Below are positions 1 to 64,000 of a stretch of 64,000 nt of DNA, piece by piece; positions within the stretch are counted from its first letter, which is position 1, and every line of letters starts with the position of its first letter. A program made the translations under genes and the position numbers. The notes beneath the pieces were generated by a model. It was given only the letters and a program-made list of their open reading frames with translations. It did not search any database and had not been told where the DNA came from. Source of the stretch: Ranitomeya imitator (taxonomy: Eukaryota); the NCBI RefSeq assembly GCF_032444005.1, contig NC_091291.1, forward strand, positions 129,828,001-129,892,000. The letters run 5' to 3'.

Positions 1-560
1 AGACATGTCAGCCGCCTCCCTCCTCACCTCTCCGCTGCTGCCTCCGGACACGTCCCGGAACCGTCTCAGGTTACTCCCGATAGCCACGGAGACTTGCAGC
101 GCCGCATCAAAGCCCGGTCCAACCCCCCCACAGCTCCCGGGGCCCCCGGAGCTTCCGTATGGGGCCCCCGTCCTGCATCCGGTGCCACCGACATCCTCCC
201 TCAGCACGGCCGCCAGTCTGTGTTTAGCCCCCAGTCTCCGGCCGGTCCCAGGCCGAGCTGGGAACCGCCACCGACAGCTGTGCGCCATTTTGTGTCCTGG
301 GATCTTATTATCACCGCGGGCTGGAGAGCAACAGCAACTGAGCGGGGCCGGGGGAGGAGATACGGAGCCCGGGAACCTGCATAGTGCATAGCACACCGTG
401 TGACCGCAGGGGGGCAACATAGCGCACACAGAGCACAGGACGGGCTGAGGGGCGGAGCCCGGGAACATGGGTATACTCATAACCGCCACGGTAACCATAG
501 CACTGAGGAGATACTCATACAGAGGCCCGGGCCTGGGAGGAGCTGCTGCTGCCCGGGACA
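1..560 (-). promoter_or_regulatory. CpG-island promoter/5' region of kmt2a
   Basis: GC- and CpG-rich sequence around exon 1. YY1-type motif CAAAATGGCG (minus, 284-293) overlaps the start codon. Confidence 0.7.
28..288 (-). CDS. kmt2a: Histone-lysine N-methyltransferase 2A (MLL1), coding exon 1 (87 codons; gene continues off the left edge)
   Basis: Manual translation from ATG at 288 gives MAHSCRWRFPARPGT...VGPGFDAALQVSVAIGSNLRRFRDVSGGSSGE. This matches the recalled human KMT2A N-terminus (MAHSCRWRFPARPGT; VGPGFDAALQVSAAIGTNLRRFR). The exon ends GAG|gtgagg in phase 0 at the same SGE position as human exon 1. Not in the ORF track. Confidence 0.96.
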
Positions 561-645
561 TGGATGCTGCTATGTTACATGGAGTCACACATTACTAATA
601 CTGACAGATCCTGTAACTTCTATATAGAGCCATCACTACACTACT

Positions 646-3200
646 GCCCGAGCACACTCACTGCTGTCCAAGCCTCACCGACGTCCGAGCACGCTCGCCC
701 CACACCGCCGTCCGAGAACGCTTGCCACACCGCCGTCCAAGCCTCACCGCCGTCCTAACACGCTCGCCCCACACCGCCCACCGAGAACGCTCGCCACACC
801 GCCGTCCAAGCCTCACCGCCGTCCGAGAACGCTCGCCACACCGCCGTCCAAGCCTCACCGCCGTCCGAGCACTCTCACCCCACACTGCTGTCTGAGCACG
901 CTCGCCCCACACCGCCGTCCGAGAACACTCTCTCCACACCGCCGTCCAAGCCTCACCGCCGTCCGAGCACTCTCACCCCACACTGCTGTCTGAGCACGCT
1001 CGCCCCACACCGCCGTCCGAGAACACTCTCTCCACACCGCCGTCCAAGACTCACCACCGTCCGAGCACGCTCGCCCCACACCGCCGTCCGAGAACGCTCG
1101 CCACACCTCCGTCCAAGCCTCACCGCCGTCCGAGCACTCTCGCCCCACACCGCCGTTTGAGCACGCTCGCCCCACACCGCCGTCCGAGAACACTCTCTCC
1201 ACACCGCCGTCCAAGACTCACCACCGTCCGAGCACGCTCGCCCCACACCGCCGTCCGAGAACTCTCTCTCCAGACCGCCGTCCGAGAACGCTCGCCACAC
1301 CTCCGTCCAAGCCTCACCGCCGTCCGAGCACTCTCGCCCCACACCGCCGTTTGAGCACGCTCGCCCCACACCGCCGTCCGAGAACACTCTCCGCACCGCC
1401 GTCCGAACACTCTCGCCCCAAACCGCCGTCTGAGCACGCTCGCCCCACACCGCTGTCTGAGAACACTCTCTCCACACCGCCGTCCAAGACTCACCACCGT
1501 CCGAGCACGCTCGCCCCACACCGCCGTCCGAGAACGCTCTCTCCACACCGCCGTCCAAGACTCACCACCGTCCGAGCACACTCGCCCCACACCGCCGTCC
1601 AAGCCTCACCGCTGTCCGAGCACTCTCGCCCCCACACCGCCGTCCGAGAACACTCTCTCCACACCGCCGTCCAAGCCTCACTGCCGTCCGAGCACTCTCG
1701 CCCCACACTGCCGTCCGAGAACACTCTCCACACCGCCGTCCAAGCTTCACCGCTGTCCGAGCACTCTCGCCCCACACCGCCGTCTGAGCACGCTCACCCC
1801 ACACCGCCGTCCGAGAACACTCTCCACACCGCCGTCCAAGCTTCACCGCCGTCCGAGCACTCTCGCCCCACACCGCCGTCCGAGCACGCTCGCCCCACAC
1901 CGCCGTCTGAGCACGCTCGCCCCAGACCGCCGTCCGAGAACACTCTCTCCACACCGCCGTCCAAGCCTCACCGCCGTCCGAGCACTCTCGCCCCACACCG
2001 CCGTCCGAGAACGCTCTCTCCACACCGCCGTCCAAGCCTCACCGCCATCCAAGCACTCTCGCCCCACACCGCCGTCTGAGCACGCACGCCGCACACCGCC
2101 GTCTGAGCACTCACGCCCTACACCGCTGTCCAAGCCTCACCGCCGTCCGAGCACACTCGCCCCACACCGCCTTCCGAGCACACTCGCGCCACACCGCCGT
2201 CCAAGACTCACCACCGTCCGAGCACACTCGCCCCACACCGCCGTCCAAGCCTCACCGCTGTCCGAGCACTCTCGCCCCACACCGCCGTCCGAGAACACTC
2301 TCTCCACACCGCCGTCCAAGCCTCACTGCCGTCCGAGCACTCTCGCCCCACACTGCCGTCTGAGCACGCTCACCCCACACCGCCGTCCGAGAACACTCTC
2401 CACACCGCCGTCCAAGCTTCACCGCCGTCCGAGCACTCTTGCCCCACACCGCCGTCCGAGCACTCTCGCCCCACACCGCCGTCCGAGAACACTCTCTCCA
2501 CACCGCCGTCCAAGCCTCAGCGCCGTCCGAGCACTCTCGCCCCACACCGCCGTCCGAGAACGCTCTCTCCACACCGCCGTCCAAGCCTCACCGCCATCCA
2601 AGCACTCTCGCCCCACACCGCCGTCTGAGCACGCTCGCCGCACACCGCCGTCTGAGCACTCACGCCCTACACCGCTGTCCAAGCCTCACCGCCGTCCGAG
2701 CACACTCGCCCCACACCGCCTTCCGAGCACACTCGCGCCACACCGCCATCCAAGCCTCACCACCGTCCGAACACACTCGTCCCACACCGCCGTCCGAGCA
2801 CACTCACCCCACACCGCCATCCAAGCCTCACCAATGTCCGAACACACTTGCCCCACACTGCCGTCCAAGCACACTCACCACTGTTCCTACACACTGAACG
2901 CCACACCGCCATTAAAGTACACTCACGCCACACCACCGTCTAAGCACACTCACGCCACACAGCCGTCGGAGCACACTCACTCCTCACCACCACTCGAGCA
3001 CACTCACCCCTCACCGTCTTCCGAGCACACTCACTTGTCGCCACCCGAGCACACTCACTCCTCACTGCCGCCATCCGAGTACACTCACTCACTTCCATCA
3101 TCCGAGCACACTCATCCCTCACTACAATCTGACCACACACACACCTCTGTCCGAGCACACTCGCCACCGTCCAAGCATACTACCTGCACTAGCCATGTGC
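646..3200. repeat. GC-rich minisatellite with higher-order structure (27-bp and 17-bp units sharing the core ACCGCCGTC)
   Basis: Units such as ACCGCCGTCCGAGAACACTCTCTCCAC (27 bp), ACCGCCGTCCGAGCACTCTCGCCCCAC (27 bp) and ACCGCCGTCCAAGCCTC (17 bp) recur in roughly 98-bp blocks. The array decays toward 3200. It explains all repetitive ORFs from 658 to 3223. Confidence 0.95.
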
Positions 3201-3207
3201 CGTCATT

Positions 3208-3372
3208 GAGTGACGGACCCTGAGATGTGGGCTGCAGCGTTTCCGGGTCCGTCACCGCTAGCGCAGATAGAGCTAGCACTTGCGCGCTGCAAAACCCGCA
3301 CTTGCGTTAACAGCAGCCCGTTAACGTATGTGTTGAACGGGCTGCTGTTAACGCAATGTGAACCCAGCTTCA
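3208..3372. mobile_element. Partial palindromic MITE (right end), same family as 44333-44660
   Basis: Shares TGACGGAC...GTCACCGCTAGC...TTGAACGGGCTG...GTGAACC with the 44333-44660 element. Confidence 0.6.
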
Positions 3373-3894
3373 CATACAGCCAGGTACCTATTATCTCCTC
3401 TGCTGCTCCTGACATCCATGGTACAGCCAGCGTTATTTCCAAACTCAGTCCAATGTACCATGTGTTGTCTACATCTAACACCAAGCAATCAAGATACCAA
3501 CTTCACACAACTTTTCTCCGTGTTGTTCACACTTGACCTCTGCAATCAAGGTAACAAAATTCTTCAAGCAATTCTCCAGATGACCAATACTTAATTGCTA
3601 CCCGATGGTTAACCATTTCCTTGCTACAAGTTCCAGTTTCCATTCATCGCTGCCATTAATCATTGTTCTGCTGGAAGATACCAGACTACTTTTTCTCATC
3701 TATCATACCTATAACTAACTGTATCCTTGCTGGAAGATACTTGATTGCATAGCTCTACAGAAACTGGGTAAGAATACAAGGAGAGAAGAACAGAAAGGTC
3801 GCTTTTGTAGATGTTTGCTATAGCCCACCTTGACTGACTGAAGATACGAACGATCTCTTTTTACATCAGATGTCCCTGTTCTAAAAAAAAAATG

Positions 3895-4540
3895 ACATAG
3901 TGATCATGGAAGATTTTAACTATCCAGATATTTATTGGGAATCTCTCTCAGGCAAAAGTAATGGGTCCAGAAGATTCTTATCTTTTCTCGCTGACTACTT
4001 TATCTTTCAAAAGGTATAAGAGAGAATAAGAGGACTTATCATCTTGGACCTAATTTTTACCAACAGAGAGGAAATGGTTGAGGAAGTAAAAGTGGCTGTG
4101 AATTTAAGAGGCAGCGCTCATGCTATCCTCAAATTTTGGATTACAAGAGGTGGAAGATGAGCGAGGACTCCGATTTTAAGGTTGGATTTCAGAAAGGCAG
4201 ATGTTGATGGACTCAGAAAGAGGGTATAAAATGTCCAATAGCTGCAGGTTCTAAAGGACAGAAATGTTAAAGAAAGGATAGGAGATTTGACAAAATTAAA
4301 TTCTCACTGCGCTATCAGTAATAATCCCAAAAAGAAGGAAGAATTGGAAGCATTTAAATACACCAGGATGGATGAACACAAAACTTTAACACTTGTTCAA
4401 AAGGAAAAAGGAAATGTATATTAAACGGAAAGAGGGGGTTATATCGAAAGAAGAATATAATGTTGTCTACAAGGAATGCAGGGCAAGCATTAGAAGAGCT
4501 AAAGCCAGTTATGAAGTGAAGCTCGCAAGGGACAGCGCGG
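3895..4540 (+). mobile_element. Degenerate CR1 LINE ORF2 fragment (endonuclease C-terminus and linker)
   Basis: Translation with stops gives IMEDFNYPDIYW...SRRFLSFL...ILDLIFTNREEMVEEV...LDFRKAD, matching CR1 APE motifs GDFNYPDI, LDLIFTN and LDFRKA. Confidence 0.8.
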
Positions 4541-4545
4541 CAAAC

Positions 4546-4668
4546 ACTGGATGTTTGTACCCCCCATTCAAGTGAATAGGGTCCGGGTACTGTTCTGGTA
4601 CCCAGACCCAAACTTTTTGTAAGTGTTCGGCCGAACCCAAACATTCAGGTGTCTGCCCATCTCTAGCA
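4546..4668. mobile_element. Right-end fragment of a hAT-like MITE (TAG...CTA termini family)
   Basis: Ends CCGAACCCAAACATTCAGGTGTCTGCCCATCTCTA, resembling the termini of 41132-41594 and 54075-54236. Confidence 0.45.
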
Positions 4669-5019
4669 GGGAGGAGTTTCTTGATTCTAGTTCGAACACA
4701 GCAGGAACATTTATCACAGGGAATGAAACCCACACTGGATGATAAAAATTCTTTAGATTTGTCACTGTTACTTTTCAACGAATTGCTCCAGATTTAATTG
4801 CGGGGGGGGGGGGGGGGGGAAGGGGGTTACAAGATTGCCTATTTTTTTGGGCTCTCCTATATATAAACCTCGGATAGTTTGGTAGTAATTCAACTATCAA
4901 TTTGTCCAATATTTCCTCACAATGTTGTTTTCAAATACCTCCTCCAAACTACCTTTACTGACTCTAGTGGATTAAAACAGTTCTCCATTAAGGATTCCAT
5001 CTCCTATCACCCAACTGGG

Positions 5020-5330
5020 TTCATATACCCCTTGTAACAAATTAATAATAAGGGCGCACAAAGACGGTTAACTACACGAGTTAAAGAACATCTCGAAAAT
5101 ATTCACAAAGGCTTCGAGGGACATCCTCTCTCGCCACTGTTTAGAGAAACACAACCGATCCTGTTTAGGTGTTCACTTTTGTGGCATACAACTTGTGAAA
5201 ATGAATTGGAGGGGTGGGAACTTTCTTACCGTAAGTCGATGTCTAGGATCGAGTCCAAATGGATATTTACGTTGGACAGCCTTCCCCAAAGGGACTAAAC
5301 AAAAAAATTGAGCTAGATGCTTTTTAGCAC
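5020..5330 (+). mobile_element. Penelope-like element GIY-YIG endonuclease C-terminal fragment (frameshifted)
   Basis: Pieces translate as GRTK/RLTTRVKEHLENIHKG...HPLS and MSRIESKWIFTLDSL/PKGLNKKIELDAF*, the typical PLE RLxxRxxEH...ExxWIxxLxxLxPxGLN pattern. Confidence 0.75.
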
Positions 5331-5388
5331 AATGGACTCGCGAAGCCAATTCATTTGGGAATATCTATGGGGTATTTTAATCACAATC

Positions 5389-6310
5389 TGTCACGGATCC
5401 CTCTCCGTGCTGCTACCAATTTGTCACGTACCAGCTCTCAGCATGTGACTTGGGGTTGCGTCTGCAAGGGTTAATCTATCTCCCCTCTCTCAGTCCAGCA
5501 TTCAACCTCTGTCCTATGCTGTAATGGGAGCACAAATCACAGACCAACACAGGCCACACACCCGCTCATACACGCTGCCACCACTCACCGAATACATGGG
5601 CGATGAGTCCCGGAAATATTACTGATACTGTCTATCACTCATAAGGGTCCCACCTTGGGCTATGGATTCTTTAGAACATATTAGTTTAAACTGTTAAAAG
5701 TTTTATGCTTTAATACAAAAAGGTTCAGTGCTTACAGTAAGAAAAAGGTATAAAAATATGATAATAAAAAGACATACAGCTATGCAAAACAGTATAAAAT
5801 AAACAGGAGAACACTTACAGAAATAGCTAACTTGTAGTCTGCATCTGCTGTCTGAGGGGGGTGAATAAGGATGGACTGAATCACATCAGCTTCCCAGGCT
5901 GCCCTCACGTGTGAACAATTTTGAATGTATGCAAGCCAAATTTATAGAGTCACCCTGGAGGTCAGATTTCTAGACCAGCCCCTCAAGTTGATATTCTAAT
6001 CACTTGTTTTTGATTGGACCACGGCAGCGCCCCCAATGAATATATTATTTTCTCTGAGATCCTTTGTGTAAAGCTTCCCACAGATAGATAGTGTCAGGCT
6101 GTAATTGACATCTCTCTTCCAAAGAGCCGAAGGTGGGAAGCGCGTCCTCTCTTTCTTGATCCTAGCTAGGCCCCCTGGTGAGATTGGAGACAGAAGTCTG
6201 CTGTCTCAGGAAAATACATATTAACACCTGGGTGAGACTTGCAGCCTTCAGAACAGATGTTAAATTATTACTAGTCACACAATAAACCTATGCGTAGTTC
6301 GATGCACACA
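5389..6310. mobile_element. Possible solo LTR
   Basis: Begins TGTCACG, ends ...TGCACA, and interrupts AT-rich Penelope-like sequence. No target-site duplication found. Confidence 0.35.
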
Positions 6311-7034
6311 TATATATTTATACATATTTCACTACACAATCTATATATCAATTGTATATTTATGTTTATACCATATACCGTATATACTCGAGTATAAGCC
6401 GAGATTTTCAGCCCAAATTTTTGGGCTGAAAGTGCCCCCCTCGGCTTATACTCGAGTCACGGTAGCGGTGGGGTTGGCGGGTGAGGGGAGAGGGCGCTGA
6501 GGTATACTTACCTAGTCCCAGCGATCCTCGCGCTGTCCCTGCCGTCCCACGGGCTTCGGTGCTGCAGCTTCTTCCTCTCTTCAGCGGTCACGTGGGACCG
6601 CTCATTACAGAAATGAATAAGCGGCTCCACCTCCCATAGGGGCGGAGCCGCTTATTCATTTCTCTAATCAGCGGTGCCGGTGACCGCTGATAGAGAAAGA
6701 AGCTGCGGCACCGAAGACAGGAGGGGACAGCGCGAGGATCGCCAGGACTAGGTGAGTATGTCATATTCACCTGTCCTCGTTCCAGCCGCCGGGCGCCGCT
6801 CCATCTTCCCGGCCGGCGCCTCCATCTTCCCGGCGTCTGCGCTCTCTGACTGATCAGGCAGAGGGCGCGATGACGCATACAGTGTGCGCGGCGCCCTCTG
6901 CCTGATCAGTCAGAGCAGAGACGCCGGGAAGATGGAGGCGCCGGAACGAGACGCCGGGAGCTGCAATCAAGGGAGGTGAGTATGTGTTTTTTTTCTTTAT
7001 TGCGGCAGCGGCGGCACAAATTTATGTGGAACAT

Positions 7035-7984
7035 CTATGGGGCACAGTGAACGGTGCAGAGCACCGTATAAGGCACAGCTAGGGGGCACAATGAACGGTG
7101 CAGAGCACCGTATATGGCACAGCACAGCTATGGGGCACAGTGAACGGTGCAGGGCACCGTATATGGCACATCTATGGGGCACAGTGAACGGTGCAGAGCA
7201 CTGTATATGGCACAGCACAGCTATGGGGCACAGTGAACGGTGCAGAGCACCGTATATGGCACAGCACAGCTATGGGGCACAGTGAACGGTGCAGAGCACC
7301 GTATATGGCACAGCACAGCTATGGGGCACAGTGAACGGTGCAGAGCACCGTATATGGCACAGCACAGCTATGGGGCACAGTGAACGGTGCAGAGCACCGT
7401 ATATGGCACAGCACAGCTATGGGGCACAGTGAACGGTGCAGAGCACCGTATATGGCACATCTATGGGGCACAATGAACGGTGCAGAGCACCGTATATGGC
7501 ACAGCTAGGGGGCACAATGAACGGTGCAGAGCACTGTATATGGCACAGCACAGCTATGGGGCACAGTGAACGGTGCAGAGCACCGTATATGGCACAGCAC
7601 AGCTATGTATGGGGCACAGTGAACGGTGCAGAGCACCGTATATGGCACAGCACAGCTATGGGGCACAGTGAACGGTGCAGAGCACCGTATATGGCACAGC
7701 ACAGCTATGTATGGGGCACAGTGAACGGTGCAGAGCACCGTATATGGCACAGCACAGCTATGGGGCACAGTGAACGGTGCAGAGCACCGTATATGGCACA
7801 TCTATGGGGCACAATGAACGGTGCAGAGCACCGTATATGGCACAGCTAGGGGGCACAATGAACGGTGCAGAGCACCGTATATGGCACAGCTATGGGGCAC
7901 AGTGAACGGTGCAGAGCACTGTATATGGCACATCTATGGGGCACAATGAACGGTGCAGAGCACCGTATATGGCACAGCTAGGGG
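7035..7984. repeat. 44-49 bp minisatellite inside the pogo-like MITE (resumes at 13676-13765 after the LTR element)
   Basis: Unit CTATGGGGCACAGTGAACGGTGCAGAGCACCGTATATGGCACAGCACAG with internal hairpin ACGGTGC-AGA-GCACCGT. Confidence 0.95.
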
Positions 7985-8733
7985 TGTTGTGAATTCTGTG
8001 GCTGAGTTCACTTCTGTGGTCACAAGTGGTATTGCAGTCTCTGGGCTTCCTCCCTCAGGTGTTTTGGTGAGCTCGTTGGCTGCCTTGCTATTTAGCTCCA
8101 CCTGAGTCTGTCTTCCTTGCTCCTTGTCAATGTTCCAGTGTTGGATCTGAGCTACTGCATCTTTCCTTGGGCCTGCTGCTCTGCTAGATAAGTGCTTCTA
8201 GTTTGTTTTCTGTTTTTTCTGTCCAGCTTGTTATTATCTTTTGCTGGAAGCTCTGAGAAGCAAAGGGGTGCACCGCCGTGCTGTTAGTTCGGCACGGTGG
8301 GTCTTTTTTGCCCCTTTGCGTGGTTTTCGTTTTAGGGTTTTTTGTAGACTGCATAGTTCTCTTTGCTATCCTCGCTCTGTCTAGAATATCGGGCCTCACT
8401 TTGCTGAATCTATTTCATTCCTACGTTTGTCTTTTCATCTTGCTAACAGTCATTATATGTGGGGGCTGCCTATTCCTTTGGGGTATTTCTCTGAGGTAAG
8501 TCAGGCTTGTATTTCTATCTTCAGGCTAGTCAGCTCCTCAGGCAGTGCCGAGTTGCATAGGTAGTTGTTAGGCGCAATCCACTGCTGCTTCCAGTTGTGT
8601 GAGGACAGTTCAGGTACTGCAGTCTACAGAGATTCCACGTCTCAGAGCTCGTCCTATTGTTTTGGGTTTTTGCCAGATCTCTGTATGTGCGCTGATTACT
8701 GCACGCTGTGTTGCCTGATTGCCAGCCATAACA
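7985..8733 (+). repeat. 5' LTR (749 bp)
   Basis: TGTTGTG...CATAACA, direct repeat of 12927-13675 at offset 4942. The ORF track shows identical peptides in both copies. Confidence 0.97.
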
Positions 8734-8865
8734 GTACAAGGAGCCAATTCAATGATTTCCAATAGAGGGAAAAAAGAAATCCTGACATCATTTTTTTTTC
8801 TTAGCTCTGTCTTCAGTCTTTTTTTTCCCCTAGACATTAGAGTGCTTCAGGACACAGCTGTGGAC

Positions 8866-11800
8866 ATGGATATTCAGGCTCTGTGCTCCTCAATGGATAA
8901 TCTCGTTGTAAATGTACAAAAGATTCAAGATACTATTGATCAGAAATCGATGCTAGAACCAAGAATTCCGATTCCTGATTTGTTTTTTGGTGACAGAACT
9001 AAGTTCCTGAGCTTCAGAAATAATTGTAAGCTATTTTTGGCCTTGAAACCTCATTCTTCTGGTAATCCTATTCAACAGGTTTTGATTATTATTTCTTTTT
9101 TGCGCGGCGACCCACAGGACTGGGCGTTTTCTCTTGCACCAGGAGATTCTGCATTGAGTAATGTTGATGCATTTTTCCAGGCGCTGGGATTGCTTTACGA
9201 TGAGCCTAATTCAGTGGATCAAGCTGAGAAAAATCTGCTGGCTTTATGCCAGGGTCAGGATGATGTAGAAGTATATTGTCAGAAATTTAGAAAATGGTCA
9301 GTACTCACTCTGTGGAATGAATCTGCACTAGCGGCTTTGTTCAGAAAGGGTCTCTCTGAAGCTCTTAAGGATGTAATGGTGGGATTTCCTATGCCTGCTG
9401 GTTTGAATGAGTCTATGTCCTTGGCCATTCAGATCGGTCGTCGCTTGCGCGAGCGTAAATCTGTGCACCATCTGGCGGTATTGTCTGAGAGTAAGCCTGA
9501 GCCTATGCAGTGCAACAGGACTATGACTAAAGTAGAACGGCACGAACACAGACGTCTGAACAGACTGTGTTTCTATTGTGGTGATTCTACTCATGCTATT
9601 TCTAATTGTCCTAAACGCACTAGGCGGTTCGATAGCTCTGCCGTTATTGGTACTGTACAGTCCAAATTCCTTTTGTCCATTACCTTAATGTGCTCTTTGT
9701 CATCATATTCTGTCATGGCGTTTGTGGATTCAGGCGCTGCCCTGAATCTGATGGATTTGGATTATGCTAAACGTTGTGGATTTTTCTTGGAGCCTTTGCA
9801 GTGTCCTATTCCGTTGAGAGGAATTGATGCTACACCTCTGGCCAAGAATAAGCCTCAGTACTGGGCCCAGCTGACCATGTGCATGGCTCCTGCACATCAG
9901 GAAGTTATTCGCTTTTTGGTACTGCATAATTTGCATGATGTGGTCGTGTTGGGGTTGCCATGGCTACAAACCCATAATCCAGTATTGGATTGGAACTCTA
10001 TGTCGGTAACCAGCTGGGGTTGTCAGGGAGTACATGGTGATGTTCCATTTTTGTCTATTTCGTCATCCATTCCTTCTGACATCCCAGAGTTCTTGTCGGA
10101 CTTTCAGGATGTATTTGAAGAGTCCAAGTCTGATGCCCTTCCTCCGCATAGGAATTGTGATTGTGCTATCGATTTGATTCCTGGTAGTAAATTCCCTAAG
10201 GGTCGTTTATTTAATTTGTCCGTACCTGAACACACCGCTATGCGCAGTTATGTGAAGGAGTCCCTGGAGAAGGGACATATTCGCCCATCGTCGTCACCAT
10301 TGGGAGCAGGGTTCTTTTTTGTAGCCAAGAAGGATGGTTCGCTAAGACCGTGTATTGATTACCGCCTTCTTAATAAGATCACTGTTAAGTTTCAGTATCC
10401 CTTGCCATTGATTTCTGACTTGTTTGCTCGGATTAAGGGGGCTAGTTGGTTTACTAAGATTGATCTTCGTGGTGCGTATAATCTGGTGAGAATCAGGCAG
10501 GGAGATGAATGGAAAACGGCATTTAATACGCCCGAGGGTCATTTTGAGTATCTGGTGATGCCGTTCGGACTTGCCAATGCTCCATCTGTTTTTCAGTCTT
10601 TTATGCATGACATTTTCCGTGAGTATCTGGATAAATTCTTGATTGTTTACTTGGATGACATTTTGATCTTCTCAGATGATTGGGAGTCTCATGTAAAGCA
10701 AGTCAGAATGGTGTTCCAGGTACTGCGTGCTAATTCCTTGTTCGTGAAGGGATCAAAGTGTCTCTTCGGTGTGCAGAAAGTTTCATTTTTGGGGTTCATC
10801 TTTTCCCCTTCTACTATCGAGATGGATCCGGTTAAGGTTCAGGCCATCCAGGATTGGACTCAGCCGACATCTCTAAAAAGTTTGCAGAAATTCCTGGGCT
10901 TTGCTAATTTTTATCGTCGCTTCATCTGTAATTTTTCTAGCATTGCCAGACCATTGACCGATTTGACCAAGAAGGGTGCTGATTTGGTTAATTGGTCTTC
11001 TGCTGCCGTGGAAGCTTTTCAGGAGTTGAAGCGTCGTTTTTGCTGTGCCCCTGTGTTGTGTCAACCTGATGTTTCTCTTCCGTTCCAGGTCGAGGTTGAT
11101 GCTTCTGAGATTGGTGCAGGGGCGGTTTTGTCACAGAGAGGTTCTGGTTGCTCAGTGTTCAAACCATGTGCTTTCTTTTCCAGGAAATTTTCTGCTGCTG
11201 AGCGTAATTATGATGTGGGCAACCGAGAGTTGCTGGCCATGAAGTGGGCATTCGAGGAGTGGCGTCATTGGCTTGAGGGTGCTAAGCATCGCGTGGTGGT
11301 TTTGACTGATCATAAGAACCTTACTTATCTTGAGTCTGCCAAGCGCTTGAATCCTAGACAGGCCCGTTGGTCGTTATTTTTTGCTCGTTTTGATTTTGTG
11401 ATTTCATACCTTCCGGGCTCTAAAAATGTGAAGGCGGATGCTCTGTCTAGGAGTTTTGTGCCCGACTCTCCGGGGTTATCTGAGCCGGCGAGTATCCTCA
11501 AGGAAGGAGTCATTGTGTCTGCCATCTCCCCTGATTTGCGGAGAGTGTTGCAGAAATTTCAGGCTAATAAACCTGATCGTTGTCCGGCCGAGAAACTGTT
11601 CGTCCCTGATAGGTGGACTAGTAAAGTTATCTCTGAACTTCATTGTTCGGTGCTGGCCGGTCATCCAGGAATCTTTGGTACCAGGGAGTTGGTTGCTAGA
11701 TCCTTCTGGTGGCCATCTCTGTCGCGGGATGTGCGTGCTTTTGTGCAGTCCTGTGGAATTTGTGCTAGGGCTAAGCCCTGCTGTTCACGTGCCAGTGGGT

Positions 11801-13047
11801 TGCTTTTGCCCTTGCCGGTCCCGAAGAGGCCTTGGACACATATTTCGATGGATTTCATTTCTGACCTTCCCGTTTCTCAAAAGATGTCTGTCATTTGGGT
11901 GGTCTGTGATCGCTTTTCTAAAATGGTCCATCTGGTGCCCTTGGTTAAATTGCCTTCCTCCTCTGATTTGGTGCCTTTGTTCTTCCAGCATGTGGTTCGT
12001 TTACATGGCATTCCTGAGAATATTGTTTCTGACAGAGGTTCCCAGTTTGTCTCGAGGTTCTGGCGAGCCTTTTGTGGTAGGATGGGCATTGACCTATCTT
12101 TTTCCTCGGCCTTCCATCCTCAGACTAATGGCCAGACCGAACGAACCAATCAGACCTTGGAAACATATCTGAGATGTTTTGTTTCCGCTGACCAGGATGA
12201 TTGGGTGTCATTTTTGCCGTTGGCTGAGTTCGCCCTTAATAATCGGGCCAGCTCGGCTACCTTGGTCTCTCCATTTTTCTGCAATTCTGGGTTCCATCCT
12301 CGTTTCTCTTCAGGACAGGTTGAGTCTTCGGACTGTCCTGGTGTGGATTATGTGGTGGACAGGTTGCAGCAGATCTGGACTCAGGTAGTGGACAATTTGA
12401 CCTTGTCCCAGGAGAAGGCTCAGCTTTTCGCTAATCGCAGACGCCGTGTGGGACCCCGACTTCGTGTTGGGGATCTGGTTTGGTTATCTTCTCGTCATAT
12501 ACCTATGAAGGTTTCCTCTCCTAAATTTAAACCTCGTTTTATTGGTCCGTATAGGATTTCTGAGATTCTCAATCCGGTGTCTTTTCGTCTGACCCTCCCA
12601 GACTCCTTTTCCATACATAATGTATTCCATAGGTCGTTGTTGAGGAGATACGTGGCACCTATGGTTCCATCTGTGGAGCCTCCTGCCCCTGTTTTGGTGG
12701 AGGGGGAATTGGAGTATATTGTGGAGAAGATTTTGGATTCTCGTGTCTCTAGACGGAAACTCCAGTATCTGGTCAAATGGAAGGGTTATGCTCAGGAAGA
12801 TAATTCCTGGGTTTTTGCCTCTGATGTCCATGCCCCAGATCTTGTTCGTGCCTTTCATGTGGCTCATCCTGGTCGGCCTGGGGGTTCTGGTGAGGGTTCG
12901 GTGACCCCTCCTCAAGGGGGGGGTACTGTTGTGAATTCTGTGGCTGAGTTCACTTCTGTGGTCACAAGTGGTATTGCAGTCTCTGGGCTTCCTCCCTCAG
13001 GTGTTTTGGTGAGCTCGTTGGCTGCCTTGCTATTTAGCTCCACCTGA
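8866..13047 (+). CDS. Gag-Pol polyprotein: Gag with CCHC knuckle, aspartic protease, RT, RNase H, integrase, chromodomain. Open frame extends upstream to 8719; likely start ATG 8866.
   Basis: Motifs CFYCGDSTHAISNC, FVDSGA, YLDDILIFS, VDAS, zinc finger H..H..C..C, MDFI/SDRG/QTNGQTER, RFIGPY, and chromodomain EYIVEKILDSR...YLVKWKGY...NSW. ATG 8866 has a good Kozak context (gacATGg); ATG 8752 is the alternative. Confidence 0.93.
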   Translation: MDIQALCSSMDNLVVNVQKIQDTIDQKSMLEPRIPIPDLFFGDRTKFLSFRNNCKLFLALKPHSSGNPIQQVLIIISFLRGDPQDWAFSLAPGDSALSNVDAFFQALGLLYDEPNSVDQAEKNLLALCQGQDDVEVYCQKFRKWSVLTLWNESALAALFRKGLSEALKDVMVGFPMPAGLNESMSLAIQIGRRLRERKSVHHLAVLSESKPEPMQCNRTMTKVERHEHRRLNRLCFYCGDSTHAISNCPKRTRRFDSSAVIGTVQSKFLLSITLMCSLSSYSVMAFVDSGAALNLMDLDYAKRCGFFLEPLQCPIPLRGIDATPLAKNKPQYWAQLTMCMAPAHQEVIRFLVLHNLHDVVVLGLPWLQTHNPVLDWNSMSVTSWGCQGVHGDVPFLSISSSIPSDIPEFLSDFQDVFEESKSDALPPHRNCDCAIDLIPGSKFPKGRLFNLSVPEHTAMRSYVKESLEKGHIRPSSSPLGAGFFFVAKKDGSLRPCIDYRLLNKITVKFQYPLPLISDLFARIKGASWFTKIDLRGAYNLVRIRQGDEWKTAFNTPEGHFEYLVMPFGLANAPSVFQSFMHDIFREYLDKFLIVYLDDILIFSDDWESHVKQVRMVFQVLRANSLFVKGSKCLFGVQKVSFLGFIFSPSTIEMDPVKVQAIQDWTQPTSLKSLQKFLGFANFYRRFICNFSSIARPLTDLTKKGADLVNWSSAAVEAFQELKRRFCCAPVLCQPDVSLPFQVEVDASEIGAGAVLSQRGSGCSVFKPCAFFSRKFSAAERNYDVGNRELLAMKWAFEEWRHWLEGAKHRVVVLTDHKNLTYLESAKRLNPRQARWSLFFARFDFVISYLPGSKNVKADALSRSFVPDSPGLSEPASILKEGVIVSAISPDLRRVLQKFQANKPDRCPAEKLFVPDRWTSKVISELHCSVLAGHPGIFGTRELVARSFWWPSLSRDVRAFVQSCGICARAKPCCSRASGLLLPLPVPKRPWTHISMDFISDLPVSQKMSVIWVVCDRFSKMVHLVPLVKLPSSSDLVPLFFQHVVRLHGIPENIVSDRGSQFVSRFWRAFCGRMGIDLSFSSAFHPQTNGQTERTNQTLETYLRCFVSADQDDWVSFLPLAEFALNNRASSATLVSPFFCNSGFHPRFSSGQVESSDCPGVDYVVDRLQQIWTQVVDNLTLSQEKAQLFANRRRRVGPRLRVGDLVWLSSRHIPMKVSSPKFKPRFIGPYRISEILNPVSFRLTLPDSFSIHNVFHRSLLRRYVAPMVPSVEPPAPVLVEGELEYIVEKILDSRVSRRKLQYLVKWKGYAQEDNSWVFASDVHAPDLVRAFHVAHPGRPGGSGEGSVTPPQGGGTVVNSVAEFTSVVTSGIAVSGLPPSGVLVSSLAALLFSST

Positions 13048-13675
13048 GTCTGTCTTCCTTGCTCCTTGTCAATGTTCCAGTGTTGGATCTGAGCTACTGC
13101 ATCTTTCCTTGGGCCTGCTGCTCTGCTAGATAAGTGCTTCTAGTTTGTTTTCTGTTTTTTCTGTCCAGCTTGTTATTATCTTTTGCTGGAAGCTCTGAGA
13201 AGCAAAGGGGTGCACCGCCGTGCTGTTAGTTCGGCACGGTGGGTCTTTTTTGCCCCTTTGCGTGGTTTTCGTTTTAGGGTTTTTTGTAGACTGCATAGTT
13301 CTCTTTGCTATCCTCGCTCTGTCTAGAATATCGGGCCTCACTTTGCTGAATCTATTTCATTCCTACGTTTGTCTTTTCATCTTGCTAACAGTCATTATAT
13401 GTGGGGGCTGCCTATTCCTTTGGGGTATTTCTCTGAGGTAAGTCAGGCTTGTATTTCTATCTTCAGGCTAGTCAGCTCCTCAGGCAGTGCCGAGTTGCAT
13501 AGGTAGTTGTTAGGCGCAATCCACTGCTGCTTCCAGTTGTGTGAGGACAGTTCAGGTACTGCAGTCTACAGAGATTCCACGTCTCAGAGCTCGTCCTATT
13601 GTTTTGGGTTTTTGCCAGATCTCTGTATGTGCGCTGATTACTGCACGCTGTGTTGCCTGATTGCCAGCCATAACA
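12927..13675 (+). repeat. 3' LTR (749 bp)
   Basis: Direct repeat of 7985-8733, preceded by the PPT. Confidence 0.97.
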
Positions 13676-13924
13676 TAGGGGGCACAGTGAACGGTGCAGA
13701 GCACTATATGGTTCACACCTATGGGGAAATATGAACGGTGCAGAGCACTATATGGCACAGCAATGGGGAAATAATGATCTATTTTTATTTTTGAAATTCA
13801 CCGGTAAATGCTGCATTTCCACCCTAGGCTTATACTCGAGTCAATAAGTTTTCCCAGTTTTTTGTGGCAAAATTAGGGGGGTCGGCTTATACTCGGGTCG
13901 GCTTATACTCGAGTATATACGGTA

Positions 13925-14660
13925 CGTGTTTTTATGCCAACACACTGGCCATTGTTGCTATATTAGCTTATCAGTCAGTAAGGCCACTCTTAATTTTCCC
14001 TTGATAAAGACAACTATATGTTGTCATATTGTAAGTTAGTTCCTCTGCTTATGACTTATCCCTTTTTAACCATTTTTAATTAGTACCTAATAAATATATA
14101 TTTTTCAAACATATTCCCTAATCATTTTTATATGTATATTTGTCCCTAGAAACCTGTAGTTCCACTTCTTTTATTACATACCCTATCTATACTCCCTTCC
14201 ATTCATCCTTTATGGGATCCCACGTTTTCCCCATGCCATTGTAGCTTCCGTCCGACGTTCGTGTATCACTGATGGACACAGATCTATCAATGGAAGGCTC
14301 ATACAGGGGAACCATTCCCTGACGAAGAAGGGCCGCGTCTCCTTCGAAACGCGTCGGTTTTGGCCACGCTACGAGCCCGTAGCTCTGCATCTGTGATGTC
14401 ACTTTTTTGGCACGCTCACTGCTCATGTTGCCGGTCAGTGGCGCCACTTCCGGCTGGAGCGCACCGTGTCTTAGCACCTGGGGAAGCACATGTACGGGAG
14501 GATGCTTCCACAACATATCGCCTTCTGCCTCTGAACTTCACCAGAGCACGCGGGGAGGACGGAACCTGCAACAGTCCTGAATAAGTAAGTGACACAACTG
14601 TACTATTCAACCAGGTTAAGCACTTCTGCATATACTCGTGTGCAGGCACCACACACAACC
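13925..14660 (+). mobile_element. Penelope-like pseudo-LTR/terminal region
   Basis: AT-rich 3'-UTR-like tract followed by a hammerhead motif. Plausibly contiguous with the GIY-YIG fragment at 5020-5330 once nested insertions are removed. Confidence 0.5.
14311..14360 (+). ncRNA. Putative minimal (Penelope-type) hammerhead ribozyme motif
   Basis: Core CTGACGA (14319-25), stem II GAAGG/CCTTC (14327-31/14341-45), GAAAC (14346-50), palindromic CGCG helix III, GTC cleavage triplet (14353-55). Helix I is only 2 bp. Confidence 0.65.
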
Positions 14661-15597
14661 AGCAATCAGTGTAAATCTCTTGGTTGGTCTATCTCTACCT
14701 GTACAGTAATCTCCCTACAGTGACATAAGGGATTTTCTATACAGTACTATTCTTCTACACTGAACTCTCACTGGAATGCATTTGCAGCCTTTTATGACAT
14801 ACAGTGCCCTCCCTTATTTTGTAAAGTCTCTTCCTTTAATACATAGTGTCCTCCTTTATTTTGTTATGCCACCCTTTGTTACACACAGTGGTTTCCATTA
14901 TTTTGTAGAGTGATGTCCTTTGTTAAATACAGAGTCCTCCTTTATTTTGTATTGTAATTTTTTGTTACATAAAGTGCCCTCTTATTTTGCATAGTCTCGT
15001 CCTCAGCAGTGTAGATACTGGGGGCAGAGGGGGCGGTCACCCAGGGTCCCTCGTTCTGAGGGGCCCACCCAGAGCTACGCTACTGTTAACTATATGTGAA
15101 CTAGAGTATAATCCAAAATATTTAAATCACACAAAATATTTACTATACAATGTAATACAGAGGTTGCCCAGCTACACTAAAAGGAACGCATCGACTGGAT
15201 AGATAAATAAAGTGTATAGCACAAAATTAAATACACAGTCATTGTGCAAAAACGCATATTGTTGTATAGTTTCCTTCTAAAAATCGCTTATTAGTAGTCC
15301 AAAAATAAACTGAATTTCCCTTAATGAGGTATCTATCAGTGGTGCAAACACCTTAACAAAATCAAGCAGGGAAACAAATGCTAATGGTGCCACTATTCAT
15401 GGCTTTAGCACTATGACGGTTAAATAACCATTATGCACATGTTGCCAAAAAGAAGCATCGCTGTTTAGCCATGAATAAACATTGCAATATAAGAAGGGAA
15501 CTTACAGAAAAAGCCAGTGAGAATCCAATCGCCACAACACACGTTTTGTAGTTACTTCATCAGGAGACATTCAACCCCACCACTCTCAAAACATTTA

Positions 15598-15972
15598 GGC
15601 TATGTGCACAAGTTCAGGATTTCTTGCAGAAAATTCCTGAGAAAAACCGGACATTTTCTGCAAGAAATCCGCAAGAAAACCGCATGCGTTTTTGACACAG
15701 TTTTGACACGTTTTTGCTGCGGTTTTTTACGGACACTTCCCAATGCATTTTATAGTGGGAAATCCACAAAAAAAAAAACGCAAAATTAATGAACATGCTG
15801 CGGTTTTTACCGCGATGCGTTTTTTTTTCGCGGAAAAAAACGTATCATGTGCACAAAACATGCGGAATTTATTCTAAATGATGGGACGCTTATTGTATGC
15901 GGTTTTTTTGCGGTTTTATGGCGTTTTTATCGGGGGAAAAACACAAAAAAAACGCAACGTGTGCACACAGCC
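15598..15972. mobile_element. TTAA/TA-flanked palindromic MITE (Kolobok/T2-like)
   Basis: Termini GGCTATGTGCACA...TGTGCACACAGCC followed by TTAA. Confidence 0.75.
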
Positions 15973-16084
15973 TTAATGTCAAACTCCTGCTGAAGCTCTT
16001 ACCAGTGCACGCTCCCACTGTCTTTACTCTTCAGCCCTGGCAGGAACGTAGCACGTTGGACCATTGGCTGACAGCATCGCCGGG

Positions 16085-16800
16085 GAGGCACATAGATCAC
16101 TGTGGGAGACACAGAGATCACCAGGGGTGGCACAAAGATCACAGGGGGGTACATAACAGGGTGGCACATGGCTGGTAGCCACAGAGATCACAGGGGGCAT
16201 AGAGATCACAGGGGGAACAGAGATCACAGGGGGGCACATGGCTGGTAGCCACAGAGATCACAGGGGGCATATAGCTGAAGGGCAGAGATCACAGGGGGAA
16301 CAGAGATCACAGGGGGGCACAAAGCTGGTAGCCACAGAGATCACAGAGGGCATATAGCTGGAAGGACATAGAGATCACAAGGGGGAACATAGCTGGTAGC
16401 CACAGAAATCACTAGGGGCATATAGCTGGAGGGGCATAGAGATCACAGGGGGAACAGAGATCACAGGGGGGCACATAGCTGGTAGCCACAGAAATCACAA
16501 GGGGCATATAGCTGGGGGGCAGAGATCACAGGGGGAACAGAGATCACAGGGGGGCACAAAGCTGGTAGCCACAGAGATCACAGGGGGGGGCACATAGCTA
16601 AGAGTCACAGGGGACATATAGCTATGGGGCACAGATCATGGGGGCACATAGCTGGGGACAGAGATCACATGGAGGCACATAGCTGGGAGGCACAGAGATC
16701 ACAGGGGGGCATATAGCTGGGGGCACAGAGATCATATTGGGGTACATAGCTGGAGGGGCCACAGAGATCACAGGGGGCACATAGAGGGAGGGAACAGATC
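16085..16800. repeat. Minisatellite of CACAGAGATCACAGGGGG/CATATAGCTGG modules
   Basis: Tandem short variant units seen directly. Confidence 0.85.
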
Positions 16801-16959
16801 ACCAGCAGAAAGACACAGAGCTGCGGCACAGAAACCACCAGCACACTATGCTGCTCATAGCAATGCTCTAATCCAGCTACATAGGGGCGATCTGAGCATC
16901 GCTCCTATGCAGCAGAGCCGATCGAGTTGTGCCAGCTTTTAGTCTCCCACGGAGGCTAT

Positions 16960-17762
16960 TGAAACATGGCAAGAGTAAAAAGAAAAATGTTTTTAAAAAT
17001 CTGAAAAAAAATAAAAAAATATAACTGTTTAAATCACCCCCCTGTCGCCCCAATCAAAATAAAGCAATAAAAAAAGAAAGAAACCTACACATATTTGGTA
17101 TCGCTGCGATCAGAATCGCCCGATCAATAAAAAAAAAAGAATTAACTTGATCCCTAAATGGTGTAGCGAGAAGAAAATTAAAAACGCCAGAATTACGTTT
17201 TTTAGTCGCCATGACATTGCATTAAAATGCAATAACGGGTGAACAAAAAATCGTATCTGCACCAAAATGGTATCATTAAAAACGTCAGCTCGGCACACAA
17301 GAAATAAGCCCTCACCCAACTTGAGATCACGAAAAATGTTGATTCTACAGATCTCGGAAAATTGCGCAATTATTATTTTTTTTAGCAAAGTATAGAATTT
17401 TTCTTTACCACTTAGATAAAAAACAACCTAGACATGTTTGGTGTCTATGAACTCGTAATGACCAGGAGAATCATAATGTCAGGTCAGTTTTAGCATTTAG
17501 GGAATCTAGCAAAAAAGAAACAAAAAACAAGTGTGGGATTTCACTTTTTTGCAATTTCACCGCACTTGGAAATTTTTTCACACTTTCTAGTACACAACAT
17601 GGTAAAATCAATGGTGTCGTTCAAAAGTACAAGTCGTCCCGCAAAAAGTAAGTCCTCACACAGCCATATTGACAGAAAAATAAAAAAGTTATGGCTCTGG
17701 GAAGGAGGAGAGCGAAAAACAAAAATGCAAAACTGAAAAAAGCTCCGGGGGTTAAGGGGTTA
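16960..17762. mobile_element. Terminal part of a piggyBac-like non-autonomous element, related to 48921-53002
   Basis: Ends GGGGTTAAGGGGTTAA. Internal TCGTCCCGCAAAAA...AATAAAAAAGTTAT blocks resemble the reverse complement of 51700-52160. Confidence 0.55.
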
Positions 17763-17984
17763 ATGTATGAGCATCTAAAAGACGCAAATACATTTGAACA
17801 TCGGAAGGGAGTGGAGTGTGTGCGGCGGCAGGCCTGGCACGCGTGTCCCCTGTGGCACGTGTGGTGCCATAGGTTCTCCATCACTGCCTTAGACTGATAC
17901 TTCCAGTTCCATACAGATCACTTTCCCAGCAATCTCATTATCATCATCATCATCATCACAGGCAGGAATACCATAACATCACCT

Positions 17985-20135
17985 GCATGTAGAGAACACA
18001 GATTCCACCATTCACAATAGATGATGTCACAGCTCACCTCCTCCTCCTGTACAATGACTGATAACACCTCTATATACAGTAGATAACACAGGATCCACCA
18101 TTCACAGTAGGTGATGTCACAGCTCACCTCCTCCTGTACAATGACTGATAACACCTCTATATACAGTAGATAATACAGGATCCACAATAGGTGATGTCAC
18201 AGCTCACCTCCTCCTTTTACTGTACAATGACTGATAACACCTCTATATACAGTAGATAACACAGGATCCAACGTTCACAATAGGTGATCTCACAGCTCAC
18301 CTCCTCCTCCTGTACAATGACTGATAACACCTCTATATACAGTAGATAACAGGATCCTCCATTCACAATAGGTGATGTTACAGCTCACTGCCTCCTCCTG
18401 TACAATGACTGATAACACCTCTATATACAGTAGATAACACAGGATCCTCCATTCACAATGGGTGATGTCACAGCTCACCTCCTCCTCCTGTACAATGACC
18501 GATAACACCTCTATATACAGTAGATAACACAGGATCCTCCATTCACAATAGATGATGTCACAGCTCACCTCCTCCTCCTGTACAATGACTGATAACACCT
18601 CTATATACAGTAGATAACACAGGATCCACCATTCACAGTAGGTGATGTCACAGCTCACCTCCTCCTGTACAATGACTGATAACACCTCTATATACAGTAG
18701 ATAATACAGGATCCACAATAGGTGATGTCACAGCTCACCTCCTCCTTTTACTGTACAATGACTGATAACACCTCTATATACAGTAGATAACAGGATCCAC
18801 CATTCACAATAAGTGATCTCACAACTCACCTCCTCCTCCTGTACAATGACTGATAGCACCTCTATATACAGTAGATAATACAGGATCCACAATAGGTGAT
18901 GTCACAGCTCACCTCCTCCTTTTACTGTACAATGACTGATAACACCTCTATATACAGTAGATAACACAGGATCCACCATTCACAATAAGTGATCTCACAG
19001 CTCACCTCCTCCTCCTGTACAATGACTGATAACACCTCTATATACAGTAGATAACACAGGATCCTCCATTCACAATGGGTGATGTCACAGCTCACCTCCT
19101 CCTCCTGTACAATGACCGATAACACCTCTATATACAGTAGATAACACAGGATCCACCGTTCACAATAGGTGGTCACAGCTCACCTCCTGTACAATGGCCG
19201 ATAACACCTCTATATACAGTAGATAACACGATCCAACGTTCACAATAGGTGATCTCACAGCTCACCTCCTCCTCCTGTAGAATGACTGATAATACCTCTA
19301 TATACAGTAGATAAAGGGTCCACCATTCACAATAGGTGATGTCACAGCTCACCTCCTCCTCCTGTACAATGACTGATAACACCTCTATATACAGTAGATA
19401 ACACAGGATCCAACGTTCACAATAGGTGATCTCACAGCTCACCTCCTCCTCCTGTACAATGACTGATAACACCTCTATATACAGTAGATAACACAGGATC
19501 CTCCATTCACAATGGGTGATGTCACAGCTCACCTCCTCCTCCTGTACAATGACCGATAACACCTCTATATACAGTAGATAACACAGGATCCACCGTTCAC
19601 AATAGGTGGTCACAGCTCACCTCCTGTACAATGGCCGATAACACCTCTATATACAGTAGATAACACGATCCAACGTTCACAATAGGTGATCTCACAGCTC
19701 ACCTCCTCCTCCTGTAGAATGACTGATAACACCTCTATATACAGTAGATAACACAGGATCCAGCATTCCCAATAGGTGATGTCACAGCTCACCTCCTCCT
19801 CCTGTATAATGACTGATAACACCTCTATATACAGTAGATAACACAGGATCCACCATTCACAATAAGTGATATCACAGCTCCCCTCCCCTCCTGTACAATG
19901 ATTGATAACTCCTCTATATAAAGTAAATAGCACAGGATCCACCATTCTCAATAGGTGAGGTCACAGCTCACCTCCTCCTCCTGTATAATGACTGATAACA
20001 CCTCTATATACAGTAGATAACACAGGATCCAGCATTCTCAATAGGTGATCTCACAGCTCACCTCCTCCTCCTGTATAATGACTGATAACACCTCTATATA
20101 CAGTAGATAACACAGGATCCACCATTCTCAATAGG
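17985..20135. repeat. About 90-bp minisatellite array (roughly 24 units)
   Basis: Unit AATAGGTGATGTCACAGCTCACCTCCTCCTCCTGTACAATGACTGATAACACCTCTATATACAGTAGATAACACAGGATCCACCATTCAC. It explains the repetitive minus-strand ORFs from 17918 to 19951. Confidence 0.96.
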
Positions 20136-20220
20136 GTATGGGATACAATCCTGGGGTTGCAGGATTAAGGCTGAAGATGAACATCTGCAAAGAGTTTGTG
20201 TGTTCTCTCCGGGTTTGCGT

Positions 20221-20251
<31 letters not shown>

Positions 20252-20412
20252 ACATTCCAAAGACATACTGATAGGGATTCTAGATTGTGAGCCCCATCGG
20301 GAACAGTGATGATAATGTGTGCAAAACTGTAAAGCGCTGCGGAATATGTTAGCGCTATAAAAAATAAAATTATTATTATAAAAAAAAAAATAAATAAAAA
20401 TAAAGATTATTA
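20135..20412 (+). mobile_element. V-SINE-like element with L2-type 3' tail
   Basis: V-domain-like GTTTGCGTGGGTTTCCTCCGGGCACTCCGGTTTCCTCCCACATTCCAAAGACAT, then TAGATTGTGAGCCC...AAAGCGCTGCGGAATATGTTAGCGCTAT and an A/TTA-rich tail. Confidence 0.75.
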
Positions 20413-20985
20413 TCTGTTCCCCATTGATTTTGTGGCCACTCTGTAGCTGGGAACCTGTATTGGTCTCTGCCGGTATCAGCTTGCTGTGCCTTTTCTTTCT
20501 TGGCGGTGGAAGGAAATCGTAAGGTTCCAGGACAGTAAACGGAAGATGAGGTTATAGAATAATCTCAACTTGATGCCGAATAATCACAAGTAAAGTGTTG
20601 TAATACAGGCCAGATTATCAGACCAAATGTCTCCAAAGGGCAGCAATAAAACGTAATGCATGCCTTTAGCTTCAGGTCACTGTTCGGAATAAGTTTGGTG
20701 TGCATATGAGGAACCAGTTTTTTTTAGTCATTATATGACATGAATCCTGCATTATTCACCAGCTTCCTCCACTGCAGGCTCTATCTCCGTTGTCTCGGAG
20801 CTAGTGGATGGAGAATAGCTGCTATGTTGTCTCCCATACACAGCGCAAGCAGACATGAGAGATTCCTGATCTACTATCTCCGTCTCACACCCTCAGAAGC
20901 TGCAGCGGCATGGATGTCATTATACAGCAGTACTGAGCAGGGCAGCTGTGCATCCAGCACTGGATATATACACTTACTAGAAAGG

Positions 20986-20986
<1 letters not shown>

Positions 20987-21064
<78 letters not shown>
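20987..21064. repeat. (TG)n microsatellite
   Basis: Seen directly. Confidence 0.98.
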
Positions 21065-21070
<6 letters not shown>

Positions 21071-21151
21071 ATGCTCTCTGTCAAACACTGTCTCAACCTC
21101 CTCACCTCTTAATAGACTCCAATATGCAGCAGTAGTCTAATTCCTCAGTAA

Positions 21152-22131
21152 GGCTAGTTTCACATTTGCGTTTAAAAACGCAGATTTTAAACGCAAAACA
21201 CAGGTGGTGAAAAAAATGCATGTAAACGCGTGCAAATGCTGCGTTTTTTAGACGCATGCGTTTTTGCATGTGGTAAAAAAACACGGCGTTTTGACGCATT
21301 TACATGCGTTTTTCCTGCGTTTGCGTTTTTGAAACGCATGATGAGAAGTGTGTGACAGCTGCCAATCATCAAAATCAACTAGAAAACCCACTATAAACAG
21401 AAATAACTAGGGTTAGGGTTAGGATCCCTAGGGTTAGGGTTAGGATCCCTAGGGTTAGGATCCCTAGGGTTAGGATCCCTAGGGTTAGGATCCCTAGGGT
21501 TAGGGTTAGGATCCATAGGGTTAGGATCCATAGGGTTAGGGTTAGGATCCCTTTAGGGTTAGGATCCATAGGGTTAGGGTTAGGATCCCTAGGGTTAGGG
21601 TTAGGATCCATAGGGTTAGGATCCTTAGGGTTAGGATCCCTTTAGGGTTAGGATCCATAGGGTTAGGGTTAGGATCCCTAGGGTTAGGGTTAGGATCCCT
21701 AGGGTTAGGATCCCTAGGGTTAGGATCCATAGGGTTAGGGTTAGGATCCATAGGGTTAGGATCCCTTTAGGGTTAGGATCCCTTTAGGGTTAGGATCCCT
21801 TTAGGGTTGGGGGCTGGCTTATCTGTGTGTATTCTTGTGTTTTTCTATTGAAACACATGCGTTTAAAAATGCAAGCAAATGCATGTGCTTCAAAACGCAT
21901 GCGTTTACATAGACAGCAATACGTTTTTTTGCCACAAAAAACGCCTCTAGAAATTACTATATGTTGCATTTCCGCAACAAAACGCAAGCATAGAAACGAC
22001 GCATGCGTCATCAAAACGCGGCAAAACGCATGCAAAAAAAAAATGCGTTTTTAATGTTAAGTATAGAAAAAAACGCATGCGTTTTTTTGCGCTAAAACGC
22101 AGCGGCAAAAAACGCAAATGTGAAACCAGCC
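21152..22131. mobile_element. Kolobok/T2-like MITE carrying an internal telomere-like array
   Basis: TIRs GGCTAGTTTCACATTTGCG and CGCAAATGTGAAACCAGCC, TA-containing flanks. Confidence 0.82.
21408..21808 (+). repeat. Telomere-like TTAGGG array interleaved with GGATCC
   Basis: Units TAGGGTTAGGATCCC, TAGGGTTAGGATCCA and TTAGGG. Confidence 0.95.
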
Positions 22132-23225
22132 TTAGAGGGCAGTCTCTCTTTTTGGGCTAGATGAATTATACTTGCTTTTTCAAAGTGAATGAAGAGTTCA
22201 GGAGAGTCAGTAGTTGTATATCTCTGCTCTTATGTTGCATGTCCTTCCTATTCTCTCGGACTTAGAAATCACTGTATATGCAAGCAGCCACCCAACATTG
22301 AAAAAGCGGTATAGCAGAGTTTTGTCAGTGAAGTAGCAGAACGGAGTTTGTACACATTCATCACAGAGCTGACACAGTTAGGTTGCAGAACTTAATTTTA
22401 CCAGAAGTTCAATACCGAGCTAGCACAAGAGTACAGCAGAAGTGACTTGGCAAAATGGCAGAGCTACGTTTGTCACAGAGTCCAATGCAGAACTCGTAAT
22501 GAAGTTACCCAGATATATAGCCGGACATTCTGGGATAGCTGGCAGGTACGACTGACAAATGATGAGGCCCAGGCTACATTATGTTCTCCCTGGATAAATA
22601 TGAAATAATAAGACACCACTGGATACAGAGCTTGTAGGAAACAGAATGTGAACTTATAAAACTATCTGGCAAGTTATAGGAGGAGGGTTCTAGAAGATGA
22701 GAAGACGAAGATGGCTACCTAGCCATGACACTCAGATGAGCTAGGAGAACAATATTCTCTGCCATTAAGTCAGAATACACTGTGATGACTGTAAACATTT
22801 CCCAAGAAAGAGGAAGAGCTAGAGTTATCTACTGGAGTCCATCATTACAGATGGAAAAAGATAAGTCTGCACAAGGTGGCTGCACCGACGTGTGGCCTCA
22901 AACATCACAAATTCTTCATTGGCCAGTCAGTTTGCTATGTTTGCCCATTGTTTTTTTTATATCTAGGTTAACGTTATTAATCAGTGGAATGAGACCCCTA
23001 TATCTAGGCCAATATGCCCACAATGACCATAAAGATGAAATATTTAGAACATAATGATTTACATCAAGAAAATAACTAAATAAAGAGCTCCCATACATGT
23101 AACAGGCAAGTAAACAGAGAGTGAAAAGCTGTCACTCACCTTTCCTAGATTCAGTGTCAGCGCTTCCTCCCGGATCTCTGCTCCTCAGAATTCTCTGGAA
23201 ACCCGACAGACACCTTTATTTTCAG

Positions 23226-23704
23226 GCCATGTGCACACGTTGCAGATTTGGCTGTGGAATTTTCTGTGCAGATTCTGCATTTCTTGGCAGAAAACGCAGG
23301 TCAGAATCTTCACCTTTTTTTTGGTATGTGCACATGTTGCAGACTTTTGTGCAGATTTCTTCCTTTTTTCCCCCCCTGCAGATTTCTATTATGGAATGGG
23401 TGCAGAAACACGGCAGATCTGCACAAAAGAAGTGACATGGTCATTTTTTTAATCTGCTGCATTTTCCGTGATGTTTCTGCACCATTAGCACAGCATTTTT
23501 TTTTTTGCCATTGATTTACATTGTACTGTAAGGCTATGTGCACACGTTGCAGATTTGACTGTGGAATTTTCTGTGCAGATTCTGCATTTCTTGGCAGAAG
23601 ACGCAGGTCAGAATCTGCGCCTTAATCACTTGCAGATCTGCAGCGTTTCTGCGAGGAAAAAAAGCTGCAGATCTGCAGGAAATATGCAACGTGTGCACAT
23701 AGCC
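23226..23704. mobile_element. Two nested or truncated Kolobok/T2-like MITEs
   Basis: GGCCATGTGCACACG at 23226 is cut at ...TGTACTGTAA, where a second GGCTATGTGCACACG...CGTGTGCACATAGCC copy begins (about 23532-23704). Confidence 0.7.
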
Positions 23705-23814
23705 TGACCTCTCGATAGTATCCAGGTACTTGGCGTCCACACCACTTCCTACATTGGCTTCATGCTCTGTCTTGGACTTTGAAACTAACCCACCTTTGCT
23801 ACATTGTTGGTTAA

Positions 23815-24198
23815 GGCTATGTGCACACGTTGCAGATTCTCTGCGGATCCGCAGCGTTTTTTGCAGTGCAGAAACGCTGCAGATCCGCACTTGATTTACA
23901 GTACAATGTAAACCAATGAGAAAAAAAAAAATGCTGTGCACACTTTGCGGAAAATCCGCTGCGGAAACGCTGTGGTTTAAAAGAAGTAGCATGTCACTTC
24001 TTTTTTATGAATCTGCAGCGTTTTTGTACCCATTCCATTATAGAAAACCGTAGGGGTAAATAACGCAGCAAATCTGCAAGAAAACCGCAGCAAAAACGCA
24101 CAAAAAACGCGACAAATCCGCAGGTGCGTTTTCTGCCAGGAGAGGCAGAATCCCCACCAGAAATTCCTTAGCCTAATCTGCAACGTGTGCACATAGCC
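23815..24198. mobile_element. Kolobok/T2-like MITE
   Basis: TTAA-GGCTATGTGCACACGTTGCAG ... CTGCAACGTGTGCACATAGCC-TTA. Confidence 0.82.
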
Positions 24199-24460
24199 TT
24201 ACTCTGCTTTACCTTGTCTTGGACTCTGTGACAAACCCAGCTCTGCTACTTTTGATACATTTGTAACATGTTAACACTGGACAGTTCATCCTTGGACTAT
24301 TTGACAAATCCAATACTGCTACATTGCAGGGTAAATTTTGCTATAGCACTAGCCAGTTTTACCTTAGACTCTATGACAAACCTAGCTCTGATCACTGCCA
24401 GCTCTTCATTGGATTCTGTGACAAGCTCAGCACTGCTATATCGCCGAGTCAACTATACTA

Positions 24461-26137
24461 CAACCCCTGGCAAACATTATGGAATCACCGGCCTCTGAGG
24501 ATGTTCATTCAGTTGTTTAATTTTGTAGAAAAAAATCAGATCACAGACATGGCACAAAACTCAAGTCATTTCAAATGGCAACTTTCTGGCTTTAAGAAAC
24601 AGCAAAAGAAATCAAGAACAAAAAATGTGATAGTCAGTAATGGTTACTTTAATCAAACATAGGGAACAAAACATGGAATCACTCAATTCTGAGGAAAAAA
24701 TTATGGAATCATGAAAAACAAAACAAAAAACACTCCAACACATCCCTAGTATTTTGTTGCACCACCTCTGGCTTTTAATAACAGCTTGCGGTCTCTGAGG
24801 CATGGACTTAATGAGTGTCACACAGGACTCTTCATCAATCTGGTTCCAACTTTTTCTGGTTGCTGTTGCCAGATCAGCTTTACAGGTTGGCGCCTTGTCA
24901 TGGACCATTTTCCTCAACTTCCACCAAAGATTTTCAATTAGATTGAGATCCGGACTATTTGCAGCCCATGACATTGACCTTATGTGTCTTTTTCAAGGAA
25001 TGCTCGCACAGTTTTTGCAGGATGCATTATCATCTTCAAAAATGATTTCATCATCCCCAAACATCCTTTCAATTGATGGGATAAGAAAAGAGTTCAAAAT
25101 ATCAACATAAACTTGTGCAATTATTGAAGATGTAATGACAGCCATCTCCCCAGTGCCTTTACCTGACATGCAGCCCCATATCATCAATGATTGTGGAAAT
25201 TTGCATGTTCTCTTCAGGCAGTCATCTTTATAAATCTTATTGGAACGGCACCAAACAAAAGTTCCAGCATCATCACCTTGCCCAATGCAGATTCGCTATT
25301 CATCACTGAATATGACTTTCATCCAGTCATCCACAGTCCACGATTGCTTTTCCTTAGCCGATTGTAACCTTGTCTTTTTCTGTTTAGGTGTTAATGGCTT
25401 TCGTTTAGCTTTTCTGTATGTAAATCCCATTTCCTTTAGGCGGTTTCTTACAGCTTGGTCACAGACGTTGACTCCAGTTTTCACCCATTCGTTCCTCATT
25501 TGTTTTGTTGTGCATTTCCTGTTTTGGAGACATTGCTTTAAGTTTCCGGTCTTGATGCTTTCATGTCTTCCTTGGTCTACCAGTATGTTTGCCTTTAACA
25601 ACCTTCCCATGTTGTTTGTATTTGGTCCAGATTTTAGACACAGCCGACTGTGAACAACCAACATCTTTTGCAACATTGCGTGATGATTTACCCTCTTTTA
25701 AGAGTTTGATAATCTTCTCCTTTGTTTCAATTGATATCTCTCGTGTTGGAGCCATGATTCATGTCAGACTACTTGATGCAACAGCTCTCCGAGGTGTGAT
25801 CACTCCTTTTAGATGCAGACTAACAAGCAGATCCAATTTGATGCAGGTGTTATTTTTGGGTGTGAAAATTTACAGGGTGATTCCATAATTTTTTCCTCAG
25901 AATTGAGTGATTCCATAATTTTTTCCCTATGCTTGGTTAAAAAAAAAAAATTAACTATTACTGACTACCACATTTGTTGTTCTTGATTTCTTTTAGTGCT
26001 TCTTAAAGCCAGAAAGCTGCCATTTGAAATGACTTTAGTTTTGTGCCATGTCTGTGATCTGCTTTTTTTCTACAAAATTAAACAACTGAATGAACATCCT
26101 CCAAGACCGGTGATTCCATAATTTTTGCCAGGGGTTG
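24461..26137 (-). mobile_element. Tc1 DNA transposon with long (about 230-bp) TIRs and frameshifted DD34E transposase pseudogene
   Basis: TA flanks and TIR CAACCCCTGGCAAA. Minus-strand fragments MAPTREIS...GRPRKT, VIFSDE, IWGCMS, FEDDNASC and NSPDLNLIENLW. Confidence 0.93.
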
Positions 26138-26999
26138 TATATCATTGTGCGACTTAGCTCTGCTTTTGTCAGTTACTCTACGCAGAGCTATGAGCAGAAC
26201 CTTCTGTGCAGCTCAGCTCTGCTTCACCAGTTCCTCATCGCTGGGTCCCATCTGCTTCCTTATGGATTATAACCATTACGCTTATTGCTCCGTTTCATCA
26301 GATCCCAAGATTCCTGTTTGTTCTTCCACAACAGCTTCCGTTAGTTCATCTGGATCTCTCCCAGCTGCACCAACGTGATCTGTCCGTGCTGCATAACTGC
26401 TGGTCTGGACCAAAGTCTTTAAGGATCCACCTCACCAGGTGAGACGTAACATTGAAGCATGTCTGCATTCAAGGCGATATGACCGCGTGTGTCACCCCCA
26501 TAAGTGAAGCAAGTGGCTGCAGGAGGAATAAATTGCGTTTTCCTGCAGATTATTACTATATCAGCATGGAAATATCTTTGCTGACAGTTTCCCTATAATG
26601 GAAATGACTCCCCTTGCTAGACCAAAGAAAAATTGCAGGAAAACCGCAAGCATGTTTATTTTACCCATAAGAGATAAATCATAGACATTGGTTGGTGAAT
26701 ATTGGAGCAATCATACTCCCAACTCTTGAAACATTCCTGCTATTTAATGACGCTGCCTTATTTGCAGGGCGCTGGCTTAATAGCTGCTCGTCTTGTAGCA
26801 TCACACACATATAAGCAATCCCTCTTATATTTTATCTGCACTGTTGCTTTAGCTCCATTCCTTAATGTAAAAATCGTTTATGCTTTCACATCATTCACTT
26901 TTACTTGCTTTCAACTTTGCCCGTTTTTTTTTTTTCCCCATTTAAACATTTAAAATTCATAGCATTGGCGCCCTTGCAATTGTTCCAGAGAATGAAGTG

Positions 27000-28499
27000 C
27001 AGGTGCTTCTCACAAAATTAGAGTATCATCAAAAAGTTCATTTATTTCAGTGCTTCAATACAAAAAGTGAATCTCAAATTCTATAGAGTCATTACACACA
27101 CAGAGTGATCTATTTCACGTGTTTATTTCTGTTAATGTCGATGATTATGGCCAACAGCCAATGAAAACCCCAAAGTCATTATCTCAGTAAATTACAATAC
27201 TTTATAACACCAGCTTGAAAAATGATTTTAAAATAAAAATTGTTGGCCTAATGAAATGTATGTTCAGTAAATGCAATCAATGCTTGTTCGGGGCTCCTTT
27301 TGCATCAATTACTGCATCAATGTGGCGTGGCATGGAGGCGATCAGCCTGTAGCACTGCTGAGGGGTTATGGACGCCCAGGTTGCTTTGATAGCAGCCTTC
27401 AGCTCGTCTGCATTGTTGGGTCTGGTGTCTCTCATCTTCCTCTTGTCAATACTCCATAGATTCTCTATGGGGTTAAGATCAGGCGAGTTTGCTGCCAATC
27501 ACGCAGTGATAGTTGTTTTTATACCAGGTATTGGTACTTTTGGCCGTGTGGACAGGGGCCAAGTCCTGCTGGAGAATGAAATTTCCATCTCCAAAAAGCT
27601 TGTCGGCAGAGGGAAGCATGAAGTGCTCTAAAATTTCCTGGTAGACGGCTGCACCGACTTTGGTCTTGATAACACAGTGGACCTACACCAGCAGATGACA
27701 TGGCTCCCCAAACCATCACTGATTGTGGAGACTTCACACTAGACCTCCAGCAGCTTGGGTTGTGGCCTCTCCACTCTTCCTCCAGACTCTGGGACCTTGA
27801 TTTCCAAATGAAATGCAAAAGTGACTTTCACCTGAAAACAACACCTAGGTCCACTGACAACAGTACAGTTCTTTTTCTCCTTGGCCCAGGTAAGAAGCTT
27901 CTAGCGTTGTATATTGGTCAGGAGTGGTTGACACAAGGAATGTGACACTTGTAGCTCATGTCCTGGATATTTCTGGGTGTGGCAGCTCTTGAAGCAATGA
28001 CTCCATCAGTAGTCGGCTCCTTGTGAATCTCTCCCAAATTTTTGAATGCCCTTTTCTTAATCCTTTCAAGGCTCCATTATCCCTGCTGCTTGTGCACCTT
28101 TTTCTACCACACTTTTTCCTTCCACTCCCCATTATTATGCTTGGATATAGCACTCTGTGAACAGCCGGCTTCTTTAGCAATGACCTTTTGTGGCTTCCCA
28201 TCCTTGTGGAGTGTGTCAGGTCAGCAGTCTTCCCCATGATTGTGGAGCTACTGAAATAGACTAAGGGACCTTTGTAAACGCTTAGGAAGCCTCTACAGGT
28301 GTTTTTTGTTAATTATTCTAATTTACTGAGATAATGACTTCTGGGTTTTCATTGGCTGTAAGCCATAATCATCAACATTAACAAATAAAACACGTGAAAT
28401 AGATCACTCTGTAATGACTAAATAATGAGTTTCACTTTTTGTATTGAAGAATGGAAATAAATTTACTTTTTGATATTCTAATTTTGTGAAAAGCACCTG
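27000..28499 (-). mobile_element. Second Tc1 element, different family, degraded transposase
   Basis: TIR CAGGTGCTTCTCACAAAATTAGA / TCTAATTTTGTGAAAAGCACCTG-TA. Fragments VMVWGAMSSAGVGPL and NSPDLNPIENLW. Confidence 0.9.
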
Positions 28500-28599
28500 T
28501 AATTTCTCAGAAAATTATTGCAATTAAACGTGTTTTACAAAATCTGTATTTCCTTTATGTGTATTGGAACACTACAGAAAAAAAAAGACAAATTGAACA

Positions 28600-30725
28600 T
28601 AATTTCACACAAAACCCAAAAAATGGGCCAGACAAAATTGTTGGCACCTTACCAAAATTGTGGGTAAACAACTTTGTTTCTAGCATGTGATGCTCATTCA
28701 AACTCACCTGTGGCAAGTAATAGGTGTGAGCAATATGAAAATCACACATGAAACCAAATAAAAAGGGGAATCGTTGACTCAATCTTTGCATTGAATGCAC
28801 CACATCAAGCATGGGAAAAAAAACAGAAAGAGGAGAAGAGAACCATTTGAGGACTTGAGAACAAAAATTGTTGTTGATATTTATCAATCTCAAGGTTACA
28901 AGTCCATCTCCAAAGATTTTGATTTCCTTTATCCACGGTACACAACATCATCATCAAGAAGTTTACAACCCATGGCACTGTAGCTAATCTACCTGGACTG
29001 CAACAAAAAAAAAAAAAAAGAAAAGTGTTTGAAATGTTGCAATGCAGAATAATCCGGATGGTTTAAAAGTAGCCCCAATCGAGTTCTAGAGAAATTCACG
29101 CTGTCCTGCTGGCTCAGGGGGCATCAGTGTCAGCGTAAACTATCCATCGACATTTTAGGCTACTTTCACACTTCCGTCTTTTCAGATCTGTTGCAATGCA
29201 TCGTTTTGGGAAAAAAACGAATCCTGCAAATGTGCCCGCAGGATCCATTTTTTTCCCCATAGACTTGTATTAGCGACGAATGGCCACACGTTGCATCTGT
29301 CGTGCGACGGATCCGTCGTCTGGAAAAAAACGTTCAATGTAACGTTTTTTTGTCTGCGTCGAAAAAACGTACAGCGACAGATCCTGCGGGGTCCGTCGTT
29401 GGCTAGAATGGAAGCCTATGGGCGCAGGATCCGTTGCTGTCCGCCAAATGACGGAATCCAGCAACAGATTCCGTTTTTTTTTACACTGACCATGCCTGAA
29501 AGGATTTAAATTCCTTTAAATTTAACCCATTTTTCCTGCAGCTGCTGCATCAACGGATCCATCAAAAAAACAGGATCCAGTGCATACTTTTTTTTTTACA
29601 ATCTGCACAGGATCCGTCTTTTCAACATTTTGACGGATTGTGACTGATTCTAAAAGACGGAAGTGTGAAAGTAGCCTAAACGAAACGCTATGGCAGGAGA
29701 CCCCACTGCTGGCACACAGACAAAGCTAGACTGCAGTTTGCCAAAATGTATGTGAATAAGCAAAAATCCTTCTGTGAAAGCATTTGTGGGCAGATGAGAC
29801 CAAGACAGAAGTTTTTGGTAAAGCACATAATTCTACTGTTTACCAAAAACAAGAACAAAGATCTTAGAACAGAAAACGTCTTATACATAGTTAATTAATC
29901 CCTATACCCTGTGGTGAAAGGGGCTTCATTAGCACAGGATACTCCCATAATTACAGATATAAACAATCAAGGAAAAGGAGCAAAAGAATCCCAGATAAAA
30001 TGTACCAAAAAATATTTTATTAAATATATTACAACAAAATAGCTTACATCAATCACATAAATAAGACAGTACGTTATTATTCTGCAGAGTGTTATATATA
30101 CACACGCCTTGTCCTCTTTGGTATATGGTTATTTATAGGTGGGAATAATTGCTGTATGTTTGCACTGGCACTTTATACGACTTGCTGCTACTTTTGGTTG
30201 TCCCACTCCATTTCACTTTTCTCTTTTGAGACCATTGGCTTTACTCCTGTGTTTATTAACTATCCACTTTGTCTATTGTCTAATTTATGTGATTGATGTA
30301 AGCTATTTTGTTGTAATATATTTAATAAAATATTTTTTTTGGTACATTTTATCTGGGATTGTTTTGTTCCTTTTCCTTGATTGCTTATATCTGTTAACCG
30401 AAAACAGAACGAGGCCTACAAAAAAAAAAACCATGAACACAGTACCTACAGTCCAATATGGTGGAGGCTCTGGCACTGGGTGCCTTGAATGTGTGCAAGG
30501 CATCACAAAATCTGAAGATTACCAAAAGTATCTTGGGTGGCATTGTAGTGCCCAGTGTCAGAGATGGGTTTGCGTCGTAGGTCATGGGTATTCCAGCAGA
30601 ACAATGACCCCAAACGTGCTTCAAGGAGCATCCAGAAATGGATGGAAACAAAGCGCTGGAGATTTCTGAAATGGCAGCAATGAGTCCCGGATCTAAACCC
30701 ATTGCACACCTGCGGAGAGACCCTA
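28600..30725 (+). mobile_element. Third Tc1 element, truncated and interrupted by two insertions
   Basis: Fragments EDLRTKIV..YQSQGYKSISKD, QGTVANLPG-like, WADET-like, NTVPTVQYGGGS, QNNDPK-like and AMSPDLNPIAHL. Confidence 0.82.
29158..29676. mobile_element. Kolobok/T2-like MITE inserted in the Tc1
   Basis: TIRs GGCTACTTTCACACTTCCGTC and GACGGAAGTGTGAAAGTAGCC. Confidence 0.85.
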
Positions 30726-31519
30726 AAGGGGTTGTCCACTACTAGGACACCTTCTCATTCCCCACGCTTAGCCCCGATAGAATTAAAAAAAAGCCTATAC
30801 TCACCTCCCGTGTTGGAACTGTTCCCGCGGTGTCGGCACTCGCGGTCCTGGGGCTCCCGTGCGGTTGTGATGACATGTAAGCCCAGTGCCCAACCAGTGG
30901 CGTCACTGTCCCCGTCTTCGTGTGAGATGAACATGAAGAGGACGTCCGGGCTGCGGCTGCTCTCCATCTTCCTCTTCATGTTCAGTTTGTACGAAGTTGG
31001 AGACAGTGACGCCAGCGCTGATTAGGAACGACACTGTATGTTGACATTAGAAACCGTGGCTACACATTCAATTTTATTGCTTTTTTTGTTTGTTTTTTTA
31101 GCACAAGCCTTGAGTGGATGTAGAAGAACTGGAAAATATAAACACAGGATTTGATATCTACTTCCGACTTTGGCTAAAAATAAAAAACGCATTTTATATA
31201 TTTCCAACCTGAGGATATGTTTTCATGTAGCGTAAACGATGCAGTATTTCCACTATTTAGTATTTCCAATAGGAAACCGCCAGCACACTGTGCGCTTACA
31301 GAAGACATGTTTTTTCCCCCTTTAGGCTTCTAAAAAGCTTCAGGGGAAAAAAAAAAAAAAAAAAGAAAAACTGTTTCTGCACAAAGGAAACATGGCTTAA
31401 AGGGAATCTGTCAGCGGGTTTTTGCTATGTAATCTGAAGACGGCATGTGGTAAAACACAGATTTCAGCGATGCCTCTTATCAAGCTGAGCAGTTTTGTTT
31501 GCTTGCAATGACTGTTTTA

Positions 31520-32332
31520 GGCCATGTGCACACGTTCAGTATTTTTCACTTTTTTTGCTATAAAAACGCGAAAAAAACGCTTACATATGCCTCCTATTAA
31601 TTACAGTTTATTCCGCATTTCTAGTGCCAAGGTGGCTTTTTTTCCGCGAAAAAAAAAAATAATCGCATTGCGGAAAAAAAAGCAACATGTTCATTAAAAA
31701 TGCGGAATTGCGGGGATTCCACACACCTAGGAGTGCATTGATCTGCTTACTTTCCGCATGGGGCTGTGCACACCATGCGGGAATTAAAATAAAAAATATA
31801 GTCATATACTTACCCTCTGATGGCCCCGGTGTCTTCCCGCCTCTCAGCGGTGCATGCTGCCGCTTCTGTTCCTATAGATGGTCTGTGTGAAGGACCTGCG
31901 ATGACGTCGCGGGCCTGTGATTGGTCACGTGACCGCGACGTCATCGAAGGTCCTGCACACACACACCATCTATAGGAATGGACGCCGCTGAGGAGATCGG
32001 CTGTCTGCAGGGTGAGTATAACCATTTTTTTTTATTTCTTTTTAATTATTTTTAAACATTCCATCTTTTTACTATTGATGCTGCATAGGCTGCATCTATA
32101 GTAAAAAGTTGGTCACACTTGTCAAACACTATGTTTGACAAGTGTGACCAACCTGTCAGTCAGTTTTCCAAGCGATGCTACAGATCGCTTGGAAAACTTT
32201 AGCATTCTGAAAGCTAATTACGCTTGCAAAATGCTAAAAAAACGGAAAAAAAAAAAATGCAGATTTCTTGCAGAAAATTTCCGGTTTTCCTCAGGAAATT
32301 TCTGCAAGAAATCCTGACGTGTGCACATACCC
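31520..32332. mobile_element. Kolobok/T2-like composite MITE
   Basis: GGCCATGTGCACACGT ... ACGTGTGCACATACCC-TTA, with an internal hairpin centred near 31920. Confidence 0.75.
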
Positions 32333-32934
32333 TTAGCACCAGGAGCTTATCATTGCTGGGATACAGCAGCCATTGCCTCCTGATCCAGCAATGCCTCCCT
32401 CCTGTGACAGGCGCATCACTGTCCATGGACATTGTACAAGTTTACAGGCAATGCCTCAGTGTTTCTGGAGACTTGTGTGCTCAATTGCCCCAGCAGGTGG
32501 ACTTAAGCTTTCACATGCAAGAAACAGAGCACTGAGGGACCGTGCACTAAACAAAAAGAGGTCTAACTGCAAATTGTAATCCGCTCTAACAAAGGGAAAA
32601 AAATAAAATCTTAAGAACTGATGCATAACAGATACTTAGCATGGTCTCCACTTTTTCTTGTTTCACACACCCTGTGATTTCTTACAGCAAATCGGACTAG
32701 TGCCTACTTTTTTCACCTGAATCGTGCGTATTCCCTGAATTGTGCTGTTGCATTTATCTGCTGTCTGACTTCAGTCCATCAGGTTCGGTCTGAATTTACA
32801 AAAACAGAAGACACATAATGATGTAATGTATACGCTGAGCAGTGGGAATGCCTCTTGGAGGTTCATTTATTGAGTCCATAGCTTTTACAGACACGGGTCA
32901 GCACACGACAAAGAAACTAGAAAAGATAAACATG

Positions 32935-33033
32935 TCAGACATTGTATCCGATCAGGCCGCCTTTCCCGATGCATTCTCCAATGTAAAACCAGAAGAGGAC
33001 CTCGGTGGCTACCAGGCCATTCCTCAAGGCTTC
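32935..33033 (-). CDS. atp5mg: ATP synthase subunit g, exon 3 (EALRNGLVATEVLFWFYIGECIGKGGLIGYNV*)
   Basis: cag| acceptor, phase 0, TGA at 32937-32935. Matches the recalled human EAVLNGLVATEVLMWFYVGEIIGKRGIIGYDV. Confidence 0.96.
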   Translation of the reverse strand, partial: EALRNGLVATEVLFWFYIGECIGKGGLIGYNV

Positions 33034-33589
33034 CTGTACAGACACAAAAACATCAAGACAATTAATACATTATATATCCTTATATCAACAATCACAGATT
33101 GGTGGAGGGCTGGCACCTGGTACTCCCACCGATAGCCAGAGGTACAAAGTGCATGGCTCGGTACACTGGGCAGTGGCCGCTCTCGGTCCAGCATCTTAGA
33201 GAACATTCCCTGGATGAAGAACTGAGCTGCAGTACCTGGTACTGGCCACTATATGGAGCTGTGCTGATCGGCTCTGTACATAACTGGCCACCATCTGAGC
33301 TGACAACAGCTGATCAGTGGAGGTGCTGGGTGTCAGAACCCTCCGATCAGATACTGATATTACATAGTGGGTAACCCCTTTATAGAGAAATGGCTACAAC
33401 TCCAACTTAATCACTAATGGGAGGGTCCTGTTGCAACTTTTCTGGAGATAGGTTGGGGAGCGAGGTGGTAAACTGTTGTAAATATCAATAAATTACAGGA
33501 AGGGAACCAAAGATGCCGGGAGGAGAGAAAACAGAACGGGGACGTGGGACCAGAGATTACAGGAGTAGAACGAGCAGAACTGCAACAGA

Positions 33590-34235
33590 AAACCAGAGAT
33601 TACAGGAGGAGGACAAACAGAACCATGACAAAGGGACCAAAGATTACAGGATGAGGACGAGCAGAACCACAATAGGAGACGAGAGATTACAGGAGGAGGG
33701 CGAACAGAACCACAATAGGAGACAAGAGATTACAGGAGGAGGGCGAACAGAACCGCGACAGAAGACCAGAGATTACAGGAGGAGGGCGGACAGAACCGCG
33801 ACAGGAGACCAGAGATTACAGGAGGAGGGCAAACAGAACTGCGACAGGAGACCAGAGATTACAGGAGGAGGGCAAACAGAACTGCGACAGAAGACCAGAG
33901 ATTACAGGAGGAGGGCGAACAGAACCGCGACAGGAGACCAGAGATTACAGGAGGAGGGCGGACAGAACCGCGACAGGAGACCAGAGATTACAGGAGGAGG
34001 GCGGACAGAACCGCAACAGGAGACCAGAGATTACAGGAGGAGGGCGGACAGAACCGCGACAGGAGACCAGAGATTACAGGAGGAGGGCAAACAGAACTGC
34101 GACAGGAGACCAGAGATTACAGGAGGAGGGCAAACAGAACCGCAACAGGAGACCAGAGATTACAGGAGGAGGGCAAACAGAACCACAACAGGAGACCAGA
34201 GATTACAGGAGGAGGGCGGACAGAACCGCGACAGG
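33590..34235. repeat. 43-bp minisatellite in atp5mg intron 2
   Basis: Unit GACCAGAGATTACAGGAGGAGGGCGGACAGAACCGCGACAGGA. It produces the 245-aa repeat ORF at 33513-34250. Confidence 0.92.
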
Positions 34236-34807
34236 GAACGATGGGAATGATGACCTCCTCAGAGTAGTCTGGCTTCATTTGCATAAGGCGATTGGGGGGG
34301 AGGAGGGGGGGGGGTGTTGTTATAACTTAATTGTGCACAAGCGTGCTGATGAATATAACATTGTACGCATTACTGAAATATCAGGAAAAAGTGCTACACA
34401 TAATAGGGTCACCAGAATAACATTAGGGGACCTGACAAACAGGGCTGTGGATTCTGTAAACCAAACCTCCCGACTCCTCAATTTCACTGACTCCTGACTG
34501 ACTCCACAGCACTAGTCACTACTGAGCATGTGCATAAAGTGCAGCATGGATTCATCTCAACTAAAAACCGAGATCAGGAACAGAACATATTTATAGGACA
34601 TTTCATAACTTTCCCAAATTCTTATGAAATACCGTAAGTTACCACTGTACCCAATTTATTATACATTTCAGGAGTCGGTCCTTTTTATACAGACTCCACA
34701 GCCCTGCTGACAGATGCCCTTTAACAAAAACACCTGCAAAAAAAAACAAACCGTCATATGAATGAGGCCATAAAATCTGATCACAAAGGCTCAATCTTCC
34801 ACCTTAC

Positions 34808-34968
34808 CCTGACGGTCAGTTCAGACAACCGGCCCCTCTGGAAGGACTGTACCAATCCCTTGATGCCCTCAATGGCTTTTGGAACCTCTGCAGGGCTGGG
34901 TGGCGTCAGCTCTACACGGGCATAGTACCAGAAAGTGGCAAGTCGTGGCTTAGAGTAGCTGACGGCGG
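34808..34968 (-). CDS. atp5mg: ATP synthase subunit g, exon 2 ([33 protein letters not shown]...ELTVR)
   Basis: 161 bp between cag| and |gtaagg. Matches [24 protein letters not shown] of human ATP5MG. Confidence 0.97.
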
Positions 34969-35148
34969 CTGCGGGAGAAAAGCAACACGTACATTAGCAC
35001 AGACGCAGCGGAGCTTCGCTTTGCAGACTTTAAAGCAAAATCCAAAATGATCCACGGAAAGACGGACAACGCAGAGGGTATGCGAACCACGAGGAAGGTG
35101 ACATCAGATCACTGGTGAACATTTCCTTAGCAGTAATTACGCACTAAA

Positions 35149-35540
35149 GGTACCGTCACACTCAGCAACTTTGCAGCGAGAACGACAACGATCTGTGACG
35201 TTGCAGCGTCCTGGATAGCGATCTCGTTGTGTTTGACACGCAGCAGCGATCTGGATCCCGCTGTGCCTTCGCTGGTCGGAGCTAGAAGTCCAGAACTTTA
35301 TTTCGTCATCAGGTCGGCGTGTATCGCCATGTTTGACATCAAAAGCAACGATGCCAGCAACGTTTTACATGGAGCAACAACCAGCGAGAACGATAAGCGA
35401 GTCGCCGTTACGTCACTGGATCGCTCCTGCATCGTTCTGGAATTGCTGTGTTTGACGTCTCTACAGCGACCTAAACAGCGACGCTCCAGCGATCGGCTCG
35501 TTGTCTATATCGCTGCAGCATCGCTGAGTGTGACGGTACC
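35149..35540. mobile_element. Palindromic MITE in atp5mg intron 1
   Basis: TIRs GGTACCGTCACACTCAGC and GCTGAGTGTGACGGTACC-TTAA. Confidence 0.85.
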
Positions 35541-35717
35541 TTAAGTTCTTCAATATGAACCAGACCCCCAACAACACAAGCGTCAAAGGGGGATTTCACA
35601 GTACGATCTGGAGACAGTCCAATAACACAGAGCGATGGATCAGATGTGGAAACGTTCTTACTCATGGGCCAATAACCGTCTAGAAAAACACATGTTTCCA
35701 GCTTCTATCCTGTGTAA

Positions 35718-36697
35718 GGTCGGTTTCACACGTCCAGATAATTCCGGTACCGGAAAAAAAAAAAATCGGTATCGGAATTATCCGTGTCCGTGTGCCCCTA
35801 CGTTTCTGTGGCACATCAGTGTGGCACACGTGTGCCGCCCGTGTGCCCACTGGGTACCACACGCACCGTGCTGGGTACCACACGTACCAGCATCTGCTGC
35901 TGAAGCCCCGATTCATATCTTCCCTGCAGCAGCGTTTGCTGCAGAGAAGATATGAATAATAGTGTTTAAAATAAAGATCTATGTGTCCAGCCTGTGCGCC
36001 CCCCTGCTGTTATGAAAATACTCACCCGGCTCGCTCCCTTGTTGGCTGTCGCTTCTTCCTGTTCTGGCCGCATCTTCTCCTGTATGCGGTCACGTGGGGC
36101 CGCCGATTACAGTAATGAATATGCGGCTCCACCCCTATGGGAGGTGGAGCCGCATATTCATTACTGTAAATGAGCGGCCCCACGTGACCGCATACAGGAG
36201 AAGATGCGGCCAGAACAGGAAGAAGCGACAGCCAACAAGGGAGCGAGCCGGGTGAGTATTTTCATAACAGCAGGGGGGCGCACAGGCTGGACACATAGAT
36301 CTTTATTTTAAACACTATTATTCATATCTTCTCTGCAGCAAACGCTGCTGCAGGGAAGATATGAATGGCGGCTTCAGCACCAGTGTGTGTGTGTGTGTGT
36401 GGGGGGGGGGTTGGACAGCGCTTAATGTAGCGCTGTCTCCTGCACGGCACACGGACAACGTCCGTGTGCGGTACGTGTTTTACACGGACCCATTGACTTT
36501 AATGGGTCCGTGTAATACGTGCGCTCCCACGAACACTAACATGTCTCCGTGTTTGGCACATGGAGACACGGTCCGCAAAAAATCAATGACATCTGAACAG
36601 ATGCATTGATTTTTAAGTGTCTACGTGTGTCAGTGTCTCCGGTACGTGAGGAAACTGTCACCTCACGTACCGGAGACACTGACGTGTGAAACCGGCC
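35718..36697. mobile_element. Kolobok/T2-like MITE with a near-perfect internal hairpin (arms about 230 bp)
   Basis: TIRs GGTCGGTTTCACACGTC and GACGTGTGAAACCGGCC. Inverted arms about 35893-36130 and 36145-36380. Confidence 0.85.
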
Positions 36698-36872
36698 TAA
36701 ACATTGCATCAGCCGATTGACCACTCACCCAGCCTAAAAAAAAAAAAAAAAAAAAAAAAAAACAGGGCTGTTGGCAGCACATTATCCATGAGACCCAGAA
36801 CGTTTTAGATTTTTCCATTGATGGAATGGTGCGAGGGCTTCATTTTTTTGTGTGCAACGAGCGGATGTTTTA

Positions 36873-37177
36873 GGCTACGTTCACATTAGCGTTCCGCTAA
36901 TGTGCGTCGCTGTTGCGTCGGCGACGCAGCGGCGACGCGCCCCTATGTTTAACATAGGGGACGCGTGCGTTTTTTGGGTGGCGTTTTTCGACACGTGCGT
37001 CGTTTCCGACGCTAGCGTCGGACGCAAGAAAATGCAACAAGTTGCATTTTTCGTGCGTCCGATTTTCGTCAAAAAAGACGCACGCGTCGCAAAACGCTGC
37101 GTTTTTGCGCGCGTTTTTTGTGTGTCGTGCGTTGCGTCGCCGACGCACCGGCGCGCAACACTAATGTGAACGTAGCC
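36873..37177. mobile_element. Palindromic MITE, family shared with 57228-57532
   Basis: TIRs GGCTACGTTCACATTAG and CTAATGTGAACGTAGCC. Confidence 0.85.
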
Positions 37178-38239
37178 TTATCGATACACTACTGAGGTAA
37201 ATACAAGGTTTTGATTGCTTTTTTTTTTTTTGTTACATTTTGAGGCAGAAAAACAAATTCTCATATTTTGATTTTTGTTTACATTAGAGCGTTAAACTTA
37301 TGAGAAATAGTTGTAGATTTTCATTGATTGGACTTTGGCAGAATTGGCGATGCCGAATATGTTTTTGCATTGGGAAAGGAGGGGCCATCAATTTTTTTTT
37401 AAAATTTTAACCTAGAACATCAGTCTTGCATTATATGGTCAATTTAAGAAACCCCCACGACACCACAAGCTGAGCTTTATAGGAGAACAAAGATGGCGCC
37501 ATATGTTGTGCCATAGCAACTAACCAGCATACTGCAATGGCGTTGGGGGAAGGCGATAAGCATGCCTTCTGGACTATGGCACTTAAATGTCTGTTCCCCC
37601 AGAACCCAAATTAAACCATTTCTCTATTTATACAGGAGACTTAGCCCCAATAAGAACCGCTTGTAGTGTAGATTTTACTGTAGTTTTATATGACCTGCTT
37701 TATTGGAGGGGTCCTCTGTGCACCCTTGGTGAACCCTTCTGCCCCCTAAATAACAATCCTCCGCTTGGGTTGACCAACAGCGCTGACTTTGGAGTTCGTC
37801 CTGATTTTTAGCCGCAGCTCTGCAGGAGCCGTGGGCACAAACAGCGTCAGGGTGTGCAGATGAGTTCTGAGCCCCCTTCTTTCTGCAGCGGCGGCTCACA
37901 CCATCACAGGTGCAAGATACTGTCAGGGGAAGGGCGTGCGCGCGCACTGACACTGCTGGAGCTGATCGAGTGCGTTCTCAACCCCATCTCCTGTCACCAT
38001 CATCTGCTCGCTACTGTGTGTAGAGTGGCTGCTGCAGACAGACAGATGGAGGAGAGCGCACACCGACACTGTGTACTCTCGGCTCCTGTAGTGTCAGTGC
38101 GCACAGGGCTGAGGATTCAGGCAGCGCTACACAATGAGAGCCGTCAAATCAACATCCGAGGATAGTAACTCAGTGTGCAGCTCTGCCCCGAGACCACCAA
38201 GGACCCCTCAATTTACATATGTAATAAATCTGCTCTGCT

Positions 38240-38745
38240 TCTTGGGGGGGGGGGGGAGGGGTATACTCCCTTTGAGTTATGGGGGCACTACCTTATTTTT
38301 TTTTTGGGGGGGGGGCACAGTCCCTTTCTGTTTTGTTGGGGGGCGCTGTTTTTTTGTTGGGGGAAAACTCCCATTTAGCTACTTTTTCTTGGGAGGGGGC
38401 ACAGTCCCTTTGAGACATTTTGTTAGGGAGGGGGCCCACGATTGCATCTTGTTTTTTTTTGTTGGGGGCACACTCCATTTAAGAGTTTTGTTAGGGGGGG
38501 CCCACTTTCAGTTTGTATTTTTGGGGGGCACACTCCCTTTGAAACACTTTTGTTGGGAGGGGGCACACTATTGCAGCTTGGATCATTTTTGTTGGGGGGG
38601 GGGGCACGGTCCCTTTCTGTGTTTGGAGTGGTCACACTCCCTCTGAGACATGTTTGTTAGGGTGGGGGGCCACTTTCAGTTTGTATGTTTGGGGGGGGGC
38701 ACACTCCCTTCGAGCTATTTGTCGGTCGGGGGGTTCACACTATTT
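38240..38745. repeat. Degenerate G/T-rich minisatellite (GGGGGGCACACTCCCTTT... units) in atp5mg intron 1
   Basis: Recurring GGGGGCACA(C/G)TCCCTTT motifs about 37-40 bp apart. Confidence 0.7.
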
Positions 38746-38971
38746 CAGTTTATTTTTTGTTTTTTTGTAAACTATTTTGCTTTCAAACGGGAAATTATGA
38801 ACTATTTTCTGGAAAAATTGACCAAAAACTGCAGCATTTTGATTTTGCTGCTAAAACTGCGCCTTGCCCGGGACAAGTGAGTGCTACAGAAACCGCACTG
38901 ACAATGACCGCACTGCAAGACGGCGACCTATAAGGGTGGAGGCCACATCTGTCCCCCTCCCCGCCTCTCAC

Positions 38972-39035
38972 CGCTCACGAGCTGAGGGGTCTTCACCGCC
39001 AGGGTCTTCACCAGTTTCTGTGCCGCCTGCGCCAT
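38972..39035 (-). CDS. atp5mg: ATP synthase subunit g, exon 1 (MAQAAQKLVKTLAVKTPQLVS)
   Basis: ATG at 39035 in aacATGg context, donor G|gtgaga, phase 1 matching exon 2. Total CDS 64+161+99=324 nt (107 aa). Confidence 0.9.
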
Positions 39036-39330
39036 GTTGTTGCTGCCGGAGTTTGTGTGGTGACTGAGGACCGAGTGTGAGCGCGTCAGGAGCGGAAAGT
39101 GACCTCCAGCGCCGGGGAGCAGAGAGTGCGGGATGGGGGATAGAGCGTCTCCCAATGTCACCCGCCCAAAGCAGACGAGACCGGCAGAGGAGAGGGATAG
39201 AGCGCCGCTGCCTCGTCACGTGACTGCACCCGAAGCTTCTCATTGGCTGGAGCAGGACTTAGGGGTGCTACAGTCGGCCGCTACTGCTAGTGACAGCTGT
39301 GACCAGGGATGAGGCGGTCGTTCTGTCTGG
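39036..39330 (-). promoter_or_regulatory. atp5mg CpG promoter
   Basis: GC-rich, palindromic E-box GTCACGTGAC (about 39215-39224), and CCAAT box on the minus strand (CATTGG at 39241). Confidence 0.6.
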
Positions 39331-39698
39331 GATTAATTTAAAGGGGCAGTCCACCTTTAGGGTTTTTTTTTTTTTGCTTAAATGCTTCTATTTGTGGCAT
39401 AAAATCGTTGTAATTAGGCTTCATTAATCATTTTGCACCATTTTTCTTTTGCATGCGATTTGCTTCTCGGCACATTCAACCCGGAGGTGGTGTGTGGCCA
39501 TAAATCAGCAGAGAGGGGCTCAGCTCCAAACTCTCCTGTCAGAAGGAAAGCTTCCTGAAGGATTCTCCGTTAACTCGCTGTGCTGCCAGCAATGGACCGT
39601 GCAGCCAGCAATGGACCGTGCAGCACGGAGGCTTTCGACTGGAAATGGTGCAACAGGTTTTGTTTTTATTGAAACCCAAATGCAGAAATTGTTTATTG

Positions 39699-39742
<44 letters not shown>
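39699..39742. repeat. (TA)n microsatellite
   Basis: Seen directly. Confidence 0.97.
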
Positions 39743-39744
<2 letters not shown>

Positions 39745-39773
39745 TGTCACCAAAAGGTCGACAACCGCCTTAA

Positions 39774-40129
39774 GGGTATGTGCACACGTCCGGATTTTTA
39801 GCGTTTTTTTTGCGGAATTTCGCTATAAAAACGCTATAAATCCGGTAAAAAAACGCTAACATTATGCATCCTATCTTTTAGAATGCATTCCGCATTTTTT
39901 GTGCATATGTTAGCGTTTTTTTCCGCAAAAAATCCGCAAAAAGAATGAGCATGTCCGTTCTTTTTGCGGATTCCATATCAAAAAGGACATTCCGAAAAAA
40001 AAAAACCCGCAAAAAATCCGCGCAAAAAATGTGCAAATTCCGCGAGAAATCCGCGCGAAAAAAGACGCGGATTTCTGGCAGAATTCTCAGGATTTTGTCA
40101 GGAAAAAAACCTGACGTGTGCACATACCC
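39774..40129. mobile_element. Kolobok/T2-like MITE with intact TTAA TSDs
   Basis: TTAA-GGGTATGTGCACACGTC ... GACGTGTGCACATACCC-TTAA. Confidence 0.9.
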
Positions 40130-40311
40130 TTAAGGCAGCCTGGCAGTACAAGTGGTCAAGTGTAATTATTGCGTTATCGGTAACTTTGTTATGACTGTTG
40201 AATTGGAGAGCGCTGCGGAATATGTTGGCGCTACATAAACAAAGATTATTATTATTATTATGTGTTCTGTGTTTTATTTTACTGCATGGACCAAATCTAA
40301 CATCATTATGA

Positions 40312-40793
40312 GGCTAAGTTCACACGTTGCATTTTTGTTTTTTTTTAATGCAAATTTTCAGTTGCGTTCAGTACCAGCAAAAGCTACGAGATTTCACAAA
40401 TCTCCCGCACACACTTGTTTTTTTTTTTTTTTACCTGACTGAAATTAGAAAACTGCTGCGTTTTTTACAAACTGCAGCGTGTCACTTCTTTCAGCGTTTT
40501 TGCAACATTTTTTCACCCATATAAAGCGATGAGTAAGTGCAAAAAAATGCAGCAAAAAAACACAGGTATAATAAGGTTTCGATGCATTTTTGTTGCAAAA
40601 ACATTTAAGTTGCATCATGATTTTTTTAAATTTTTTTTTGTGTGTGTGTGTGGGGGGGGGACACTGAACTTTATCAGCATGCACAGGAGACAATACAGAC
40701 GCCGCAGAACCCTCTGTTTATATTCAGCTTCTTTACTGCCAAGAGAGCAGGTTCTGCCTGGAGAAAAATAAAAGGCAACGTGTGACCATAGCC
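40312..40793. mobile_element. Kolobok/T2-like MITE
   Basis: GGCTAAGTTCACACGTTGC ... GCAACGTGTGACCATAGCC (imperfect TIRs). Confidence 0.7.
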
Positions 40794-40866
40794 TAAGGTT
40801 TTGGGTTTTTTTTCAAGATGGTAATTAATAGCAGAAAATTTTCCAATGCATTTATAATACATTTGT

Positions 40867-40880
40867 CCAGTAGAGGGCGC
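40867..40880 (+). promoter_or_regulatory. Candidate CTCF site
   Basis: CCAGTAGAGGGCGC is a full match to the CCASYAGRKGGCRS consensus. Confidence 0.55.
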
Positions 40881-41131
40881 AACGAGATCCTATAACAGAG
40901 AGATCAAAAACCTGCACATTCACACAAAGCACAGCTGGCCACAACAGTGGCTGACATCATTGATGCAACCGCACAGGGGCCCAAGACATAAAGGGGCCAC
41001 TATCGCCCCCAAAGCAGGTGGGCTGGTGCATTATGTGCAGCTATTGGACTACAAAAAGCCATGTACTGATCTACACAGGGGCCTCTCCTGTCTGTGTCCA
41101 CCTTCGGCTGCGCTATGGTTTGGGTGAACAG

Positions 41132-41594
41132 TAGGCTTGAGCAAAACGGATCGGACAAATTCATAAGTCGCCGACTTTTGGCAAAGTCGGGTTTCATGAA
41201 ACCTGACCCGATCCTAGTGTGGGATCGGCCATGCGGTCGGCGATCTTCGCGCCAAAGTCGCGTTTTGTATGACGCGTTTGGCGCCATTTTTTCAGCCAAT
41301 GAAGGAGCGTGGGCAGAGTGATGACATAGGTCTTAGGGGCGTGGACGCCTATCGTCATCTTGTCGCTTGTGTGCTGTAGCGATTTGCAATGTGTAACACC
41401 AGCTTTTCTGTTCAGGGATGGAGGAGAGAGAGAGAGAGAAAAAAAAAGATTTCCCATTGACTTTGCATTGGGTTTCGTGTTTCGGTGGATCCCCGACTTT
41501 TCGCCATAATCAGCCGATTTCACTCGACTTTTGAGATAGTCGGGTTTTGCGAAACCCGACTCGACCCTAAAAAAGTAAAAGTCGCTCAACCCTA
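41132..41594. mobile_element. hAT-type MITE with 8-bp TSD
   Basis: TIRs TAGGCTTGAGC and GCTCAACCCTA. Perfect 8-bp TSD GTGAACAG (41124-41131 and 41595-41602). Confidence 0.88.
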
Positions 41595-42304
41595 GTGAAC
41601 AGATCTTGTGTATGGATTGATTAAATAGGCTCCTGACCTTGGATCCGGAGATTTATCTTTCTTTTAGCCCACCTTTTCCTCGCCGATGCTTTCACCTGGA
41701 CTGGATTCTGTTCCACATTTTATTTTGGAGTTACTACGTCCAATTGGGTCTGTGGCCTTGGAGCGCGCATCTTTTTTTCTGGTGTGCTGTCAGCTGTCTT
41801 TTTTTCTTAAAAAAAAAACAAACTTCGGCACTTTTGCAAAAAACAAAGTCCCATCTATGAATATAGAATTCGAGGCCCCCCAGAGTCGCTGTATTTCACA
41901 TCCGTCCACTCTGATCACCCCCCATCGTCTGTGGAGAAAAGAAGCCGTCACTTGGCTCTAATAGAAAACAATCGAAAACTTATATGATTTTTGTCTTTAG
42001 AGGTTTTTTGCCACTGAACTATATAGATAGAAAAGTTACAGGTTTGGTGTCACCGTAACCGCACTGACCTGGAGAATCTCATTCCCCGGTACTTTTAGGG
42101 CACAATGAACCAAAACCCAATGGCACAAATATAGTTTTTGCAACTTTTTAGCTGACCTGTAATTATTGTTCTTGGTTTTTTTGTGTGGAATTAATGGGTT
42201 CATTCAAAACTATAACTCATCCCGCAAAAGACAAGCCCCTCATACGGCCGCAATGACGACTAGGAATAAAGAAAGGAAATGCAAACAATGAAAAATCATC
42301 AGCA

Positions 42305-42515
42305 TTACTCCTCCTTGCCTGAGGAGGTGGTGATGGCGAACTCAGTCGAGGGGTTCAAGAGAGGCCTGGATGTCTTCCTGGAGCAGAACAATATTGTATC
42401 ATACAATTATTAGGTTCTGTAGAAGGACGTAGATCTGGGGATTTATTATGATGGAATATAGGCTGAACTGGATGGACAAATGTCTTTTTTCGGCCTTACT
42501 ATGTTACTATGTTAC
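42305..42515 (+). mobile_element. 5'-truncated CR1 3' tail
   Basis: Near-identical reverse complement of 45172-45375, ending in (TATGTTAC)n repeats. Confidence 0.88.
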
Positions 42516-42589
42516 ACCTAGAGGGGGAAATGAGAACTACAGGACGGAGAGCAGCGAGGGACAATCATCCTGCTACTGAGAAAGGCGAA

Positions 42590-42902
42590 ACACCTGGTGG
42601 GGGAGGGGCGTATGTGAGGGGCGTGGCTTAGCCCGCAGTAATTGCAATCTGCCTCCAGCTATATATTATCGGAACTGCTGATTTGTCAATACATGTCATA
42701 TGACCATCTCACTAGTGAAATGCGCATGTGCGGCAGTATTACGTCGGTTGCAACCAATGGGAGCTGCTTTTGTGCCACGGCGTAGCCAATAGGAGACCTC
42801 TAAATCACTGTGGTGACGTGTGGAGACGGTGCTCTGTGGTCAGTGTGCGGGATGCCTCCGGTGGTCGCGGTGTGTTAATGTTATGGTCCCCGGGCGGGTG
42901 TA
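42590..42902 (+). promoter_or_regulatory. pi4k2b promoter
   Basis: GC boxes GGGAGGGGCG (42601) and GGGGCGTGGC (about 42619), NRF1-like TGCGCATGTGCG (42721), two CCAAT boxes (about 42753 and 42785) and TGACGTG (about 42814). Confidence 0.65.
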
Positions 42903-43209
42903 ATGGCGGAGGAGGAGAACAAGCCGGAAGAACGGGCTGTGTCCCCGCCATTGTTAGTGTTTCTGGAGTCGTCTGCGGAGAGTGAAGGAGCGGCGTCGCC
43001 ACATACCCCGGTCACCACTCCACAGGCGGCGGGCAGAGCGGCTCCCGGCAGTGCGGTCAGGTCTTTCCCCGGCCGAACACGGGAAGATGAAGCAGGAGAA
43101 GAAGAACCGCTGCTAAAGAGGACCGGGGTCACCTCACCGAAGGCGGCGAGGAAGGGGGGAGCGCGGCTTAGCTCGTCCTCAGACCGGGACAGTCTGCTGA
43201 GTAGCGCGG
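42903..43209 (+). CDS. pi4k2b: Phosphatidylinositol 4-kinase type 2 beta, exon 1
   Basis: MAEEENKPEE...APGSAVR...EEEPLL...SSAG, containing the APGSAVR and dileucine EPLL motifs of PI4K2B. Donor G|gtgagt, phase 1. Confidence 0.88.
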
Positions 43210-43216
43210 GTGAGTG

Positions 43217-44190
43217 CGGGGCGCCGCCTGGCGGTCAGTGCAGGAGGTGCGCAGCGAGGTGGTCAGTGCAGGGGGGGCGCCGCCTGGCGGTCAGTGCAGG
43301 GGGGGCGCCGCCTGGCGGTCAGTGCAGGGGGGGCGCCGCCTGGCGGTCAGTGCAGGGGGGGCGCCGCCTGGCGGTCAGTGCAGGGGGGGCGCCGCCTGGC
43401 GGTCAGTGCAGGGGGGGCGCCGCCTGGCGGTCAGTGCAGGGGGGGCGCCGCCTGTCGGTCAGTGCAGGAGGTGCGCCGCCTGGCGGTCAGTGCAGGGGGT
43501 GCTCAGCGAGGTGCGCGCCGCCTGGCGGTCAGTGCAGGGGGGGGCGCCGCCTGGCGGTCAGTGCAGGAGGTGCGCCGCCTGTCGGTCAGTGCAGGGGGGG
43601 GCGCCGCCTGGCGGTCAGTGCAGGGGGGGCGCCGCCTGGCGGTCAGTGCAGGGGGGGCGCCGCCTGGCGGTCAGTGCAGGGGGGGCGCCGCCTGTCGGTC
43701 AGTGCAGGGGGGGCGCCGCCTGGCGGTCAGTGCAGGGGGGGCGCCGCCTGGCGGTCAGTGCAGGGGGGGCGCCGCCTGGCGGTCAGTGCAGGGGGGGCGC
43801 CGCCTGGCGGTCAGTGCAGGGGGGGGCGCCGCCTGGCGGTCAGTGCAGGGGGGGCGCCGCCTGGCGGTCAGTGCAGGGGGGGCGCCGCCTGGCGGTCAGT
43901 GCAGGGGGGGGGCGCCGCCTGGCGGTCAGTGCAGGGGGGGGCGCCGCCTGGCGGTCAGTGCAGGGGGGGCGCCGCCTGGCGGTCAGTGCAGGGGGGGCGC
44001 CGCCTGGCGGTCAGTGCAGGGGGGGCGCCGCCTGGCGGTCAGTGCAGGGGGGGCGCCGCCTGGCGGTCAGTGCAGGGGGGGCGCCGCCTGGCGGTCAGTG
44101 CAGGGGGGGCGCCGCCTGGCGGTCAGTGCAGGGGGTGCGCAGCGAGGTGGTCAGTGCAGGGGGGGCGCCGCCTGGCGGTCAGTGCAGGAG
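43217..44190. repeat. 28-bp G-rich minisatellite (about 35 units) at the start of pi4k2b intron 1
   Basis: Unit GGGGGGGCGCCGCCTGGCGGTCAGTGCA. It explains the repetitive tails of ORFs 42903-44298. Confidence 0.96.
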
Positions 44191-44332
44191 GTGTGTAGGG
44201 CCGGTGGAGCACAGGCTCTATATTTTGTAAATATGTGTAAAGCCGCCTTATACAATGCATGCATACTGTTGAGGTTTTCCAACTGGCCTAATGTGTAATT
44301 TCCGTTACAGACAGGTGGAAGTGGACCTGGCT

Positions 44333-44660
44333 GGGTTCACATTACGTTAATGGCGATGCGCTGACAGCATCTGGTACATAGCGGCACTAACGCTATGTAA
44401 CGTATGCATTAGCGCACCCATTAACTGCCATTATGTAGCGCATTGCTAACGCATGTCATAATCGGCATGCGTTAGCGATGTGCCGTCATTCTGTGACGGA
44501 CTCTCGGAAGCAGTCTGCAGCGTTTTCGGGTCAGTCACCGCTAGCACAGAGCATCTGCGCTAGCGCGATCGCATAAACACGATATTTTTCGGCATTTGCG
44601 TTAACGCAGTCCGTTTAACGTATGCATTGAACGGGCTGCACTAACGTAGTGTGAACCTAA
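44333..44660. mobile_element. Palindromic MITE
   Basis: GGGTTCACATTACGTTA ... TAACGTAGTGTGAACC. Confidence 0.65.
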
Positions 44661-44684
44661 CCTAACCTTATAGAGCTGGAGTGT

Positions 44685-46680
44685 GGATGGGGGCCGAGGA
44701 GCAGAGAGCAAAAAAATGTCATCACATCTCTACTGACCTCATAACTACATAGTCCAGTCCTCCTCAGGTATAACATCGGCCAAAACACTGCGCCCCCGCT
44801 GGGAGGTTTATGGGCATGCAGCCGTACATCACCAAGCACAATGCCGAGCGTCAGATGGAGTGGTGTAAAGCCACCACCACTGGACTCTGGAGGAGACGTG
44901 TTCTGTGCAGTGACGGATCACACGCCTCTATCTGCATCTGACGAAGGAGTCTGGGTTTGGGTCTTCCAGGAGGATGTTACCCCGACTGCATTGTGCCCCC
45001 TGTACAGATGGTGGAGGAGGATAATGTTATGGGCTGTTATCAGGGGGCGACCTCAGGCACTTAGTTCCAGTGATGGGAAATCTTATACTTCAGCACAAGA
45101 CATTGTGGATAATTGTAGCTTCAGCTTTGTGGGGACAGTTTGGGGAAGACCTCGATCTGCCCCCCATGATTGTAACATAGTAACATAGTTAGTAAGGCCG
45201 AAAAAAGACATTTGTCCATCCAGTTCAGCCTATATTCCATCATAATAAATCCCCAGATCTACGTCCTTCTACAGAACCTAATTGTATGATACAATATTGT
45301 TCTGCTCCAGGAAGACATCCAGGCCTCTCTTGAACCCCTCGACTGAGTTCGCCATCACCACCTCCTCAGGCAAGCAATTCCAGATTCTCACTGCCCTAAC
45401 AGTAAAGAATCCTCTTCTATGTTGGTGGAAAAACCTTCTCTCCTCCAGACGCAAAGAATGCCCCTTGTGCCCGTCACCTTCCTTGGTATAAACAGATCCT
45501 CAGCGAGATATTTGTATTGTCCCCTTATATACTTATACATGGTTATTAGATCGCCCCTCAGTCGTCTTTTTTCTAGACTAAATAATCCTAATTTCGCTAA
45601 TCTATCTGGGTATTGTAGTTCTCCCATCCCCTTTATTAATTTTGTTGCCCTCCTTTGTACTCTCTCTAGTTCCATTATATCCTTCCTGAGCACCGGTGCC
45701 CAAAACTGGACACAGTACTCCATGTGCGGTCTAACTAGGGATTTGTACAGAGGCAGTATAATGCTCTCATCATGTGTATCCAGACCTCTTTTAATGCACC
45801 CCATGATCCTGTTTGCCTTGGCAGCTGCTGCCTGGCACTGGCTGCTCCAGGTAAGTTTATCATTAACTAGGATCCCCAAGTCCTTCTCCCTGTCAGATTT
45901 ACCCAGTGGTTTCCCGTTCAGTGTGTAATGGTGATATTGATTCCCTCTTCCCATGTGTATAACCTTACATTTATCATTGTTAAACCTCATCTGCCACCTT
46001 TCAGCCCAAGTTTCCAACTTATCCAGATCCATCTGTAGCAGAATACTATCTTCTCTTGTATTAACTGCTTTACATAGTTTTGTATCATCTGCAAATATCG
46101 ATATTTTACTGTGTAAACCTTCTACCAGATCATTAATGAATATGTTGAAGAGAACAGGTCCCAATACCGACCCCTGCGGTACCCCACTGGTCACAGCGAC
46201 CCAGTTAGAGACTATACCATTTATAACCACCCTCTGCTTTCTATCACTAAGCCAGTTACTAACCCATTTACACACATTTTCCCCCAGACCAAGCATTCTC
46301 ATTTTGTGTACCAACCTCTTGTGCGGCACGGTATCAAACGCTTTGGAAAAATCGAGATATACCACGTCCAATGATTGTGCCCGGTGCACAAGGGCCATAC
46401 AGACATGAAGAGGGAACATGAGCACAGAGCCCGGACCTCATCCTATAATGGAGATTGTGAGCCCGACCTCCCCCCAACATCAGGGTCTGACCCCACAAAT
46501 TCTCTTCTGGATAAAGGGGTAAAAATTCCCACAATCTCCAAAATCTTAAAGAAATCTTTCCCAGAAGAGCGGAGCTGTTATATCTGCAGAGAAGCGATTC
46601 CATATTATGTCTATGAAGGTAGGATGGGGGGTAAGCATACCACCTGATGATGAATCTGGAGGGGGGACATACTTTTTCTC
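44685..46680 (+). mobile_element. Heavily decayed Tc1 transposase remnant, split by a CR1 insertion
   Basis: Residual motifs QPYITKHNAERQMEWCK, IVP...GGG.IMLW, FVGTVWG.../HDCA and QSPDL. Confidence 0.65.
45174..46370 (-). mobile_element. 5'-truncated CR1 LINE (RT C-terminus plus 3' tail), 8-bp TSD ATGATTGT
   Basis: ORF 45388-46425: LDVVYLDFSKAFDTVPH, SGVPQGSVLGPVLF, FADDTKL, YCVQFWAP. (GTAACATA)n tail. ATGATTGT at 45166-45173 and 46371-46378. Confidence 0.95.
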
Positions 46681-47639
46681 ATATAATTTGTATTAGGTTT
46701 TCACTACATGTTATTAAAAACATTGTGCTGACTTTTCAGCTGTTGTGGCAGAATATCGGGTGCATGTCCCTTATTATGGTATAAAATGCTGAACAATGTT
46801 GCCCCATTGAGGGACTAGAGGGCCGCGCTTTGTGACTCTGCCGCGCACGGTGCCTCCTTCCGCTTCTGTTCTGCAGGTACACACCAGATCTTAATCTGCT
46901 TTTAAATGGGTTGTAAAATGTAAAGGGAATCTGTCAGAAGGGTTTTTGCTGTGTAATCTGAGGGCAGAATGAGGTAGGGGCTGAGCCACTGATTCATTTC
47001 TGGAGATTACAGCAGCCGGACCCCCATCGGACTGTATATTAGGACCACATGCAGGGCGTGAGGTTGGCAGTGTGCAGGGGGGAGACAAAGCCTCCTGGAG
47101 AACATATCGCTGGAATTTACCTTGAGTGTTGACATTACACTAATCTTTGAGTACACGCTCTTATTGTCAGGCATGGATGAAGGGCGCGCCATAGAAAAGT
47201 AAACATAACTTTTTTTTTTTCTTTTTGAGTTTCACGGTGAGAGGCCAACAGTAATGATCTGAAAACTTATCACTGATGCCCCTGAAAATCCCTGCTGTGA
47301 TACGTCCCACATCTTTCATCACTTAGTCCATAGGTTTAGTGCGGTGGTCTCGCTAGGATGCCCCATTCAGCTGACATCCGACCCCCTGTGAGTAGAGAAG
47401 CGGCAGCGTGCGCCCAGCTGTCCCCGTGTCCCATCTGATGATCGTGTGTAGTAACTATCACATATCGCTCAGATCATCTGTTCTTACACCTCTGGTGTCT
47501 CGGAGGGTGGTTATAACGCCGTCTCCATAGGTGGGAGGTGCTAATTGGTTTCCTGTACATGGATATTAATGAGGACGTCAGACACCAGGGATGTGTGATC
47601 TGTGAAACTGAAGGAGCGCTCAGGAAAAGAGAAGAACGC

Positions 47640-48900
47640 TGCTAATTAAAAGCTATTAATATGCCTCCTCCTCAAACCCCATGTATTACCCCATGGTTTA
47701 CGTTGGCTGCATTGAAGGCGTTTAACATGAGCAGTCCTTGATGTTGTTCTGTTGGAACCAGAGATAAAACGGGCAATCGTTAGGTTCCAAGCCAAATTTT
47801 GATGGCTATTTGACAGTCGGGAGGAGCATCTCCAAAATGGCATGACTTGCGGAGTGCTCCTGGTGTACAGTACCTAGGAAAGTAAGGACCGTCGTGAGGT
47901 GATAAAGGTTTCTTGAGCTTACAAGGCATATGGGGAGCGAAAGTCATTAAGAGCGACTGTAGAACAAATTGCTGAAAATGTTCCTGCCGGCCATAATAGA
48001 GATGCTGGAAGTCGTAGAGCATCACACAGTGACGCTGCTTACTGTTCGTGAACCCGTGCTGAAATCAGAACTCGACTATGGAGTAATGGAAGGAGGCGAC
48101 CTGTCTGATCGTGTGGACACGATCTGGGAAACCCAGAGTCCTGATATATCGTGGATGTGACACCGACCAAGATATTCCCTAATGTCTTCCTTCAGCAGAT
48201 AATGGCACATGGTGAGGCCCGGGAATGGACGGTGACGTCCAGATGACAGCTTCTCCACAAAGATCTCAGCCATATCTAATGTGCTGAAAAAAAGTTTGAT
48301 CAATGGAGGCCACAACTAGCAACTTACTAGACATAAAATGATCTGCTAGTGCTAGATATGGACGAACTCCTTCGGAGGTCTTGAGCCTCGTTGGGTGGCT
48401 TCAGAGTTGCGACTGATCGTGTGCGTATTGTAGATACGTCTGGATTTTCTGATGTCATTGTACCGTTGCACACGTGGCAGTCCTGTACGCTCCTATTTAT
48501 GGCATCTGACATTGCACCTCGGCAGTGATTAGGAGGTGATAAGTCTCGCATACAGAAGTATTTTCACTGTGAGATGGATATATGGCCGACAGAAGGGAAG
48601 ATGTCTGGAGCACGGATGACTCAGCCGATGGGGACTGAGACTATGGACTCGACACAGACCTTGATGTAACGATCGCGGCCGAGGTTTTCTATGTAGTTCA
48701 CATTGATCTTCCTAAATAATTCCTTTGTGTTTATTTCCCTACAACACATCATTTGGCAGCTTGAGCTCAGCCCTTAGATCATTTCCAGCCTCTCGGGAAA
48801 AGTCCACGTGACGTCTGCACTTTCTGTATATGGCATTTCCTTCTGTCATTCGAGCAGGCTGCAATCCTATAATGAGGCGTATCAGGACTCGTTATCCCGC
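47640..48900 (-). mobile_element. Degenerate Gypsy pol/integrase remnant
   Basis: Fragments ...VQDCHVC (zinc finger), LGFPDRVH (GFPxxIHSDQG-like), KPLSPHDGPY (GPY/F) and HVKRLQ. Confidence 0.55.
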
Positions 48901-49299
48901 AACTAACGAGCAGACATTAACCCCTTTACCCCCAAGGGTGGTTTGCACGTTAATGACCGGGCCAATTTTTACAATTCTGACCACTGTCCCTTTATGAGGT
49001 TATAACTCTGGAACGCTTCAATGGATCCTGGTGATTCTGACATTGTTTTCTCGTGACATATTGTACTTCATGACAATGGTAAAAATTATTTGATAGTACC
49101 TGCGTTTATTTGTGAAAAAAACGGAAATTTGGCGAAAATTATGAAAATTTCGCAATTTTCCAACTTTGTATTTTTATGCAATTAAATCAGAGATATGTCA
49201 CACAAAATACTTAATAAATAACATTTCCCACATGTCTACTTTACATCAGCACAATTTTGGAAACAAAATTTTTTTTTGTTAGGGAGTTATAAGGGTTAA

Positions 49300-51350
49300 A
49301 AGTTGACCAGCAATTTCTCATTTCTACAACACCATTTTATTTTAGGGACCACATCTCATTTGAAGTCATTTTGAGGGGTCTATATGATAGAAAATACCCA
49401 AGTGTGACACCATTCTAAAAACTACACCCCTCAAGGTGCTCAAAACCATATTCAAGAAGTTTATTAACCCTTCTGGTGCTTCACAGGAATTTTTTGAATG
49501 TTTAAATAAAAATGAACATTTAACTTTTTTTCACAAAAAATTTAATTCAGCTCCAATTTGTTTTATTTTACCAAGGGTAACAGGAGAAAATGGACCCCAA
49601 ACATTGTTGTACAATTTGTCCTGAGTATGCCAATACCCCACATGTGGGGGTAAACCACTGTTTGGGCGCATGGCAGAGCTCGGAAGCGAAGGAGTGCCAT
49701 TTGACTTTCAATGCAAAATTGACTGGAATTGAGATGGGACGCCATGTTTCGTTTGGAGAGCCCCTGATGTGGCTAAACATTGAAACCCCCCACAAGTGAC
49801 ACCATTTTGGAAAGTAGACCCCCTAAGGAACTTATCTAGAGGTGTGGTGAGCACTTTGACCCAACAAGTGCTTCACAGAAGTTTATAATGTAGAACCGTA
49901 AAAATAAAAAATCATATTTTTTCACAAAAATTATCTTTTCGCCCCCAATTTTTTATTTTCCCAAGGGTAAGAGAAGAAATTGGACCCCAAAAGTTGTTGT
50001 ACAATTTGTCCTGAGTACGCTGATAGCCCATATGTGGGGGTAAACCACTGTTTGGGCGCATGGGAGAGCTCGGAAGGGAAGGAGCGCCGTTTGACTTTTC
50101 AATGCAAAATTGACAGGAATTGAGATGGGACCTCATGTTGCGTTTGAAGAGCCACTGATGTGCCTAAACATTGAAACCCCCCACAAGTGACACCATTTTG
50201 GAAAGTAGACCCCCTAAGGAACTTATCTAGAGGTGTGGTGAGCACTTTGACCCACCAAGTGCTTCACAGAAGTTTATAATGCAGAGCCGTAAAAATAAAA
50301 CAAAATTTTTTTCCCACAAAAATTATTTTTTTAGCCCCCAGTTTTGTATTTTCCTGAGGGTAACAGGAGAAATTGGACCCCAAAATTTGTTGCCCAATTT
50401 GTCCTGAGTGCGATGATACACCATATGTGGGGGGAACCACTGTTTGGGCACATGGGAGGGCTCAGAAGGGAAGGAGTGCCATTTGAATGCAGACTTAGAT
50501 GGAATGGTCTGCAGGTGTCACATTGCGTTTGCAGAGCCCCTAATGTACCTAAACAGTAGAAACCCCCCACAAGTGACACCATTTTGGAAAGTAGACCCCC
50601 TTAGGAACTTATCTAGATGTGTGCTGAGCGCTTTGACCCACCAAGGGCTTCACAGAAGTTTATAATGGAGAGCCGTAAAAATAAAACAAAAATTTTTTCC
50701 CACAAAAATTATTTTTTAGCCCCCAGTTTTGTATTTTCCCGAGGGTAACCGGAGAAATTCGACCCCACAATTTGTTGTCCAATTTGTCCTGAGTGCGCTG
50801 ATACCCCATATGTGGGGGGGAATCACTGTTTGGGCGCATGGGAGGGCTCGGAAGGGAAGGAGCTCCATTTGGAATGAGGACTTAGATGGAATGGTCTGCA
50901 GGTGTCACATTGCATTTGCAGAGCCCCTAATGTACCTAAACAGTAGAAACCTCCCACAAGTGACACCATTTTGGAAACTAGACCCCCTAAGGAACTCATC
51001 TAGATGTGTTGTGATAGCTTTGAACCCCCAAGTGTTTCACTACAGTTTGTAACGCAGAGCCGTGAAAATAAAAAATCTTTTTTTTTCCCACAAAAAATAT
51101 GTTTTAGCCCCGAGTTTTGTATTTTCCCAAGGGTAACAGGAGAAATTGGACCCCAAAAGTTGTTGTCCTATTTGTCCTGAGTACGCTGATACCCCATATG
51201 TTGGGGTAAACCCCTGTTTGGGCACACGGGAGAGCTCGGAAGGGAAGAAGCACTGATTTACTTTTTCAACGCAGAATTGGCTGGAATTGAGATCGGACGC
51301 CATGTCGCGTTTGGAGAGCCCCTGATGTGCCTAAACAGTGGAAACCCCCC
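49300..51350. repeat. About 387-391 bp tandem repeat (roughly 5 units)
   Basis: Marker CACAAGTGACACCATTTTGG at 49791, 50182, 50568 and 50955, with a variant near 49400. Confidence 0.92.
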
Positions 51351-51362
51351 AATTATAACTGA

Positions 51363-51543
51363 AACCCTAATCCAAACACATCCCTAACCCTAATCCCAAC
51401 AGTAACCCTAACCACACCTCTAACCCTGACACACCCCTAATCCCAACCCTATTCCCAACCGTAAATGTAATCTAAACCCTAACTGTAACTGTAGCCCTAA
51501 CCCTAGCCCTAACCCTAGCCCTAACTCTAACCCTAGCCCTAAT
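51363..51543 (-). repeat. Degenerate telomere-like (CCCTAA/CCCTAG)n tract
   Basis: Seen directly. Confidence 0.85.
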
Positions 51544-53150
51544 GGGAAAATGGAAATAAATACATTTTTTAAATTTTTCCCTAACTAAGGGGGTGATGAA
51601 GGGGGGTTTGATTTACTTTTATAGCGGGTTTTTTAGCGGATTTTTATGATTGGCAGCCGTCACACACTGAAAGACGCTTTTTATTGCAAAAAATATTTTT
51701 TGCGTTACCACATTTTGAGAGCTATAATTTTTCTATATTTTGGTCCACAGAGTCATGTGAGGTCTTGTTTTTTGCGGGACGAGTTGATGTTTTTATTGGT
51801 AACATTTTCGGGCACGTGACATTTTTTAATCGCTTTTTATTCCGATTTTTGTGAGGCAGAATGACCAAAAACCAGCTATTCATGAATTTCTTTTGGGGGA
51901 GGCGTTTATACCGTTCCGCGTTTGGTAAAATTGATGAAGCAGTTTTATTCTTCGGGTCAGTACGATTACAGCGATACCTCATTTATATCATTTTTTTATG
52001 TTTTGGCGCTTTTATACGATAAAAACTATTTTATAGAAAAAATAATTATTTTTGCATCACTTTATTCTCAGGACTATAACTTTTTTATTTTTTTGCTGAT
52101 GATGCTGTATGGCGGCTCGTTTTTTGCGGGACAAGATGACGCTTTCAGCGGTACCATGGTTAGTTATATCTGTCTTTTTGATCGCGTGTTATTCCACTTT
52201 TTGTTCGGCGGTATGATAATAAAGCGTTGTTTTTTGCCTCGTTTTTTTTTTTTTTTTCTTACGGTGTTTACTGAAGGGGTTAACTAGTGGGCCAGTTTTA
52301 TAGGTCGGGCCGTTACGGACGCGGCGATACTAAATATGTGTACTTTTATTGTTTTTTTTTTTTTTATTTAGATAAAGAAATGTATTTATGGGAATATTTT
52401 TTTTTTTTTTTTCATTATTTTGGAATATTTTTTTTTATTTTTTTTACACATTTGAAATTTTTTTTTTTAACTTTTTTACTTTGTCCCAGGGGGGGACATC
52501 ACAGATCAGTGATCTGACAGTTTGCACAGCACTCTGTCAGATCACTGAATCTGATAGGAGTGCAGGCTGCTTCACAGTGCCGGCTCTGTGAAGCCACCTC
52601 CCTCCCTGTAGGACCCGGATCCGCGGCCATCTTGGATCCGGGGCTGGAGGGAGCAGGGAGGGAGGTGAGACCCTCGCAGCAACGCGATCACATCGCGTTG
52701 CTGCGGGGGGCTCAGGGAAGCCCGCAGGGAGCCCCCTCCCTGCGCGGTGCTTCCCTGTACCGCCGGCACATCGCGATCATCTTTGATCGCGGTGTGCCGG
52801 GGGTTAATGTGCCGGGGGCGGTCCGTGACCGCTCCTGGCACATAGTGCCGGATGTCAGCTGCGATAAACAGCTGACACCCGGCCGCGATCGGCGGCGCTC
52901 CCCCCGTGAGCGCTGCCGATCGCATATGACGTACTATTGCGTCCTTGGGAAGTAAAGCCCACCCCACATGGACGCAATAGTACGTCTAATGGCAGAAAGG
53001 GGTTAAGGGAAAATCAATGAGCCGGTGACTTCCGATGTCTGCCTGAGCCTTGCCGGCCATGAATCGCATCATTCTGTTTATTATAGATGTCTGCTTGTTT
53101 CGTGGTATCGCCATTAATGTCATATATTTTGTTTAATATTTCATCTGCAG

Positions 53151-53305
53151 GTCACGCTGCTCACGAAGAGCTGAACGTCATTCTTGACGACATTGAATTT
53201 GCTGATATCATTCACAGAGCGGAGCAAGCCATCGACGGCGGGGTCTTCCCAGAGCGAATATCCCAGGGATCAAGTGGAAGCTACTTTGTTAAAGATCCAA
53301 AGGCG
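53151..53305 (+). CDS. pi4k2b: PI4K2B exon 2
   Basis: ctgcag| [51 protein letters not shown] |gtgggt. Confidence 0.95.
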
Positions 53306-53689
53306 GTGGGTATTGTTCAGCACCTCGATATGTTTGCGTACCTCAGCTTTTGGCGTTTTCACAGCAGTCCGATCTGTCAGTGAAGGGTGTATGGATGAAG
53401 GTTGACACTAGTTTTATTTATCGTTAATTAAATTTCAAAGAAAAATACATAAGGCACTAATCGTGCAGCAGGTCAAAGGTAGCCACCGAGAAAGAACAAT
53501 AAACCACATTATCACAATATCTGGAGGCTGAATGCAGTTGACGGTAATGTCACAAGATGAGTAACTGGATGTAAAATCTTACCAGTGTAGTGACTCGGAG
53601 GGTTTACATAATCATGTAGAATAGTAAGACAGAAGAGGGGAAAAATAAACCCAGAGACACTCAAAGAAAGAGGGATGGGATGGAGGGAG

Positions 53690-55450
53690 AACGGCGGCGA
53701 GGCTCTAAGAGTACAGCTCGTTTTTCTCCTATAAGATCGAGGTTGTCCGAGGATCTAATCTTCAGCCAATATAACCAGGATTTATAATCGGCCATAGCAG
53801 TTATTAATCGTAGAAGCAAGTTCCTCCGTTATCATAACCTCATTTATTTTGAAAAGACAACGGGAGATTCTGAGCCTATCTCTTTCCATAAGAGAGGACC
53901 GCATGCCCTAGTAGATGCTATTGGGTGTCTCGGTATCACATTTTTGTAAATTTTTAAAGGGATGTTGCTGCGATGAAGGATGAGAGCTGGATCCAGGGCT
54001 GAGATGAGATCTGTGATTTCACGTATCACAAGTATAATTGAGCTAATGTTTCCAAATTCATTTCCGATTACGATCGTCAGCGAATATTGGTTTTGCAATA
54101 TTTGCTGAACGTCATTGGGAGTTGTTCGGAACCAATCATCAAACATAAATTTGGCACAAATAGGGTAGCAATATGGCACGAATATGGCAAATTCAGATTC
54201 GGCGACCAAATCCGAACATATTCGCTCAATTCTAATCACTAGTTGTACTTTTTCCCAGAAAGGAGAGAAGATTGCAAGACCAAAATAAATATGTAATGGA
54301 TCACACTCCTCCCCGCATCTACCAACACATGGGACCGGAATATAGTGCAATTTTTTTTGACAGCCTCATGTAATTGTGTGCAGACATGTCTCCACTAATC
54401 CTTCGTCAGGGCACGACCTAGATCGCCTTCCCATTGGGTCTGAAACCGGGTTTTGGGCTGGTCCAGGGGGTCACTCAGAAGGGATTATGAGAGACAAAAT
54501 ATCCCTTAAGGCAGAGGTCCCCAACTCCAGTCCTCAAGGCCCACCAACAAGTCATGTTTTCAGGATTTCCTTTGCATTGCACAGGTGATGCAATTATTAC
54601 CTGGGCAAGACTAAGGAAATCCTGAAAACATGACATGTTGGTGGGCCTTGAGGACTGGAGTTGGGGACCCCTGCCTTAAGGGATCTGTGTTCAAGCACTC
54701 CCCTTAAAAAGTCATTTTTATAAAAAGCCCTAGGTGAGGACTGACGGTAGTGCGAGAGCTGCGCAGTTCTCCAGAATCCGGAGGTGCAAGGACAGAGGGG
54801 CGCTGAGGATGTGCCTTTGAAGGCCATATGTTTTCAACTCTAAAACAGCCACTGTTTAACCAGGAACGAAAAACGTCATCTTATATCCCTGGGGGGTAAA
54901 AGTGGATTACCCGAGATGGGGTGGATGGAGGGGGATTGATGAATGTACTGTGGGATTATTGCAGCATGAAAGAATGGCCCCAATCGTGGGATGAGTTCTA
55001 AGTGCAGTAACCGTAGATGGGTCTGACCAGGGAGTAGTAATTGGAGGGATGTTTGTAAAGCTTTGTGTAATCCTGACCCAAGCTTTCCTAGAACCAGTCG
55101 TCCACCAGTCCAGAACTCTAGCGAGGTGGGAGCCAATGTAATATGATCTGAAGTCAGGCAAGGCTGAACCGCCTGATGACGTAGGACGGTACAGTATGGC
55201 TCTACTGATGCGGGAGGTTTACCAGATCATATGAAAGTAGTCTAAACCGTAGTGAGACTCCTAAAGGACGAGGGGATGCCAATCGGAAGAGCTGGAATGA
55301 CGCCTAGTACTGGAGGGGGAATATTACATTTTAAAGATTGCACTTCTACCGAACCATGTAAAGTTGTGCGCCTGTTAATGAATTAGGTGGTGCTCACTCC
55401 TCCTCACCCCGCTTCCGAAACTCTTGCCCGATAATCTCTTCAAGCATCTC
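53690..55450 (-). mobile_element. Degenerate L1/Tx1-like LINE ORF2 3' fragments, interrupted by MITEs
   Basis: GGSALPDFRSYYIGSHLARVLDWW matches the L1-clade GGLxLPxxxxYY motif. C-terminal KINEV-like fragment near 53850. Confidence 0.6.
54512..54673. mobile_element. 162-bp hAT (Charlie-like) MITE
   Basis: TIR CAG(A/G)GGTCCCCAACTCCAGTCCTCAAGGCCCACCAACA. Perfect 8-bp TSD CCTTAAGG (54504-54511 and 54674-54681). Confidence 0.92.
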
Positions 55451-56028
55451 CTGATGGAATCCCCTCCGAACTAGGCACTGTGCAACTGAGAAGCTGCAAA
55501 AAAAAAAAAAACTATTTTTTTCCACCCCCCCCTAAAAAATAAAAAAGCATTTCCTCAAACTGTTTCCATTTGAAAACTTGTCATTGGGGAACGGATAAAA
55601 GAACTGCATGTGCACATGGCCTTAAGGTCCTTTGCTTCTGGTCATGGACTTTCACTCTGCAAGTTTGGCTGCAGCTCTTATGCATAGTCACTCTCCATAA
55701 TGAAATATGTAGATGTGGGAAGTGCTTTCCATCCGTCTCAGACTGCAGAGTGGCCGCAGCCGCCGGGACTTTCTGCTAATGGGCATAAGCTGCCAATAGG
55801 GAAGAAATGTGACACCTGCTCCATGCCCTTCTCCAGCTCAGATTTATACTCCGAGTATATCCTATTCTATGTATTATAGTGCGCCGATATGGGTAAATGC
55901 CATTGTACAGGAGGGGGAGGAGGTGAGCTGTGACCACCTATTGTGAATGGTAAATGCTGTGTTATCAGCCGTTGTGATCCTGTCCTTTTTTCTTTCATAT
56001 TTTTAATTTTTGATACTTTTTTTTCTAG

Positions 56029-56319
<291 letters not shown>

Positions 56320-56645
56320 TAATGGATTTACACTGCGAGTGTACAGGTGAGAGATGACTGGGACGGCCTGATCATCCTGCTGTCCCTGCTCCCCCTACAC
56401 AGATGCAGAACCTGGAAGTAAAAGTTCATTCTGCCTCCTGATGTTAGATGAGGACTGAGCCCCCAATATTGCAGCTAGAGCTGTAGAGCCGAAGAGTTCT
56501 GCAATATTATAGTTTTCATAAAACCCTTTGACTGCAGGTCACTGCCTGTTTGGCTGTGATCCGTGGCCTAGTGTAAATGTTTGTCTTGTTGGCAGGCTCC
56601 TCTCCACCAGCCTTCCTGTATAAATATTCAGATTTCACTTTTTAA

Positions 56646-56867
<222 letters not shown>

Positions 56868-57227
56868 TAATGCAGAAAGAGAACAGACAGACCCGGCTAC
56901 AAGTAGGGTCCTTGGGTGTTTTGTGTGTGTGACGGAGCTGGTCCGGTCATGTCTTCTGTTTTAAAATGGAAACCAGGATGTGACCAGAACCGATACACCT
57001 CTGATTCATGGCTGCATTTCATGCTTTTATTGAAGCACCCCAGTCCTGAAAACTGGACCCAAGGGCGTAGCTGCAAGTTCTTTATCAGAAAAGTTGACTT
57101 TGCATATATGATGTTCTTCTTAGAGTTTTCATAATTTCTTCTGTAGCGATCAGCTCCTGGTCCCCAGGTTCCGGAACAGAAGGAGAGTATTTACGTTTTG
57201 TTTCTAAACTATTGCACTTCACATTTA

Positions 57228-57532
57228 GGCTACGTTCACATTTGCACCTTTGGGCGCAGCGTCGTCGACGCATGCGTCATGTGCCCCTATCTTTAACATG
57301 GGGGGGCGCATGGACATGCGCCGGTATGCGATGTACTGCGTTTTACGACGCGTGCGTCATATAGACGCACAGACATGGCGCAGAGGACGCTACTTGTAGC
57401 GTTTTTCCTGCGCCGAAATTCCTGCTCTGCTTGCTTATGACAACGCATGCGTCGCAAAACGCAGCGTTGTGCACATGCGTTGTTGGTTGCGTCACCGACG
57501 CTGCGCCCAACAACGCAAATGTGATCGTAGCC
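57228..57532. mobile_element. Palindromic MITE (family of 36873-37177)
   Basis: GGCTACGTTCACATTTGC ... GCAAATGTGATCGTAGCC. Confidence 0.8.
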
Positions 57533-57564
57533 TTACAGAGGTTGTCTGAAGTGATGCAGCTTAG

Positions 57565-57759
<195 letters not shown>

Positions 57760-58101
57760 TAGGAAGGCACGGGGGTGAGAGGACACGCGCACAGCGCTGT
57801 TTAATACAAGTGTACGGTTTTCACCACCGGGCGATATTCTGCCTATAATCAAACATATCGGTCGTCAACGAATGAACACTTTTTACAGTCACTGGATTCA
57901 TGGCATGTTTACATGAGCCAATGATCTGGAACGAGCCGTATAACACTTTCGGCAATTATAAGCCCGTATCGGTGGACCTTGCATTCTCAGGGAGTCTAGC
58001 TGGCACTGTGGAAGTGACCAGATGTTTTTTTTTTTTTTTGGCTGTGATTGCTATTATTGGTTTATCATGCTGATGACATGTCCCTTTTATTTTCCTTGCA
58101 G

Positions 58102-58401
<300 letters not shown>

Positions 58402-58516
58402 TGATGTCTGCTAATTTATTCAGCAGAAAAATATATGCATTTTCTTACATCCGTTCCGCTTTAATACAAGTTGTAGCCTACATGTATAAAGTGGTGACAT
58501 TTAAGCCAATGACTAA

Positions 58517-58890
58517 GGCTATGTGCACACGTTGCGGATTAGCCTTAGGAATTTCTGGTGTGGATTTTGCCTCTCCTGGCAGAAAATGCAGCTGCGGATT
58601 TGTCGTGTTTTTATGCGGTTTTGCTTTTTTTTTGTTTTTGTGTGTGGATTTACTGCGTTTTTTACTCCTGCGGATTTCTATAATGGATGGGGGACAAAAA
58701 CGCTGCAGATCCACAAAAAAGTGACATGCTACTTTTAATCCGCAGCGTTTCCGCACCGGATTTTCCACAAAGTGTGCACATTTTTTTTTTTTTTTTTTTT
58801 TTTTTCATTGATTTACATTGTACTGTAAATCATTTGCAGCGTTTCTACACCGCAAAAAACGCTGCGGATCCACAACGTGTGCACATACCC
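58517..58890. mobile_element. Kolobok/T2-like MITE
   Basis: GGCTATGTGCACACGTTG ... CAACGTGTGCACATACCC-TTAA. Confidence 0.82.
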
Positions 58891-59247
58891 TTAAGTCGGG
58901 TCGGTGCAAGACAGCGTCACACTACACTCGAAAAAAATGCATCATCATGACGTGGGTCTTAAATTGTCCCACAAATGCTGTGATGGAAATGCTTAAACTT
59001 CAAGAAATTCAGATTTGGATTTCTTGAGATTGGTGTCTCACAGTTGTAACTTGCAAGACTCTGAGCGTCCCATTCACTTTCAGGATGCTGCTATGCAACA
59101 TTGCCATTCTGTCATTTTTGGCTAACTTATTAATGCATGTTGCAGCAAATTGTCACTTATACATCCTACTGTTCACCGTGCCATGCACTATCTTCCCGAG
59201 CTTTTTCTATGCCATGATCTGTTGACGCTGCATAACAAAATGCATAA

Positions 59248-59472
<225 letters not shown>

Positions 59473-59504
59473 TGATTGCGAATAAATCATGTTTATTTCC
59501 ACAG

Positions 59505-59564
59505 ACTGATAAAGGGTTTGACAAGGCTACGTTTGAGAAGCAGATGTCTGTAATGAGAGGACAG
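59505..59564 (+). CDS. pi4k2b: PI4K2B exon 9
   Basis: acag| TDKGFDKATFEKQMSVMRGQ |gtaagt. Confidence 0.97.
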
Positions 59565-59762
59565 GTAAGTTGTTTTTATTTTGAACTTTTACCGATTGTG
59601 GACAAGATGGCTGCAGGTTTGGTTGTAATAAAAGTTTTTATCCCTGCGTACATCCGGCCCCCCTGGAAACTAGATCCAGCTGGTCAGTGGGGACATCTGA
59701 TTGCTCCAGTTCAATACCCATGACCTTTTGAGACCATAACCCTGGACAACATGCGATATTGA

Positions 59763-59969
<207 letters not shown>

Positions 59970-61489
59970 CCGGGAAGGGAACGGGACCTAATGTCTTAAA
60001 TCTATAAAGCTGCTGTTTTGCACAAACACTGCAAAGAGTGAAAACTGCTGTCAGTCCTGTATAGCTGCCAAACCGCCGGCCTCCAGAAGAGAAGCAGTGA
60101 CCTATGAATGTACTTCAGTTTACAGTCCTGTCGTATTCAGAGGTGGTTTTGTCAGGGACGCTGGTAGGACTGCATTGACATGTACTGTATTTTTATATAT
60201 TCCATTTTCTTTAATATATGAAGTAGTGCATTCAAGCCAATCCTCCTGCCGTCCCCTCTATATGCTGGAATGATGCCTCCTCCATTTCCAAATTGCTATT
60301 CTGAGTTGTGTATAATTTATAAAAATGAAATTATCTAGGCCCCGTGGTAAATAACCACATGGGTATTTGGGATTTCACTATGAGATGCACTTTTTTTTTT
60401 TCCTTATTGTATTTTTCTAAAGTGCCCGGTCTATTTGTCAAGATAAGAGAAAATAAAAACCCTTCTTGGATCAATGTAAGCAGAGAATGTTTAAACCTTG
60501 GGATCGTAATGCTGTACATGTTCCATATCACTATAGTGTCAGTGTGTAGGTCACATTTTTGGGGGGTTGGTGGGGGGCTACCATAGTATAAAACTTAAAG
60601 GAACCTCACTTCGCCTCCCCGACTGATGTTACTATTACGTTGGACGATCGTGTAGTACAGCTTCCCCACCAATATCCTATTCCGCATCACCTAGGGACAT
60701 GTACGATCAGCTTGGCACAGTTACAGATACCCCCTTGTCCACACAGGCACAAGGAGTGAGAGAATGTGGCTCACGTTGCAGCTGACGTGGCACCTCACTC
60801 GCTCACAACCCTGCGAGGCCCCTTTCACAACACCAGAGAAACAGAAACTTATCAACCCAGTAGGTCTGCCATCAGATCCTTGTTAGATATAATCCTGTTA
60901 ACGGATCGGTCATATATCGAGCCAGAAACCCGCCCTGTTAGCATGGAAAGTTCAGCCGAGAATCGGTTTGATGTTAGACCATGTGCTGGCCTGCATGAGG
61001 TGCCAGCCGGTTCCAGGCTCTTCTAGCCCTTTTAGAAGTAAACAGCAAGCATGGCAAAGAGAAGGGTGCCTTACATCAGCCTTTTAACCCGTAGGTTGGT
61101 CACACCCTTTTCTGGTGTGGCTGAACCACCTGCTGAGCCAGGTGTCCTGTTACCGTTACACATACTGAAGGATTGTAATCTGCCTTTCAAACCCCCCCCC
61201 TCCCCCCCCCCCCATATCCTTTAAATGCGTGTATTTTCTGGAGAAAAATACATCATTTGGATTTTGTTAAACTTTATACCATTTCACTTTTGAGACTTTG
61301 TTTCTTTGTTGTACTGAACTCTAATCGCCAAAAAATCAGAAAAAAAAAAAAGTTTCAAATGTTCAGAACAAGCTCAATTTATAGATTCTTAGTGAACTTC
61401 CTTTGCACCCAGAAATTAATAGAGGCAAAATTTACACACAAAAAACAATCTATATCCGTGTTTAATTGATTTTTTTTTTTTTTGGATAA

Positions 61490-61830
61490 ATGCTGCAGAC
61501 AATAAGACCCTGGGAAGGATGAGAGAAGAAATTTTAAGCAAACTGCAGCCAGGAGACAGTAGATTTTCATTTTTTTTAGAAATTTTCTCTTAGCCCTCAG
61601 TCTGGAGCCTCTCACCTAGCCAAATCAGTTCCCATACTTTGCACTAATGAGGGGCAACACCCCCGAAAACACGTCTCTGCAAATGAAGATTCTGATTTGG
61701 CTTTTATCTCAAGTCATATTGCAAGGCTCGTAGAAGAGTTGATAGTGACTTGTAGGATTGCTGATGCCAACAGGTGGCCCTATAGAGTTCAAGTCATCTT
61801 CCTTTCTGAAGAGGCAATTTTGCATTCTCA
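61490..61830 (+). mobile_element. Probable Penelope-type terminal repeat carrying a mutated hammerhead motif
   Basis: TTTGCA-CTAATGA-GGGG caaca CCCC-CGAAAAC-ACGTCTC-TGCAAA at about 61638-61683. Confidence 0.45.
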
Positions 61831-62715
61831 GAAAAAAACAAACCTCAAGCTCCATTTTTAAAGGCACTGCCCGCACAGAATGACTGTTCAAACTAAGTCT
61901 TGTCGCTTGGTGCTCCACGATGGGGCCAATCCCCTAAAATACACCTTCCGTCTCCACCCAACCATTCCTTGACAGCTCTGGTTGATTGAAGATGTATAAA
62001 AAATAATTGGCCTCGCCGTGGACCACAGAGCACTGGGACTTGGTTTGCACAGTCCCCTCTAGTGGTGGCTTCAGGCACCCAGAATGAGATCTTTTAGCCG
62101 TCTCTGCAGAGGGTTTTGGAGCTCAGATTAGAATATTAACTTTGAGCCCAATTAGCACAAAACCTTTACCCTAAAATTGACACGATAAAGGGTGCAGATA
62201 CTTAATGGACAATCAAATACATTTATTCTGCTTATTACCCTTTTATTGCAAAAATATTAATGGGTCACTTATTTTGTGTGAATGGCAGCACATCGTCCTT
62301 TGTCGCACATCTTGTGATCCTGGAGAATGTAAAAAGAAAGTACCTTTAAGGGGTTTTACCCCCCCCCCTGCCCAAAATACGGGGATCCGGTAAATGCTGC
62401 AGTGAGCGGAGTGCATCGCTGGGCTTTTTCCGGTAGTCTCAGGCATTGATGTGGAGGCCGCGCGCCTCTGCTCCATCCGGGCAGAGCCCGTTCTCGGGAT
62501 CACCGGGTGTCCCATCATTTGCACCTCCAGCGACAATTAATTTGGGCATAAACCTTTTACTGTATGAAGGAGCACAAATGCCAGTGGATAATTCTGTACC
62601 ATACGAGTCTTTAATGGACCCTACGCTCTCGGTTGTCTGGTTTCATAACGGATTAAAATATTTAATTTGAAAAAGTTACTGTCATTATTTTATTATGTAA
62701 AACTTTACAGAAAAA

Positions 62716-64000
62716 AAAACAGGATTTTTGGTTGCTTACCGTAAAATCTGTTTCTCGGAGCCTTCATTGGGGGACACAGGAACCATGGGGACACAGGAAC
62801 CATGGGTGTATGCTGCTGCCACTAGGAGGCTGACACTATGCAAATAAAAAGTTAGCTCCTCCTCTGCAGTATACACCCTACCGACAGGAAGTAGGATATT
62901 CAGTTAGTGAGAAAGCAGTAGGAGAAGCAACGTGTAAAAGAGGAATAATAATAATAAACTTTATTCACATAGCGCCAACAAATTCTACGGCGCTCCATAG
63001 ATTAACAGTTTCAAACACTCGAAGAGTGTTCAAAGAACTCAAACGTATACAGTAAACAGAGCTGTTCAACTTGGGAGGGTGCTGTGTCCCCCAATGAAGG
63101 CTCCGAGAAACAGATTTTACGGTAAGCAACCAAAAATCCTGTTTTCTCTATCGCCTTTCATTGGGGGACACAGGAACCATGGGACGTCCCAAAGCAGTCC
63201 CTGGGGTGGGAAATACCGACTTCCATCAGGTCCGAGGACTCACCACTGCCGCCTGCAGGATCCTTCTGCCCAGGCTGGAGTCCGCCGTAGTTCGGCGAAA
63301 CGTGTGGATGGAAGACCAGGTGCCGCTTGCAAAGCCGTCAGCGATAACCCTGTGACGTACCGCACTGGAAGCGCCGACTGCCCGGGTAGAGTGAGCCTTT
63401 ATCTCAGGAGGGGGCACTCTTGTTCTTGACCCGGTAAAGCTTCCAAAATTGCCGATCTGATAGAGCGAGCAATAGTCGCCATTGCCGATCTGATAGAGCG
63501 AGCAATAGTCGCCTTGGAAGTCGGCAGGCCTCTACGCACGCCATCAGGGATGGCGAAAAGAGAATCCATCTTTCGGAAAACGGCTGTGCTAGCCAGGGAG
63601 ATCCTCACTGCCCTGACGAGGCCCAGCCTGTTCAACGATCACTCCAGAGGATGAATCGGAGCTGGACAAAAGGAAAGGTATAACGATGTCCTCGTTGAGG
63701 TGGAAAGATGAAAAACCACCTCGAGAAAGGAAGGAAGGCAGAGGCCTGGGACCACCTTGTCCTGGTTTAAAATCAAAAAAGGAGGTCGGCAAGAAGCGGC
63801 CGCCAACTCAAAAACGCGGCGGATCAAAAAGATGGACCTGAGAAAAGTCACCTTCCGAGATAGAACTGACAGGGAAAACTCCCTGAGAGGCTCAAAGGGG
63901 GGAACCCCTAAGCACAACCAATCCAACCTATAAATCCCATGAATCCACAGAGGCCCTGTACGGAGGGACAGCGTGGGCTACTCCTTGAAGGGAGGTCTTA
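62716..64000 (-). mobile_element. DIRS1-like tyrosine-recombinase retrotransposon, 3' end (runs off the right edge)
   Basis: Minus-strand fragments LVRAVRISLASTAVFRKMDSLF, SKATIARSIRSAI, IKAHSTRAVGAS, TWSSIHTF and SLGRRILQAAV (YR HSTR box). 64-bp perfect inverted repeat 62716-62779 / 63082-63145 and a re-occurring terminal sequence (ITR/ICR architecture). Confidence 0.88.

What the first reader, a model, noticed from the sequence alone, without database searches (positions are those of the whole stretch)
8089..8747. tRNA-independent self-priming signature in the chromovirus
Seen: the sequence after the 5' LTR (GTACAAGGAGCCAA, 8734-8747) does not start with TGG, so it is not complementary to a tRNA CCA end. 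Instead, ACAAGGAGC (8736-8744) is perfectly complementary to GCTCCTTGT (8119-8127) inside the LTR, extendable to 11 bp with one bulge. A TATA-like TATTTAG (8089-8095) lies about 28-30 nt upstream of that segment, where a transcription start would be expected. Established: fission-yeast Tf1 primes reverse transcription with the first 11 nt of its own transcript, and this has been proposed for vertebrate Tf1/sushi elements. Inference: this frog element self-primes.
Basis: partly seen in the sequence, partly recalled or inferred. Interest (0 to 1): 0.7.

Follow-up and report, generated by a model that had tools for sequence, protein, structure and literature searches.

The report
Self-priming frog chromovirus, nine-base primer
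A young frog jumping gene has no tRNA docking site; the nine bases after its left repeat pair with a stretch inside that repeat, and related families keep the pairing with different letters, so it likely starts copying itself with the first nine bases of its own RNA, a trick shown in yeast Tf1 and already proposed for this group in vertebrates.

Summary
Confirmed and sharpened. The element (7985-13675) is an intact chromodomain Ty3/gypsy retrotransposon. Its PBS (8736-8744, LTR end +3..+11) pairs 9/9 with 8119-8127, 30 nt after a TATA-like box. Alone this is modest (42 of 2000 shuffles). Across 13 different PBS 9-mers from this genome, the perfect complement lies in the element's own LTR in 12 of 13 and in another family's in 0 of 156; pairing starts at +3 in 40 of 54 loci; TATA peaks at -30. 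Two PBS sequences predicted from LTRs alone were found 11,787 and 6,539 times (control 0). The primer is likely 9 nt from G8119, not 11 nt with a bulge. The start site, cleavage and priming were not measured, and Tf1's flanking 'pretzel' stems were not significant. Self-priming is in print for the Tf1/sushi group, and this scan noted it before on other DNA, so this is a new member of a known kind. Extras: at least 11 primer/PBS pairs coexist in one clade of about 63,000 LTR-PBS junctions, and that clade makes 6-bp target duplications whereas the other chromovirus families sampled make 5-bp ones.

The parts
7979..7984 (.). Left copy of a 6-bp target-site duplication, in a 44-49-nt satellite
   Evidence: 6 bp in 19 of 19 complete sister copies
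7985..8733 (+). 5' LTR, 749 nt, TG...CA, identical to the 3' LTR
8089..8095 (+). TATA-like box at -30 from the predicted start
   Evidence: mean TATAWAW match 5.7 of 7 at -30 over 16 representatives, about 2 elsewhere
8119..8127 (+). Predicted self-primer: first 9 nt of the transcript; predicted start at G8119 after a T
   Evidence: start site inferred, not measured
8705..8735 (+). Weak hairpin closing at the U5 end (U5-IR-like); not significant
   Evidence: p = 0.07 against shuffles
8734..8735 (+). 2-nt spacer GT between LTR and PBS; mirrors the AC at 12925-12926
8736..8744 (+). Primer-binding site, 9 nt, complementary to 8119-8127
8752..13047 (+). Single open frame Gag(CCHC)-PR-RT-RNase H-IN-chromodomain (stop-to-stop 8719-13047; ATGs at 8752 and 8866), running into the 3' LTR
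12914..12923 (+). Polypurine tract, followed by T and the 2-nt AC before the 3' LTR
12927..13675 (+). 3' LTR
13676..13681 (.). Right copy of the 6-bp target-site duplication

Best explanation
This intact Tf1/sushi-type chromovirus has a 9-nt PBS that pairs with LTR bases 8119-8127, which lie 30 nt after a TATA-like box and are the predicted first nine bases of its transcript, so it likely primes minus-strand synthesis with its own RNA. Shown: the pairing, its register (LTR end +3), the TATA spacing and compensated change across families. Inferred: Pol II starts at G8119; the 5' end folds back on the PBS; by analogy with Tf1 the element's RNase H cuts after nt 9 to free a 3' OH; RT extends from opposite T8735, so the linear cDNA would carry 2 extra bases at each end (GT after CA, AC before TG) that integrase would trim.
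For: Own-LTR perfect complement 12 of 13, other-family LTR 0 of 156; 0 of 200,000 permutations reach the observed total. Perfect 9-mer starts at +3 in 40 of 54 loci, +4 in 26, +2 in 12, and at +1 or +5..+12 in none. TATAWAW score peaks at -30. PBS-blind anchor (TATA + 30 nt) in the window's clade: 34 of 42 loci with one anchor hit pair 9/9, 6 pair 8/9, 2 less; shuffled mean 6, maximum 16; 17 of 59 loci had no or several anchor hits and were left out. Prediction written down first: two PBS types deduced from LTRs were found 11,787 and 6,539 times, reversed-pattern control 0. No TGG; no tRNA gene among 3 pattern hits. RT, RNase H and chromodomain intact. Tf1 mechanism and its extension to vertebrate Tf1/sushi elements: passages of PMC7175516, PMC4600332, PMC6317226, bioRxiv 10.1101/2022.12.06.519325.
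Against: No start site measured. The unconstrained fold of 8119-8790 does not form the primer:PBS helix (the method cannot draw pseudoknots). The two flanking stems of the Tf1 'pretzel' are not significant: leader p <= 0.05 in 2 of 16, U5 end in 3 of 16, window p = 0.38 and 0.07, and no shared leader stem appears across 15 clade members. The window's TATA is weak (5 of 7; 6.9% of LTR positions score as well). The duplex is 9 bp against 11 in Tf1. In 8 of 37 clade loci base -1 is G and could pair with +12, so the 5' border is not strict there. 14 of 54 anchored loci lack a perfect +3 match; in 6 of 11 imperfect copies checked the other LTR or the PBS carries a private change, 5 could not be checked.
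Confidence: 0.88

Rival explanations
1. The pairing is kept for another job (circularising or packaging the RNA, or shielding the PBS) and priming uses something else, such as a host small RNA or a protein.
For: Priming was not observed; flanking stems are weak.
Against: The helix ends exactly 2 nt from the LTR, mirrored by the 2 nt on the PPT side, which is where a primer 3' end must lie; its partner begins at the TATA + 30 position; all 11 perfect types are pure Watson-Crick and 6 of 9 one-step differences are transversions, unlike ordinary structural helices that drift through G-U (recalled).
Confidence: 0.07
2. A tRNA half or fragment primes, as in some Ty1/copia lineages, and the LTR match is secondary.
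For: The host tRNA set could not be screened whole: the Rfam search scored 63 candidates, and the 30 loci fetched held one anticodon only. Half-tRNA priming exists (PMC6317226 passage).
Against: More than 20 different PBS 9-mers, each matched by its own LTR, would each need its own tRNA fragment. The pattern primer-9-mer + up to 30 nt + B box gave 3 places, none a tRNA gene. That paper found half-tRNA priming only in Ty1/copia among plant elements.
Confidence: 0.03
3. Chance complementarity in a pyrimidine-rich LTR.
For: 2-9% of shuffles give such a match for one copy.
Against: Cross-family, register, TATA and prediction tests.
Confidence: 0.01

Closest known systems
Tf1/Tf2 of Schizosaccharomyces pombe (self-priming shown by experiment; passages of PMC7175516, PMC11042837)
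   Same: Chromodomain Ty3/gypsy element, single ORF, no tRNA PBS, PBS complementary to the predicted 5' end of its own transcript.
   Different: 9-nt duplex against 11; 2-nt spacer between LTR and PBS (Tf1's PBS and PPT are recalled as abutting the LTRs; not read); flanking stems not significant here; 6-bp target duplication against 5 bp in fission-yeast relatives and grasshopper; nothing tested by experiment.
Vertebrate Tf1/sushi group (sushi-ichi; Butler et al. 2001, not held, known only from citing passages)
   Same: Self-priming and the 'pretzel' fold are proposed for this group; fish and Xenopus polyproteins are 42-48% identical over 87-97% of the length and group beside the frog families in the integrase tree.
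   Different: I could not read which primer lengths, spacers or TSDs that paper reports. No sushi-ichi or Tf1 sequence was in my tree, so membership rests on domains and fish homologs.
Tj1 (S. japonicus), Tosmo1-3 (S. osmophilus), plant Tcn1 clade (passages)
   Same: Self-priming inferred from PBS-LTR complementarity.
   Different: Here backed by within-genome covariation over more than 20 PBS types and by two confirmed predictions.

Membership tests
Chromovirus (Ty3/gypsy) | Gag-PR-RT-RH-IN order with a C-terminal chromodomain, LTRs TG...CA, PPT | tested here: met
   (RVT_1, RT_RNaseH, rve, SH3_Tf2-1, Chromo E = 3.5e-13); closest solved RT is Ty3
Tf1/sushi group | Phylogenetic placement with vertebrate/fungal chromoviruses, apart from plant clades | tested here: inconclusive
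   Integrase tree groups it with fish, Ascaphus and Xenopus elements, apart from two plant rows; no named Tf1 or sushi-ichi sequence in the tree
Tf1/sushi group | No tRNA-complementary PBS | tested here: met
   No TGG; fragment screen partial
Tf1/sushi group | PBS complementary to an LTR segment at the expected transcript start, conserved by compensated change | tested here: met
Tf1/sushi group | Three-duplex 'pretzel': two stems flanking the PBS | tested here: inconclusive
   Nested stems predicted in several 10-nt-primer families but not significant against shuffles; weak U5 hairpin only in part of the window's clade
Tf1-type self-priming | Transcript starts at the primer's first base | not testable with these tools
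   Only assembled contigs were available; start inferred from TATA at -30
Tf1-type self-priming | RNase H cleavage frees the primer, which is extended by RT | not testable with these tools
   RNase H domain present; no biochemistry

The most novel reading that the evidence does not exclude
The primer rewrites its own binding site: plus-strand synthesis copies the uncleared self-primer, so any change in the first nine bases is templated into the PBS, compensated pairs arise in one round, and the primer/PBS pair works as a fast-changing private key. That would explain 11 pure Watson-Crick types, mostly one transversion apart, in a clade whose integrases are still 92-98% identical, and the same clade has also switched its integrase from a 5-bp to a 6-bp staggered cut.
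Probability: 0.4. Interest if true: 0.55.

Novelty: new member of a known kind. Interest (0 to 1): 0.35.

Why it matters
Self-priming has been shown by experiment in yeast Tf1 and, in the passages I read, only proposed for vertebrates. This clade gives unusually strong comparative support, a base-exact prediction (start G8119, cut after 8127, 2-nt cDNA extensions) and a very abundant, recently active family (about 63,000 LTR-PBS junctions) in which 5' RACE or small-RNA sequencing of frog tissue could settle it. The 5-to-6-bp change in target duplication between sister integrase lineages is a natural pair for studying how integrase sets the spacing of its cuts.

Tried and rejected
11-bp bulged duplex: no energy gain, possible in 8 of 16 representatives. 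The permutation test was circular (each primer was picked by its own PBS) and is not used; one search replaces it. Start site from RNA: no RNA holder listed; 4 runs laid were contigs only, no place where many molecules begin; one contig beginning at 8113 is no evidence. Whole tRNA screen: not achieved. Unconstrained fold of 8119-8790 does not show the helix. Pretzel stems: not significant. Alignment-anchored reading slipped by 4 nt in 3 loci and failed in divergent ones; the TATA anchor is used instead. Of 40 loci gave an anchor, and of 20; the rest were dropped. Tree: 9 of 34 loci lacked a long integrase match and were left out. Papers not held: Levin 1995 and 1996, Lin and Levin 1998, Butler 2001, Wilhelm 2001, Esnault and Levin 2015. 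PMC4340606 and bioRxiv 10.1101/2023.11.06.565769 passages had nothing relevant. Searches for a 6-bp TSD in a vertebrate chromovirus (listings only) showed no such paper; Repbase, Dfam and subscription papers were not searched, so this is no proof that it is unreported.

Full report
The element. Window 7985-13675 is a complete LTR retrotransposon: two identical 749-nt LTRs, one open frame with Gag, protease, RT, RNase H, integrase, SH3 and chromodomain, and a PPT. At least 40 near-identical copies of its 5' end exist in the genome (471 candidates, 40 scored). The closest named proteins come from a poison frog; fish and Xenopus polyproteins are 42-48% identical.

The observation. Every coordinate given is right. 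After the LTR's CA come GT and then nine bases that are the exact reverse complement of 8119-8127; the TATA-like box starts 30 nt before G8119. For this copy alone, 42 of 2000 LTR shuffles give the same match. The 11-bp bulged version adds no energy.

Cross-family test. I collected chromovirus copies with three Pfam and two Gag-protein searches of the own genome, fetched 60 stretches and could anchor the LTR end in 53 besides the window. They carry 13 different PBS 9-mers among the representatives chosen. Scanning each PBS against the 750 nt upstream of every representative's LTR end gives a perfect complement in 12 of 13 own LTRs and 0 of 156 foreign ones; 0 of 200,000 permutations reach the total. 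Over all 54 loci a perfect 9-mer begins at +3 in 40, +4 in 26, +2 in 12, +13 in 1 and nowhere else from +1 to +14. The TATA score, not used to find the partner, peaks at -30 (5.7 of 7 against about 2). The partner begins with G after a pyrimidine in all 16 representatives, and is 10 nt in one group of families and 9 nt in the group that holds the window.

Prediction test. LTRs of close subfamilies nested in the fetched loci showed other letters at the primer position. I noted the prediction that their PBS would be the reverse complement, and both patterns were found, 11,787 and 6,539 times, control 0. A pattern with five free positions counts 63,090 LTR-PBS junctions (control 170) and shows 12 PBS types among the first 100 places. 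Reading the LTR at TATA + 30 without looking at the PBS, 34 of 42 loci with a single anchor pair 9/9 and 6 pair 8/9 (shuffled mean 6, maximum 16); 11 of 59 loci had no anchor and 6 had several. Eleven of the 12 types have a perfect partner in at least one copy. The four outer positions are fixed by the pattern; each of the five free positions uses two or three Watson-Crick pair types.

tRNA rival. A tRNA 3' end is excluded by the lack of TGG. The host set could not be screened whole; a pattern for the primer 9-mer upstream of a B box gave 3 places against 8 in the control, none a tRNA gene.

Mechanism. In Tf1 the first 11 bases pair with the PBS and RNase H cuts between bases 11 and 12 (passage of PMC7175516); three duplexes form a 'pretzel' (passage of bioRxiv 10.1101/2022.12.06.519325); about half of the cDNA keeps a PBS copy at its 3' end (passage of PMC11042837). 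By analogy, inferred: start at G8119, fold-back, cut after 8127, extension from opposite T8735. The GT spacer and the AC on the PPT side extend the terminal inverted repeat by 2 nt, as expected if integrase trims 2 nt (recalled for Ty3 and retroviruses); in 5 families' copies the two sides are not mirror images. Against: the flanking stems are not significant, the free fold omits the helix, and no start site could be measured.

Boldest reading. All perfect types are pure Watson-Crick and 6 of 9 one-step differences are transversions, while integrase pieces of the clade are 92-98% identical to the window's. This fits templated compensation, in which the PBS is recopied from the primer. It is inference; direction of change was not tested.

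Target duplication. The window's family makes 6-bp duplications: window plus 19 of 19 complete copies out of 20 fetched; a sister subfamily 8 of 9 complete copies (one 5 bp; 3 of 12 incomplete); other subfamilies 12 exact and 2 near of 18 complete out of 40, one 4 bp, three unclear, none 5 bp. The other families show exact 5 bp in 25 of 31 loci with both ends, none 6 bp. The 6-bp copies form one clade in an integrase tree (100/100, long branch, 11 labelled rows). Six-bp duplications were 0.4% of 13,566 plant elements (passage of PMC6317226), and fission-yeast relatives make 5 bp. Three searches showed no paper on a 6-bp vertebrate chromovirus (listings only).

Known or new. Self-priming is described for the Tf1/sushi group 'from yeast and vertebrates' (passages). 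The primary papers, among them Butler et al. 2001, were not held, and supplements were not opened, so primer length, spacer and TSD may be reported there. Earlier notes of this scan saw the same signature in other genomes; none on this sequence or in this genome. Verdict: real, well supported, a new member of a known kind; interest 0.35.

Noticed in passing
window 7979-7984 and 13676-13681; loci L101-L120, L154-L165, L213-L252: The whole clade makes 6-bp target-site duplications, while the other chromovirus families sampled in this genome, including its sister branch, make 5 bp.
   Followed up: yes
own genome, pattern: 63,090 LTR-PBS junctions of this one clade in a 5.96-Gb genome; if most were full length (not checked) that would be several percent of the genome.
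   Followed up: partly
L072:6995-7909: A full LTR joined by GTAC to the start of a second LTR, as a two-LTR circle junction with both 2-nt extensions would look; ambiguous, since GTAC is also the first 4 nt after the 5' LTR. One case in 1.4 Mb held.
   Followed up: partly
L200 / L235:909-917: An internally deleted copy in which the sequence jumps from the end of the 9-nt PBS into the integrase gene at a short shared word; fits a misdirected plus-strand transfer or ordinary microhomology deletion.
   Followed up: partly
L237: PBS of one subfamily type with the primer segment of another type (8/9): point change or recombinant.
   Followed up: no
L042-L079: In most 10-nt-primer families an ATG followed by a Gag-like start lies one base after the PBS, so there is almost no leader.
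   Followed up: no
window 7985-8733: No AATAAA or close variant in the LTR; the frame reads about 120 nt into the 3' LTR.
   Followed up: no
window 6943-7984 and 13676-13753: The element sits in a 44-49-nt satellite array.
   Followed up: no
window 21375-21764: Array of telomere-like TTAGGG units mixed with GGATCC words.
   Followed up: no
L121-L150 (G000:C4 near 660.8 Mb): Tandem array of tRNA genes with anticodon TTT at about 1-kb spacing.
   Followed up: no
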